Positions 1 to 64,000 of a stretch of 64,000 nt of DNA are shown here, one piece after another; positions within the stretch are counted from its first letter, which is position 1, and each line of letters starts with the position of its first letter. The notes below the pieces were generated by a model, which had not been told where the DNA came from, searched no databases, and saw only the letters and a list, made by a program, of their open reading frames with translations. The position numbers and the translations under genes were made by a program. Location of the stretch: contig NW_024704742.1 of assembly GCF_018977255.1 (NCBI RefSeq), forward strand, positions 60,142,001 through 60,206,000. Direction: 5' to 3'. This DNA comes from Callorhinchus milii (taxonomy: Eukaryota).

Positions 1-269
1 AAATAGAGAAGGAACCTCAGTAGCCACACTTTAATACGTCTCAGACAGACACCCTGATAAATGTTCAGCCGTTAGACTATCACTGGAACTGGATAAAGTG
101 GACAACACAAATTAACCAGTGCTATCTACTCCACTGTAAGTAACTTGGAAAATTAGATTTTAGTTTATACCATTGTGACAACTCTCACCAATGACACTTA
201 TTACCAATGATGTTACAATGTTACAAGAGAAGCTGTATTCATTATTGTCAGTGATAATGAGCCTTCGAG

Positions 270-420
270 TTCATTCTGGATCAATTAGCTAAACAGTCTT
301 CCCAGAATGTTGGCCAGGATATTTGGAGAAACTTTCTTCTCTTCATCAATTGCGACATAGGGCATCAATCGTGGGCTTGTTTTACAATCTGAGGGAAGCT
401 GTCTACATGCAGCGATACTG
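270..420 (-). mobile_element. Highly degenerate Deu-domain SINE fragment
   Basis: Minus strand reads GAAGAGAAGAAAGTTTCTCCAAATATCCTGGCCAACATT, matching the Deu-core motif of better copies (e.g. 10585-10625). Confidence 0.55.
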
Positions 421-974
421 TGATAGAGACCCAGATACAGGTATCCATTCATGAAGATTATTTTTATGATGGCATCCATTCATGAATCAATCTGAATGCC
501 TTAATTCAGACCATTTAGGCTTACACATGACGATGGGAACTTTAATACCCAGCCCCAGTTTTAACACACATTTGAAATATTAGAGGCTTTTGATATACTT
601 GTTTTCATTTTGAAAATGTAACAAAGTGACCTACATACTGAAATAAAGGGCTTCATTTTTCATACACACTGAGGGCATTTCACAAGTGGTAGAGAGTGGC
701 CAGTGTTCCTTCATGAATGTGAAAGACCTATAACTCAAAATCTCTCCAGACACACTTGAGATATGAGACAATTTTGCATGAGGGTAAAATAAATCTGGAA
801 ACAAAAAAAAAGGAAATAAAAAATATTCCATGAAAGTCAGAGATTATGTGATTATTTACAGTATACAGTTAGTCAGTTAATGATAACTTCTTGAATACAA
901 TTGAAACATTGACATCAAACAATGGGTATGTCATCATACCCCAGTTCAATCCTCAGCTTTTATTTCTCCCTCAC

Positions 975-1640
975 ACCCAGTCCTTCATCAAGGCCACCTT
1001 CCTTCATCTCTGCCATATTGCTTGCCTCCGTCCCTAACTCACATTCAATACCGCTGAAACACTCATTCACGCCTCCATCATATCCCAGTTAGACTTCCAA
1101 CGTACTCCTCGCTGGTCTTCCCCACTCCACAATTCACAAGTTGCAACTCATCCAAAACTCTAGCTCTCATATCCTCACTTACACCAAACTCTGTATCCAT
1201 GTATGCATCCAACTTGTTAACCCTTCACCCAAGTCTTCAGCAGTCTCCAGGGGCTCCCTGTTATCTCCTGGTGGATTCATTTTGAAGTCCTCACATTCAC
1301 CTACCTATAAATCCATCCATTGCCTAGTGCATCCTTATCTCTTCGATCTCCTTCTATCCTACCCCTCCACTCGCCCACACTGCTTAGCTAACACAGGCTT
1401 GCTGCACATTCCCCACCCTCTCCATGCCGCCACTGGCATCTGAACCTCCAGTTCCTTCTCCCAGACTTCAGTAACTGGATCCCTTGCCTCACCCACTCTT
1501 TCTTTCTTTGTCCTGTCTCAAATTCTACCTCTTTCAACAAGCCTATGACCGCCTCCCTCTCCTCTCTCCCTTTGTTTGCTGTCCAATCCATCCTTGTGAA
1601 GCACTAAGGGATGTTAACCTACACAATGCAAGTTGTTTAA
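975..1640 (+). mobile_element. Old L2 LINE 3' fragment
   Basis: Decayed ETLIHA..SQLD..LQLIQNS end of ORF2 plus a tail similar to the younger L2 at 32510-32960 and 43300-43520. Confidence 0.8.
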
Positions 1641-1744
1641 GAGATATGAATGTGTGAATAACAGGGTTTCGTAATCGTTATGAATAGAGCTAAATTATAG
1701 ATTTAAGTAGACAGCTGGATCTATTTTATAGTCACAGTTTGGAT

Positions 1745-1858
1745 AAATAATAATAATAATCCTTGCATTTGATATAGCACTTTTCAAGTCTTCTAGACAT
1801 CTCAAAGCGCTTCACGGAATATGCTGTGAAGTGAATTGACTATATATTTGTGGGCAAA
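1745..1858 (-). mobile_element. SINE 3' tail fragment
   Basis: (AAT)n-CCTTGCATTTGATATAGC...CAAAGCGCTTCAC, the reverse complement of the SINE tail. Confidence 0.85.
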
Positions 1859-2649
1859 AATTCATTATATTCGGATATTCAATGCTGAAGTTTAAAGGTC
1901 ACTTAACCTGTCGTCGGTTTCCAATCAAAGCCATTATTTCCCCACTGCTAGGTGACTGGGCACTGAGGCATGACTTTGCAGTGCCTTACTGAGTGCTTCC
2001 GGCACTGCCAGCTGCTCAGTTCTGTTATATCATTCAATCATTCAATACACAGACTACAGCGCCCAGCCTCACACCTCAGTGTCTCTGATAATAGAGAAGC
2101 TACTGGGAAATAATTGCTCAAATGAAAAAGTGAGCCACAGATATGCTAACTACATTCTGGAGGTCACAATCACTCTATTGCTCAACACGTTTCTCTCCTG
2201 TTTAAGGAATCATAGTAAATGTGCTTTTGAACTATGTCCTTTGACTTTTAAATGATGGTCGTACCTAAATGAAACTGACAAGCCTTGGGTACCATTAGTC
2301 TGGTTTCCTGCTCAACAGGGATAATTTCTGAGTGGTAAAAATTATCAAGCTTATTAACATCTCACTGAACAGATGCATAAAACATTAGGAAGACATTTTA
2401 ACAATATAAATTATAATTATGTATTACAAATATTCCAAGGATTAATTCTACACTTCTAGGTAAATTTACTGAGCTTAGTGGTAAGTGTACATAAAAGGAA
2501 CATCTTTCTAAGTCCAAGCCTCCAGGGTGCATACTTTTATCAACACATTGAAAATAACATCCCTCACTGTTTACGTTGGATTTTGCACTTGACTTTTGTC
2601 AAACAGAGTACCTTGAATAGAACACAATATTTGAACTCTTATATTCTAG

Positions 2650-2980
2650 GCTGACACTCTAATGCCCTGTGGGAGTATGTTTGTTAGAGTTGTTGACCTT
2701 TGGATGAGATGTTAAAACGAGATCATGTCTACCTGGTCAGGTGGATATTAAAGAGCACATGCACTACTCATAGAGAATAGAGTTTATCTTGGCGTCCTGG
2801 ACAACAATCCTGCAAAATAAGATTGGTTATGCTCTTCATAGCTGATTGTGGGATATTACTATGGTCAAATTGGCTACTTTATTTGCCTACAAGATAGAAT
2901 CACTCTATGTTACAGTAAATCCTGTGAACTGCTTTGAGGTGTGAAAGGTGTGATATGAAATGCAAAGATTTTTGTTACTA
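2650..2980 (+). mobile_element. Deu-domain SINE (old family)
   Basis: GATGAGATGTTAAAACGAG...GGTGGATATTAAAGA...GTCCTGG...TGTGGGAT...AAATTGGCT followed by an L2-like tail. Confidence 0.8.
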
Positions 2981-3019
2981 CATGAGTAAAACACAACCTG
3001 CCACTCAAGGCAAGTGGAG

Positions 3020-3390
3020 GTATCAACTTTGGTCAATTGGCAGCACCATCTCTTTAGAGTTAGAAGTTTGTGAGTTTAAGCCCCACATGAAGACTTTGCA
3101 TTCCCTGATTTATTTTGGACAGCCTAATCAGATTAGATGCTTAAATTGAGATCAATTCTGCCAATCCTCAGATGAACTTTAAAGATACTGTGAAAAAGAG
3201 AATGGAGTTTGTTCCAGTGTCCTGGCTCGTACCCTTCCAGGTTAACTTTTCCTTCACCTCTCAGACATTTGTGGGACCTTTTTCGGTGCACTTAGGTTCC
3301 AATGTTTGCATGTCATTGTAGCTGAAAATAATTAATGTTAAGCGCTTTGAGATACTTTGGCATACAAGGAATTATAAAAATGCCAAGTTG
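3020..3390 (+). mobile_element. Deu-domain SINE, degenerate
   Basis: tRNA-like head (GGTCAATTGGCAGCAC...AGAAG...GAGTTTAAGCCCCAC), Deu core and AAGCGCTTTGAGA tail. Confidence 0.7.
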
Positions 3391-3859
3391 TTCCTGATAA
3401 TATTGCAGTGATATTAGTGTTTGATTTCATGTTGAAATGTGTCAGATGGAAACTTTAAAAAGTAAAAGAAGGGGACAACTGGAGTTCCTTATTTCCATAC
3501 CTGCCAAATTGATGGATTTTTCCTGTAGACTACGGGAATGGGGACCATCTACAGATCCACAATGAAAGCTCAACAGTCTAAGGGGAGCGGAGATTGCGTT
3601 AGTTAATATGTGGCTTTTTGATGTCAATAGCTAAACAAGCAGTGTAAAGGTGTGGACATCAAGTGGGCTGCCAGGTGTTTAAAAACACAGGGTGGATTTT
3701 TAGCATGGATTGTAGTGCATGGAATAATTTGAAGCTGAAACAAGAATGAGTGCATTAAATTAAGCATATTATATGTTTGACTTTTTTAATATTATACTGT
3801 AGTTATAATCATGTGGTGTTCGGGTACATTTCGGTAAAACATTGCCACCATTAGCCATC

Positions 3860-4110
3860 AGCTTTTCTGCCCCCACCCTATGGAACTACATTCTACATTC
3901 CCTTTGCTTTGCTCCCTCCCTTGCCTCCTTCAAGGCGCGACTTAAAGCTCTCCTCTTCGACCGAGCCTTTAGCAACCCTCCTACCCTCTCTGCCCTCCAA
4001 CCTCCCCAATCCTGACACCCAGCTCGGGTCCAAATCCCTGACTGTCCAGCACCTTTGGACATCCTCCTGAAATGAAAGGTGCTGTACAAATGTAATTTTG
4101 CATTGTATAA
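3860..4110 (+). mobile_element. L2 LINE 3' end
   Basis: TCCTTCAAGGCGCGACTTAAAGCTCTCCTCTTCGACCG (SFKARLKALLFDR) followed by the 3' UTR stem-loop. Confidence 0.85.
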
Positions 4111-5079
4111 CATTTGCTATTTAGCTATTAGGAAGTTTTTAGTCACAAATTTGCTTGATATATTTTCTAGGGAAAATCTGCTTTTTACTTTTTGAGCATT
4201 TTTTTGGGAGAGGAACACTAAATCAGGTTAAAATTTAGGCTGCTTAAGATCTACTGCTTTTCAACAAATCTACACCTTTTTTGCCGAACTTCTACTGCTT
4301 TTTTTTTTACAAGGTTAAAAGAAATGTTTTTCTGTTAGTGAAAGAAGAGTTAAATTCTCATTTAAACATTCAAATCGTGGCACTGCATGTTATACTGCAC
4401 TGCTGATCAGAACACAGTCTTTGTTCCGGGCCTTATTGAAGTGTGTTTTATACTTGCATCAGTGTAAAATTCTGCCTGATTTTTTGAAATTTTCCATTAC
4501 GATTTGTGATGAATATCATTTTTGATCAAAATACTGATGAAAGAAATATAATTGTTTCTTAGCAAATAAAAATGTTTATTTGGTCCTCCAAATACTTAAC
4601 TAATTTGTTTGATATGACCACATATAATTATTATCAATGAATCATGGACATAATTCTATTGCTGGTTGATATATGCTTTGCTCCTGATACATGTTCCCTC
4701 CCTTCATCTTTCCTTACCATTTTAGTGATTGTTTTCAGCACATTATGACTACAGGTTTGTCCTTAGAACTAAATGCACAAATTGCTTGACTTCTTACAAT
4801 AGTGTCACACTGCCACAGACATGGAGATTTATTGCTGTGAAAGTTTTTGCATACAAGACGCGGGGCTAATGGAGAGAATCTATTATGCAGTAAATTATAT
4901 AAAGAATCCAGTAAACCTTGTTAAGCTGTTTGAGTGGCATGTGAGGAAGTGTTCAGAAACTTCACAGCAGTGGCCCAGCCAATGACATTGTATCATTGAT
5001 AATCCTTTTGTCACACATACAACAAGCTTAAAGACTATTACTGTCGGCGGTGTATTGTACGTGCATACCTGATGCTGGC

Positions 5080-5720
5080 CCAGTAAGAGCCATTCGGCTA
5101 ATAGTTTCAGATCAGTGTTTGGTCCTCCAGTCCTAATAATGAAGCACTTTCCCAGGAATCTCTTCCCAGTACCATCTTCTGCATGTGCTTATCCATTTCT
5201 TTTTTTAAATGACTGTAATTGACTCTGTTCTAATGGCAAATCATGCCACAACTTGACAACTCTCTGGGAGAATAGGTACTTCAGAAACTCTCCTTTTCTC
5301 TTTGACCGTGCCTTCAGCTCCCCTCTCGACTCTCTTCCTCCTCCTCGCTCCCTCCCTTCCCTCCCCTCACCCTGACCATTTCCCCCCTCCTCTCTCCCTC
5401 CCTTCCCTCCCCTCACCCTGACCATTTCCCCCCTGCTCGGGTCATGACCCAACTGTGCAGCGCCTTGGGACGTCCTCCTGACGTGAAAGGCGCTCTATAA
5501 ATGGAATCTTGTTGTTGTTGTTGTTAACACCACTTGTCACAATCTTGAATTCTCAAGTCTTCTACCAGCAAAAAAAAATCATGGTTAATTCTGTCAATCT
5601 ATTTCAGTATCTTAAAACCCTATAATATATCATCCATCAATATGCTCTACTACAGTCCTAAACTCTCTGGTCTATCCTCATAGGTATGCCAATAACTTCT
5701 CCTCATAGCTATATTGTGGT
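5080..5720 (-). mobile_element. Old CR1 LINE 3' fragment interrupted by an L2 tail
   Basis: Minus translation YLFSQRVVKLWHDLP...FKKR is the CR1 ORF2 C-terminus; homology resumes after 5525. Confidence 0.7.
5287..5523 (+). mobile_element. Young L2 3' UTR with internal tandem duplication
   Basis: Nearly identical to 43339-43518; the CCCTCCCTTCCCTCCCCTCACCCTGACCATTTCCCCC block is duplicated; (TTG)n tail. Confidence 0.9.
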
Positions 5721-6290
5721 GTCAGTCTGGCCCAGTCAGTAGCACTCGTCTCTGAGTTTAGGAGGCTGTGAATCCAAGCCACATGTTGGGACTTCAGCTC
5801 ATTGACTAACCTGACATTCCAGCACAGCATTGTGACTTTGGGAGGAGATGGAAGGGGTAAGTCGAAAGGACTCTGGGATGGAATTCCAGAGAGTGGGGAG
5901 TTAAGGTCCATACAAAGGCATATTGAATTGCTTTGGTAGATTTCTCCTAAAATAATAGTGTTTCAGCCCCTAGTGCAACAGAGATTAAAGTGACAAAATA
6001 AAATGTCTATGTCTGTGGACGTGATCCTGTTATTCTATGTTTCTGTGCAGCTTGATTTTCTGATTCCACATCTTTAAACCCCATTCCTTTACCTGTGAAG
6101 CCCCCCGCAGCCCCCCACATGGCCGCCCACAGCACCCTCTCCAACCTTGCATTTCATAACCCTGTGAAGACATGCAGTGTTTTCCTATACCTTGGTAGAC
6201 ATATACTGTTTCTTAAGTAACTGTCCCACACTACAAACCACTATTTCTACATTGCTAAGAATGCTGTAATATCCATTATCCATTGTAATA

Positions 6291-6520
6291 TTCTGTAGCA
6301 TATTGGTTACATCACTTTCCTTCCAAGAAAGAGGAACCGGGTTTGATTCCCGGACTGGGTGGTGGGGGGGAGGGTGGGCGGTAGGGGGGAGAAACCTTAG
6401 GCAAATTTTCTCACTTCACACACCTCTGTTTACCACCTGTTTACCCAGTTGTTAATTGATTGGCAAATCACTTTTCCGGGGGTAATTATCCATCCAAAAA
6501 AGATAATTTGAATAAAAAGA
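6291..6520 (+). mobile_element. Old tRNA-headed SINE related to the young family in its head only
   Basis: TGGTTA...CCTTCCAAG...GGGTTTGATTCCCGG (B-box-like), then GAAACCTTAGGCAAATTTTCTCACTTCACACACCT as in the young SINE, then a different body (CTGTTTACCCAG). Confidence 0.6.
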
Positions 6521-7579
6521 CAACCCTAGCACCATGGATTAGTTCGGACCAATCATATCTTATGTGCTATTATGATGGACATTTAATTTCTGAGTTAGAT
6601 CTTGAAATGATTTCATCTGGAGCCTAGCATTTGGGCTCTGAATCTAACCAGAAGGAGATTCTTTTACAGAGGGGAACAACCATTTATTCCATTCGACACT
6701 GAGGAAGCAGCTAAACAACAGTAAAAGTCTCTTAGGGGCAACCGTCCTGGGGACAGCAACATCCAAGGGAAAACATCACATTAGAGGAGGACGAAGAGGA
6801 AGAGATGAAAGATATCTTGGAAAATCTGCAAAAAAAAATGATCGTGACCATCAAGTTTATATATTATTGACATATAAAAAGTGATGGCTTAGTAACCATG
6901 ACCTACACAATGTAAAGTAATTGAGATACCATAGTGCAATGCATCTTCTAGACATACAATGAAAAGAAAAGGCTTGTGTGGATGCAGCATAGGGGATGCC
7001 CTAAACAAATTCTTACTAATGAGGGTATGCGAGACTTTTTGAGGTTCAACAAGAACATCTGTGGAAATTGTTAGGTTGCCAACTGACACAGTCCATTTGG
7101 AAAAAGGTTGTACTTTCTTGGCAAGAAATTGAATGTATCCATCTCAAAGGGGTTGAAACAGCATAACTGAGGCTTCAGGGTCTGTGCTCCAACATACCAG
7201 TGTACCTCAAAGCCAAGTGAATTCCAGCTGTGTTCCAATGGATGCTGGCCAGACACTGTTGTTATCCTCTTGTGATGCTACAGCTCTTGACTGAACTTAG
7301 AGCTCAACTCTAAAACCCCTGACTATGTACAGTATCTGCAACACGCATTGTGTGTTCTAGTGATGCTTTTCAGCTCTGTAGTCACTGAAGAGGGATCTCA
7401 TTCTGCATTCTCTTCTGCAACTGAGAGAAGTGTGGAATGTACCACCAACCCCATTGAGCCAGAGTTAGAGTTCAAAAGGGTACTACCAAAACATACATTA
7501 CCATAAAAATAACCCAGTAATACTACTGTATTATTAGCAAAGTAATACTACACTAATAATACAGTGATTACATTTGATA

Positions 7580-8122
7580 TAATAATAATAATCCTTGTAT
7601 TTGATATTGTGTCTTATCACGCCAAAGCACTTCAGAGGACATGTTGTAAAGTCTACTGACTGTCTGTTTTATGGGCAAAACGCAGCAGCCAATTGCGCAC
7701 AGTAATGTCCCACAAACAGTCGTGGATTGATATATTGCTTTTCTTAAATCATCAAAGCATCTCAAAGGGCTTTGCAGAATTTACTGCAAAGTGTATTGAC
7801 TGTGTATATTGTAAGCAAAGGCAGGAAGGAGCACACAGGAATGTCCCACAAACAGCCACAAAGTGAATAACCAAATTTATTTGGGGGATTATTGGCCAGC
7901 ACACCAGAAGAAACTCCCTTCTCTTTTTGAATAGTACCATGGGATTATTATCTTATACTTGAATAGGCAGACTTGGTTTGAGGTCTCATTCGAAGGATGG
8001 TACCTCTGAGTTTCTCAGCATTGCAATTAAGTGTTATGGTAGACTATGCACTCAAAGTCTCAACATAAGGCTTGAACCACAACCTTGTGATTCAAAGTAG
8101 AGAGTGCTACAAATTGGGCTAG
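7580..8122 (-). mobile_element. Deu-domain SINE plus a stacked SINE tail
   Basis: Two tail segments (7580-7740, 7750-7870), Deu core at 7890-8010 and tRNA-like head at 8060-8122. Confidence 0.8.
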
Positions 8123-10374
8123 TCAATTCCTGGTCAATAAATCAACCACATGCACTATAAAAATATAGCACATCAGTGGACAATTTATTGACCTAATGTA
8201 TGAGGAAGCACCAATTTAATTACAGTGTTGTTTCTGTGGCTTGGATATATTTCTCAAATTCTGAATATGTGTTCAGATTTAAGTTGTTAGCAGCAGGATT
8301 GCAATTTTGCAAATACGATTCTGATGGAACAAATATTGATTAGTCTGTGTCTTATCTCTGCTTCAGCTAGATGAGTAACCTAAGGCCTGGCCTGTGTTCC
8401 TTCTCAGCTTTCCTCTGCTTCACGACTTCCTGATAAATGATATGTTTCAGTGGAGATCAAGCCCTTTCGCCAGTCAATAATTGTGTAGTTTTGGCTACTA
8501 GTAGGAAAGCGATAATAGTTAGCACCACTCAAACAATTGAGGGACTAGAAATTGAGGAGTTCCACATTCAATTTGATAGGACAATCGTAGAGGAGTCATT
8601 GGCCTTTTCAACTGTGGCAGTAATAATAGCAGTAATAATGTCCTGTCCAGTCCTCATATCTATTTAAAAAACACCTTCCGACATGTTTTGCTGCAATCTA
8701 TAGAATCCATACCCTTTTATAAATCTATGCATTGTTATCAGTTTGCTTGCACAGTCTGTTGAATGCTGCTGCTGCTGACCTCATTTAAATATCATTACTA
8801 TGTACTTGCAAAGTCCCACCTCAATTTGTGAGGGGCAGGAAGAGCAGAAGCTTAGTCAGATTGGCTACACAAGTCCGTGTCAAACATTGAACTGGTGCTA
8901 ATTAAAATTCAAAGTCATTTGCACACAATTTACTTAATACTTTTAGAACTGCAACTGGCAGGTGCATTGAGTCAAGCGACCTCTCAAATTTTAAGAAAAG
9001 TACCTGATCAAATATACATTTTAATCAAGCATCTAATAGTCATTCTGTCAGACACATCTAACGGAATAAATCAAAGATTCATCTGACAATAACAGTGATC
9101 AAAATGTTGCTTCATTTCCCTGAATTAATGAATATTTGTTCTATAAGCCTTTGAGTTCACTGCTTTAAGAGATTTTCATCACCAGCTTCAAGCTGAGAAC
9201 AAAACCTTGGAGTGAATCAACACAACCAGCTTGACTGCAGCTTCAGGAAAACATGAAGAAAGCAAACACTTTTCTAGCTTTGACATAATGGTCGGGCTCA
9301 AACCTGATCCCAACATTTCAGTGACCGCCATTTTTTTCTGCTGACAATGGAGAGTTGCATTTCATTGCCTCTTCCTGGAATAGTGGCTTCAATGTAAACT
9401 ATGGTCAGAACCCTGTGATGACTATGAAATCGCAATATAACAATCCCATCAATTGCACATACTTGACTTTTTCCCCAATCCCCAGCTAATAGCTCCTTTT
9501 TGTATATAAGACAAAATACAGGTGTTTATTTATATAGTGCCTTTGCCTTTCACATAAGGGGATATCCCAAGGCTTGTAACAATGTTGGCTTGACAACTGA
9601 GCTGGGGGTTGGAGCTAACAAGTTTAGGGAGGGGATAGATGACCAAAAGAGCAATCAAAGAGGTAGGTATTGAGATGGACCTTGAATGAGGTGAAGGAGA
9701 GTGAAATATCTATCCAGTTCCCTATTGAAAACCAATATCGATCCTGTCTCAACCACCACTCCCAGCAGAGCACATCCTAACAACACCTTTTTGCTTTTGA
9801 TATCGACTGATGATCCCATTAGCTTTTTTACAACTCTGTAAACCTGCCTTCCCACCTTTAAAGATTTGGATATATTTAACCATTAGATCATTTTGCTCTT
9901 CAAATCCTTTTGAAATGTTGCAATTTAGCATATAAATCCTCTTACACTTCCCACCAAAGTAAAAACACTGCTCCGTTGCTCCTTTTCCTCAACTGAATGC
10001 CTGTAAGATCCTCATTTTCAAATTCCCAATGGTATTGATATGCCTTATTTGTGCATCCCCACCCCCAATATTCCCAATCTACTCTCTGTTATCTCCTGAC
10101 TCCAATTTACTTCTTATGTGACATTCTCTCCCCTCCATTATGAGGTGTTTAAAAACCAATGGAGAAGCACATGCAGAGCAGAGGTCACCGGGAAAGAATA
10201 GGGAGCTAGGATTAGGATGGATGACTTCTTGGAAGAGCATACACCAACACAAAACAATGGGCCAAATGGCCTCCCATTATCTTGTATATTTCTATTGTTC
10301 GTGGTTCAGAGTCCTCAGCATCATTTTTCTGGCCTGCAGAGCTCACTTCCAAAACCATATCCATGACACCACGT

Positions 10375-10790
10375 AATCTCAGTGGTTGCACTCTTGCCTC
10401 TGAGTCAAATGGTTGTGGTTTCAAGTCCCAAATCAGGACTTTGAACTCATAGACTAGGCTGACAATGGAATACAGAGTTGGGGGAGTAGGGTGCTGTTGG
10501 AGGTTCAATCCTTCAGACAAGGTGTTAAACTGATGTGCTGTCTCCCTCTTCAAGTGGATATTAAAAATCACCTGGTACTATTCAAAAAGAGAAGAAGGTT
10601 TCTCCCCATATTCTGGCCAAGAATCCCCCAAATAAATTTTATCATTCAATTCAATGGCATTTGCCATTTTAGGGACATTTGCCTACAAACAATCCGTCAC
10701 TCACCTTGCAGTGAGTCCTGCAAAGTATACTGAGGTGTTTGATGGTATAATAAGGCATTATATATATCATCATTATGATTATTATCAATG
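10375..10790 (+). mobile_element. Deu-domain SINE, near full length
   Basis: CTCAGTGGTTGCACTCTTGCCTCTGAGTCA head, Deu core GTGTTAAACTGA...GTGGATATTAAAAATC, (ATT)-like tail. Confidence 0.85.
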
Positions 10791-10879
10791 CATGTTGTTG
10801 TTGGAAGGCTGCCGCTGTCTTCAAAAAGCTGATTTTAATTCAATTAACGCTCAAATAATTCACTCATCTAAAAAAAAAG

Positions 10880-11400
10880 TTGCACGGACAAAGAGGAAGG
10901 TCTTCTGGCACAACCTGAAAATGGGGACGAGGATGCAAGGCGAAGGGATTGAGGGAGGGAGTTCCATAGCTTTGAGGCATAGTGATGGTGGAGTGGAGGA
11001 TTTGGGGGACAAGGATGAGGCCGGAGCCAGCAGAACGGAGCAGCCATGTAGTGCTGCGAGGAGCCAGGAGGTTGGAGAGATAGGGGTGTACCAAGGTGTG
11101 GAGGGATTTAAACACGAGAGTGAAGATCTTGAAGTCGATCTGCTCTGTGACAGGGATCCAGTGGAGTTTGGCAAGGACTGGAGTAATCGGGGTGCGAAGT
11201 TTAGTGCGGGTGAGAATGCAGAGAGCGGAGCTTTGGATGAGTTGAAGTTTGTGACTAGTGGAGAAGGGAAGACTGGCGATGAGGGTGTTTGAGTAGCCCA
11301 GCTGAGAGGTGACGAAGGCATGGACAAAGGTTTTGGCAGCTTGTGGAGTGAAGTATTGTCAGAGACGGGCAATGTGGCAGAGGTGGAGGAAAGCAGTTCT
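10880..11400 (-). mobile_element. L2 LINE ORF2 3' fragment
   Basis: Minus strand encodes decayed AFVTSQLGYSNTLIASLP...LQLIQSSA...FKIFTLVFKSLH, typical of L2 ORF2. Confidence 0.85.
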
Positions 11401-11415
11401 GGTCACGTGTTGTGT

Positions 11416-11640
11416 GTCAGTCTGGCTCAGTTAGGAGCTCTCTGGCCCCTGCGTCAAAAGGTTGTGGGTTCATCCCCCATGTATGCTGCTAGGAATACCC
11501 CAAATTAAAATTGGTTAATTCACTTCTTGCTGATTGTGGGACATTGATATGTGCAAATTGTCTGCTGTGTTTTCCCACACAAAATAGAATCACACACACC
11601 ATTTTACAATAAATTATTGGATTATTATTATTATTGTTAG
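11416..11640 (+). mobile_element. Internally deleted Deu-family SINE
   Basis: GTCAGTCTGGCTCAGTTAGG...AAGGTTGTGGGTTCA head joined to TGTGGGACATTG...(ATT)n. Confidence 0.7.
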
Positions 11641-11679
11641 GACTGTGAATCAGACTAAGGGAGGTTGAGTCAAACAACA

Positions 11680-11980
11680 CAATGACAAATTGGATTTATA
11701 TAGCACTTTCCACATCGGGAGGACATCCCAAGGCACTGAATAGTCAAGAGTTTGCAGAGGATTAGATTTGAGCTGAGAATTAGATTCAAGATGTGTGGGG
11801 CCTAAAGGACGGATTGGAAGGCAAGGTGACCAAAGGTGCAGTCAAAGGGGAAGATATTAAGACAGGCTTTGAAGTAGGCTAGTAAAGGCAAAGGGGTGAA
11901 GTTCCAGAGGGTGGGGGCAGAAAGGCTAAACCCTAAGGTGGGGTGGGCAGGGTGGGGAACTTGAAAAGGGCCAGAGTCAA
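11680..11980 (-). mobile_element. L2 3' end
   Basis: ORF 11802..11993 contains FSLSAPTLWN...FKACL; stem-loop tail at 11700-11735. Confidence 0.8.
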
Positions 11981-12129
11981 ACTTCAGCTTCACACTGGTT
12001 TTAAGCCAATGCCCACTTCAAGCAGACTTTTTTCAATATGAAATTTAGACATTGAAAGTTTCTCAGTTTGTTAACAGTCCTTAAGATTTTTTCAGTGAGA
12101 ACAGTGTCAGCGATTCCACAGGCCTTTCA

Positions 12130-12880
12130 TTAGCCAGTCAGGAACCTAGGCGTCTTGTTCGACCTTAACTGTTCTTTCTCCCCCACATCTGTGCCATGGT
12201 CCACTCTGCCTTCCACCACCTCTGCAACATTGCCCAACTCAGCCACTGCCTCATGCCTCAGGCCGACGAAACCCTCATACATGCCTTCATTTCATCCAGG
12301 CTCGACTATGTCAACTTGCTGCTTGTCGGCCTCCCCAGCTCTTCCCTTCACAAGCTGCAGATCATCCAGAACTCTGCAGCTCATATCCCCTCCCACACCA
12401 GGCTCCGTGCCCCATCACACTCCCCTCGCCCGGCTCTACTGGCTCCCCATCCCTAAGAGAAGAGAGTTCAAAATCCTCATCCTCACCTTCAAAGCCCTCC
12501 AGGGTCTTGCCCCCTCCTACCTCTCCAACCTGATAACCCTTTGTCAACCTGTCCAATCCCTCTGCTCAGCAGACTTTGGCCTGCTCCATGTTCTCCACCC
12601 CACCATCAGTGGTCAGGCCTTCAGCCTCTCTGTCCCCACCCTCTGGAACTCCATGCCAGATTTCCTTTGCCTCGCTCCCTCCCTTGCCTCCTTCAAGGTA
12701 CGCCTCAAGACCCTCCTCTTCGACCATGTCTTCAGCCACCCTCCTACCCTCTCTACCCTCCCTGATCCCAAACCCCCCGCAACCCCCAGTCAGACCCTAA
12801 TGACCCTGACTGTTCAGCACCTTAGGATGTTCTCCCAACATGAAAGGCGCCTTACAAATGTAATTTTGTATTGTATTGTG
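12130..12880 (+). mobile_element. L2 LINE 3' fragment
   Basis: AFHHLCNIA..ETLIHAFISSRLDY..LQIIQNSAA..WLPI..EFKILILTFKAL..AFSLSVPTLWNS with frameshifts, plus 3' tail. Confidence 0.93.
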
Positions 12881-13613
12881 TATTGTATGAAAGTTAACAT
12901 GAAATTAAACCATACGGAGGCATCAATGTGTAATAAGCAGTATAATTTCAGGCTACTGACTCATGCCATTTTACTACAGGAACCAGTTCGAGAAAGTAAT
13001 ATAATTGTGTCATTAAATCGTACTGCCCATCCAGTCGCATTTGTCAAGTTATGTGGATCCCAGGGGATGTAAATGTTTTAGCACTTCCCAGGTGAATGCT
13101 TGGCTTAGCAAACCTCTATGTTTCAGTTTAACACCCATCTTCTTTACCTTCTTTCCCTGTTGTTCTGAATCCTGAGCTTTCACTGCTCATGTGGAATGCA
13201 GCTTTGTACTCATTTAGTTGTTTCTATCTAAACTCAGGTTTTCATCACATGGAAACACGAGATGAGCAGCGTACATTAACATATTTATTATATCTGGTTG
13301 TGATAATTATTGGTATTCAATTCCCAGTCAATAGTGCAACTAGTAACTATTCTCCAGGAGAATGGTGGTGTGGGGGTTGGGGCTTGTCTCATTGGGGTTG
13401 AGCAGGCACCCAATTTATGTGCTTAGCAATGGAATATCTGAATTCAGTCAACGCTCTGTGATGGTCTTAGTAGTCTGATTTCTGAGTCAGACAGTTTTCC
13501 ATTACTACAAAGCACTGCTGGTGACAGACCAGCCAGTCTGGCTCATTGGCAGGACGTGGGGTCCTCGACTTCTGTTAATCCTGCAAGCCAAAACTCTAAT
13601 AGGTAGAGTGCAA

Positions 13614-13690
13614 TTGTGAGCAATGCCTGGCAAGGTTCCTGCTCTTTGTCCTATGTCCAAGGAGCAGGAACTTTGCCAGACATTGCACAA
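13614..13690. repeat. Long near-perfect hairpin (about 33-bp stem, 9-nt loop)
   Basis: TTGTGAGCAATGCCTGGCAAGGTTCCTGCTCTTTG pairs with CAAGGAGCAGGAACTTTGCCAGACATTGCACAA. Confidence 0.9.
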
Positions 13691-15482
13691 AATAGCAAGC
13701 TCTGCAGTTTAAGCTGGTTAAACTCCAGTAATATCTCAACAAAAACTCTCCAGAAATAGATAAGCAGGGTGCAACCGTGCAGGAAAAAAGTACTATTCCA
13801 AGCACATAAATTTCCATACATAAGCGGAATGTATATGTTGAATTCTCTGTCTGTTTTAGATACTGTAAAGTATGTTGATGAGTTTCCACAACTATCAGGC
13901 ACGTGGCTGACCAAAAAAACAATGCATTTCTTTGCTAATTTTATATTTACCAATTCAGTGTGTGAATTATGTTATAATTTTTCAATGGATTATAAAGAGG
14001 TAGCTTTCAGGCATTGAGTCTGAAGGAGGAAAGATCACTTCAGTAAGCAGCGTTTGCAGATCAATATGGCAGATAGCATGAGGAACAAAAACAATTGCAA
14101 CTGATGTCCAATAATGGCCAAAAACCCAACAAGTCTTCAGAGCCTAGGGTAGAGAGTGATCAGCCATGGATATCCTTTCTGAGAAACAATTAAGAGGGAC
14201 AAATGAAAGCTTACTAACACATGAGAACAAACTTAAATTTTGCCCAAAATTAAAGGTATGAATATGGATTTGAAATTCATTATTGCAGTGCCATGCTATT
14301 GAGGCTGGATCAATAGAATTGTTCAATAAACAACTGGATAAGCACCTGACATATGCTAATGTAAATCGCTACACATATATATTCTTACACTTCCATTGTA
14401 AAGAGTTGTTATTAGTATTGTTTCATCCACAAAATATACAGTTAATGTACTTTACAGTATATTCTATGAAGCGCTTTGAGACGTCTTGGTGGCATGATAA
14501 AGGTACTATATGAAATGCAAGGATTATTATTTATTATTCCACAACTGTCATATTCCAATAGTTGAATATTCTTTTTCCTTTATATTTAATAATAACAGCT
14601 ATCAGAGGCCACCTACATCTAAACCCAGGACTCATAACAAAATGAATTGATGATGACAATCCTACATTTTTTTTTGATCACGTATCTTGATACTGTTGCT
14701 GTACTTTCCTAAGTTGTCTGCTTCTCCATTCCATCTATCAGTGTTGCCCTCTGGGCAGCTCAACAGTAATTGCCAACCACAGAAATAAGTAGCAGAATTG
14801 ACCTTGAGGGCTTCAGAGAAACAGCAATTCCATCTGCCTGCATTTTAGCAAACATCGACCTGCTTCACATCACCCATCCTTTCTGTCCCACCATCCCTGG
14901 GAGAGCTTTCAGCCATTCTGCCCTTGAATGATATCGAGATGTCCCATCATTTTAGGGTTTAGTGGAAACTACTGAGCATCTGAGGAGGCAATAAAAAAGA
15001 GATTCTTTATAAAAACAGTTAACAGTGATACAAGCACAATGAGCCAAATGGACACCTTTTGTGCAGGAAATGTCTGTGTTTCTACTGCAGCTTCTTTCAC
15101 CTTTCTGCTATACTTATTCAGTTCCATGTACAGAAGTAATCTCCTACATCAATACATTTTAATTGAAGTTCCCTGTAAGTTTAATGTCTAGTCTGCATAG
15201 ACAGCACCATCGGCAAAACAGAATACAATTGAAAAAAATTATAGAATGGAAAAGGTAGAATGTGATAAATATCACCAGTGATAATTATCACATACTTAAT
15301 ACATATAATCAAGACCAGTGGATTACACTTGGTTTTCATTTAGATGTTTCTCAACAAGATGTTTACTATGCCCTCTGCAATTCTTTACCATTATGTTTTA
15401 TTATGCCAGTCAAGAACCAGAAGATTTATTTTAACACAGCATTGATACATATCAGAGATGCTACTGTTTATTGCCTGAACGC

Positions 15483-15645
15483 ACAACAACAACAACGACA
15501 AGATTACATATGTATAGCGCCTTTCACGTCGGGAGGACGTCCCAAGGTGCTGGACAGCATTTCAGACCTGAGTTGGGGTTGGGGGGGGGGGAAGGGAGGG
15601 GAGGGGAAGGGGGTGGCCGATGGCATGGTCGAAAAGTGCCTAAAC
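15483..15645 (-). mobile_element. L2 3' tail
   Basis: (CAA)n...AGCGCCTTTCACGTCGGGAGGACGTCCCAAGGTGCT. Confidence 0.9.
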
Positions 15646-16910
15646 ACACAGCCTAGCAAAAGCTACAATGATCAGCATTGTTTGAGTCTAAACTATAGGT
15701 TCAGCTAGTCCCCAAAGTGTCAAATTAATAGATTAAGATAAATCTAGATAAATGACCTGTAGTGCCTTACCACGCCAGATTTCCGATGAAAATTCCCAAT
15801 CTGTTTGTCGTTTTGGATCTCAATCGTGATACTTGTAAAACAGCAAATCAACATCTTGTGAATTCTTATTTTATATACTATTTATTTTAAAAGTATACTA
15901 TTAATTTTAAAGTAGACTAATGTGTACAGTAACAATTTAAACTGAAAATAGACCAACTAAGATTGCACTGAATATATGGTGTTTTGAACATTTTTTTTTA
16001 TGCCTGTGGCAAATCAAGGCAGACAGATGGGGATGAAGTTAATCTCTGTCGCAATCTTTTTAAAATAGGTTCTGGCATTCATGATCAAATTCCCAGTGAA
16101 CATAAGTCTTCTGCACAAAACAACCTTAAATTTAGCGTCTGCTTTTTGACAGTCAATTTTATCTAAAGGGGTCATGTTGACTTAAGGGTTTGGGATGCAA
16201 TTCGTACAGTTAAGCAAATGTTTCTTTCTCATCATGAATCACACCGAATTTGAAGGACATCCATGTTCAGTGGTTTAAATATGTAAGAAATAAAATGAAA
16301 CACAAAAAAAGTGAAAACTAATTATATTTCCCTGTGAAGAAGATGATCCAGAAATTGTAAAAAAAAATAAAAATGTTTATTTTAAAATGACTAATCTTTA
16401 GTTTAGAAATTAAAGTACTATTATTATTATTAACAATAAAACATTATTATTAATGATAATACTCCTTAGGTTTCATATAGCTCTTTTCACATTGGGAGGA
16501 CATCTCAAAACGCTTACAAGTTATACTGTAAAGTGCAGTGACTTTGTTTTTTTAAGCACCATTGCAATTATACTAAATGCACTGAGCAACACAAACTTTA
16601 TTTGAATGGAGAAATTAAATACAACCTATGGCCATCATGTGACACTAACTAAATAAATGGACCATTTAATTTTTTTGAAAACCTGCAATTGAATCCACCT
16701 GTCATAGAAAGTTTGTGTTGTTTCGCAAACAGTAAATGCTGCATGTGATTTAATTCATTAAAATTAAACCAACCATATTACCAATAATTCCAGAAATGTC
16801 CTCTTATGCTGAAGCACTTTGAGACATTATTGTACATTAAAGGCCCTTTATAAATGCAAGTTTTTGTTTATTGTTGTTGAATTATTCTATTTATAAAATA
16901 TTTTTGAGCA

Positions 16911-17032
16911 TCCAGAGATTGACAAATTTTTTATTCTTAACTTTGACATAATTTTTATGGAGTTCTTAAAATACCTTATAAAAAAAANGGCTTCAAAGTA
17001 AGACTGTAATTAAGAATTTGTCAAATTCTGGA
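16911..17032. repeat. Palindromic MITE-like repeat
   Basis: About 36-bp imperfect inverted arms TCCAGA..TTGACAAATT..TCTTA.CTTTGA; homologous copy at 40508-40646. Confidence 0.7.
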
Positions 17033-17242
17033 CATTCTGAATTTCTACACAAATAGAGTAAATATAAACCCGATGGAAGTTCTCCTCTGCTTTACTAAAA
17101 TGGCATCATAGGTACTGTGCGGGAAGCAGTAATATGCTCCTTAAATCTAAATAAAGTTTGGTAGTTGGCTCTTGTAATGTCTGCCACAGAAATGGGAAAT
17201 ATTGTGCCAAGGCTTTGAATGAAGAATTGTGTGTAATGCTGT

Positions 17243-17562
17243 ATAATAATAATAATAATAATCCTTGCATTTGATATAGCGCTTTTCACGTCGGGAGGAC
17301 GTCCCAAAGCGCTTCACAGAACACACTGTAAAATGAATTGACTTTATATTTGTGGGCAAAGGCGGCAGCCAATTGCACACAGCAATGTCCCACAAACAGT
17401 CGTAGATTGAAATGACCAATTTATTATTGTTTTTGTTTTGGAGGGATTATTATTAGGCGTGTGGAGTAAGGAAACTTGCCAAGGTTTTGCCCTGCCTGGA
17501 ATTGAACCCAGGCCTCTCACTTGCAAAGCGAGTGCTCTAACCACTGAGCTACAGGACTCCAC
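17243..17562 (-). mobile_element. Young tRNA-derived SINE, full length
   Basis: Head GTGGAGTCCTGTAGCTCAGTGGTTAGAGCACTCGCTTTGCAAG...GGTTCAATTCC (A and B boxes), partial Deu-family 3' body, L2-like stem-loop, (ATT)n; near-identical to 18669-18999 and 45639-45961. Confidence 0.95.
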
Positions 17563-17739
17563 AAATAGCGTGATTCACACATTACAACAGAAGTATGCAC
17601 AAAAAATCTCTTTGGTACACATAATCATATCCTTTCAGAACACCTAACCTTCCATCTTCTCATTAAAGCATGAAATTGTTTTTTACTTGTGGCCTCAGTC
17701 CATGTTTCGCCTATAATATTTAGTGTCAATCTACTTTAC

Positions 17740-17957
17740 AATATATTCTGTGAAGTGCTTTTAGACACCTCTGCACACTGCTGTTCGCAATTGGCTGTCA
17801 CGTTTTGCCCACAAATATACAGTGAATTCACTTTACAGTATATTCTGTGAAGCAATTTGAGACATCTAGAAGAAAAACGCTATATCAAATGCAAAGATTA
17901 TTATTATCGCCACAACTTGATAAGGCACTACACCAAATGCAAAGATTATTATTATGA
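17740..17957 (+). mobile_element. Stacked SINE 3' tail fragments
   Basis: TATATTCTGTGAAG occurs twice and CAAATGCAAAGATTATTATTAT occurs twice. Confidence 0.75.
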
Positions 17958-18039
17958 TTTGCCCTAGTAACCTGACGCAGCTATTAGAGTAGTGTGTGTG
18001 TAAAGAAATACTTCCCGGTGGCTGTCCTTTAAATTCCAG

Positions 18040-18370
18040 TATAATATAATACAACTTTACATTGATATAGCCTCTTTTACATTGAGAGGACATCCCAAGG
18101 CGCTGGACAGTCCAGGCTTTACACTTGAGCTGGGAGTGCGGGTTGAGTGGGGTGAGGGAGGAGAGGGAGAAAGATGGTCGAAAGCATGGTCAAACAGTAA
18201 GGTATCGAGGTGGACTTTGAAGGAGGTGAGTGAAGGAGTGAATCGAAGGGACTCTGGTATGGAAGCCTGAACACATGGGGTGGATGGGGCGAGGACATGA
18301 AACAGGCTACTGAGCAGAGGGGGCGGCCAGGATGGTAAGGTTTAAGTAGGTTACAGAGGTCACAAGATGA
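18040..18370 (-). mobile_element. L2 3' fragment
   Basis: Tail stem-loop at 18068-18105 and TTGAAGGAGG (SFK) motif on the reverse strand. Confidence 0.8.
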
Positions 18371-18668
18371 GACAAATTAACTTTGTTTCTCCAATTGTTC
18401 CTTTAACTCGTCAATGTGACACTGAGTATCAGCCTTAATGCCTTCCTCTGGACTGCATCCAGAAAATGGATGGTGACCTTGAGCTGTGGTGAACAGAATT
18501 GGTTGAAATTGGACTTTTTATTGGTGTTGGTGAGAATGAAGCCTTTCAAAAATCAAAGTGAGCAAGCTAAGGTTTTATTTAGAAATCGACCCGATTGAAA
18601 ACCATCCCATTCCATTTGAATGCTCTCATTTTCAAATACCATCTCTTTCTATCTTACCCAGGTCGCAA

Positions 18669-18999
18669 TAATAATAATAATAATAATAATAATCCTTGCA
18701 TTTGATATAGCGCTTTTCACGTCGGGAGGATGTCCCAAAGTGCTTCACAGAACACACTGTAAAGTCTACTGACTGTCTGTTTTATGGGCAAAACGCGGCA
18801 GCCAATTGCACACAGCAATGTCCCACAAACAGTCGTAGATTGAAAATGACCAATTTATTATTATTTTTTGGTTTTGGAGGGATTATTATTAGGCGTGTGG
18901 AGTTAGGAAACTTGCCCAAAGTTTCACCCTGCCTGGAATTGAACTCAGGTCTCTCGCTTGCAAAGCGAGTGCTCTAACCACTGAACTACAGGACTCCAC
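18669..18999 (-). mobile_element. Young tRNA-derived SINE, full length, with TSD
   Basis: Same family as 17243-17562; flanked by direct repeat CGCAA (18664-18668 and 19000-19004). Confidence 0.95.
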
Positions 19000-19552
19000 C
19001 GCAAGTAGAGTTTAAATCCTCAAAAGAAAATGTAGACTAGTGCTAATACTGTACTGCCTAAAATGCAATTTCCTGACATTTGGAGACTGGGTGGTTAAAA
19101 CTATTAACATTTTAAAAAATTCCCCTGATATGCTGTATATGTGTCCTGACCTCAATGTTCAGGATGAGATTCTGTCTTCATTTCAACATAAAATAAATGT
19201 TTTGCTCAAAAGTAACTAGCCCCCTGCAAAGTGTGGTAAAGGTTATAAATGAGCTTAAATGCAGGTTTGTTGACAGCTTCAGGGCAGCTTCTTTCAATAA
19301 TCCTAATTAACGTGCCTTAGGTATTTATTTCAATCCTGTACGTTTGTATAATTATGCCAAAGGGACTTAAGGAAGAAAATACCACAAAGTTTCATTAACC
19401 TCAGTTGACTCAAATCCACAATCCAACCACAAGAAGCTATAATACCACAATCATCAACATCTGCTCTCAATTTATTTATTTACATAACTGCATTTTCTAA
19501 AGTTTGCATCATGATATGCCATTTGCAGAACCATTGCTTGTGGGAAAGGAGG

Positions 19553-19920
19553 AGTTAGGCTGGCTCATTAGTAGCACTCTCGCCTATGATTTAGAAGGTT
19601 GTGAGTTCTAAGCCCAAGTCTGGACTTTGAGCTCCTAGCCTTGGCTCATACACCAGAGCAGCGCTAGGGGAGCTAGGGATGAGATGTTAAACTGAGGTTT
19701 TGTTTGCCGGTTTAGATGGAGTTAAAGATTCCATGGGACTTTTCGAAAAGAAAAGGGAGTTTTTCCCATTGTTCTGACAAACAACCCCCACATAAATTTG
19801 AGCATTCACTTCATGTCTGTTTTGTAGGAATTTGCTCTGCCCAAATTGGCTGCCGTGTTTGCCTGCATTCCAAGTAAAGAACTTTGAGATTGTGATTTGC
19901 CGGCATTATTATTTATTATT
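19553..19920 (+). mobile_element. Deu-domain SINE
   Basis: GGCTCATTAGTAGCACTCTCGCCT head, GATGAGATGTTAAACTGAGG core, (ATT)n tail into which the Tigger element inserted. Confidence 0.8.
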
Positions 19921-19921
19921 A

Positions 19922-21125
19922 CAGTGTTATTCACTTATTTCAAATCTGTTTTTATCGATATCTTGTGTACGTCGACAAAAATTGTAAGTCCCGAGCCCTC
20001 CCGTTATAGGAACACATTAAACGTACTATGTATGTCGATCTTGACATAAATTTCTGCATGCTTATATCGACAATTTTTTCAAGTGCCGAACAGCGTTAAG
20101 TACATGGTCCTTTTATGTCGACAGCCCTGAACTTCATATGTGACATCTGAGTCAGTGAGCAAATGAGTGAGTGATTGATTCGGTGAATGTGCTCATGCAT
20201 GCATGAGTGATTGAACGTCAGTGTGTGGGACATGTGGGTGTGTTAGACCTATAAAGTATTGCAAGGATCGCTCATACTGCTTTACCATGATGGATACCAT
20301 GATGTGAATAGCATGGAAACTTGATTTGAAAAAATTGGAAGATAAATATTGCGCAGTCAGAGTTGAGAGTGGAAAGTCTAGAAAAGAAATCTGCGAAACA
20401 TTCTCTTTGAAGCACAACACACTGCATGGTTGGTTGAATTCTTCTGCATGCATAAAGGTCGAGTATGAAGCAGGTACATACTAGTTGCAGATAAAGAAAA
20501 AAAACTTCAAAATATGAAGATGTTAAGCATGTATCAGCCATGTGATTTAATGAAAAACTCGCCAAAAATCCCACCATCACAATTGATCGTGGCATGTTCA
20601 TCGAGAAGGGCAAGGCTTTTGCCAATCAGCTCGGAGTGGAAAATATCACTACAAGCAACAGGTGGTATAGTTGCTTTGAGGCTTGGCATGGTCTTGTGTA
20701 CAAAAAAAACATGGTGAGGGTAAGTCTGCCGACATGTCTTACTTCGAGGAGTGAAAGACCTGTCCCCAGGAGTCCAATTTACAGAATTTACAATGCGGAC
20801 GCGACCACCTTGTTTTTCAAGTGCACCCCAACCAAAATTACTGCATTAAGGGACAACCCTGTACTTGGGGTAAACAACCTAAGGCGCTATACCAAATACA
20901 AAGATTATTATCATTATTAATAATTACAGCATTTTATACGAAATGCATGTAAATGCTTCTAATGTATCCTCCAAACCTACTTTCTGTTTTATTCTAGTCA
21001 ATAAATGCTTAACCACAATTAATTCATATGCGTAGTTTGTTCGTTCATTTATCTCGAAACCCTTTTATGTCAACAAAATCTGCTCGGTCCCCTCAATGTC
21101 ACCAGAAATGGGTAGGATTGCATTG
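19922..21125 (+). mobile_element. Degenerate, internally deleted Tigger/pogo (Tc1-mariner superfamily) DNA transposon
   Basis: TA|CAGTG start and CATTG end, with subterminal TATGTCGA/TATCTCGA-like repeats and GGTCCC. Decayed transposase: psq-like HTH (VESGKSRKEICETFSLKHNTLHGWL), CENP-B HTH (EKGKAFANQLGVENITTSNRWYSCF..HG) and DDE start (IYNADATTLFFKCTP). Confidence 0.88.
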
Positions 21126-21348
21126 TTATTATTATATCAATTGTGCAAGAAAGGGTGTAAACAAAAAAAAGATATCTCACTATTTTATGTTTTAATAACC
21201 AAAATGCATTTATTAAACAAGATCTACCTATTAGAAAAAGTTGGGAGTAAGGGAAACCCTTAGGCCTTAGGGCATAAGGCAACGTAACATAAACTGATTC
21301 AGATACAATATTAAAAACTTATATTCGTTAACTGAGAATTCATGTCTA

Positions 21349-21660
21349 GGTGTGCTGTAGCTCAATGTTTAGAGTACTCACCTCGCAAGCAAGTGACCTG
21401 GGTTCAATTCCCAGCGAAATCTTGGGCAAGTTTCCTTATTCCACACGCCTGATAATAATCCCTCAAGAAAAAAAACAATAATAAAATTGGTCACTTCAAT
21501 CCACGACTATTTATGGGACACTGCTGTATGCAATTGGCTGCCAAGTTTCGCCCACAAATATAGAGTCAATTCGCTTTACAGTATATTTAGTGAAGCACTT
21601 TGAGATGTCTAGAAGATGCAAAAAGTGCTATATTAAATGCAAGGATTATTATCATTATTA
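21349..21660 (+). mobile_element. tRNA-derived SINE, older subfamily, full length
   Basis: CTGTAGCTCAATGTTTAGAG...GGGTTCAATTCCC...GGGCAAGTTTCCTTATTCCACACGCC...GAGATGTCTAGAAGATG tail. Confidence 0.92.
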
Positions 21661-22249
21661 ATCCATCCCTGAAAAAATTACCTTGACCTCTTTTGTAGTA
21701 TCAATAATAATTTTTGCATTTGATCCAGTATCAATAATGTTGAAATATCTCAAAGCACATTACACGGGTCATTGCTGAGGTACAGTGACTGTGTATTCAA
21801 ATGTGACAGCCAATTTGCACACAGCAAGGTCCAATGAAGTGAATAATCAATTTAGCAAGCGGATTGCTGACCAGTATATTAGCTTGAGAAGCTTCATTTT
21901 ATTTTCTAATAGTGTAACATGGGCTTTAATAACCAACTGATACTGTAATAATTGAATGAATGTTGAGAAAGTTTACAAAGAAATTGTAAAATATATATAT
22001 TGAGCATTATATTACTTAATTGACTAATCTGTTCACAAGAATAGGTTTGTCTTCCTATGACAACAACAGCAAGATTACATTTGTATATCCTAGTGCTGGA
22101 ACATAGTGCTTCTGCTTAATGGTACATGCTCCAAGCAATGTTTCAGTTTGCTTTTGCTTTGATGCTCATTAACTTATTCATAATTGATTAGAGATGCCAC
22201 AATGATTTGTAAATAAAAAATGCAGTACATTTAGAGAACTGAATCAGAA

Positions 22250-22535
22250 ATAATAACAATAATCCTTCATTTATATTCCAAATTTCATGTCAGGAAAACA
22301 TAAATAGTGTGTCCCATGAAGTAAATGATCAATTGATAGGGGATTATTGGCCAGGACACCAGAAGAAATTCCCTTTCTTTTTCAAACAGTGCCATGGAAT
22401 CTTTAACATCCATCCAGACAAGCAGACATGATCTTGGTTAATGTCTTCAGAAATGCTGTGATTCCCCAGTAGGTCTTGAACCCACAGCCTTTTGACTCAG
22501 AGACGAGAGTGCTATCTCCAAATCAATTAACTGAC
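22250..22535 (-). mobile_element. Deu-domain SINE with deletions
   Basis: GGCCAGGACACC..GTGCCATGGAATCTTTAACATCCA core and CTTGAACCCACAGCCTTTTGACTCAGAG head. Confidence 0.75.
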
Positions 22536-25118
22536 AGCTTTTGACTGAATTTTTAATCAATGTGATGATTGTTACCAGTGACTATATGAATTGTGATATC
22601 ACATTACCACCTTCCCCCCCTCCCCCAAGTAGTAGCACTATTTCTAATGCTATACATTAACAAGTATTTTAGTCACGAGAAACATCAGTTATTGAGAAGA
22701 CTGGTTTAAACCACACTATATAACAGTATAACACCCGCTTCCCCTTTGCTGTGGCCGAGCAGGCAGGCCACCTGCCTTGGGAATTCTATCTACACTTCTT
22801 GTTGATGGAATATTGCTTGCATCTTCAATGACAGCTTCTTGCTCCAAATTTTCTCCAGTGATAGTTTCCAGCTAGAACCTCCTGACCTATACCTGCTGCT
22901 CCTCGCTGTCCAAGTTTGAAACTGCCTGTTTCCCCAAAGACCCAGCTTAACTAACAGCTGATAACACAGGCTTTCTGGATGAATTCCAGTTTCCCATGCA
23001 GCTCATCCATTCTAACCCAGATGGATTTTCCAAGGATCACCTATATGCCACAAACTATATATTCCTGGCAAATGTCTCAGGCTTCAAATTGTTATAATAC
23101 CGCAAACACAATAGTCCTGCTTATAGCCAACATTGGCCATCGGAATAAACTGGTGCAGTGATGAAACATACTTGGTCAGTATTGATTATTACCTGCACCA
23201 CTTTTTGCCAGGGAAAAATATTAGAATCTATAATAAAGAAAATTATTTGTTTTAAAAATGAAGACAATTTTTCTTTCTTGATTTTCAGAATAATAAAATT
23301 ACTCCAGATCTCAAAGTTCTTGTCATTGATCTTCATTTGTTCATTGCATCATATAGTGCAGCAAGTGTGAAGAAAAAATTGGATAACCCAGGAATTAAAT
23401 TAATTAGATAAATTTCCAAACTCCTGTGCCTATCTCCAATCAAAATGAATCTGTCTGGGTAGACCTTCAGAACATCTAAGAGTTGAGGGAATGAAACATC
23501 TTGTAAGCAATTCTGAAGATTTTGACAACAAAAGGAAGCCAAAAAACATCCTGTTAATATTCTTTGTGACTGATTTGGGGACTGACAAATCCACAGAACA
23601 ATGCTGCACATGAATGTTACTTTGGATATTTAATGATTGTGCTATTTGATTCATTTTCAAGCAAGACAAACTAATGTCTTTTCATCTGAAGAAAAGCAGA
23701 GTGAGAGCAGTATTCAGCAGAATGGTACAGTTAACAAATGACACTATGACCGAATGGCATTTTACATGTGCGATGAACACAGTATAATGATGTGAAAAAA
23801 CAACTATATTGCTGGAACAGTTAATGAATGCCGCTATTATGGCTCATCATTGTCAGATTGATAACAGCTTTCCACATTACAAACAACACATCCACATCAT
23901 AAAAATAGAACTTGGCATTTGATATAGCGCCTTGTTACACCGTCGAGACGTCTCAAAGTGCTTGACTGCGTATACCATAGAGTGATGTGACTGTATGTAT
24001 TTTGCAAACACAACAGCCAATTTACACATTCGAGGGATTTTAAGCAGGCATAAAATGAATGATCGTTTTATCTAGAGGATTGTTGAACAGGGCATTGAGG
24101 GGAAAATCTCTTTTTTCAAAAACTGTCATAGGGTTTAAAACAGTCATGGCACTTTACAGTAAACCCTATGAAGTACTCCAAGGCATCCTCTCCATGTGAA
24201 AGGCACTATATCAAATGAAGGATTATTTTTATTATTATATATTAGTTGACTAATCATTCTAGTTTATTACATATACATATAAATCAATTAACTGGATGGA
24301 CACTTTAGAGTTACTTACTTTGGGTATTTCATACTTTCAGGTTCCTAAGTACTTCTCAGATGTTGTTCCATTAACTACATGATTTGCTATAATGATTATT
24401 TATCCTTTTTATAGCCTACCTCTTTGACCATGTCTATGGTAACCACCCCTCTCCCATTCCTCCTAGTTTGGGCATCCAACCCCGCCACTGTGAAGCACTC
24501 TGAGACATTATCCTACGTGAAGGTCACTATATAAATGCCAGTTGTTGTCTCTTTATTTTGCCAATACATTTAATACTATAGATTCTTTCAACTACCTGAT
24601 CTGCTGCAAATACATTTCTAAAGTTGGATATCATTTAGTAGCATGAGCAATCACCAACAGCTTCAATCAATAAAAATGGACCACTGATGTGCAATAGCAC
24701 AAAGTGTAAATTATGCTTTCTAGTCAATTCTACGTAAAACCCCCGAACAGCCTTCACTGAATTCTGCACAACAAATTCCCTTTTCAGTGCTACACAGCTG
24801 GGTCTACAACATAATGCACTGCAATGCTACTTAACAGCTGTTAAATTGTGTTACTTAGTCATTCTAATAGACAAATGCCCATTAGCTAGTTTTTTTTAAT
24901 GTCAAGCTTAATGCTACCTTACTTTTAAGTAACACTAAGTGGATTACACGCCCAGAACGTAGATTAAGTAAAAAAATAAATTCTTGAGTAAAACTTGCTT
25001 AACATATACAATAAATGCAGCGTTTTCATGCCAGAGTTCTAGGTGAGGATCCTGTCCGGGAGAGAGATCACAGACTGCAGAAACAGAGCAGTGCGTTTTA
25101 TGGCTGGCATCTGTGTAG

Positions 25119-26118
25119 TCATTTTGGATTGATACAGAAAGCTGAGCAGCAACTGCACCAGCTGTTGTGTCTTGGCATTAATAAGGTGTTCTCATCCAAA
25201 ATGTGGTATCTGTTCCAGGCATCGCTTACAGGGACACTGAGTGCAAATAGTGACTTCTGACAGAAACTAAAGGCACATCATTGCCAAGTCTCCGGTAACT
25301 TTCTAGTCATCAATTTAGACTTCAAAGCAATCTAGCTTATCATATTGATTTGAAAGATCTACATTCACAAAGGGGACTCAGGGGCTCAAATGTTAATGCT
25401 CTCACATGATTTCACGGTCCAGTTAAACAATTGTCTCAGGGCTCAAAATACAAGCATTAATGTTGTGATAATTAGTGTTGTGATAATAATAATTATATCA
25501 TTGCTAAATAATGTCAATAAGGCAGGTTAATAACATCCATAAATACAGACTGGTTACATGTGAACCCCATTCCTCCCCTGACTTCCATCACCACTGAAAG
25601 TTTAACCTAGCCCATAGCACAGATCAGAACATTGGCATGGATTAGTGGATCTTCGCATGTTTGTGTTAAACCAAGCCCACATCTGCTATCGAGCAATTCA
25701 ATGGATAGTCGAAAAACATGAGACATTGACTATCTTGGCTTAAGTTAAGAAAACAGCAGAGCTGGAGAGACAAGTAAAGGATTAGAACAAGAAACCTGAA
25801 GCACAGAGAGTAGATGGAGAAGAAGAAGAACGCCCAATTGTTGGAGGAAGTTCGCAAACAAGATGGCAACTTGACGGACAACTCTCAGGTCTGCATGAGA
25901 GAACTTGGCTTTGCTTTTTGCTTTTGACGGTTTATGTCAGGGGGCATTCAATGACTTAAAAGTATCCTCTTTTCCTATTAGGTGAAGTTGCTTTAGAAAA
26001 TAACTGTTCTAATCCACGGAAATCAGGACCAGGTGCCTACCCATTCCTTTTATATATTCTGTGAAGCACTTTGAAATGTCTTAAAGATGTGATAAGGAGC
26101 TATATCACATGCAAAGGT

Positions 26119-26149
<31 letters not shown>

Positions 26150-29100
26150 ATATTTAGATAGCCTTTGAAGACCTTAAGCCTTGGGAATCTTGAAACATTA
26201 AGGGAATCTCACTTCTGGCAACAACTGTTAACCATTGAACCATAAATATTTGCAGCATGTAAGACAGCTATTTGGCCTATTTTGCATCTGTTGGCTCCCT
26301 CAGGACAATCCTTTCAGCTCCATTTACCCGTCTTTACCCCATATCCCTGAGGCTGATGGTTTTTCAGGTAAAAATAATATAAAATCAATGGAATCTCATG
26401 GCAGAAGGTAAGCTTCACTCGACAACATTTTGAAGCCGGTGGTTGTGAAGTACCAGACTATTTGTAAAGCTTGTAAAGCACTCTGGCTCCTACCCTGTGT
26501 GAAGGGCACTATATAAATGCAAGTTGCTGATGTTGTTGTTGATATCCTGTTTCTTCTCTAACCTCACCACAGGAACAAACTATTATTTAAAAAAGAATGG
26601 GCACCTCCTACAATGCAGCATTTCCCCAGTACTGTATTTGAAGTTTTAGCTTAGACAGTGAGTTAAAGTCTCAATGTTGGATTGGGACCCTCAACTTTCT
26701 GACTCGGAGGTGAGAGTTCTATCAACTGAGCCAGGCCGACACCTTTAAACATGTTAGTGCTTGATCGTGATTCATGTGATTGGGTTGCAAGATTCTGATG
26801 AAATGTTTTGTAGCTGACTTGATTGGAATAACATTTGAGCAAATGTGGGAGGTAGAAATTCTGTACTATATGGCACCTGTGTCAATTAAGCTGTACCTTG
26901 GAAAGTAAATTAGACTGATATTGGCAGCATGAGTACAAGGGGAAGGGATGGATGAAACAAATGAGAAGCACTTATGTACAGTTCATCAGCAAAGCATATT
27001 GGTAATGCAGACTAGGAAAATCTTGCATTCATCCAGTTATGCTTAGAATCAACAGAATACCAATGGTGGCAGGATCAACTTTGGCTCCAATCTGCTCCCT
27101 GTTCTCACAGGTGGAATTCCTTTCAATTGAGTGTCCAGATAGAGCGTCCACCTGTCCTCCTTCATTCTCTGTTCTGGAGGATCTTATTTTGAGCATGAAA
27201 CAGGCATTAGTTACAGTGTTAGCTAGCAGGTATTCAGTGTATCTTAATGCATCCAAAATTGTCTACTTAGCAAAGTATGTTCACATTTTAGGTGATGTTA
27301 AATATAAGGCCTAAAAAATTCTCATGATTTTAGCCTTAAGCTAAATGTCATAAATTTTATGGTGATACAGAATTTGAAACATTCTGAGAATTTAAAATTT
27401 TTAAGACCCTCATCTTAAGGCTAAAAAGATGTTTGAATTACTTGAATAGGAGTTGATACACCACAGCACTACAACAACAACAAGATTCCATTTATAAAGC
27501 GCCTTTCACGTCGGGAGGACGTCCCAAGGCGCTGTACAGTTGGGTCAGGACCCGAGCAGGGGGGAAATGGTCAGGGGGAGGGAAAGGAGGGAGCGAGGAG
27601 GGGTAGAGAGTCGAGAAATATATGTTTGAGATAAACCTAGATGAAAAGTGTTGGGTGCAATTCCCGATTTATGCAGCAACTCCATGCATGAGAACACTCC
27701 AATTGATCATGTCAACAAAGCTTTGACCTTGGTATTCATCCCATGCTGGCTATGTAAATAATGTGGTGGTCACATAAGTCAACTGGTTCTCTGTTCAGTA
27801 CTTTCAACTCAAGAGAATCAGTCTGTTGTACATTTAAGAATGTGTGACAGAGAAACAGCTGTGTGTGGCTATTAGTAATTATGTATTGGAGTAGAAGGTT
27901 ATCAGGGTCTGTTTTTATGTGTGTCTTAGCAAATGCTATGATGGCACAGAAATTCATCACTCAGGTGAAAGATGCGTTTGAAAATAGGTCTTCGAGTTTT
28001 GCCAAGGTTAACTGACAATTGGGTATGTTATGGTAACCTTATTCTTGCAGTCTTTTGTAATGTGTGGATAATGTGTATATATAACTATATAATATTATTT
28101 AAGGGAAATGGGGAGGCCTGTCCCTTTAAATGGGTTGTGTAAGATTCCAAGTTGCTGAAGCTGCTTGCAGCACAGAGTTAGCAACCAGCCTACACCAGTT
28201 TGCAGCGAAGTATAGATCCAGGGCTGCTTGATTGACAGTCAGGTAACAAGCGCTAACAAGCAGCTCGCAGAGTAAAATAACACACGGGCGCTAGCGCGGG
28301 AAAGATAAACCCTCGCATTGGCATAATATGGTGGGTGGAGACACATGCATATATAAGGCAATTCTCAGCGGACCTCGTGGTCGCTAACTAATGGGTGGGA
28401 TCCGGTATGTATTGACGTGTACAGGACTACTATATGGTCAGGGTTGGTTTCATGTTCCTTTCCAATGTAGTATTGTGCTGCCATGTTATAGTTATGTGTG
28501 ATTGTTATATTTGATCCCATTGTTGTGTTCCTTATATGCAAGGTAGCCTAGGGTTGCTAGGTTTTAGTAAAGAGCTGTTGTTTCTACCGAATGTATCCTC
28601 GAGTCTCTAGTATTCCAGACAAGAAAAGGAGTAAGCACTTTGGAGGGTAGTTATCAACGTCAGAGATCTACTAGTGCGAGCGGACTACGATTAGATATTC
28701 CAGTTACCGGGCATTGGGGTTAACTGGGAATATCTGTCTGTGTGTGACTATGACTTGGTTGAGTCACCTTTGAAATACGGACTCACATCGACAGGGTTTG
28801 AAGAGACTCAGGCCACTGAGTAAGAAAGCATTAATAAAATTTGCACGTACATCATGGAGTGAGAACCGCCGCAGGTGGAAAAGGAATTACCAGCAGATGG
28901 TGAATAGTGATTAAACTTATTTTCTTTCCTTGAGAAACACTTCTGTTTAATGGATTTCGAAGGTAATTGGTTCCAATTGGTTCATACTGACAGAAATCTC
29001 CTCACTACACTCTGAATATATGGCAACTTTAACACCGTCTGTGGCAGGGTTCTGGTGTGAGATATGATGGTCAGCAATGGATACTTGTTGCATAGAAAAA

Positions 29101-29548
29101 GATTCACAAATAGCTAATGGAGGGGTGTGTCTGAAATGAAATATTCTCAAACAAATTCATAAGCAGGGAGTTCTGCCAGTTACCGACTTTCTGTCACTCT
29201 GACCCATGGGAACTCTGTTCTGACACAATTGGGAATATGTTGCAGCCAAGCACAGTTCCCGCATGATGTACTTCTTTCAAGAGTCACCTTGGTAGTGATT
29301 CTGTTTTGTAAGTACCACATTTTTGAGCCTGATATGTCAAGGTGGTTGTCAGCTGAAAACACAAGTGAGAGCTGGCAGGTTGATTGAAGGTTGCGGATAT
29401 TTGTAATATGCAAAATAAAATTTACAATCTACCTGCATAAACAATTACATGCTGCCAGCAGACACAACCATTCATATCTGAAGCGAGGGTTCAGATCAGA
29501 CAGTGGAGTCGGTTCGGCAAACTTGTTCTCTGCCTTCAGCTCATTCAT
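25119..29548 (-). CDS. Speculative 4-exon, 172-aa ORF of unknown product (exons 29548-29433, 29130-28988, 27182-27061, 25256-25119)
   Basis: GT-AG boundaries with consistent phases (2,1,0), ATG to TGA, mostly non-repeat sequence. No recognisable homology and one weak acceptor. Confidence 0.2.
25742..25903 (+). pseudogene. ERC2: Processed fragment of ERC1/ERC2 (ELKS/CAST active-zone protein) mRNA
   Basis: 25747-25888 translates KKTAELERQVKD*NK(frameshift)NLKHRE*MEKKKNAQLLEEVRKQDGNLTDNSQ. As recalled, ERC1 has KKIAELERQVKDQNKKVANLKHKEQVEKKKSAQMLEEARRREDNLNDSSQ and ERC2 has ...EKKKNAQLLEEVRR...DNSQ. Two TAG stops at Gln positions, one short frameshifting deletion, flanking CTTGGCTT repeat. The ERC1 versus ERC2 assignment is uncertain. 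Confidence 0.85.
26590..26745 (-). mobile_element. Deu-family SINE 5' part
   Basis: TTCTGACTCGGAGGTGAGAGTTCTATCAACTGAGCCAGGCCGACAC is the reverse complement of the SINE head. Confidence 0.75.
27470..27617 (-). mobile_element. Young L2 3' UTR
   Basis: Reverse complement of 43370-43518; perfect stem-loop; (CAA)n. Confidence 0.92.
28056..28900 (+). mobile_element. LTR retrotransposon-like fragment (Gypsy-like LTR, possibly with the start of the internal region)
   Basis: Starts TGTAA; locally CpG-rich; TATA-like ATATAAG near 28351; AGTAAA near 28566; candidate end GTAAGCA at 28637 with CTTT on both sides; unique in the window. Confidence 0.55.
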
Positions 29549-30427
29549 TAAACCAGCCCGAAATAATGGATTGCCTTAATTACTTTACCTACATCTGTAA
29601 TGTGTGAATTGCATCTCACAGAGGATAAACGTGCCACAGCCAAATAATAGTTTATTTCTTTATTTGTACAAAATCAAGAATTTCATCTATTAAAAATGAA
29701 ATAAATGGGCATAACATCACTAATGCCAATAGAAGATAATAATATCTTGCTATTGAATGTGTACAAGGCTTTGCTTATCCATCATATTATTTATTTCTCA
29801 TCTAGTTGTGTTTATTATCAGTCATGAAACATCACAAAATAATAGAAATTCTACAACATGCTGGTTTTATAGCTTTTCTCAAACGCATTAATAATAAATA
29901 ATCATAATCCTTGAATGTATTATTTAATATGGTGTTTCATCAAATTGAAATGCCTCAAATCACTTCACAAATGATTACCAGCAAAAGTAGTAACAACATT
30001 TGGTAGGCAAACCAACAGCCATTCATACAGCCAAGATCCCACAATAACCAATTAGCCTGGAGGATTTTTTATCAGGGTATGAGGAGAAACTTCCTTCTCT
30101 TTGCGAAAATCTACTGAAGTTGGCTGTATGATAAACATGCAGATTGGATTTTAATTGTTTAACAAACAGTCTGTCCAGACAAATAAAAATGTAATAGCTT
30201 CACATTTCATAACTAAGTTTTATTGAAGATACATTTTCAACAAATCCGATTGTTAAATTGGCGTTGTTAAGGGGAGTCTATATAAATTGTTTTTTGCTGT
30301 TGTATTTGATACCGATATTTGTAATGCTTGAATTAAGTCTCAACTTTGAAATTGTTTTCCTGTAGTTCTTAAAACAACTTAACCGAAACAACTTACCGAA
30401 AACTGGTGTCAGAATTGTTATTATTAT

Positions 30428-30790
30428 TAATAATAATCCTTACATTTGGCATAGTCCCTTTTACAAAGAATTATGTTCAAAACACTTCACAGGATAGTTA
30501 AAGTGTAAAGATGTAAATTGTGGTGACTTTGTGTTTTGCTAGCAAATGTGGCAGTCGATTTGAACAGAGCAATGTCCCGCAAAAAGCCATGAAGTGAATG
30601 TCAAATTTTATTTGGGGGATTGTTTGCCAGGGCACTAGGAGAAAATACTTTCTCTTTTTGATTCGTACTGTTTAATGTTCACCTGACAAGGCAGACGGCG
30701 CCTCAATTTAATGACTCATCCGAAAGATGGCATTTCCAAGAATGCAACACAACCTAAGCAATGCACTGGAGGATCAGTTCAGACTATATT
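30428..30790 (-). mobile_element. Deu-domain SINE
   Basis: GGCAGACGGCGCCTCAATTTAATGACTCATCCGAAAGATGGCA core plus tail. Confidence 0.8.
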
Positions 30791-31067
30791 AGTTCCATAT
30801 CCCAACATGGGTCTAATTAACATGGTATTGAAGAATTTCCTTCATTCTGGATGCTCTATATTGCTATGTAAACAGTATAAATCCAGACTCAGGTGGAATT
30901 TTTCCGCAATTGCGTGGAGCATGCAAGGCAAGTAGTAAGTGCGGTAGCAATAAATTAAACCCAAAATTGATTAATAGTGAACATTAAAATGGAGATTAAA
31001 ATAATAGCATGATTTACAAAGCTTTTAGGTGGAAGAGAAAGAATCACCATTGGGCTGGTACAGAAGC

Positions 31068-31307
31068 AGATAATAATCCTTATATTTGATATAGCACCAT
31101 ATCACATCATTGAAATATTTCAAGGCAGACGGGCCTCGGTTTAATGTCTCAACCGAAGAATGGTACCTTGAACAATGCAGTGCTCCCCAAGCGTGACACT
31201 GGAGTGTCAGCTTAGACTGTATCAGTTCCAAGTACTGAAGTGGGACTTGAGCCCACAACCTTTTGACTCAGAAGCAATAGTGCCACCAATTGAGCCAGGC
31301 TGACACA
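31068..31307 (-). mobile_element. Deu-domain SINE, internally deleted
   Basis: GGCAGACGGGCCTCGGTTTAATGTCTCA core; head ends TGAGCCAGGCTGACAC. Confidence 0.85.
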
Positions 31308-31580
31308 CTTCCCCTAGCATGGAAACTTACAAAAATAACATTCACAAATTCAGGGTAACATAATAAAATTTGTAGATGACACCATGCTAGGGGGACTGTG
31401 GAATCAAAGAAAGTTATTGAGATCATACAAAGAGATCTTAACAGGGTATGTACCAGGGCTGATATGAATGCTGACAATTACAAGAAAGTTAAAAAGGCAC
31501 ATGAACACCACAGATGGAATAGCATTGCAAGGGAGGAGTTGAAAGAGACTTGAAAGAGACTTTGGAGTGTTGATTAACTG

Positions 31581-32978
31581 TTGCTCCTCATGTTTCTTGC
31601 CCCACACATCACTGACATCATAAACCTGTCCCTCTCCTCTGGCTCTGTCCCCATTCCATTAAAAACTGCCATCATCACGCCCACCCTGAAAAAACCCTCC
31701 CTTGATGCGTCGCAGCTATCAAGCTACCGGCCCATCTCCAACCTCCCCTTTCTCTCCAAGGTCTTGGAAAGAGTTGTCGCCTTCCAACTGCGCTCTTTCC
31801 TCTCCACCCATTCTCTTTTTGAACCCCTTCAGTCAGGTTTCCGTGCTGCTCATAGCACAGAAACTGCCCTGGTCAAGGTCACCAATGATATCCTGACTAT
31901 CTGTGACCAGGGCTCCCTCTGTCTCCTCGTCCTCCTCGACCTATCGGCAGCAATCGATACGGTCGACCACGCTATCCTACTCCACCGCTTGTCCTCCCAC
32001 CTCAACCTTCAAGGCACTGTCCTTGAATGGTTTAGCTCTTACCTTTCCCACCGTCTTCACTTCGTCTCAACGAATGGCTTCTCCTCCACCCCCCGTACTG
32101 TCTCATGTGGTGTCCCTCAGGGCTCTGTCCTCGGTCCCCTCCTCTTCACCCTCTATATGCTCCCCCTCGGTGACATCATCCGCAAACATGGGGTTAACTT
32201 CCACATGTATGCGGATGACACCCAACTCTACCTTTCCTCCTCTACTCTCAACTCCACGACCACCGATGTCCTGACAGCCTGCCTGTCCGACATCGAGTCC
32301 TGGACGAGAGACAACTTTCTTCAGCTCAACGTGCGAAAAACCGAGGCCCTCCTGATTGGCTCACGTCAGCGCCTCCGCACCTCAGGCGCTGACACCATCA
32401 GCATCCAAGGCTGCACTCTCCACCTCTCAAAGCCAGTCAGGAACCTCGGCGTTTTGTTCGACCCTGAGCTGTCCTTTCTCCCTCACATCCGCACCACAAC
32501 TGGCACCGCCTTCCATCACCTCCGGAATATCGCCAGATTACGGCACTACCTCACCCCTCACGCTGCTGAAACCCTGGTTCACGCCTTTGTCACCTCAAGG
32601 CTGGACTATGGGAACTCTCTCCTCGCCGGCCTTCCCGCCACCTCCCTCCACAAGCTGCAGGTCATTCAGAACTCTGCAGCTCGTGTACTGTCCCGCACCA
32701 GGCTTCGGGACCACATCACTCCCACCCTCGCTCGCCTCCACTGGCTCCCCATCCCCCAGAGGATTGATTTCAAGATCCTCATCCTCACCTACAAGGCCAT
32801 TCACGGCCTTGCTCCCTCCTACCTCTCCAACCTACTATCCCCCTACCTACCTGCCCGTACCCTCCGTTCCTCTGGCTCCGGTCTGCTCCACGTCCCCCGC
32901 CCCAACCGCCCTACTATCGGTGGTCGGGCCTTCAGCCTCTCAGCCCCGAGGCTCTGGAACTCCATCCAAGGATTCTGA
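31581..32978 (+). CDS. L2 ORF2 reverse-transcriptase domain fragment (465-aa open frame, no endonuclease)
   Basis: [68 protein letters not shown]. Confidence 0.9.
31590..32967 (+). mobile_element. Young L2 LINE segment, truncated at both ends
   Basis: Very close to the copy at 42285-43283; lacks the ORF2 C-terminus and 3' UTR. Confidence 0.96.
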
Positions 32979-35473
32979 GGCGGTGACCTCTTGGAGCCAT
33001 GTTGCACTTACGTTGACGTCCTCTTATGACTTGTGGTGGTGTAGGGTGAGGCAAAAATAAACATGGCAACCATGGGCTACAAAACTAAATCAACTGAAGT
33101 CAAGACACCAGAAGCAATGCGGAAGTCATAAAACGCTTTGATCAGACTACACCTGGAATACTGAACCATTACAAAATAGGTGGGATATCCAGGCCATAAA
33201 GGTAGTGCAGATAAAGTAATGAATGCCAGTTTTTGAGAAATTTTGAAGAATAACTGATACATTAAGATTCTTCAGAGTCAAAGAGAGGCAATCCGGAGGT
33301 CCTCATAAAGTTATATATGTTTGCATTTATATTTATTTTTTGATTGAAAACCACCTTGATTCTGAAGATGATTCACTGTCAAATATGCAACTCAAGCACA
33401 ACCTCAGCCAAAGTGAATTACACATAGGCTCACTCCAGCCACCATTGGAGGACTTAGTTTCATGGGAAGTGCTATTTGCATCTATTCACTATAAGTATGG
33501 TGGGCAGCAGTTGCATTTCTTTCACACTCCCACACTCCATTAAGGATAGACTTGATAGGTTGGGCCTTTTTTAGCGAGAAAAGAGACGTTTAAGAGGGCA
33601 CCTAATAGATGTATTTAAAATTATAAAATAGTTTGATAAGTTTAAATAAATAAATTATTTCCACTATATAAGGTAGGGACAATGGGACCCAAGAGAGAAT
33701 TTAGGAGGAACTACTTCACACAGAGGTTAGTGAGATTGTGGAACTTGCTGCCTGAAGTAGTGGTTGAATCAGGTAGTATAGATGTTTTCAAAAGGAAGCT
33801 AGATCTTCACATGAGGGTGAGGGGAATGGAAAGGTATGGGAAGGAGTAAGAAGTGGGGGGAGAAATATGTGGAATATCAACCCAAGCACAGACTGGTTGG
33901 GCAGATGGTGTGTTTCCATGCTATACATTATTTGTAAATCTTAGTGAATATATGTGCTAAAGGAACCTATTCATCTGAACTTCTCAGGAACTTATGAAAA
34001 AAAAGTGAATTCTTAATTCTACATCTATAATAATAATAATATTTCTTGTATTTGAAACAGCACTTTACCACGTTGTTGAGACATCTCAAAGTGCTTCATA
34101 GAATATACTGTAATGTGAATAGTTCTGGGGCAAAACACGGCAGGCAATTGTGCACAGCAGTGTCCCACAAACAATCGTGGAGTGACCAAATTATTTTTTT
34201 TTAATTTAAAAAAAATTGGAGGAATTATTAACCCCAATTCCTGAGCCATGTGGGTCTGCAGTACTCCAAAGTAGTGTTGATGCTTGATCAGACATCTTGG
34301 CTCAATTGGAGGACCAACAACAAATTACATTTGTATAGCGCCTTTCACATCAGAAGGACGTCCCAAGGTGCTGACCACTAACCGGGATTCTTCCCACTTG
34401 GCTCCTCTTAATCCTGCAAGCCAAAGCTCTAATACATACAGTGGTCCTAGCTGGACAAGTCGTTGGTAGCTTGCCAGACAGAACTCACAATGGCAAGCCA
34501 CATGGTTTTAGATGGTTAAATCCAATGCACACTCTGGGGTTCCCCCAAGCCTTGGCTTTTGTTAACTTGCATCTGATTCTTTCCAGAACTAAGCAGGGAG
34601 AGAATGTATACCCCATTCAAGACAAAATTACATTTTCAAGGGGAGGAAAAGTGGCATACATATTTGGAACATAAGCCAATTGAGCAAAAAGAAAATAAGC
34701 TTAACAAGTACCCCTGCGAAGCTTGTTTTTTAATACTAAAGAGTCCTAACATTTCAAATAATTTGTCAAACAATGGGATTTTATTGTGGTTTGCTGAGTG
34801 TCTAACACATATTGAAAGCTATCAACACAGTTAAGAATATCCAAATCAGACTAAGAGTTACATGTGTGACACCTACATATGGAAATTCCTTTGTCTTGAA
34901 AGGAATTGGAAATTTCCATGTGAAGATGACATACATGGAACTCAGCCTGGGTTGGAAAGTTGGGTTCAAGCCTAACTGCAGCACTGAAAAATATAGCAGC
35001 GTTGTAGCAAGTAAATCGAGCCATTGACATATAATTAATTCTTGGTGAGATTGCGAGTGTTTCACCAATTTTTTGAACATCTTGATTGTTACATGAAAAT
35101 AATTAATATCGTACATACGGTGCATACGGGGGAAACTTGCCCCAAGGTTTTGTGGCCAGGATCATTAGAAAGATGATATATCTGTAATGGCTAATTTTAG
35201 CTAAAATATTAATGTGAGCAAACAGGTATGAAATGCTGGCAGATGGTGCCAATGGAGAAACTATCCATATTTGTAATATTAATCAATCTTCACGTTTGAT
35301 ATTGTACCTTTGCATCAGAATGGCAACTCAAAGAGCTTCACAAGATAAACTGTAAAATGCGGTGACTGTATATTTTGTAGGCGAAGTGTATGGAGCGTAC
35401 CTCTTAGTGTCACACAACTTTTATCAGATTTGGTTCTCAAAAAAACAGCAGCAAAGAGGGACCAGCAAGGCCA

Positions 35474-35727
35474 ATAATAGCAATAATAATCCTTGCATTT
35501 GATATAGCGCCTTATCACATCTTCAAGAAGTCTAAAGCGCTTCACAGAATATAGTGTGAAGTGAATTCACTGTGTATTTTGTGGATGAAACGCGGCAGTC
35601 AATTGTGCACAGCATTGTCCCATTGTGGAATAAGGAAACTTACCCAACGTTTCATCCTGCCTGGAATAGAACCCAGGTCTCTCATTTGCGAGACAAGCGC
35701 TCTAACCACTGAGCTACAGGATTCCAT
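35474..35727 (-). mobile_element. tRNA-derived SINE with internal deletion
   Basis: Head CTCTAACCACTGAGCTACAGGATTCCA; the segment between GTCCCA and TGTGGAATAAGG is missing relative to 45639-45961. Confidence 0.9.
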
Positions 35728-36809
35728 GTATTTATTGTTGTCACTTTAACTCGCTGGTAAATTTCCAGATATGTTTCCTTACTTCTGGAAAGTATAATAA
35801 GAGTTACATTTGTATGTAACAAGACAAGACAATTTATTGTTTGGACACTTTTTTAAATAAAGGCTCATTGATTTGTTTCATTACTTCCTTTTAGACTCAT
35901 AAACCTATGACTTCCAGATATCATAGCAGCTATATACTGGACAGGGCACAGTCCATGGAGAACCAATTACCATTTGTCAGTATAAATGATCTTTTTTGCC
36001 ACCAAACTTCAGTTTCACGATATTTATTTGAGACCAAATGAACCATTCGCTTGGTAATGTTCATTATTCCTGAGCAAAGCTGAATAAAGCCGTAGATGAT
36101 CACAGTATAGTTTGATATCTCTTAGGGTTTGATGTTGCGATAATGAAGATAGTGAATAACACAGAATCCAAGATTTTTACACTTCAAAGATTAGATGTCA
36201 AAGTCTAATTTGCACTTGAGAAGAAACATATGAAGAACTAGTCAATATGAAGAACTCAATATTTTTTGATTTCCTTTTGATTTATTTTCTCCATGTATTT
36301 TGATCACATATATCAGTAAACATAAAAATGAAGCTTTCTATTTCACTATAGATTGGACAAAGTTGATAAAGATCCTTCATATTACAGAAGATTGAAAGTT
36401 TGCCTCATTACAATACAATTCACAATATGATTTATATTCATATAACATCTTTCACACCTGGAGAACGTCTCAAAGCGCTTAAAATCCTGACTCTTTTATT
36501 CCTAAAAGTTCATAATAATATTAATAATAATCCTTGCATTTGACATAGTGCTTTATCACGTCTTAGAAACATCTTAAAGCACTTCATAGAATATACTGTA
36601 GAGTGAATTGACTATATATTTTGTGGGTGAAACACGGCAGCCAAATGCGCACATCAGTATCCCACAAATAGTTATGGATTGAGTGACTAAATTATTGATA
36701 TTAATTCTGGAAATGTATCTTTGGAGAGAAATATTCTCATTCATGGGAATAACACAAGTTTATATTTCTAAATGTAACTTTCAGGCATTCTGCACTCACT
36801 CTTTAAAAC

Positions 36810-37032
36810 TCTGTTCTGGAGGCTCTCTACCTTGCTCCCCTCCCTTCCTACCTGCAAAACCAGCCTTAAAACAAGACAGGCAATTGGTATCTTTTCGACT
36901 ATACTTTGGCCATCCTTTCTCCCCTCCCCACCACCAGCAACACCCCCTTGGGTTTCCAGTCAGCTGCTTGAAGTGCTTTGACATTTAAACCTGGCATGAA
37001 AAGCGCGATTTAAATGTAATTTGGTATTGTTG
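36810..37032 (+). mobile_element. Old L2 3' end
   Basis: CTTGCTCCCTCCCTT...TTTTCGAC...CATGAAAAGCGC tail. Confidence 0.65.
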
Positions 37033-40000
37033 TTATACATGTAACCAATCTGTAGTAGATTGGCGCTAATCAAGCCAAAGGTGTGAATCCGACTAAAATA
37101 AAAACAAATTACATTGGTATAAAACCTTTTACTTCAGGAGAATGTCCCAAGTGCTAAAATATTTCTGAATGATATTTTCCTCACAGTCACTCCACTTTTC
37201 AGTAAATCTTGTGAAGCATTTACCACGTTTCTACAATGTGATAAGGCACTGTATCAAATGCAAACAGCATTACTATTCTGATCACTGGAGATGTAGACTT
37301 TAGACTGCACTTTAGATGTAAACTTTACACTTTAGATGTGGAGTTAGCATCAATGGTGGGTTTGGAAGCTAAATTTATGGAAGAAGTACATTATACTATT
37401 TTTAGGAAATTGTTGACAACATCAGTGTGAAGATGCATCCACAGGAAAGGCTATTAATAAATTAAACATTGGTACATTAAGATGCACAAAACCGCAAACT
37501 CGTAAAATAGGAGCCACAATGACATTTGTTGGTTGGAAGGGCTATCAGTTTCTGTATGTGTAGTTGTTATCCCCTGCTCAATATGTCGCTTGTAAGAAAG
37601 CACTTGTTCCCAGTTTATTTTGACCTGAATCCTCATTCTGAATTTGCTAGAGAGTTGTGACTGAATGCATAATTGCCTCCTGGGTCACCATGGTTACATG
37701 TTAAAATCTTGGTTCATGACATTCCTGTAAAATACCAGATTTTACAATGTGGCTTACAAAGCCACAAACACTCTAAAATAATAAGGCCTTAGCAACTTGA
37801 CAATCTAACTGATGACTGGTGTGTCAGTCGAAATCGAAATGTCACACATACTGTAGTAGAATTGGACCTCAGAAGCTGATTTTTAGGCATATTATGGATG
37901 AAGATAATGGAAGCTTTGCCCTGCATGTATTGTATAGCTTGCGTAGGTGTCCTTGATGCAAACACTCAGTGCACACAGAGCAAACAATTTCCATTTCCCA
38001 GCACTTAACAACACAGCTTTTTTTTAAAAAAACACAAAGGCAGCAGACTGTTAAAAAGACTTGATCTTTGTGCATTGTACTTCATGTTGTGTAAATTGCT
38101 GTATTGGAATGAAAATTGCAATCTCTCAAACAGATGTATTGATGGGTTAATTGGCATAGTGAATCTGCTAAGCAACATCACACTTTTCATCTATCATTTA
38201 TCGCACCTTGGTCTCGATTTACTTAATTTACGTATCATTTTTAGAGCGGCCAGCATTTGGCAAATCATTGAATTCAGTCAGCTTTTCGTAGTACCTATGG
38301 AAAACCAGCTTTAAAATTCAGTCTGTGCTTAAGAATTTTCAAAATTTGTGACTTTCTAAAATCCTGGATAAATTCTGTGAATCTAAATCTATGTGGAATT
38401 TCTACCCTTATGTCTTTCTAACAGGTCGAGTACAAGTAGGATTAAAAATATATCTGATTCTGTAGGAATAAATAGCAAATTGATTAGCATCGAAATGGCT
38501 GTTTGTGGGACGTTGCTGGGTGAAAATTGACTGTCGTGTTCTCTTACAAAATACACCGTCACCACACTTTGCAGCATATCACGTGAAACACTTTCCTGAT
38601 TTTATTTTTTTCTTCCTTTTCTTTGTTCACTCTTATTTATCCTTCTCATAATAAGATCTAACTGTAGATCAATCATGAATCTGCTTTTCGCTGTCATGTG
38701 CAGACTAAATTGCTATCTATTTGGAACATTTTCAGTTAACTTCAGATTCAGGATTCAAAGATTTTTTTTCTTTTTACCTCGCCTGCAATATAGATGCAGC
38801 ACACTAATCATGCATATACTGTAAAAATATCCTTCTTTGTGTGTGTGTGTGTATGTATGGGCGGGTGAAGGGGTGGTCGGGGAAGGGTAGTAATGATAAT
38901 ATTCCTTGCACTTGATACAGTGCCTTATCATGTCGTTGAGACGTCTCAAAGTGCTTCACATAATATATCTCTTCTTGGGGTTAACCTAGCCTGATGAATA
39001 AATGAATGGTGAAACCTGCCACAGACACTGTAATTTAAGAAATTATTGATGTTCTCCATCCTATCAGTTCATCAATAAGATTTAGAGGTGCAGACGTATC
39101 TTCAACTCAAGAAGCAAGAACTATAATGGATAGAGCAGACACAAGATCACAAGAGAGGTTAGGATGAGAAAACTCTTTGGCCCACTTTATCTCATACTTC
39201 CTGATCACCCAACATATTGCTCCCCGTCACAGCATTAAGCTTGACCAACTGGACAAATGTTGCAAAACCTACCAGTGCTTTTGTGTGCACAGTTACCATT
39301 GTCAATGATTTACTATTTTGAAGCTGGAAATTCTGTTTGTGATGGAAACCGATAAAAACAAACTCCTTTCAGTTCTAACAATACTGAGGTGGCCCACCTT
39401 TGTAATCCATTTTCAGTACAAATCCAGTGCCACTTTCACCAAAGCTTTCAGGCTGACTGCATTGGTTTTAAAGAAAAGAAAATATCTGAATTGCAATATA
39501 TAATACACATTGTTACAATAATGTAAATGTGTCTAACCATGTGTAATGCAAAATATGTTCAAACCTCTTTTGTTTTGAGCAGCGTTTCGAGACATTTATC
39601 CTGTTTCCTATATCAATTTAAATTATTATTTTTTCCTTTATTTTTACAATCAATAATAAGAAGTTTTTTTAGAAAATATAGAAAAGTGCCAATGTTAGCT
39701 TATCTGTCTACAGGTATTATCCTTCTTCAGTTTTAAATTTTGCACTGTACAATTTTATGTACTATCTGAGTTTTTCCATGTAAACATTTATGTTATCTTC
39801 CCAGATATTTTACATGATATATAAAGAATAATTACAATGATTCCCAGTATTTGTGAAAACTTTACTGGTGTTTCTTTGCTGACAATAATAACTATTGTAC
39901 CCATTATCAGAGCTACAGCATCCTATCAGAAAATGTTCAATGTATTTTTACATCAAACAGATGGCTGTATCATGTATCAATTGCAAGAAAGTACACCTCA

Positions 40001-40507
40001 CTAATTACTGTAATTTTTATATATATGGTAAATATTTTCATCTAATTCTCCAATAAAATTGCATTTGTTTCTCTGTATTCCACCGAGTTACGATACAATA
40101 ATACTGCATGATGGAAATATTCGCAAATCCAAATTAAATATTAATTCAGATGGCTAATAATATTGAACATGTACTGAATAAGAAACAAATCAAATTATAT
40201 TTTTGTTTATATTTTTTGGCAATCAATACTATTAAATTACTGGTCTGAATTACAGTGCAGCAAGATGTTTTTAGGATGTAAACTGGATGCACTTTAAAGA
40301 TCAATAGCCTTTTGCAACATAGCTTATTTTTCTATTAACAAGGACTCACTGATCAAAGAATACTAGACCCCTTTGAGTGGAGGAAATACCATGTGTTCTA
40401 TATAGGAACCTGAATTTAGATCAATCACACTTTGATTGGGGACTGGTTAAGACAGATAGGGAGAAAATTCACCTGGATCCAGATTTATTCTTTTCATATA
40501 GCACTTA

Positions 40508-40646
40508 AGAGTGTCAGGAATTTTGCAAATTCTTATATACTGTCTTAATTTTAAAGCCTTTGTTCATCGAGTTTTTTTTTAACAATGATAGAAAACTAAT
40601 TTCAAAGTTAAAACAGAATTCAACAATTTTCAAAATTCTGGACTCT
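40508..40646. repeat. Palindromic MITE-like repeat (same family as 16911-17032)
   Basis: TCAGGAATTTTGCAAATTCTTATATACTGTCTTAATTTTAAA pairs imperfectly with TTTCAAAGTTAAAACAGAATTCAACAATTTTCAAAATTCTGGA. Confidence 0.7.
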
Positions 40647-40739
40647 CCAAAATGCCACACAATTAAAGTGAATTTTAGACTCAGGTGAGATTTCTCTCCA
40701 AAGGTGTGTAAATTGACATACCATAGAAATGCAAAGCAG

Positions 40740-43700
40740 ACTAAGGCAGTTTTGGACTGCATGTGTGTAAATGCACGGAGCGTGACAAATAAGGATGGTG
40801 AGCTGCAGGCGAAAGTTGCCACATGGGATTATGATGGGCATAATGTCAATGGGCAATAACGGAGACCTGGCTCAAACAAGGGCAGGAATGGGAGCTTAAC
40901 ATTCCTGACTGCAATGTATTCGGGAGTGATATGGCAGGATAAAGAGGAGAGAGGGTGGCAGTATGGATCAAAGATACTGTTACAGCCCTGGAAAGGGATG
41001 ATGTGCTAGAGGGTTAAAGGACAGAATCTATTTGGTTAGAGTTGAGGAGCAGAAGAGGAGCTGTTATGCTTCTGGGTGTATATTATACACCACTAAATAG
41101 TGGGAAGGAGATAGAGGAGCAAATCTGCAAGCAGATTTCAGAAAAAATAAAAAAACAATAGAGTAGTGATAATGGTGGACTTCAATTATCTTAACAGACT
41201 GGGAAGAAAACAGTGTAAAGGGCACAGAGGGGGAAGAATTCCAGAAATCTGTACAGGAAAACTTTCTTGATCATTACGTTTCCAGCCCAACGAGGAAGGA
41301 AGCAGTGCTAGATCTAGTCCTGGGGAATAAAGTAGGGCCAGTGGAGCAGGTTTCAGTGAGAGAGCATCTGTATAACAATGATCACAATATCATTAGGTTT
41401 AGAGCAGTTATGGAAAGGGACAAGGAGCAATCAAAGATATTCAACTGGGAGAGGACTAATTTCAGTGAGCTGAAAGGTATTTTGCCCAGGTTGATTGAAA
41501 CCAAGTATGATGTGTAAAACTGTAAACGAGCAATGGGAGTCATTCAAGGAGGAGATAGTTAGGGTACAGACCACACACATTCCCATGAGGGGAAAAGGTA
41601 GGGCATTCAATGCTAGAGCTCTCTAGATGACTGAGGAAACTGGGATTAAAATGAGACACAAAAAAGAGGCTTATGATAAATGTCAGGTCAAAATCCACTA
41701 GAGAATCAAGCAGAATACAGAAAGTGCAGATGAGAACTGAAAAAGGAAATAAAAGGGGCAAAGAGAGTGTATGAGAAACGATTAGCAGGTAACATAAAAG
41801 GGACCACTGAATTCTTCTAAAAATATATAAAGAGTGAAAGAAGGCTGGGGCTAATTAGGGACCAAAAAGGAAAACTCAGGCATGCCTGAGATACTAAATG
41901 CGTGCTTTGCATCTATCTTCACCAAAGAGGATGCTGCCATTGATAATCCTGGAGGCGAAGAACAACCCCAGGCTTCTGTTTTCTACCACATCCCGACTCC
42001 TCCGTCCCCCCCGCCACCCCGCGCAGGTCATCTCCTCCAACCTTCACTGCAAGGAGATGCTGGATTTCCTTGAATCCAAAATCAAGGGAATCCGCTCCGC
42101 AGTCACTTCCCCTCCAACTTCCACCCACCCCCACCCCTTCCCTCCCACACTCCGACTCCTACCCATCCTCCCCTACACACCTTCGAACCCGTTTCCCCAC
42201 CCTGTGTCACCAAACTCATCCTGTCCCTGAAACCCACCACCTGCTCCCTTGACCCCATCCCCCTTATCTTTCAGCTCCACCTCCTTGCCCCACTTATCAC
42301 AGACATCATCAATCTGTCCCTCTCCTCTGGCTCTGTTCCCACTCCCGTAAAAACTGCCATCATCACTCCCACTTTGAAAAAACCCTCCCTTGATGCGTCG
42401 CAGCTATCAAGCTACCGGCCCATCTCCAACCTTCCCTTCCTGTCCAAGGTCCTTGAAAGGGTTGTCGCCTCCCAGCTGCGCTCTTTCCTCTCCACCCATT
42501 CATTATTCGAACCCCTTCAGTCGGGTTTCCGTGCTTCCCATAGCACAGAAACTGCCCTGGTCAAGGTCACCAATGACATCTTGACCATCTGCGACCAAGG
42601 CTCCCTCTGCCTCCTCGTCCTCCTCGACCTATCGGCAGCATTCGATACGGTCGACCACGCTATCCTCCTCCACCGCTTATCCTCCCACCTCAACCTTAAA
42701 GGCCCTGTCCTTGAGTGGTTTACGTCGTACCTCTCCCACCATCTTCATTTTGTTTCCACAAACGGCTTTTCCTCCAGCACCCGCCCCGCACTGTCTCGTG
42801 CGGTGTCCCTCAGGGCTCTGTCCTCGGTTCACTCACCTCCGAAACATCGCCAGACTACGGCACTACCTCACCCCTCACGCTGCTGAAACTCTGGTCCACG
42901 CCATTATCACCTCAAGGCTGAACTATGGGAACTCTCTCCTCGCCGGCCTTCCCGGCACCTCCCTCCACAAGCTGCAGGTCATTCAGAACTCTGCAGCTCG
43001 TGTACTGTCCCGCACCAGGCTTCGCGACCACATCACTCCCACCCTCGCTCGCCTCCACTGGCTCCCCATCCCCCAGAGGATCGAATTCAAGATCCTCATC
43101 CTCACCTACAAGGCCATTCACGGCCTTGCTCCCTCCTACCTCTCTGACCTATTATCTCCCTACCTACCTGCCCGTACCCTCCGTTCCTCTGGCTCCGGTC
43201 TGCTCCAAATCCCCCGCCCCAACTGCCCTACCATCGTTGGCCGGGCCTTCAGCCTCTCAGCCCCTAGGCTCTGGAACTCTATCCCCCAGTGCCTTCGCCG
43301 CTTCCTCCCTTTCCTCCTTCAAGGCCGGTCTCAAGACCTTTCTCTTTGACCGTGCCTTCAGCTCCCCTCTCGACTCTCTACCCCCTCCTCGTTCTCTCCC
43401 TTCCCTCCCCTCACCCTGACCATTTGCCCCTGCTCGGGTCCTGACCCAACTGTCCAGCGCCTTGGGACATCCTCCCGACATGAAAGGTGCTCTATAAATG
43501 GCATCTTGTTGTTGTTGTTACAGTAAAGGAGGGGTAAGCACAGAAATTGGATAGTATAAAAATAGAGAGGAGGTACTTTAAAGGTTACCAGTGCTCAAAG
43601 TAGAAAAGTTACCTGGTCCAGATGGGATGCATCCTAGGTTGCTGAGGGAAGTTAGGGTGGAATTAACGGAGGCTCTGACTACAATCTTTCAATCCTACTT

Positions 43701-44762
43701 GGATGTTGGACAAGTGCCTGAGGACTGCAAATGTTACACACCTGTACAAAATTGAAGAGAGATAAACTTGGTATCTACAGGCCAGTCAGGCTAACGTCAG
43801 TCATGGGAAATTTCTAGAGATCATAATCTGGGGACAAAATTAATTTTCACTTAGAAGTTAAGTTCATTATTAACAGTCAACATGGATTTGTTAAAGGCAA
43901 ATCATGTCTGACAAACTTAATTGAGTTCTTTTATGATATACCAGATAGGATTGATAAAGGTAAGTCAGTTGATGTAGTGTATATGGACTTTCAGAAGGCG
44001 TTTGATAAGGTGCCACATAATAGACTAGTTAGAACAATTGAAGCCCATGGATAAAAGAACATTGGCAGTATCGATATGAATTTGGCTGGGAGACAGAAAG
44101 CAAAGGGTAGCGGTGAATGGTTGTTTTTCAGACTGGAGGGAAGTATACACTGGTGTCCCTCAAGGGTTGGTATTAGGTCCGATTCTCTTTTTGATATACA
44201 TAAATGACTTAGACTTGGAAATAGAGAGCAAAATTTTAACGTTTGCCGATATCCAATTCTGGGCGCCACATTTTAGGAAGGAAATCAAGGCCTTGGAGAG
44301 GGTGCAGAGGAGATTTACCAGAATGGTACCAGGGATGAGGGACTTTAGTTATGTAAACAAGAGAAGCTGAGATTGTTCTCCTTAGAGCAGGGAAGGTTAA
44401 CCAGAGATTTAATAGAGGTGTTCAAAATTATGAGGGGTTTTGATAGACTAGACAGTGGATCAGTAACCAGGGAACATAGATTTAAGATATTTGGCAAAAG
44501 AACCAGAGGGGAGATGAGTAGAATTCTTTTTAACGCAGACAGTTGTTATGGTCTGGAATGCACTCCCTGGAAGGGCGGTGGAAACAAATTCAACAACTTT
44601 CAAGAGGGAATCAGATAGGTACTTGAAAAGGAAAAAATTGCAAGGATATGGGGAAAGAGTCTGGGAATGGGACTGATTGGGTAGCTCTTCGAAAGAGCTG
44701 GCACAGGCACATAGGGCCGAATTGCTTCCTTCTGTGCTGTAATATTCTATGATTCTATGAAA
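40740..44762 (+). mobile_element. CR1 LINE covering most of ORF2 (APE endonuclease + RT), decayed, split by a nested L2
   Basis: NARSVTNK..ITETWL (40770-40875), LDLVLGN..DHNIIRF, PGPDGMHPRLL, QHGFVKGKSCLTNLIEF, GVPQGLVLGP, QFWAPHFRK; TTCTATGATTCTATGA tail at 44745-44760. Confidence 0.95.
41943..43518 (+). mobile_element. Young 5'-truncated L2 nested in CR1, with an RT-core deletion
   Basis: IILEAKNNPRLLFST...PTTCSLDPIP...[12 protein letters not shown]...; complete 3' UTR and (TTG)n; about 376 nt including YADD missing at 42833. Confidence 0.96.
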
Positions 44763-45289
44763 TTCCTGTAGGTAAATTGGACAGATTTTGTTGGGTTACG
44801 TCTGTGCACTCCAACCTACAGAAAGGACCTTATTTTACAATGTATGATAAAATATCAACAATGTACATTTAGGGCTTTATACATGGTAAACCATGGTTCT
44901 GATGGTATACTGCACGACATTGCCTTAGTTTAAACATATCTCTGGAAGAAGCACTAAGTTAACAACAACAACAACAACTTTATTTATTTATTCAGTGCCA
45001 TTCTATGGGGCAGTGTCTCAGAAGCTTCAGGACTGCAGTCTGACACTGAAAATATTTATTTTATCTGTGAAAACATATATACATATTTACAAGTTGTCAA
45101 TGTGCTTACCCTCAGATACTGTGCTGTGTGCTTCCTGTTTCTACCTTCCTTCTTTCTTGTTTGCTCACTAGTTTAACTCTGTGTATTTCAAATGGGTCTG
45201 AGGTAGAAATAGAGCAGGATAGCTAGTGGTGTCTCTCCAAGGATGGAGAGACAGAATGGCACTGTGCAACCTTATTCACTCTTTTTCCT

Positions 45290-45550
45290 CCTCATCTCTT
45301 TGATGCCAAGTAGTCCCATCATCTGAATTGTAGTGCCTCGGCCATTGTACTCCTAACTCTGGAACTCCCTGCCTCAATCTCTCCTTCTCACCTCTTCTTT
45401 ATTTATCTTTAAATCCACCATAAGATCTTTCTCTTCGACTGTGCTTATGTTCATTTCCCCTTGTTTCTTGCTCAGCATCCAGCCCTGCCACTGTACAGCA
45501 CTCTGAGACACTATCCTGTGTGATGGGTGCTATTTAAATTGTTGTCATTG
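45290..45550 (+). mobile_element. Old L2 3' end
   Basis: CTCTGGAACTCCCTGCCT...TTTCTCTTCGACTGTGC...tail. Confidence 0.75.
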
Positions 45551-45638
45551 TCTTGCCTTATGAAATTCCTTAATCATTGCAGTTGTTGTTCTTCATGCAT
45601 GGATAAGATCACAAAATCATAGCATAGGTCTGGATGAA

Positions 45639-45961
45639 TAATAAATAATAATAATAATCCTTGCATTTGATATAGCGCTTTTCACGTCGGGAGGATGCCC
45701 CAAAGCGCTTCACAGAACACACTGTAAAGTGAATTGACTGTATATTTGTGGGCGAACGCGGCAGCCAATTGCGCACAGCAATGTCCCACAAACAGTCGTA
45801 GATTGAAAATGACCAATTTATTATTGTTTTGTTTTTTGGAGGGATTATTATTAGGCGTGTGGAGTAAGGAAACTTGCCCAAGGTTTCGCCCTGCCTGGAA
45901 TTGAACTCAGGTCTCTCGCTTGCAAAGCGAGTGCTCTAACCACTGAGCTACAGGACTCCAC
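45639..45961 (-). mobile_element. Young tRNA-derived SINE, full length, least-diverged copy
   Basis: CpGs retained; head folds as a near-cloverleaf (D stem GCTC/GAGC, CTCGC-TTTGCAA-GCGAG arm). Confidence 0.96.
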
Positions 45962-46318
45962 ATCCTTTGGTCTAGCCAATCTCATCCATCCAGAACACCT
46001 ACCCAACCATCCCCTCATCGCTGCATCAAGCTTCTTTTAAAATGAGTCCAGTATCTTGGCCTCTACCACCTTTCCTATCAATCTGTTGTAGTCCTTGCCA
46101 CCAGGAAGTTTTTATTTACCCTCTGTGTAAAGAAAACCTTCCTGATGTATTTCCAGAAATTGCCCTTTACAATTCTAAATCTAGGTTCTCTTGTTCTACT
46201 GCCTTCATACATCCCACAATATTGATCTGAGTTTACTTTTTCAATTCCTTTAAAATTTTATATGCCTCTACAAGGTCCTCTCTGAGTCGTCTTCTCCCTA
46301 AACTGAAAAGCCCTCATA
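45962..46318 (-). mobile_element. Old CR1 3' fragment
   Basis: TTTACCCTCTGTGTAAAGAA (FFTQRV reversed) and CTTCTCCCTAAACTGAAAAGCCC (GLFSLG.R reversed). Confidence 0.7.
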
Positions 46319-48544
46319 CAGCACTGTGATGTAGGGTGGGGGCATGATGGGAGGAGGAGGTCATTTTCACCATTCCCCCAGTTCCTCCAGCTGGGTGCAG
46401 AATGCCAGCCTAACATTTCAGAAGCAAGTAGTTCATGGGTCAGTCAAGGAGGATTGTGAATAAAATATTAGGAATTTAATATCTTCATAATTTTACATTT
46501 ATGTTGCACCTTTCACATTTAGAGGATGCCTTAAAGTGCCTCATAGAATTGTTTTGGAAACTTATATGGGGGTGGGATGGGCTAATGAAGGAGGACGGGA
46601 GAGACGATCAAAAGCACAATGAAGACAGGCAAAGCATAGTTTGTAATTCAAGTAAAGTTAGAGGGTACAATAAGCTGAATCTCTTTGAAGTAGAGCTGGC
46701 TCCAACATGACATGTCTGGAAATGGAATTTTGTATTCTAATCAATCCTCTGTTGGACTCTTAGTCGTCTGGTTCCAGATCCAAGTAAATCTGCAGCACTC
46801 TCAGTCAGCTGGCTCATTAACAGGATTTGGAGGAGCAAACTAGAAACTGAGGACTGGGGTTCTTCAAACTCAGCTTCTATTAACTCTACAACCAAGAACC
46901 CTAAATTGGTCATATCTGTACAATCAGCGGGAAGCTTACCAGAGGTAAGCTGCACAGTTTTAGTCCTAAACTCCAGCTGAAAAGAGTACCCGAATGCATA
47001 ATTTGGTGTTCCCAAGTCTCGGCTATTAATAATAATTATCATAATAACATTAATAATACTTGATACTGACTGGGTGTTGAATAATTCAATATAAAGTATA
47101 ATCTGGTTGCAAAATTATGAAGGCAGAATTATACATCTTGAAGTTCTTTATCCAAGTTAGCAAAACAGTTTTGTAATCTTTTAATTTGAAACACTCATAA
47201 TTTCTAATCTGAAGACATTTTCTGAAAAATAGCAAATTGTTCCTTTCTTTTCTTATCTGTAATAGTTCATATTTAGTTTTTTTTCTTGCTGCCGTGATGA
47301 GACTTACATTTGGCTAAGCACCATCTTTAGGGGTTTGTTTTCCACCTAAGCATATTGGATTTAATATTGTAAAAGAGCCGTGATGAGAATCTACTGCTTT
47401 TGAAAGATTTCCCTAGTCATATTCTCATATATCAAACCCCTTTTAATTAAAGCTCTTGTTGATACTTCAAAAATATAAATATCTAACAGAATGTTCAATA
47501 CATGTTTTTTTAGTGTTATTTCCAGGGTATTAACATTGATTTGCTGTGCAAAAATGCAAGGAAGTAAAGTTTGAGGCAATGCACACAAGGAAGAGACTCT
47601 GGAGGAAACACACCTTGATATTACTATAACTGCTCTCTCTACAGTTCAAACCACAACTGCATATTCAAGAAATCCAATAACTAGCCTGGAAAATATATGT
47701 AGACATTATTGTTTTGCAAATGATCATTATATATGTTTCTGCATTAAACAGAAAGTAGGAATTTGCAATGTAAAAAAGCCATTGCCATTTCTGGAGCTGG
47801 TTCTGTTTTTGGTTGTTTAACTATTACTATTCAAAAAGCGAAGGGAGTTTCTCTCCCCCGAATACAATTGATCATTCACTTTATGGCTGTTTGTGGGACA
47901 GTGCTGTGCACAAATTGATGGTCATGTTTGTTCACAAATACATAGTCATTACACTTTACAGTAAAACATTTGTGAAGCAGGGATTCATTTGGACAACATG
48001 ATAAGGCACTGTATCAAATGCAAGCATTATTATTTCTTATTTATTAAGCACACCATAAAATCAATTCAATAATAACATCACAAGTGCAGTTGAGCTTAAT
48101 GGTACATTTTTAACAATATTTAATAATCGACATTATTCTTATTCTTGGCGAGTTCTTCTCAAATATTTTTGACAGAGCTCACTAAGGTGAACTATTAGAT
48201 GTCATTTTGCACTCTTAAACATGACTTATACCACTGTGTTTTAAGGAATCAGAGTATATATCATTGCTTAAATTGTTTGTCATCATTTTCCTAACCCCAA
48301 GAATTGACCAAATTGGTGCTTTTAGTTCAGTGGTGGCATTCGTTTACTATGGTGTTAAATTCACACTGGAATATGGAGAGTGCTGTTTCACTGTTTAGTT
48401 AGAGCACCCACACCAAAGGTGCAACATTCTACTTGGTGAGAAGTGAGAAGAATAATTCCTAACTCTACACACTCTAAATTATGCAGAATATTTCCCTTCA
48501 ATATAATTTTTCAAATGCAGTAAAGAAATATAAAGCAATGTTAT

Positions 48545-48890
48545 AGTCTAGGCTGATGGTCCAAACCAATTCTGGGAAACTGTATATCTTTTGGATGAGA
48601 TATTAAGCTAAGTTCCTGTTTGACTGTTGAGATGGGCTTTAAAGATTTCATGACAATATGTGAAAAATGAAAGGAGTTTAGAAAGGAGTCCAGATGAATT
48701 GGTTATTCACCAATGGGTTTACAACCCTGCTGGCACAAATGGCTGCTGCCACCTTGCCTTTTAAAAAAATAGTGACTGCATTTGATAACAATTTCCTTCC
48801 TTTCACTTTGAGATGTTTTGATCTGATATGGAATTATAACAATGCAAGTTTCTCTCTGATATGGGATTATAACAATGCAAGTTTCTCTCT
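48545..48890 (+). mobile_element. Degenerate Deu SINE with a 33-bp tandem duplication of its tail
   Basis: GGATGAGATATTAAGCT core; TCTGATATGG(A/G)ATTATAACAATGCAAGTTTCTC occurs twice at 48822-48887. Confidence 0.75.
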
Positions 48891-49719
48891 GCTTGCCAGC
48901 TTGCTTCCTTTTTACGCAATCTTTTCATGATTCTTTACTCGTCTGCTTTTCTAGTATTTGCTTTATATTTGTGTGAAAGTCCTGTCCATTAGCATTGTGA
49001 ATGCCTTGCCATGTTTTGATGCTTGCACCATATGTTGCTGCTAATTACATGTGCTGTGGGATACACTGCTTTTTACATTTGTGCTAATGAGCTTCTGTGA
49101 TGCATTGAGTGCCATAGTTACCATTTTATTATTTAACTAGGACACACAGATTAACTGATGCACTGCAATGGTTCTTCAGTGAAATGGATCAATAGTGCAA
49201 CATTTAAAACCCACTTCTAATCCCAGTGTGGAGAAAAGCTTTGTCTTACCAAGACCCAGGAAACAGAAGAACATCCCTATCCCAAAGGATCTTCAGACAG
49301 CGAATTAGTTTCTTAAACTAGTCTGACACTCACTGTTACCAAAGATTTAGATTTAACTAGTAGATGCTGTACAATCTATGCAAGGAATTAAGCGGATTTG
49401 AGTATCGTGACATATAAATCCAGAATTGCTGTCAGGAAATCATGGGATATAAGAAAATAAATCAGAGAATCATGTTGGGAGATGTAATTCCTGAGCCTGA
49501 AGAGTAATTTGGTCACCTGCTTTCCAATATTGCAAGTCGAATCATTTGCATACATCACTGTTGCTAAGTCACTCATTCTATTTACTCTATTTTTTCTAAT
49601 TATAGAGACTGAATTTCACAGCACAGAACGCCCATTATGACCTTGCCAACTCTTTGAAAAATATGATCTCTCCAGTTAGTCTATCCATCTGACCATTCAG
49701 TTATAAATCCCTTCCCTTC

Positions 49720-50135
49720 ATGCCCTAGCACCTCCCTATCTCTACAATCTCCTCCTATTTCCTTTCTCAGCTTGCCTCATCCACTTGGGGAAACTTAGGC
49801 TTGCTGTACATTCCCTGCCCTACCCACACCACCATGGATGGCCGAGATTTCTGATTCTGCCCATTAATGGTAGAATTGACCTTCAGCCACTCTGTCCCTA
49901 GCCTCTGGAACTCCATCCCGCAGTCCCTCCACCTCACCCTGTCCCTTGCCTCCTTCAAGACCCATCTTAAGACTCTTCTCTTTGACCGTGCCTTCGCTTA
50001 CCATCCTTCCCCCCTTGACCTCCATCCTCCCCGATCCAACTCCCAGCTCTGGTCCGAAACGCTGATTGTCCAGTACCCTGCGATTTCCTCCCGATGTGAA
50101 AGGTGCTATACACATGCAATTTTGTTGTTGTTGTT
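49720..50135 (+). mobile_element. L2 3' fragment
   Basis: FSHSVPSLWNSIPQSLHL..SLASFKTHLKTLLFDRAF plus stem-loop and (TTG)n. Confidence 0.9.
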
Positions 50136-51518
50136 AACATCTGGAATTCTCTTGGCCCCTCTGCCTTGGCCCCCTATGCCATGAAGCAAAGACAAGCAAA
50201 TGGGACTGCAAGATTGTCCTTTAAAATTGCCAGCACAGACATAAATAGTTGAATGGCCTTTCTCTGTGTTACGAATTTCAAAGGGGATCTCATAGTGGTT
50301 ATCCTATATCAAATTGGATCAATGAAGCAAACCCAAAATACTTTAGGGTGGACCAAAACAGTAAAACAAGAGGACATAAGGTTAAAGTTACCAAAGGCAA
50401 TTTCACAAAAGATACCAAGAAGATTTTTTGCTTGTATGTAGTAAACATATGTAAAACCTTCCCCCAGGAGATAAAATGAGAGTAGCATCCATGACAGGGA
50501 ATAGCTTGATGACCCTAAAATAGCTCTTTATCTTTCCACAAGATCTTAAATTTCTGCTTGCTCATTTTAACAACATTCTGACTTTTATTGGGTTTTTTTG
50601 GTCAGCCAGGTGTCTGACACATTTGGGAACTCATCACCATTCTTAAGTGTATCCTTAAACTGAGATACCCCTGCACATTCCACCTACACATGGAAATCCC
50701 AGATATGTAGTCCACGTTTATCAATCATGAATAGTGGACATGCTAGATCTGTGTATTCCACACAGATATGGAGCAAGGAGGTTTATGCTGTAATTATCAG
50801 CCAACTTTACAGACACTGTGTGGACAGATGTCAATAGTTGACTACAGAGGAGTGGAGGAGATTACTCAGCGACACTCCCAACCCAAGCTTTAAGTTTCTC
50901 ATTTTCTGTCATTCAACGAGATGAACGTTCATTAATAAACATTGGAGATCTTCTGAGTCCGAGGCAACAAAGAACTCTGAGCAAGTTATAAATGTCAAGG
51001 CTACAAAGGCATTCATACTGGGAGGATGTCACAAAGTGCTTCTCACAATTCACTGCAAAACACTCAAAACAGTGAATTTTCAAACAGGATGAGATAGACT
51101 GTAGGCTTGCATCATAAGCTCCTGCATTACATTAGCCAATCAATTATGTAACGCTTCACTTGTAATAATGGATTTCCTCTGCCGCTATCCGTCACAGTAT
51201 ATATATTACCAAAGTTACTGGCTGCCACCTGCAAAATATCAGAGTAATAAATAGTTGTTTCACTATTCATTCTTTACATGAAATGTTGCCACTGTGACTG
51301 ACTGCTGCTTTGACGTTAAGGTATGTGTAAATAATATATTATTTATTGAACTGTACGAGAGCTTGCATTCATACAGGTATCGAAGATGGCAACAAAGGAG
51401 AATCAGTCAATAATTGGAACAGTGGTTGGAACACTGATTAAACAAGTCAAAGTGTTGCCAAATTTGTCTATAAATCAAGACAATAAAGTAATCGGATAAT
51501 TACAATTATTCAGATATT

Positions 51519-52105
51519 TCATAGAATCATAGAATATTACAACACAGAAGGAAGCCATTTGGCCATATGTTCCTTGGTTGGTGATCCACCTGCCAGTGGA
51601 AACAGTTTCTCCCTATCTACTCTATCAAAACCCCTCATAATTTTGAACACCTCTATTAAATCTCCTCTTCACCCTCTCTGTCTAAGGAGAACAATCCCAG
51701 CCTCTCTAGTCTTTCCACATAGCTAAAGTCCCTCATCCCTGGTACCATTCTGGTAAATTTACCCTGTACCCTCTCCAAGGCCTTGATATCCTTCCTAAAG
51801 TGTGGTTCCCAGAATTGGATATAATACTCCAGCTTAGCCTAAGCTACCTAGTGCTCTGAGACGCCACCGTGTCTCAGAGGGTATACAGCAGGTGCTAAAT
51901 AAGTGCAAGTTATTGTTGCTGTTGCAGTTACCAAGTTTATCTCTCTTCCCTTTATTGTACAGGGATGTAACATTTACAACCCTCCAGTCCTCAGGCACTG
52001 CTCCCATATCGAAGGAGGATTCAAAGTTTATAGCCAGAACCTCTTCTATTTCTACCCTAACTTCCCTCAGCAACCGAGGATGCATCCCATGTGGACCAGG
52101 TGACA
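51519..52105 (-). mobile_element. CR1 fragments (3' end and RT N-terminal part) with a small L2-type tail between them
   Basis: TCATAGAATCATAGAA tail; LEYYIQFWEPHFRKDIKALERVQ; PGPHGMHPRLLREV..VPEDWRVVNVT; L2-type tail at about 51845-51925. Confidence 0.9.
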
Positions 52106-52387
52106 GATTTGTTTGCAGATTTTCTTCACACAACCATTACCAGGAGCAGAGATGCTTCCCACTCAGCACCTGTTGACCTTGGAAGCCAAACCTCTAATAG
52201 ATAGGATGGACAAGCAGTGGGAAATTTGCTCGACATTGGCAATGGCAAGCTTTGCATTTTTAGCTGATTGGAAATTCTTAAGCATGATGATGGGTTTCTG
52301 CATCTGTCAGACAAGCATCTGAACAAACAAAAAAAACCTCGTAAATTTGTTAATATAGTAGAAGTTCTGCTCCATTTGATAAGTTTA

Positions 52388-52521
52388 GTTGATTTTTTCC
52401 TCTGCGCTTATAAACGTAATACAATTTTAAATAATAAATCACATGGTATTATAAATGTAAAATTAAATTGGACTGTTAACATTGTATTGCATTTATTTAT
52501 AAGTACAGAGGAACGAATAAC
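52388..52521. repeat. AT-rich inverted-repeat element
   Basis: TTCCTCTGCGCTTATAAACGTAATACAAT pairs with ATTGTATTGCATTTATTTATAAGTACAGAGGAA. Confidence 0.7.
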
Positions 52522-54569
52522 CATCTTTCCCTTTTCATTCTTATTTGAGTGAAATATCAGTTCTACAATGTCTTCAAATAAAAGATTCGCCATTCGCAAT
52601 TTGTTGAGAAATTAGTAAGTCATGAGCTTTGTTTAACTGATCAATTCTGTGTTGCTTACTTAATTGCAAAGGTAAAATTGCTTTCGTAATGCTTTGATTG
52701 TGTATCAGTGAAGGAATCGAACTTACAACTTGCATTTATACAACATCCTTAATGTAGGATAATGTCATGGATCCCAAGCAATGGAAAGAAGTAAAGAGGG
52801 AAGTGGGAGTCAAAGCAGTCATTTTTAAGACAGGATTACAGCAATAACAACTTGCATTTATATAGCACCCTTCACATGGGGAGAGTGTTGAAAAGACAGA
52901 GAGAGGCAACGAGACAGAGAATCTTTTTTAGGAGAGTCGGGGATGATGACAATTAAAATAGCGTTACCTAAAAAGAGAAAATACTGTAGTGGCGGTCAAT
53001 CCATTCCAATGGAAGGTCACACCAGGACATCAACCCAGCCATTTCTTCTGCGGTAGATCAACTTGCTGTGCATTTCAAGCATTTTTCTTTTAATTCCAGA
53101 TCGTCATGTTTTGCTCAGAAGAAAAGTCTGGTGTACTTGTCACTTGGGTAATAATCACTAGCATATTATGCAAAGTTGGTTTAAGTCTTTATTAACACAT
53201 TCCGTCAATGACAAACACCTCCAATGTTAAGTGTAGTTAGAAATATTTTGTTAGAAAAGCCTAAAGGATTACATCTGAATTATCGATGGACAATCCAATC
53301 AATCAGCGTCAGTCGGGCTTCTATTTCTTTCATTCGACTTAAGCAGTTCTCACTGCATTTATTGAACACATACATCACACTTTTGATAAGGATCCAAATG
53401 CTGGGGCTATTTTGCGTGATTTAAAAATAGCGTTTGACACAGTAACTGATGGTATCCTGGGTTGGAAATTACCGATTGACTTTACTAAAACCAAAATAGT
53501 GTGATGTTTTCTGTTTCCGGACATTAACATATGGAAAACCAAAGATTCAAATGACCCACTGAGCACTATCCTCACACTCAAACTAGGAATACCTTGATCC
53601 TAAAATTCTACTACGATGGTTCAAGAGCTGGCACTTGGGAGGTGCCAAGTGGTTCCTTCATTCCTTTTTATATTGTTCCTAAGCGTAGAGTCACAGGGCT
53701 ATAATTTGAGGTAGTTTCGTAACTAGCTACTTGTGATATTGAGAATATACCTGTCGATTATTGGGAGACATTGGGTTTAAGACCATGAAAAATTTTAGAT
53801 CTATGATTCTAAAAATTCACCACGTCTTTGCTTTGACTCACTAAGAATGTCTCCCATCAAATTACAGGAACTCTGCCCAAGGTTTTTGCAATAAAAGGGA
53901 AGTTTCACAAAGTATCATCCTGCAGGTTTCTCTTTGAGAACCCAAGTGCAAGTGCTAAACAAATTAATCTTACAACACAATTTGATATTATTTGGCCCAA
54001 ATATATGTCCACTTACTATTCCCTACTGAATTATTAATGTTTGCAACAATTGTTTTGGAGAAAAGAATCAGACAAATCCACTAGAAACTGTCACGGGCCT
54101 CAGATACAATACATGAAACAATATATTTGCTACTGATGTCAGAGTGAGATTAAAGCAATCTGACCCTTTTTATAGTTTGCTGTGGTTTAAAATGAAAATG
54201 TAATAATTCCCTGCACACAATGTTCTAACCTAATATTTCTGTCTTCAGATGCAGTGCAATGCCAATAAACTGTTGCTAACAAGGCAAGTAAAGTAAAGAG
54301 ATATGAAGCTTCATCTCTCCTTCCAACCTTCCTGTCCAGAGACATGTGTTCTGATTGAAGCCAGAATCCTGCAAGGACTGGAACACCCACATACTGTGCA
54401 GGAGGGATTCTTTGATTCAAAAGTGTAAACAAGAGCCATTAATCTATTGAGCACAGCACAGTTTTAATGGATACAAACACACACAAAAATATTGTGCTAT
54501 TTACAGTAGAAACTTGCTTCTGTGGGAAACAAATCTGAAGAGTAACTTTCTTAAATCCTACAACAAATG

Positions 54570-56405
54570 AATGGAAGAGTTTAAAGAGTGATAAGACAGG
54601 CTAAAAGATTAGCGGGTAACATAAAGGGGAATCCTAAAATATTTTATAAGCACATAAAGGAAAAAAGGTTAGTTAAAAGATAGGGTGGGGCCAATCAAAG
54701 ACAATGACGGCAATCTTGTTGTGGAGGCAGAGGGCACGGCTGATGTATTGAACGAGTACTTTGCAATGGAAAAGGATGCCCCAAATGCCGCAGTATTGGA
54801 TGAGAGGAAAGAGGAAATAAATCAGATTACTATAGACAGAGAGGAAGTTCTGAAAAGATTGACTGGGCTCAAAATTGATAGGTCATCTGGACCAGATGGG
54901 TTTCACCCAAGGTTGCTGTGGGAGATACGGTTTTAAATAGTGGAGGCTTTGGCCATTACATTTCAATCTTCATTGGTCACAGGCGTGGTGCCAAGAGACT
55001 GGAGAGTGGCTAATGTTACCCCCTTCTACAAAAAGGAGCAGAAAGACAAACCCGGAAATTACAGGCCAGTCAGCCTAACTTCGGTGATAGGAAAACTGCT
55101 TGAGACCATAATCCCGGACAGAATAAATCTCTACTTAGAGGAACATGAGGTAAATAGAGACAGCCAACATGGATTTGTTAAAGGCAAATCTTGCCTAACA
55201 AATCTAATAGAATTTTTTGAAGAGGTGACTGCGAGGGTTGATGAAGCAAATGTGGTGGACGTTATTTACATGGATTTCAAAAAGGCCCACCGTATTAAGG
55301 GGACAGTGGCAGTTTGGATTAAGAACTGGCTGAGTGACAGAAAGCAGAGGGTGGTGGTTAATGGGTGTTTCTCGAAATGGAAGAAGGTGTGCAACGGTTT
55401 CCCCCAGGGATCGGTATTGGGACAACTGCTCTTTCTAATATATATTAATGATCTGGACTTGGGCATAGAGAACACTATTTCCAAATTTGCAGATGATACA
55501 AAGTTAGGTAGGGTAGTAAATGGCGAGGAGGACTGTAACCAACTGCAAGCAGACATACACAGAATGGTAGAATGGGCTGACATATGGCAGATGGATTTCA
55601 ATGTGGATAAGTGTGAGGTGATACACTTAGGTAGGAAAAATGATAGGAGGCAATATAGACATGGTAGCTCAATCTTAAGGGGGGTGAACGTACAGAGAGA
55701 TCTGTGTTCAAGTAAGCAAATCATTAAAGGTAGCGGGGCAGGTAGATAAGGGGGTAAAAAGGCATTTGTTGTACTGAGTTTATTAGTAGTGACATAGAGT
55801 ATAAGAGTAGGGAGGTTATGGTTAATCTATACAAAACACTGGTTAGGCCTCAGCTGGAGTACTGCGTCCAGTTCTGGGCACCTTACTTCAGGAAGGATAT
55901 TAAGGCACTGGAAAGGGTGCAGAGGAGATTCACGAGAATGATACCAGGAATGGGGAACCTTAGCTATGAGGACAGGCTGGAGAAGTTAGCACTTTTCCCA
56001 TTAGAGCAGAGAAGGTTACGCGGGGACCTGATAGAGGTCTTCAAGATCATGAAAGGTTTCGACAGGCTAGATAAGGAGAACTGTTTCCGCTGGTAGGTGT
56101 GTCTGTGACCCACAGACTGTGACACAGTCTTAAGATATCTACCAAAAGAAGCAGAGGGGAGGTTAGAAGAATTTTTTCACTCAGCGAGTTGTTCGAATTT
56201 GGAATGATCTGCCTGAAAGTGTAGTGAAGTCCGATTCGATAACAGCTTTTAAGAGAGAACTGGATAGGTATCTGGGGAAGATGGGTTTGCAGGGTTATGG
56301 GGAGAAAGCGGGTTAGTGAAAGTGACTTGCTCTGTCAAAGAGCCGGCACAGACTCGTTGGGACGAATGCTCTCCTTCTGTGTCGTAACATTCTATGAATC
56401 TATGA
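54570..56405 (+). mobile_element. 5'-truncated CR1 LINE (RT to 3' UTR)
   Basis: ORFs 54685, 54940 and 55818: GPDGFHPRLL, YRPVSLTSV, QHGFVKGKSCLTNLIEFF, GFPQGSVLG, KFADDTKLG, RPQLEYCVQFWAP; TTCTATGAATCTATGA tail. Confidence 0.97.
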
Positions 56406-56439
56406 AAAAATGAAAAAAAGAGTTGAAAAATAATAGCTG

Positions 56440-56830
56440 AAACAACAATTTACACTTATATAATGCCCTCCACGCAGGATAGCATCTCAGAGTGCTTAAC
56501 AACGGCGGAGCCTGACACCGAGCCAGGCGGTGGAGTTGGCGTGGTGACCGTAAGCATGGTCGAAAAGGAAGGTTTTAAGGTGGGACTTCAAAAACTGATG
56601 AGAGGAGGCAAGGCAGAGAGATTGAAGGAGAGTGTTCCAAAGTTTCAGTGTGTAGTGGCTGAAAGCGCGACCTAAAATGGTGGAGGGACAAGCAGGAGGT
56701 TGGTGCCAGTCGAGTGGAGGCGCCGGGTGAAGGATTGGGGAGTGAAGCACCCAATCCTCCACCAGTGACCAGCAGCTGGGAGCGGAGGGGATCGTGGCAG
56801 CAGGTGGTTAATTTCATGCGGGTGATTGTG
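56440..56830 (-). mobile_element. L2 3' fragment
   Basis: GRAFSHYTLKLWNTL..KSHLKTFLFDHAYG (ORF 56496..56762). Confidence 0.85.
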
Positions 56831-57129
56831 ATTGAGAGGGAGGAGGGAGAAATGCGGTCAAAGGAGTGTAAGGAGAAGGGGAGTGGCAGCAGCCGTGGCG
56901 GTGGGAGAAGGTGGTGTGGATGGTCTGGGTGAGGAAGGGGACTGGTTGGGGGGAGGGGAGGACCATATAGTCATTGTTGATAAGTTTAAGAGGTGACATG
57001 ATAGACGATTTCAGGATTATGAAGATTTATGAAGATCCCACCTTGATGATAAATTATTTCCACTGGACAGTATGTCAGCATCAAAATCTGAGTATCCATC
57101 ACCCCAGTCCTTGCTCCAATGTCTCCCAG

Positions 57130-57412
57130 TCTCCAGTCCTTATACTTATCAATAAGTTTCTTTGCAGCCTAGCACTTCCCTATCTCACTGATTTCTTTCT
57201 CCCAGCCCCCCACTCCTCTGCCTGCCCCATTCCCCAGCTTGGTTCGCATGCTTGCTGCACATCCCTGCCCTATCAGTGCCACCATGAGTGCCCAGCTTTC
57301 AGATTTTCTGCCTCTACCCCTTTGCTTTCCCCCTCTCCATCGCACTTTGGGACGTCCTCCTGATGTGAAAGACGCTCTATAAATGTAATTTTGTTGTTGT
57401 TGTTGTTGTTGT
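57130..57412 (+). mobile_element. Old L2 fragment with tail
   Basis: GGGACGTCCTCCTGATGTGAAAGACGCT plus (TTG)n. Confidence 0.75.
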
Positions 57413-57595
57413 CCATCTGTCTTGACATCCCACCTTAATGTTCCTACCTCTTCATCTGTGCTTATGGTTACCTCTTCCTCCTCATGTATCCTCTCCCCTG
57501 CTCAGTGTCCACCCCGCAACGGTGAATTGCTCCAAGATGTTATCCTATGTGAAGTGTTTCGCCCACAAAACTCGCAGTCACTCCACTTTTCAGTA

Positions 57596-57736
57596 TAAGA
57601 ACATAGGAAGATAAGAATTAGGAGCAGGAGTAGGCCATTTGGTCCCTCGAGCCTGCCCCGCCATTCGATAAGATCATGGCTGATCTTCAGACTAACTCTA
57701 ATTACCTGCCCTATCCCCATATCCACTAATCCCTGT
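57596..57736 (-). mobile_element. Short CR1 3' end inserted in a SINE tail (SINE pieces 57550-57595 and 57737-57813)
   Basis: TAAGAACATAGGAAGATAAGAATTAGGAGCAGGAGTAGGCCATT is a reversed CR1 3' terminus; the SINE motif CACTTT.CAGTA/TATTTTGCGAAGTGCTTTG is split around it. Confidence 0.85.
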
Positions 57737-58029
57737 ATATTTTGCGAAGTGCTTTGAAACATGTCAACGACGTGATAAGGTGCTATATCAAATGCAAGGA
57801 TGATTATTATTATCAAGTAGTTTGAAGTGAATCAATTTCCCTGGAGGATTGGTGGCCAGGACACTTTGTGTGTATTGTCTAGGAATTTTTAATGTCCATC
57901 TGTACAGAAGAAACAGTAGCGGGTTTAATGTCTCATCTGCAGCATGAAATCTGTTCATGGAAAGTGTAATACTGAACGTAAGAAGATAGAAAAAGGAGCA
58001 GTCTTTTCCCAAGGTTTGTTCACTTAAGA

Positions 58030-58620
58030 GATCTGAAATATTCTCCCTCAATCTGTCCGCCTTGCCCCTTCTCTCCCCTTTTTTAAGTTCCACCTAGAAA
58101 CCTTCCCCCTCACCCCCTCCCCGGCTTGGAGTTAGGATCCACCACTGTCAAAGCACTCTAAGATGCTACCCTGAATGGAGGGTGCTATATAATTGCAAGT
58201 TGTTGATGTTGTTGAAATCACACCCATCTAAGACAAAAATATTAACTTTTACCCATTGCCTAAATGAATGAACACCTGAGCTCTGGCTGGAACTGAGGAT
58301 GATGGGGAGGAGAAAGATGATTGAAAGCATGATTAACTTGTTGAGACGTGCCTTGAATGAGAAGGAGGGAGCGAGCTAGGGAGCTGTAGGGAGACAGTGA
58401 TGGAGCTCCACGATAGAATGGCTGAAAGTCTACCTGTCGATGGTGAGGTGGATAGGGTGGGGGCGAAGGGAATTGAGTGAAGGGAATGGATATGATGTTG
58501 TGGTTGAAAGGAATCACAGAGCTAAGGCAGGGTGAGACAGTGGAGGGAACTGAATGTGAAAACGAGGATTTGAAACTCCACCCACTGGGGGATGGGGAGT
58601 CAATAAAGTTAGGCGAGAAT
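58030..58620. mobile_element. Two old L2 3' fragments, tail to tail (58030-58215 +, 58260-58620 -)
   Basis: L2-type tail at 58145-58215; purine-rich reverse L2 ORF2-end/UTR pattern. Confidence 0.6.
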
Positions 58621-58769
58621 AATAATAACAATAATAATAATTCTTACAATTGACATTGTATCTATCATGTCAGGAAGATATCTCAAAGTGATTCACAGGA
58701 TATATTGCAAAGTGCGGTGACTATGTGTTAGGTGGGAAAAGCATGGAGATGATATGCACACAGAACCTG

Positions 58770-59220
58770 GTGCGAAAGGACACATGGACTGCAGAGTTGT
58801 GGATATTCAGCAGATTATGTTGGGAATGCAGGGGAGTCCAGTGAGCAGAGCATTGGTGTAGTCAAGCCTGGACATAATAAAAACATGGTTGAGAGTCTCG
58901 GTAGCCTGAGGGGAGAGGCAGTGACGGAGATGGGCAGTGTTTTGGAGGTAATGGAAAGCTGAGTGGATAAGAGACATGGGGTATGAAAGGCCGTTGGGAG
59001 TTAAACAAGACACCAAGGTTCTGCACTGGGTCTCTGAGGTGGAGTGCCTATCCATGCAGGTTGATGCTGTCAGCGCCTGTGGTGGAAAGACACTGATGGG
59101 AGCCAAGCAGGAGAATCTCTGTCTTGTCAATGTTTAACTAAAGAAAGTTAAAGTTCATACAGGACTTGATGTCTGACAAGCAATCGGTCAGAACAGCAGG
59201 TGGTCCTGGAGTAGAGATGA
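58770..59220 (-). mobile_element. L2 ORF2 fragment
   Basis: SAFHYLQNTAHLRHCLSPQATETLNHVFIMSRLDYTNALLTGLP (ORF 58807..59130). Confidence 0.9.
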
Positions 59221-60222
59221 AATATGATAATATGAAAAATCAACAAGATTGTTGAAAAGTGTCAAGCCTATTGCAATTCCTGCAAAAAATAAACTACCAA
59301 AAGGATGCTTTCAGGGCTGGATGAGTGAGTCAATAGTTCATGTGATTGATTTAAGAAATAAAGCCAACTCATGTAAATTTGGTAACAAGCAGTCTGATCT
59401 AAGACTACATTTTGTACGGACAATCAGAGGCATGCTTTTCTCTTAAATTTGACTAAAGCTATTGGCATTTGAATAGCAAGTGAAATTGGTCACACATACA
59501 AGCCAATTTGCAAAAGCAAAAGTAAAATCCGTGTATGCGAATATTGCAGGTAAACAAATGAGAAGATAATAATCTCTGATTCCAAAGCTGAATTCTTCTT
59601 ACTTGTTTTAATGTAGGAAATGAATATAAGTGAAAAATAAAATTGAGTTGAAACTCTGAAAACTAATGAGCAGGAGGTTACTTTTAAGATCAATTCTGTG
59701 TAGAAGCTGTCTACAAACAGATTAGCAAGCAGCCATTTGAAAAATCAAAAACTAAAATAATTGCACGTTAATCTGAACCTGTTAAAAAGAAAATGCCATG
59801 GAAACCGAAAATAATAGAAATGGTTTATGATAAATAAGATTCAAATGGTGATTCTTTATTTGTTATTATGCTACCATTCCTGGCAACGTGTAGGTATTGT
59901 TCTCTGCTGCCAGTAAATGTTTATATCCCATTGTAAGCACTAACCTCCATGGATGATAAATTTACCAACAATTCCCCCTCCAGGATATCTTAAAAGACGT
60001 TAGACCATTTTGCAGTAAAAGAGATGAAATATCAGTGCAAGATGACATCTTTTATAAAGGAAACAAAACTCATAACACAATGCTGATACACAATGAGGCC
60101 AATCATTACTTCTATTTTTGCTCACATAACCGGCCACCAAGAAAACATCTAGGAAACTCTGTGACTTCCTACTTTTTCTTTTCCAGGTGTGGGCTGTGTA
60201 CCAACACTCATCCGACATGATT

Positions 60223-60540
60223 GTGGAGTCCTGTAGCTCAGTGGTTAGAGCTCTCTAACATCCTTGCAAGTGAGACACCTGGGTTAAATTCCAGGCAGGG
60301 CGAAACCTTGGGCAAGTTTCCTTACTCCACACGCCTAATAATAATCCCTCCAAGACAAAACAATAATTGGTTATTTTCAATCCACGACTCTTTGTGGGAC
60401 ACTGCTGTGCTCAATTGGCTGCTGTTTTTCGCCCACAAATATACGGTCAATTCACTTTAAAGTATATTCTGTGAAGCGCTTTGAGACGTCTAGAAGACGT
60501 ATAAATTGCGACATCAAATGCAAGGATTATTATTATTATT
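60223..60540 (+). mobile_element. tRNA-derived SINE, full length, older tail-loop subfamily
   Basis: GTGGAGTCCTGTAGCTCAGTGGTTAGAG head; GAGACGTCTAGAAGACGT stem-loop; (ATT)n. Confidence 0.95.
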
Positions 60541-60769
60541 GTAAATGGAAAATATTAAGACACACAGTGTCCGAGATGTTCTCTTTATGACCAGATATGT
60601 GCCCAACAACAGAAGCAATGATTGGTAATTGGTAGTATGTGAAAAGTATAACTATCAAGTGCAAAAGAAGAGCTTATATCAAATATCTAATTGTCATTGA
60701 TCCAAGACTGGAACAGATTTGCTTGTGTTTAACAATTCTGTATGTAAGAATGTAAGAAAGCATGGGACA

Positions 60770-60815
60770 AGAAAAGGCCATTTGGTGAATTAGAAAAGGC
60801 CATTTGGTGAATTAG
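60770..60815. repeat. 22-bp perfect tandem duplication inside a CR1 3'-end remnant
   Basis: AGAAAAGGCCATTTGGTGAATT occurs twice. Confidence 0.9.
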
Positions 60816-62764
60816 GACCACTGCTTTCACAGATCAAATCAACCTTCATGGATTGCACTCCACTCATGCTATCTCCTGGGAGAAATTCTATATAGATACT
60901 CAATGAATCCAAATGATAATCAAGCAAAAATCTTTATCCATATGAACAGGCAGACAGGGCATCAGTTGAATGCCTTAACTGAAGCACAGCATCTCGGCAG
61001 ATACTGTGCCCCACATTATTGCTTTGGACTGTGAACTCAAGTTTCAGAATATGTATCCATTCCTACATTCAAACCTAGCTCCCATGTTCCATTTTTCCAT
61101 CTTGGTCTGAGACGCCGTCCGACGTGGAGGGCGCTATATAAATCCAAGTTGTTGTTGTTGTAGCTGTGTCTTTATCCTTTCTAATACTATTTTCACACAG
61201 GTATGTCTCCATTTCATTGGCAAGAGTAACTGAGCACTTTGTCTACTACCTTTGTTGGGCATCTATTAACAAATCTACTAAAAATTATTTTAATGTCTTT
61301 GTACACTTGAGACCTTTAATTTTAAACTTACGCCCTTCAATTCATCTCTGACTGTTTAAATCAAATAGCCCCTCAAATCTTCATTACCATTCTAAAGGCC
61401 TGCAATGCATGTTCTTTAATCTTTTTTTTCTTAATGAGAATAAATTCAGCTCTGAGCTTCTATTCATAACTAGGAGCTTAAAGTCATGATATCATTTATG
61501 TTATTTTTCTCTGAACCTTCTCCAATTTGTTAATATTCTTTTACCACGAGCTACAAGAACTCTCAAGGTGCAACCTAATATTTGATTAGTTTTGTTGCAG
61601 GACTTTCCATTGGGGTTGAAAGAGCAATGCTTCACAGCAGGTTTTCCTAACAGCAACTCAGAGCAGAAATCAGAATTTTTTTAAGTTCCATCATAATTTG
61701 GAAGCTAGTTTCTTTTTCAACTTTAGAAAACTGGCTTCAGACTGGGTTTAAGAAGTTTTCAGTTTTGCACAATCTCATATTTCAAGATGAAATGGTCTTA
61801 CAGGCTAAGACTGGGTGCAATTCTAAGCTGCAGAAGTAATAGAGTTATAACTTAACCTGCTAGATATAAAATATGTGTAGCAGTTGGGCAATAAGCCCTG
61901 AAATGGCTGTCAAATGGCATCCAAGGATTACAGTACATGTTGGGGAAAGAAGTCAATGTCTCTGACACTTTATCTGACAGTTATTTTGAGTAAGATAATT
62001 CAAGAGAGATGGATGCAAAGGTGAATCTTTGCAGCCAGAGCTTAAATACGACTTTATGGTTGTGCTGACCAACAATCCCCCAGATTGATCATTCACTTCA
62101 AGGTTATTTATGAAACATTGTTGTGCACATTTGCCTTCATATATATGGCACTATGTTTTACAGTAATTCCTGTGAAGCGCTTTGAGACATCCACCTGACA
62201 TGAACAGGCACGGTATCAAATACAAGAATTATTATTACTACAAACATCTTTAAAAAAATTGTTATGGATAAAGAAAAGAGGCATATGGAGAGCTTGCCTG
62301 ATTTCTTTCCTTTGTTAATGAGTCTGCTTAGTTAAACTGAACAGATCAGACAGGGAACATTACTTTAAGTACCTATACTTAACAGCAAGAATTGCAACTA
62401 TAAACAAATTAGTCTGTAAAATTATCCAATAGATTAACAATTTGCAATTCTTCAATATTTTTAAATAAAATAGACTGAAGCAATTAAGAAGGTTTGTGAT
62501 AAATCCTCATAGATCCAACACCATCTTGTTTTATTTCAGATTTTGAAGTAGAAATCTATCAAATGTGCATCAATCAATAGAAGATTCAACTGGGAGTGGA
62601 ACAAATGAAAGTCTAAGACCAGCAATTACAATCTTAAATGATAAATGACTAAAATGCAGTTAATTAATCGTCAGGTACTAATGATGACTAATTTAGAACT
62701 TATTAAATAAATGTGTCCCAACTAATTAAAAGCACGTGTGTGAAAACAGAAAGATCTGAGATTG

Positions 62765-63080
62765 AGAACCATAGAACCATAAACATTTACACCACAGAAG
62801 AAGCCCAATCAACCCATCAAGTCTGTACTGGCTCAATAGCAATGTTTCAGTCCCACTTACCTATCCTTTCCCCATACCCTTGTAGCTGACTATTTAAGGT
62901 ATTTGTCTAGTTCCCTCTTGAAGGCCAATATAGATTCAGCTTCAATCATGTCATCTTGCCATTCATTCCATATCTTAATTACATTTTGAGTGGAAATAAT
63001 TCTCCTTACATCCCTTTTCGTTCCATTTACTAACTATCTTAAATTGATGCCCTTTAGTTACTGTCTCACCAACCAGTTGA
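62765..63080 (-). mobile_element. CR1 3' fragment
   Basis: GAACCATAGAACCATA tail, CCTTTCCCCATACCCTTG-like UTR, CTTAAATTGATGCCCT. Confidence 0.8.
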
Positions 63081-63804
63081 GAATATACAAAGGACTTTGT
63101 CCAGGTCAGGGTGGCATGTAACTTCAAGACAAATTTGGAGGTAATAGTATTCCCATGATACTTGAATTCTTTTCTGTTTAGCCTAGCAGATTGAATGTAA
63201 ATCAGGGAAATAATTCTCTGCTGTATATAAACAGGAATCTGTGGGCTTTTGAAAAAAATGATGATAATTCCTGGGCAAATTAAATGCCCGAAATTCCAAA
63301 TAATCTTAGTTTATAAAGCCACTTTTTCAAAAAAAAATGTAAGATCATCTAAAATTGTGGAAAGTTCTTAAATTCAGTCTTCTGTTGTTTTTTTCTCTTC
63401 TATTCTTCCTTGTTCCATGTTAAGGTTAGGTTTTTTTTTCAATTTATCTGCAAAGGGGTTGAATGTTGGAGACAGCAGGGTAAGTTATCCTTCCAGCTCT
63501 AGTGACAATGGACCCCATGGATTGTGGGTTGCAGGTAGAATGAACTCTTAGCTCAGGATACTACTTAGCAAGTAGCAAATATCTTGCAATTGCTGAACTG
63601 TATGGACCGTCATACAGACCATGGTCGAAAGCAAAACAATGAAGGCACAATTTATGATTTGGAAACAAGTTCATTCCTCTGCAGGTCCATGTCCATGCTG
63701 ATCACTGCAGAGTCTAGCCTGCAAATTTAATAGGGCAGATTCCATGGCACCGCTTTAGTGCTGCTCCTAATTTGAGTACATTGTATAGTACAATAGAATA
63801 TAAT

Positions 63805-63992
63805 ATTAATATAATAATGCTTGCATTTGATATATTGCCTTATCATGTCATTGAGATATCTCAAAGCTCTTCACAGAATATATTGTAAAGTGGATTGACT
63901 GTGTATTTTGTGGATGAAATGCAGCAGCCAATTGCGCATCACAAAGGGTCATCAACTGAGTGAAAACTTTTTTTTGGAGGGATTATTATCTC
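63805..63992 (-). mobile_element. SINE 3' part
   Basis: CTTGCATTTGATAT...GCAGCCAATTGCGCA...GGAGGGATTATTA. Confidence 0.85.
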
Positions 63993-64000
63993 CGGAAAGC

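Follow-up and report, generated by a model that had tools for sequence, protein, structure and literature searches.

A decayed ERC2 RNA copy fused to a SINE tail in Callorhinchus milii and its possible origin by template switching

How an internal piece of a host transcript could be copied into a chromosome by LINEs that depend on a tail of their own is the question raised by a short ERC-like segment in the genome of Callorhinchus milii. The segment lies in a 64-kb stretch of DNA (C1:60142001-60206000 of a searched genome of 991.5 Mb), which was analyzed as a whole and is hereafter called the window; positions given without a contig name are counted from its first letter. An earlier note on the window had described the segment as a tailless, 162-bp internal mRNA fragment (25742-25903), flanked by two copies of CTTGGCTT as target-site duplications (TSDs). 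Local blastn and pairwise alignment against the parent loci place the ERC2 homology at 25742-26042, which retains the 5' limit of that insert but moves its 3' limit, giving 301 bp instead of 162 bp.

A DNA search of the whole genome with 25700-25950 returned three places, the window itself and a pair of C12 sites 7 kb from each other, one matching with E 7e-28 and 81% identity and the other with E 3e-18 and 92% identity. In addition, a genome search with the Pfam Cast domain (PF10174) revealed two multi-exon genes, each with 12 exon matches above the cut-off, one on C12 (C12:19596916-19813703, - strand) and a paralogue on C5 (C5:47365341-47682544, - strand). The large second coding exon of the C12 gene was 100% identical to Callorhinchus milii proteins named ERC protein 2, and the exon of the C5 paralogue that corresponds to exon A (see below) reads differently. 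Judged by these sequence matches, the parent of the copy is ERC2 (CAST) on C12, which narrows down the ERC-family identity proposed in the earlier note, and the copy itself is located on C1. Moreover, tblastn with the 1106-aa ERC2 protein against the 64 kb yielded a match only at 25747-25888 (E 1.4e-11), the next-best match having an E value of 0.73; by the DNA and protein searches, the ERC similarity far exceeds chance. No other ERC exon was found in the window by this search, and a collinear paralogous locus, which the earlier note had named as an alternative, is thus not present there.

For the description of the copy, three consecutive exons of the parent were named A-1, A (136 nt), and B (132 nt). 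At 25742-25769 on the + strand, exon A-1 contributes its final 28 nt (KKIAELER in the parent), 25 of them identical to C12:19673033-19673060, and 25742, where the homology reaches its limit, is the 5' end of the ERC2 copy. They are followed on the same strand by nt 1-127 of exon A at 25770-25888, aligned to C12:19653332-19653460 with 81.4% identity over 129 columns (16 mismatches and 8 gap columns). In the parent, exon A-1 ends in ...ctggagag followed by gtaagc, exon A is preceded by the acceptor ...ttcccag, and the two are separated by an intron of 19,574 nt (C12:19673033 to 19653458); in the window they are contiguous at 25769/25770, exactly where a splice junction had been predicted. The annotated protein P0004 reads KKIAELERQVKDQNKK across the same junction. 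Because the 19.6-kb intron is precisely absent, the ERC2 fragment is, on the evidence of this junction, an RNA-derived copy, as had been suspected before its parent was identified.

The next exon boundaries were fixed by transcript-like contigs of four sequencing runs (from two studies), all of which contained the joint between exon A and exon B and left out the 6,959 nt between them, bounded by GT..AG on the strand of the gene. Exon B, which encodes DTMQQKESRIKELEEALRESVQITAEREVVLAQEEAARSSTEKQ, is a cassette exon, included in isoform P0004 and skipped in P0001 (both predicted isoforms). The copy lacks exon B (132 nt) together with the final 9 nt of exon A, and continues instead with nt 1-154 of the intron downstream of exon B at 25889-26042 (+ strand), in which 139 of 157 positions are identical to C12:19646078-19646234, a count that includes the CAG at 25886-25888. 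This intron-derived part opens at the intron's own GT, and the CAG in front of it is compatible with exon A and with the end of exon B alike. The second exon junction that had been supposed near 25895 is therefore replaced by an internal join at 25888/25889, at which nt 127 of exon A meets the downstream intron at its first base. Within the intron-derived part, a tandem array of TTTGCTT (2.3 copies) was observed at 25910-25925, with a similar but imperfect version in the parent.

At its other end, the ERC2 piece stops at 26042 and a SINE tail begins at 26043-26053, representing a direct fusion of copies of different transcripts in which the ERC2 sense strand and the SINE piece share the same (+) orientation. 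The 10 nt at 26043-26052 (+) form a junction zone that is either SINE-derived with indels or filler, given that, among the nine sampled SINE copies, only L007 can be aligned from 26043, and this with gaps, the alignments of the others begin at 26052-26054, and two full-length copies match the window only from 26053. Next come a 5'-truncated SINE 3' tail module (26053-26117, +), assignable to a tRNA-derived SINE of ~375 nt or to a LINE with the same tail, and a (TTA)n microsatellite tail (26118-26154, +; period 3 and 11.7 copies in Tandem Repeats Finder), which is likely the 3' end of the composite insertion. The module was 88-93% identical to all nine sampled copies, which end in (ATT)n. Since all nine reach further 5' than the window copy, the window SINE was truncated at the fusion, with only its last ~80 nt and the (TTA)n left. 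As regards the family, L010 and L013 were homologous over about 380 nt, and ARAGORN, applied to four of the nine copies (L006, L008, L010, and L013), detected a tRNA-Ala-like head in L013 only, indicating a tRNA-derived SINE.

The parent locus shows what lay beyond the fusion point. There, the position equivalent to 26042 is followed by 33 nt of non-repeat sequence, absent from the window copy, and then by the 5'-truncated repeat tail of another family. This continuation identifies 26042 as a true breakpoint, and the alternative that the break simply marks a repeat edge in the parent was rejected, because the repeat there begins 33 nt later. On the upstream side, no SINE body was detected in 25000-25741, and 24550-25741 is essentially unique and without a C12 match, so that an insertion into an older, intact SINE would need an extra deletion. 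Furthermore, the insert contains no poly(A), and from 26042 onward the sequence has the SINE tail with its (TTA)n in place of an A-run. The lack of poly(A) reported earlier is thus real, but the copy is not tailless in its context, and, as its 3' end abuts the 3' end of a SINE, a special tail-independent priming need not be invoked.

Other repeats of the window were also surveyed. The 70-nt tail module, which appears common to several repeat families, has 17 further copies in the 64 kb at E<=1e-5, on both strands and with 74-87% identity (e.g., 35485-35553, 1755-1822, 21582-21650, and 57736-57805). A young, very abundant LINE with a reverse transcriptase ORF (RVT_1, E 9e-21) is located at 54937-56410 (+), and its 3' ~700 nt were 92-95% identical at the 39 other matches listed of 19,808 candidates. 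Genomic copies of this LINE end at ~56,410 in ATTCTATG-like repeats, which resemble the CR1 octamer tail, unlike the tail of the SINE. The LINE was considered as the tail partner, ending in the module at 57736-57805, and rejected because of this earlier end and different tail. Two more reverse transcriptase-bearing ORFs were identified at 31578-32975 (+) and 42074-42883 (+), one of them open over 466 aa with an RVT_1 E value of 2e-34 and the other with E 6e-16, in a Pfam scan that took in 18 of the 49 window ORFs of at least 100 aa. Additionally, blastn of 23000-29000 against the parent loci brought up one further candidate ERC2 piece, 27468-27616, which matches the intron downstream of exon B with 93% identity at a point 4.4 kb from its start; it was rejected as an independent copy of a young ~150-nt repeat, which is 94-97% identical at all 39 other matches listed (2453 candidates).

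The copy is dead and decayed, without coding function. Its frames read VKKTAELERQVKD*NKK and MEKKKNAQLLEEVRKQDGNLTDNSQ, and the two TAG stops (25783 and 25811) and the frameshift at ~25792 noted earlier were confirmed by the parent, which has CAG at both stop positions and 8 extra nt at the frameshift, an 8-nt deletion in the copy. With these two in-frame TAGs and the deletion, no open frame with a Cast domain was found, and the window fragment, being short and broken, is absent among the 31 matches listed in the PF10174 genome search. The copy diverges from its parent by ~12% with indels, ruling out an assembly mix-up with the parent. In the intron piece, 18 of 157 positions differ, corresponding to about 6% per lineage if both sides drift. 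For the SINE piece, 4 mismatches in 68 positions were counted against the consensus of the nine copies (26053-26120, running 3 nt into the tail), and the other SINE copies have 2-5 differences from the same consensus. By these counts, the ERC2 and SINE pieces look similar in age.

Considering this anatomy, it is somewhat probable that the composite arose by a single retro-insertion, which was primed on SINE-tail RNA and in which the reverse transcriptase switched template onto ERC2 RNA. At a nick near 26154, the enzyme of a tail-recognizing LINE would have begun with the tail RNA of a SINE (or LINE) and copied about 80-100 nt of it, before changing to ERC2 RNA at nt 154 of the intron after cassette exon B. 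Copying would then have proceeded back to the first base of that intron, resumed in exon A from nt 127, and passed over the A-1/A boundary, which had already been spliced, to end after 28 nt of exon A-1; this end of the cDNA would have been attached to the chromosome at 25741/25742. We infer that all parts arrived in one event and that the fusion was made by template switching rather than by RNA ligation.

The internal join could have been generated in several ways. It may reflect a second jump that took the enzyme off the 5' end of an excised intron and onto ERC2 mRNA, an intramolecular jump on a transcript retaining the intron, or a later 141-bp deletion between two CAGs, comprising 9 nt of exon A and the 132 nt of exon B. 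The position of the break, at the first base of the intron, would be accounted for by an end-to-end jump off an excised intron. The fuller version of this idea, a tripartite fossil of SINE tail, excised ERC2 intron, and spliced mRNA with the reverse transcriptase running off the intron end, is put forward tentatively and is rather improbable. No joint of exon A nt 127 to intron nt 1 was present among the joints listed for the run contigs, and the bins of intron nt 1-154 were swamped by repeat depth. Against a single event stand the two or three discontinuities that it requires and the lack of a TSD. For ZfL2-2, TSDs, blunt joins, and target truncations were all found according to PMC2666801, and insertions of this tail-recognizing L2 type often have no TSD, so the missing TSD is not decisive.

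Whether a TSD exists at all bears on the 162-bp insert between TSDs. The pair is real, with CTTGGCTT at 25734-25741 (+), in the unique 5' flank and exactly at the 5' limit of homology, and again at 25904-25911, leaving 162 bp between. However, the second copy is preceded by 15 nt of intron-derived sequence, an identical 8-mer occupies the equivalent position of the parent intron, and the alignment with the parent extends without interruption for another 131 nt. The second copy therefore arrived with the insert and is not half of a TSD, nor is the first one, which lies outside the insert. An insert of 162 bp would have to end with intron nt 1-15 at a target beginning by chance with intron nt 16-154; the parental 8-mer and the continuing homology refute this model. 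At 876 of 63,683 window positions (1.4%), the 8-mer immediately 5' of the position is found again in the 301 nt that follow, and three other 8-mer pairs occur in 25600-26200; the CTTGGCTT pair, explained by none of the models considered, is treated as chance. No TSD was detected around 25742-26154 either, the best flank-to-flank local match being reached by 57% of 300 shuffles. The intron sequence in the copy could point to a DNA-level origin, either as a segmental ERC2 copy with later deletions or as the remnant of an ERC paralogue. That origin is highly unlikely in view of the 19,574-nt intron removed to the base at 25769/25770, the lack of any other ERC exon in the window, and the location on C1 rather than C12, and an ancient paralogue is excluded by the 88.5% identity of the intron piece.

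RNA-templated break repair, already suggested in the earlier note, is a live rival with a lesser but appreciable probability. It supposes two events, in which reverse-transcribed ERC2 RNA patched a double-strand break beside or inside an older SINE whose 5' part was resected. The lack of TSD and poly(A) and a transcribed donor with a spliced junction agree with such a patch, these being the very features given in PMC5110952 for class 2 templated sequence insertions, which draw on cDNA and intronic donors; with 17 further tail-module copies in the 64 kb, landing in one would not be rare. Nevertheless, a patch presupposes that at least about 290 nt of the SINE body were deleted and that the inserted sequence ended precisely where the remaining SINE begins; upstream, no SINE body was detected, and the shared orientation and similar decay would be coincidence. 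As regards the microhomology or filler expected of NHEJ-type junctions, the internal join has a 3-nt overlap (CAG), 26042/26043 one of 0-1 nt, and 25741/25742 no visible overlap, a pattern that favors neither model. The fusion may also have existed already in RNA, through ligation of ERC2 and SINE RNAs or through an ancestral ERC2 allele with a SINE at intron nt 155, the tail of which recruited the reverse transcriptase to the pre-mRNA. The resulting DNA would look identical. Ligation before retrotransposition is documented for U6/LINE-1 chimeras (RtcB; PMC6789731), and the 2025 preprint 10.1101/2025.02.02.635956 gives it as an alternative to template switching. Since the present parent continues beyond intron nt 154 with 33 nt of non-repeat sequence and then a repeat tail of a different family, and no sign of a ligase-competent end was seen, fusion at the RNA level is considered unlikely.

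If the single template-switching insertion is correct, tail-requiring LINEs could still copy host RNA by beginning reverse transcription on the tail of a SINE or LINE and moving to another template afterwards, which would resolve the previous puzzle of tail-dependent LINEs copying mRNA. The locus also preserves ERC2 RNA in a half-processed state, one intron having been removed and another being present, from a germline or early-embryo nucleus. Should the tripartite reading hold, the tail-dependent LINE machinery of a cartilaginous fish would sample nuclear splicing products, and piggy-backing on SINE tails would be suggested as the route to the rare gene retrocopies of L1-poor vertebrates. A single decayed locus carries no functional weight; its value would lie in a genome-wide count of such fusions in genomes without L1-type relaxed retroposition.

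The comparison with known systems begins with the machinery. Tail-dependent ('stringent') and poly(A)-dependent ('relaxed') LINEs are contrasted in PMC3747384. Classical processed and short mRNA pseudogenes, as characterized in PMC2831318, originate from the 3' end of the mRNA and bear both a poly(A) tract and TSDs. The ERC2 copy shares with them the intron loss at an exon junction, the unlinked location, and the decay, whereas it is an internal fragment with intron sequence and without poly(A). The class 2 templated sequence insertions of human, described in PMC5110952 as having neither TSD nor poly(A) and as including spliced cDNA, are similar in being short RNA-derived inserts from a distant gene. 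Those insertions are, in that account, stand-alone break patches, in contrast to the ERC2 copy, which is joined directly to a retroposon tail of like orientation.

Closer parallels come from LINEs that recognize tails. For ZfL2-2 of the L2 clade, PMC2666801 attributes the extra 5' nucleotides of ~40% of insertions to template jumps and cites end-to-end jumping by the R2 reverse transcriptase. A tail-recognizing LINE, 5' extras ascribed to template jumps, and varied target-site outcomes are thus features in common, although the extra part here is 301 nt long and traceable to a named gene, whereas the lengths and sources of the ZfL2-2 extras are given as 'unpublished data' in that paper. Template switching from SINE RNA by a CR1 reverse transcriptase was also proposed, in PMC5729268, for the origin of PittSINE.

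The nearest counterparts are chimeric retrogenes and retropseudogenes. Bipartite and tripartite chimeras generated by template jumps of LINE reverse transcriptases are reported in PMC2104539 for mammals (L1) and for a fungal LINE in Magnaporthe, and mRNA/LINE-1 chimeras are described in 10.1101/2025.02.02.635956. As in these, copies of unrelated transcripts are fused directly and in one orientation, a cellular RNA being followed on its 3' side by a retroposon end that is truncated at the 5' side and keeps its own tail, and more than one discontinuity is possible. The present locus differs in having no detectable TSD, a SINE tail with (TTA)n rather than L1 with poly(A), a cellular part that mixes a spliced junction with an intron of the same gene, and a cartilaginous fish as host. 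With its decayed ERC2 RNA copy fused to a SINE tail, it represents a further example of the known class of chimeric retrocopies.
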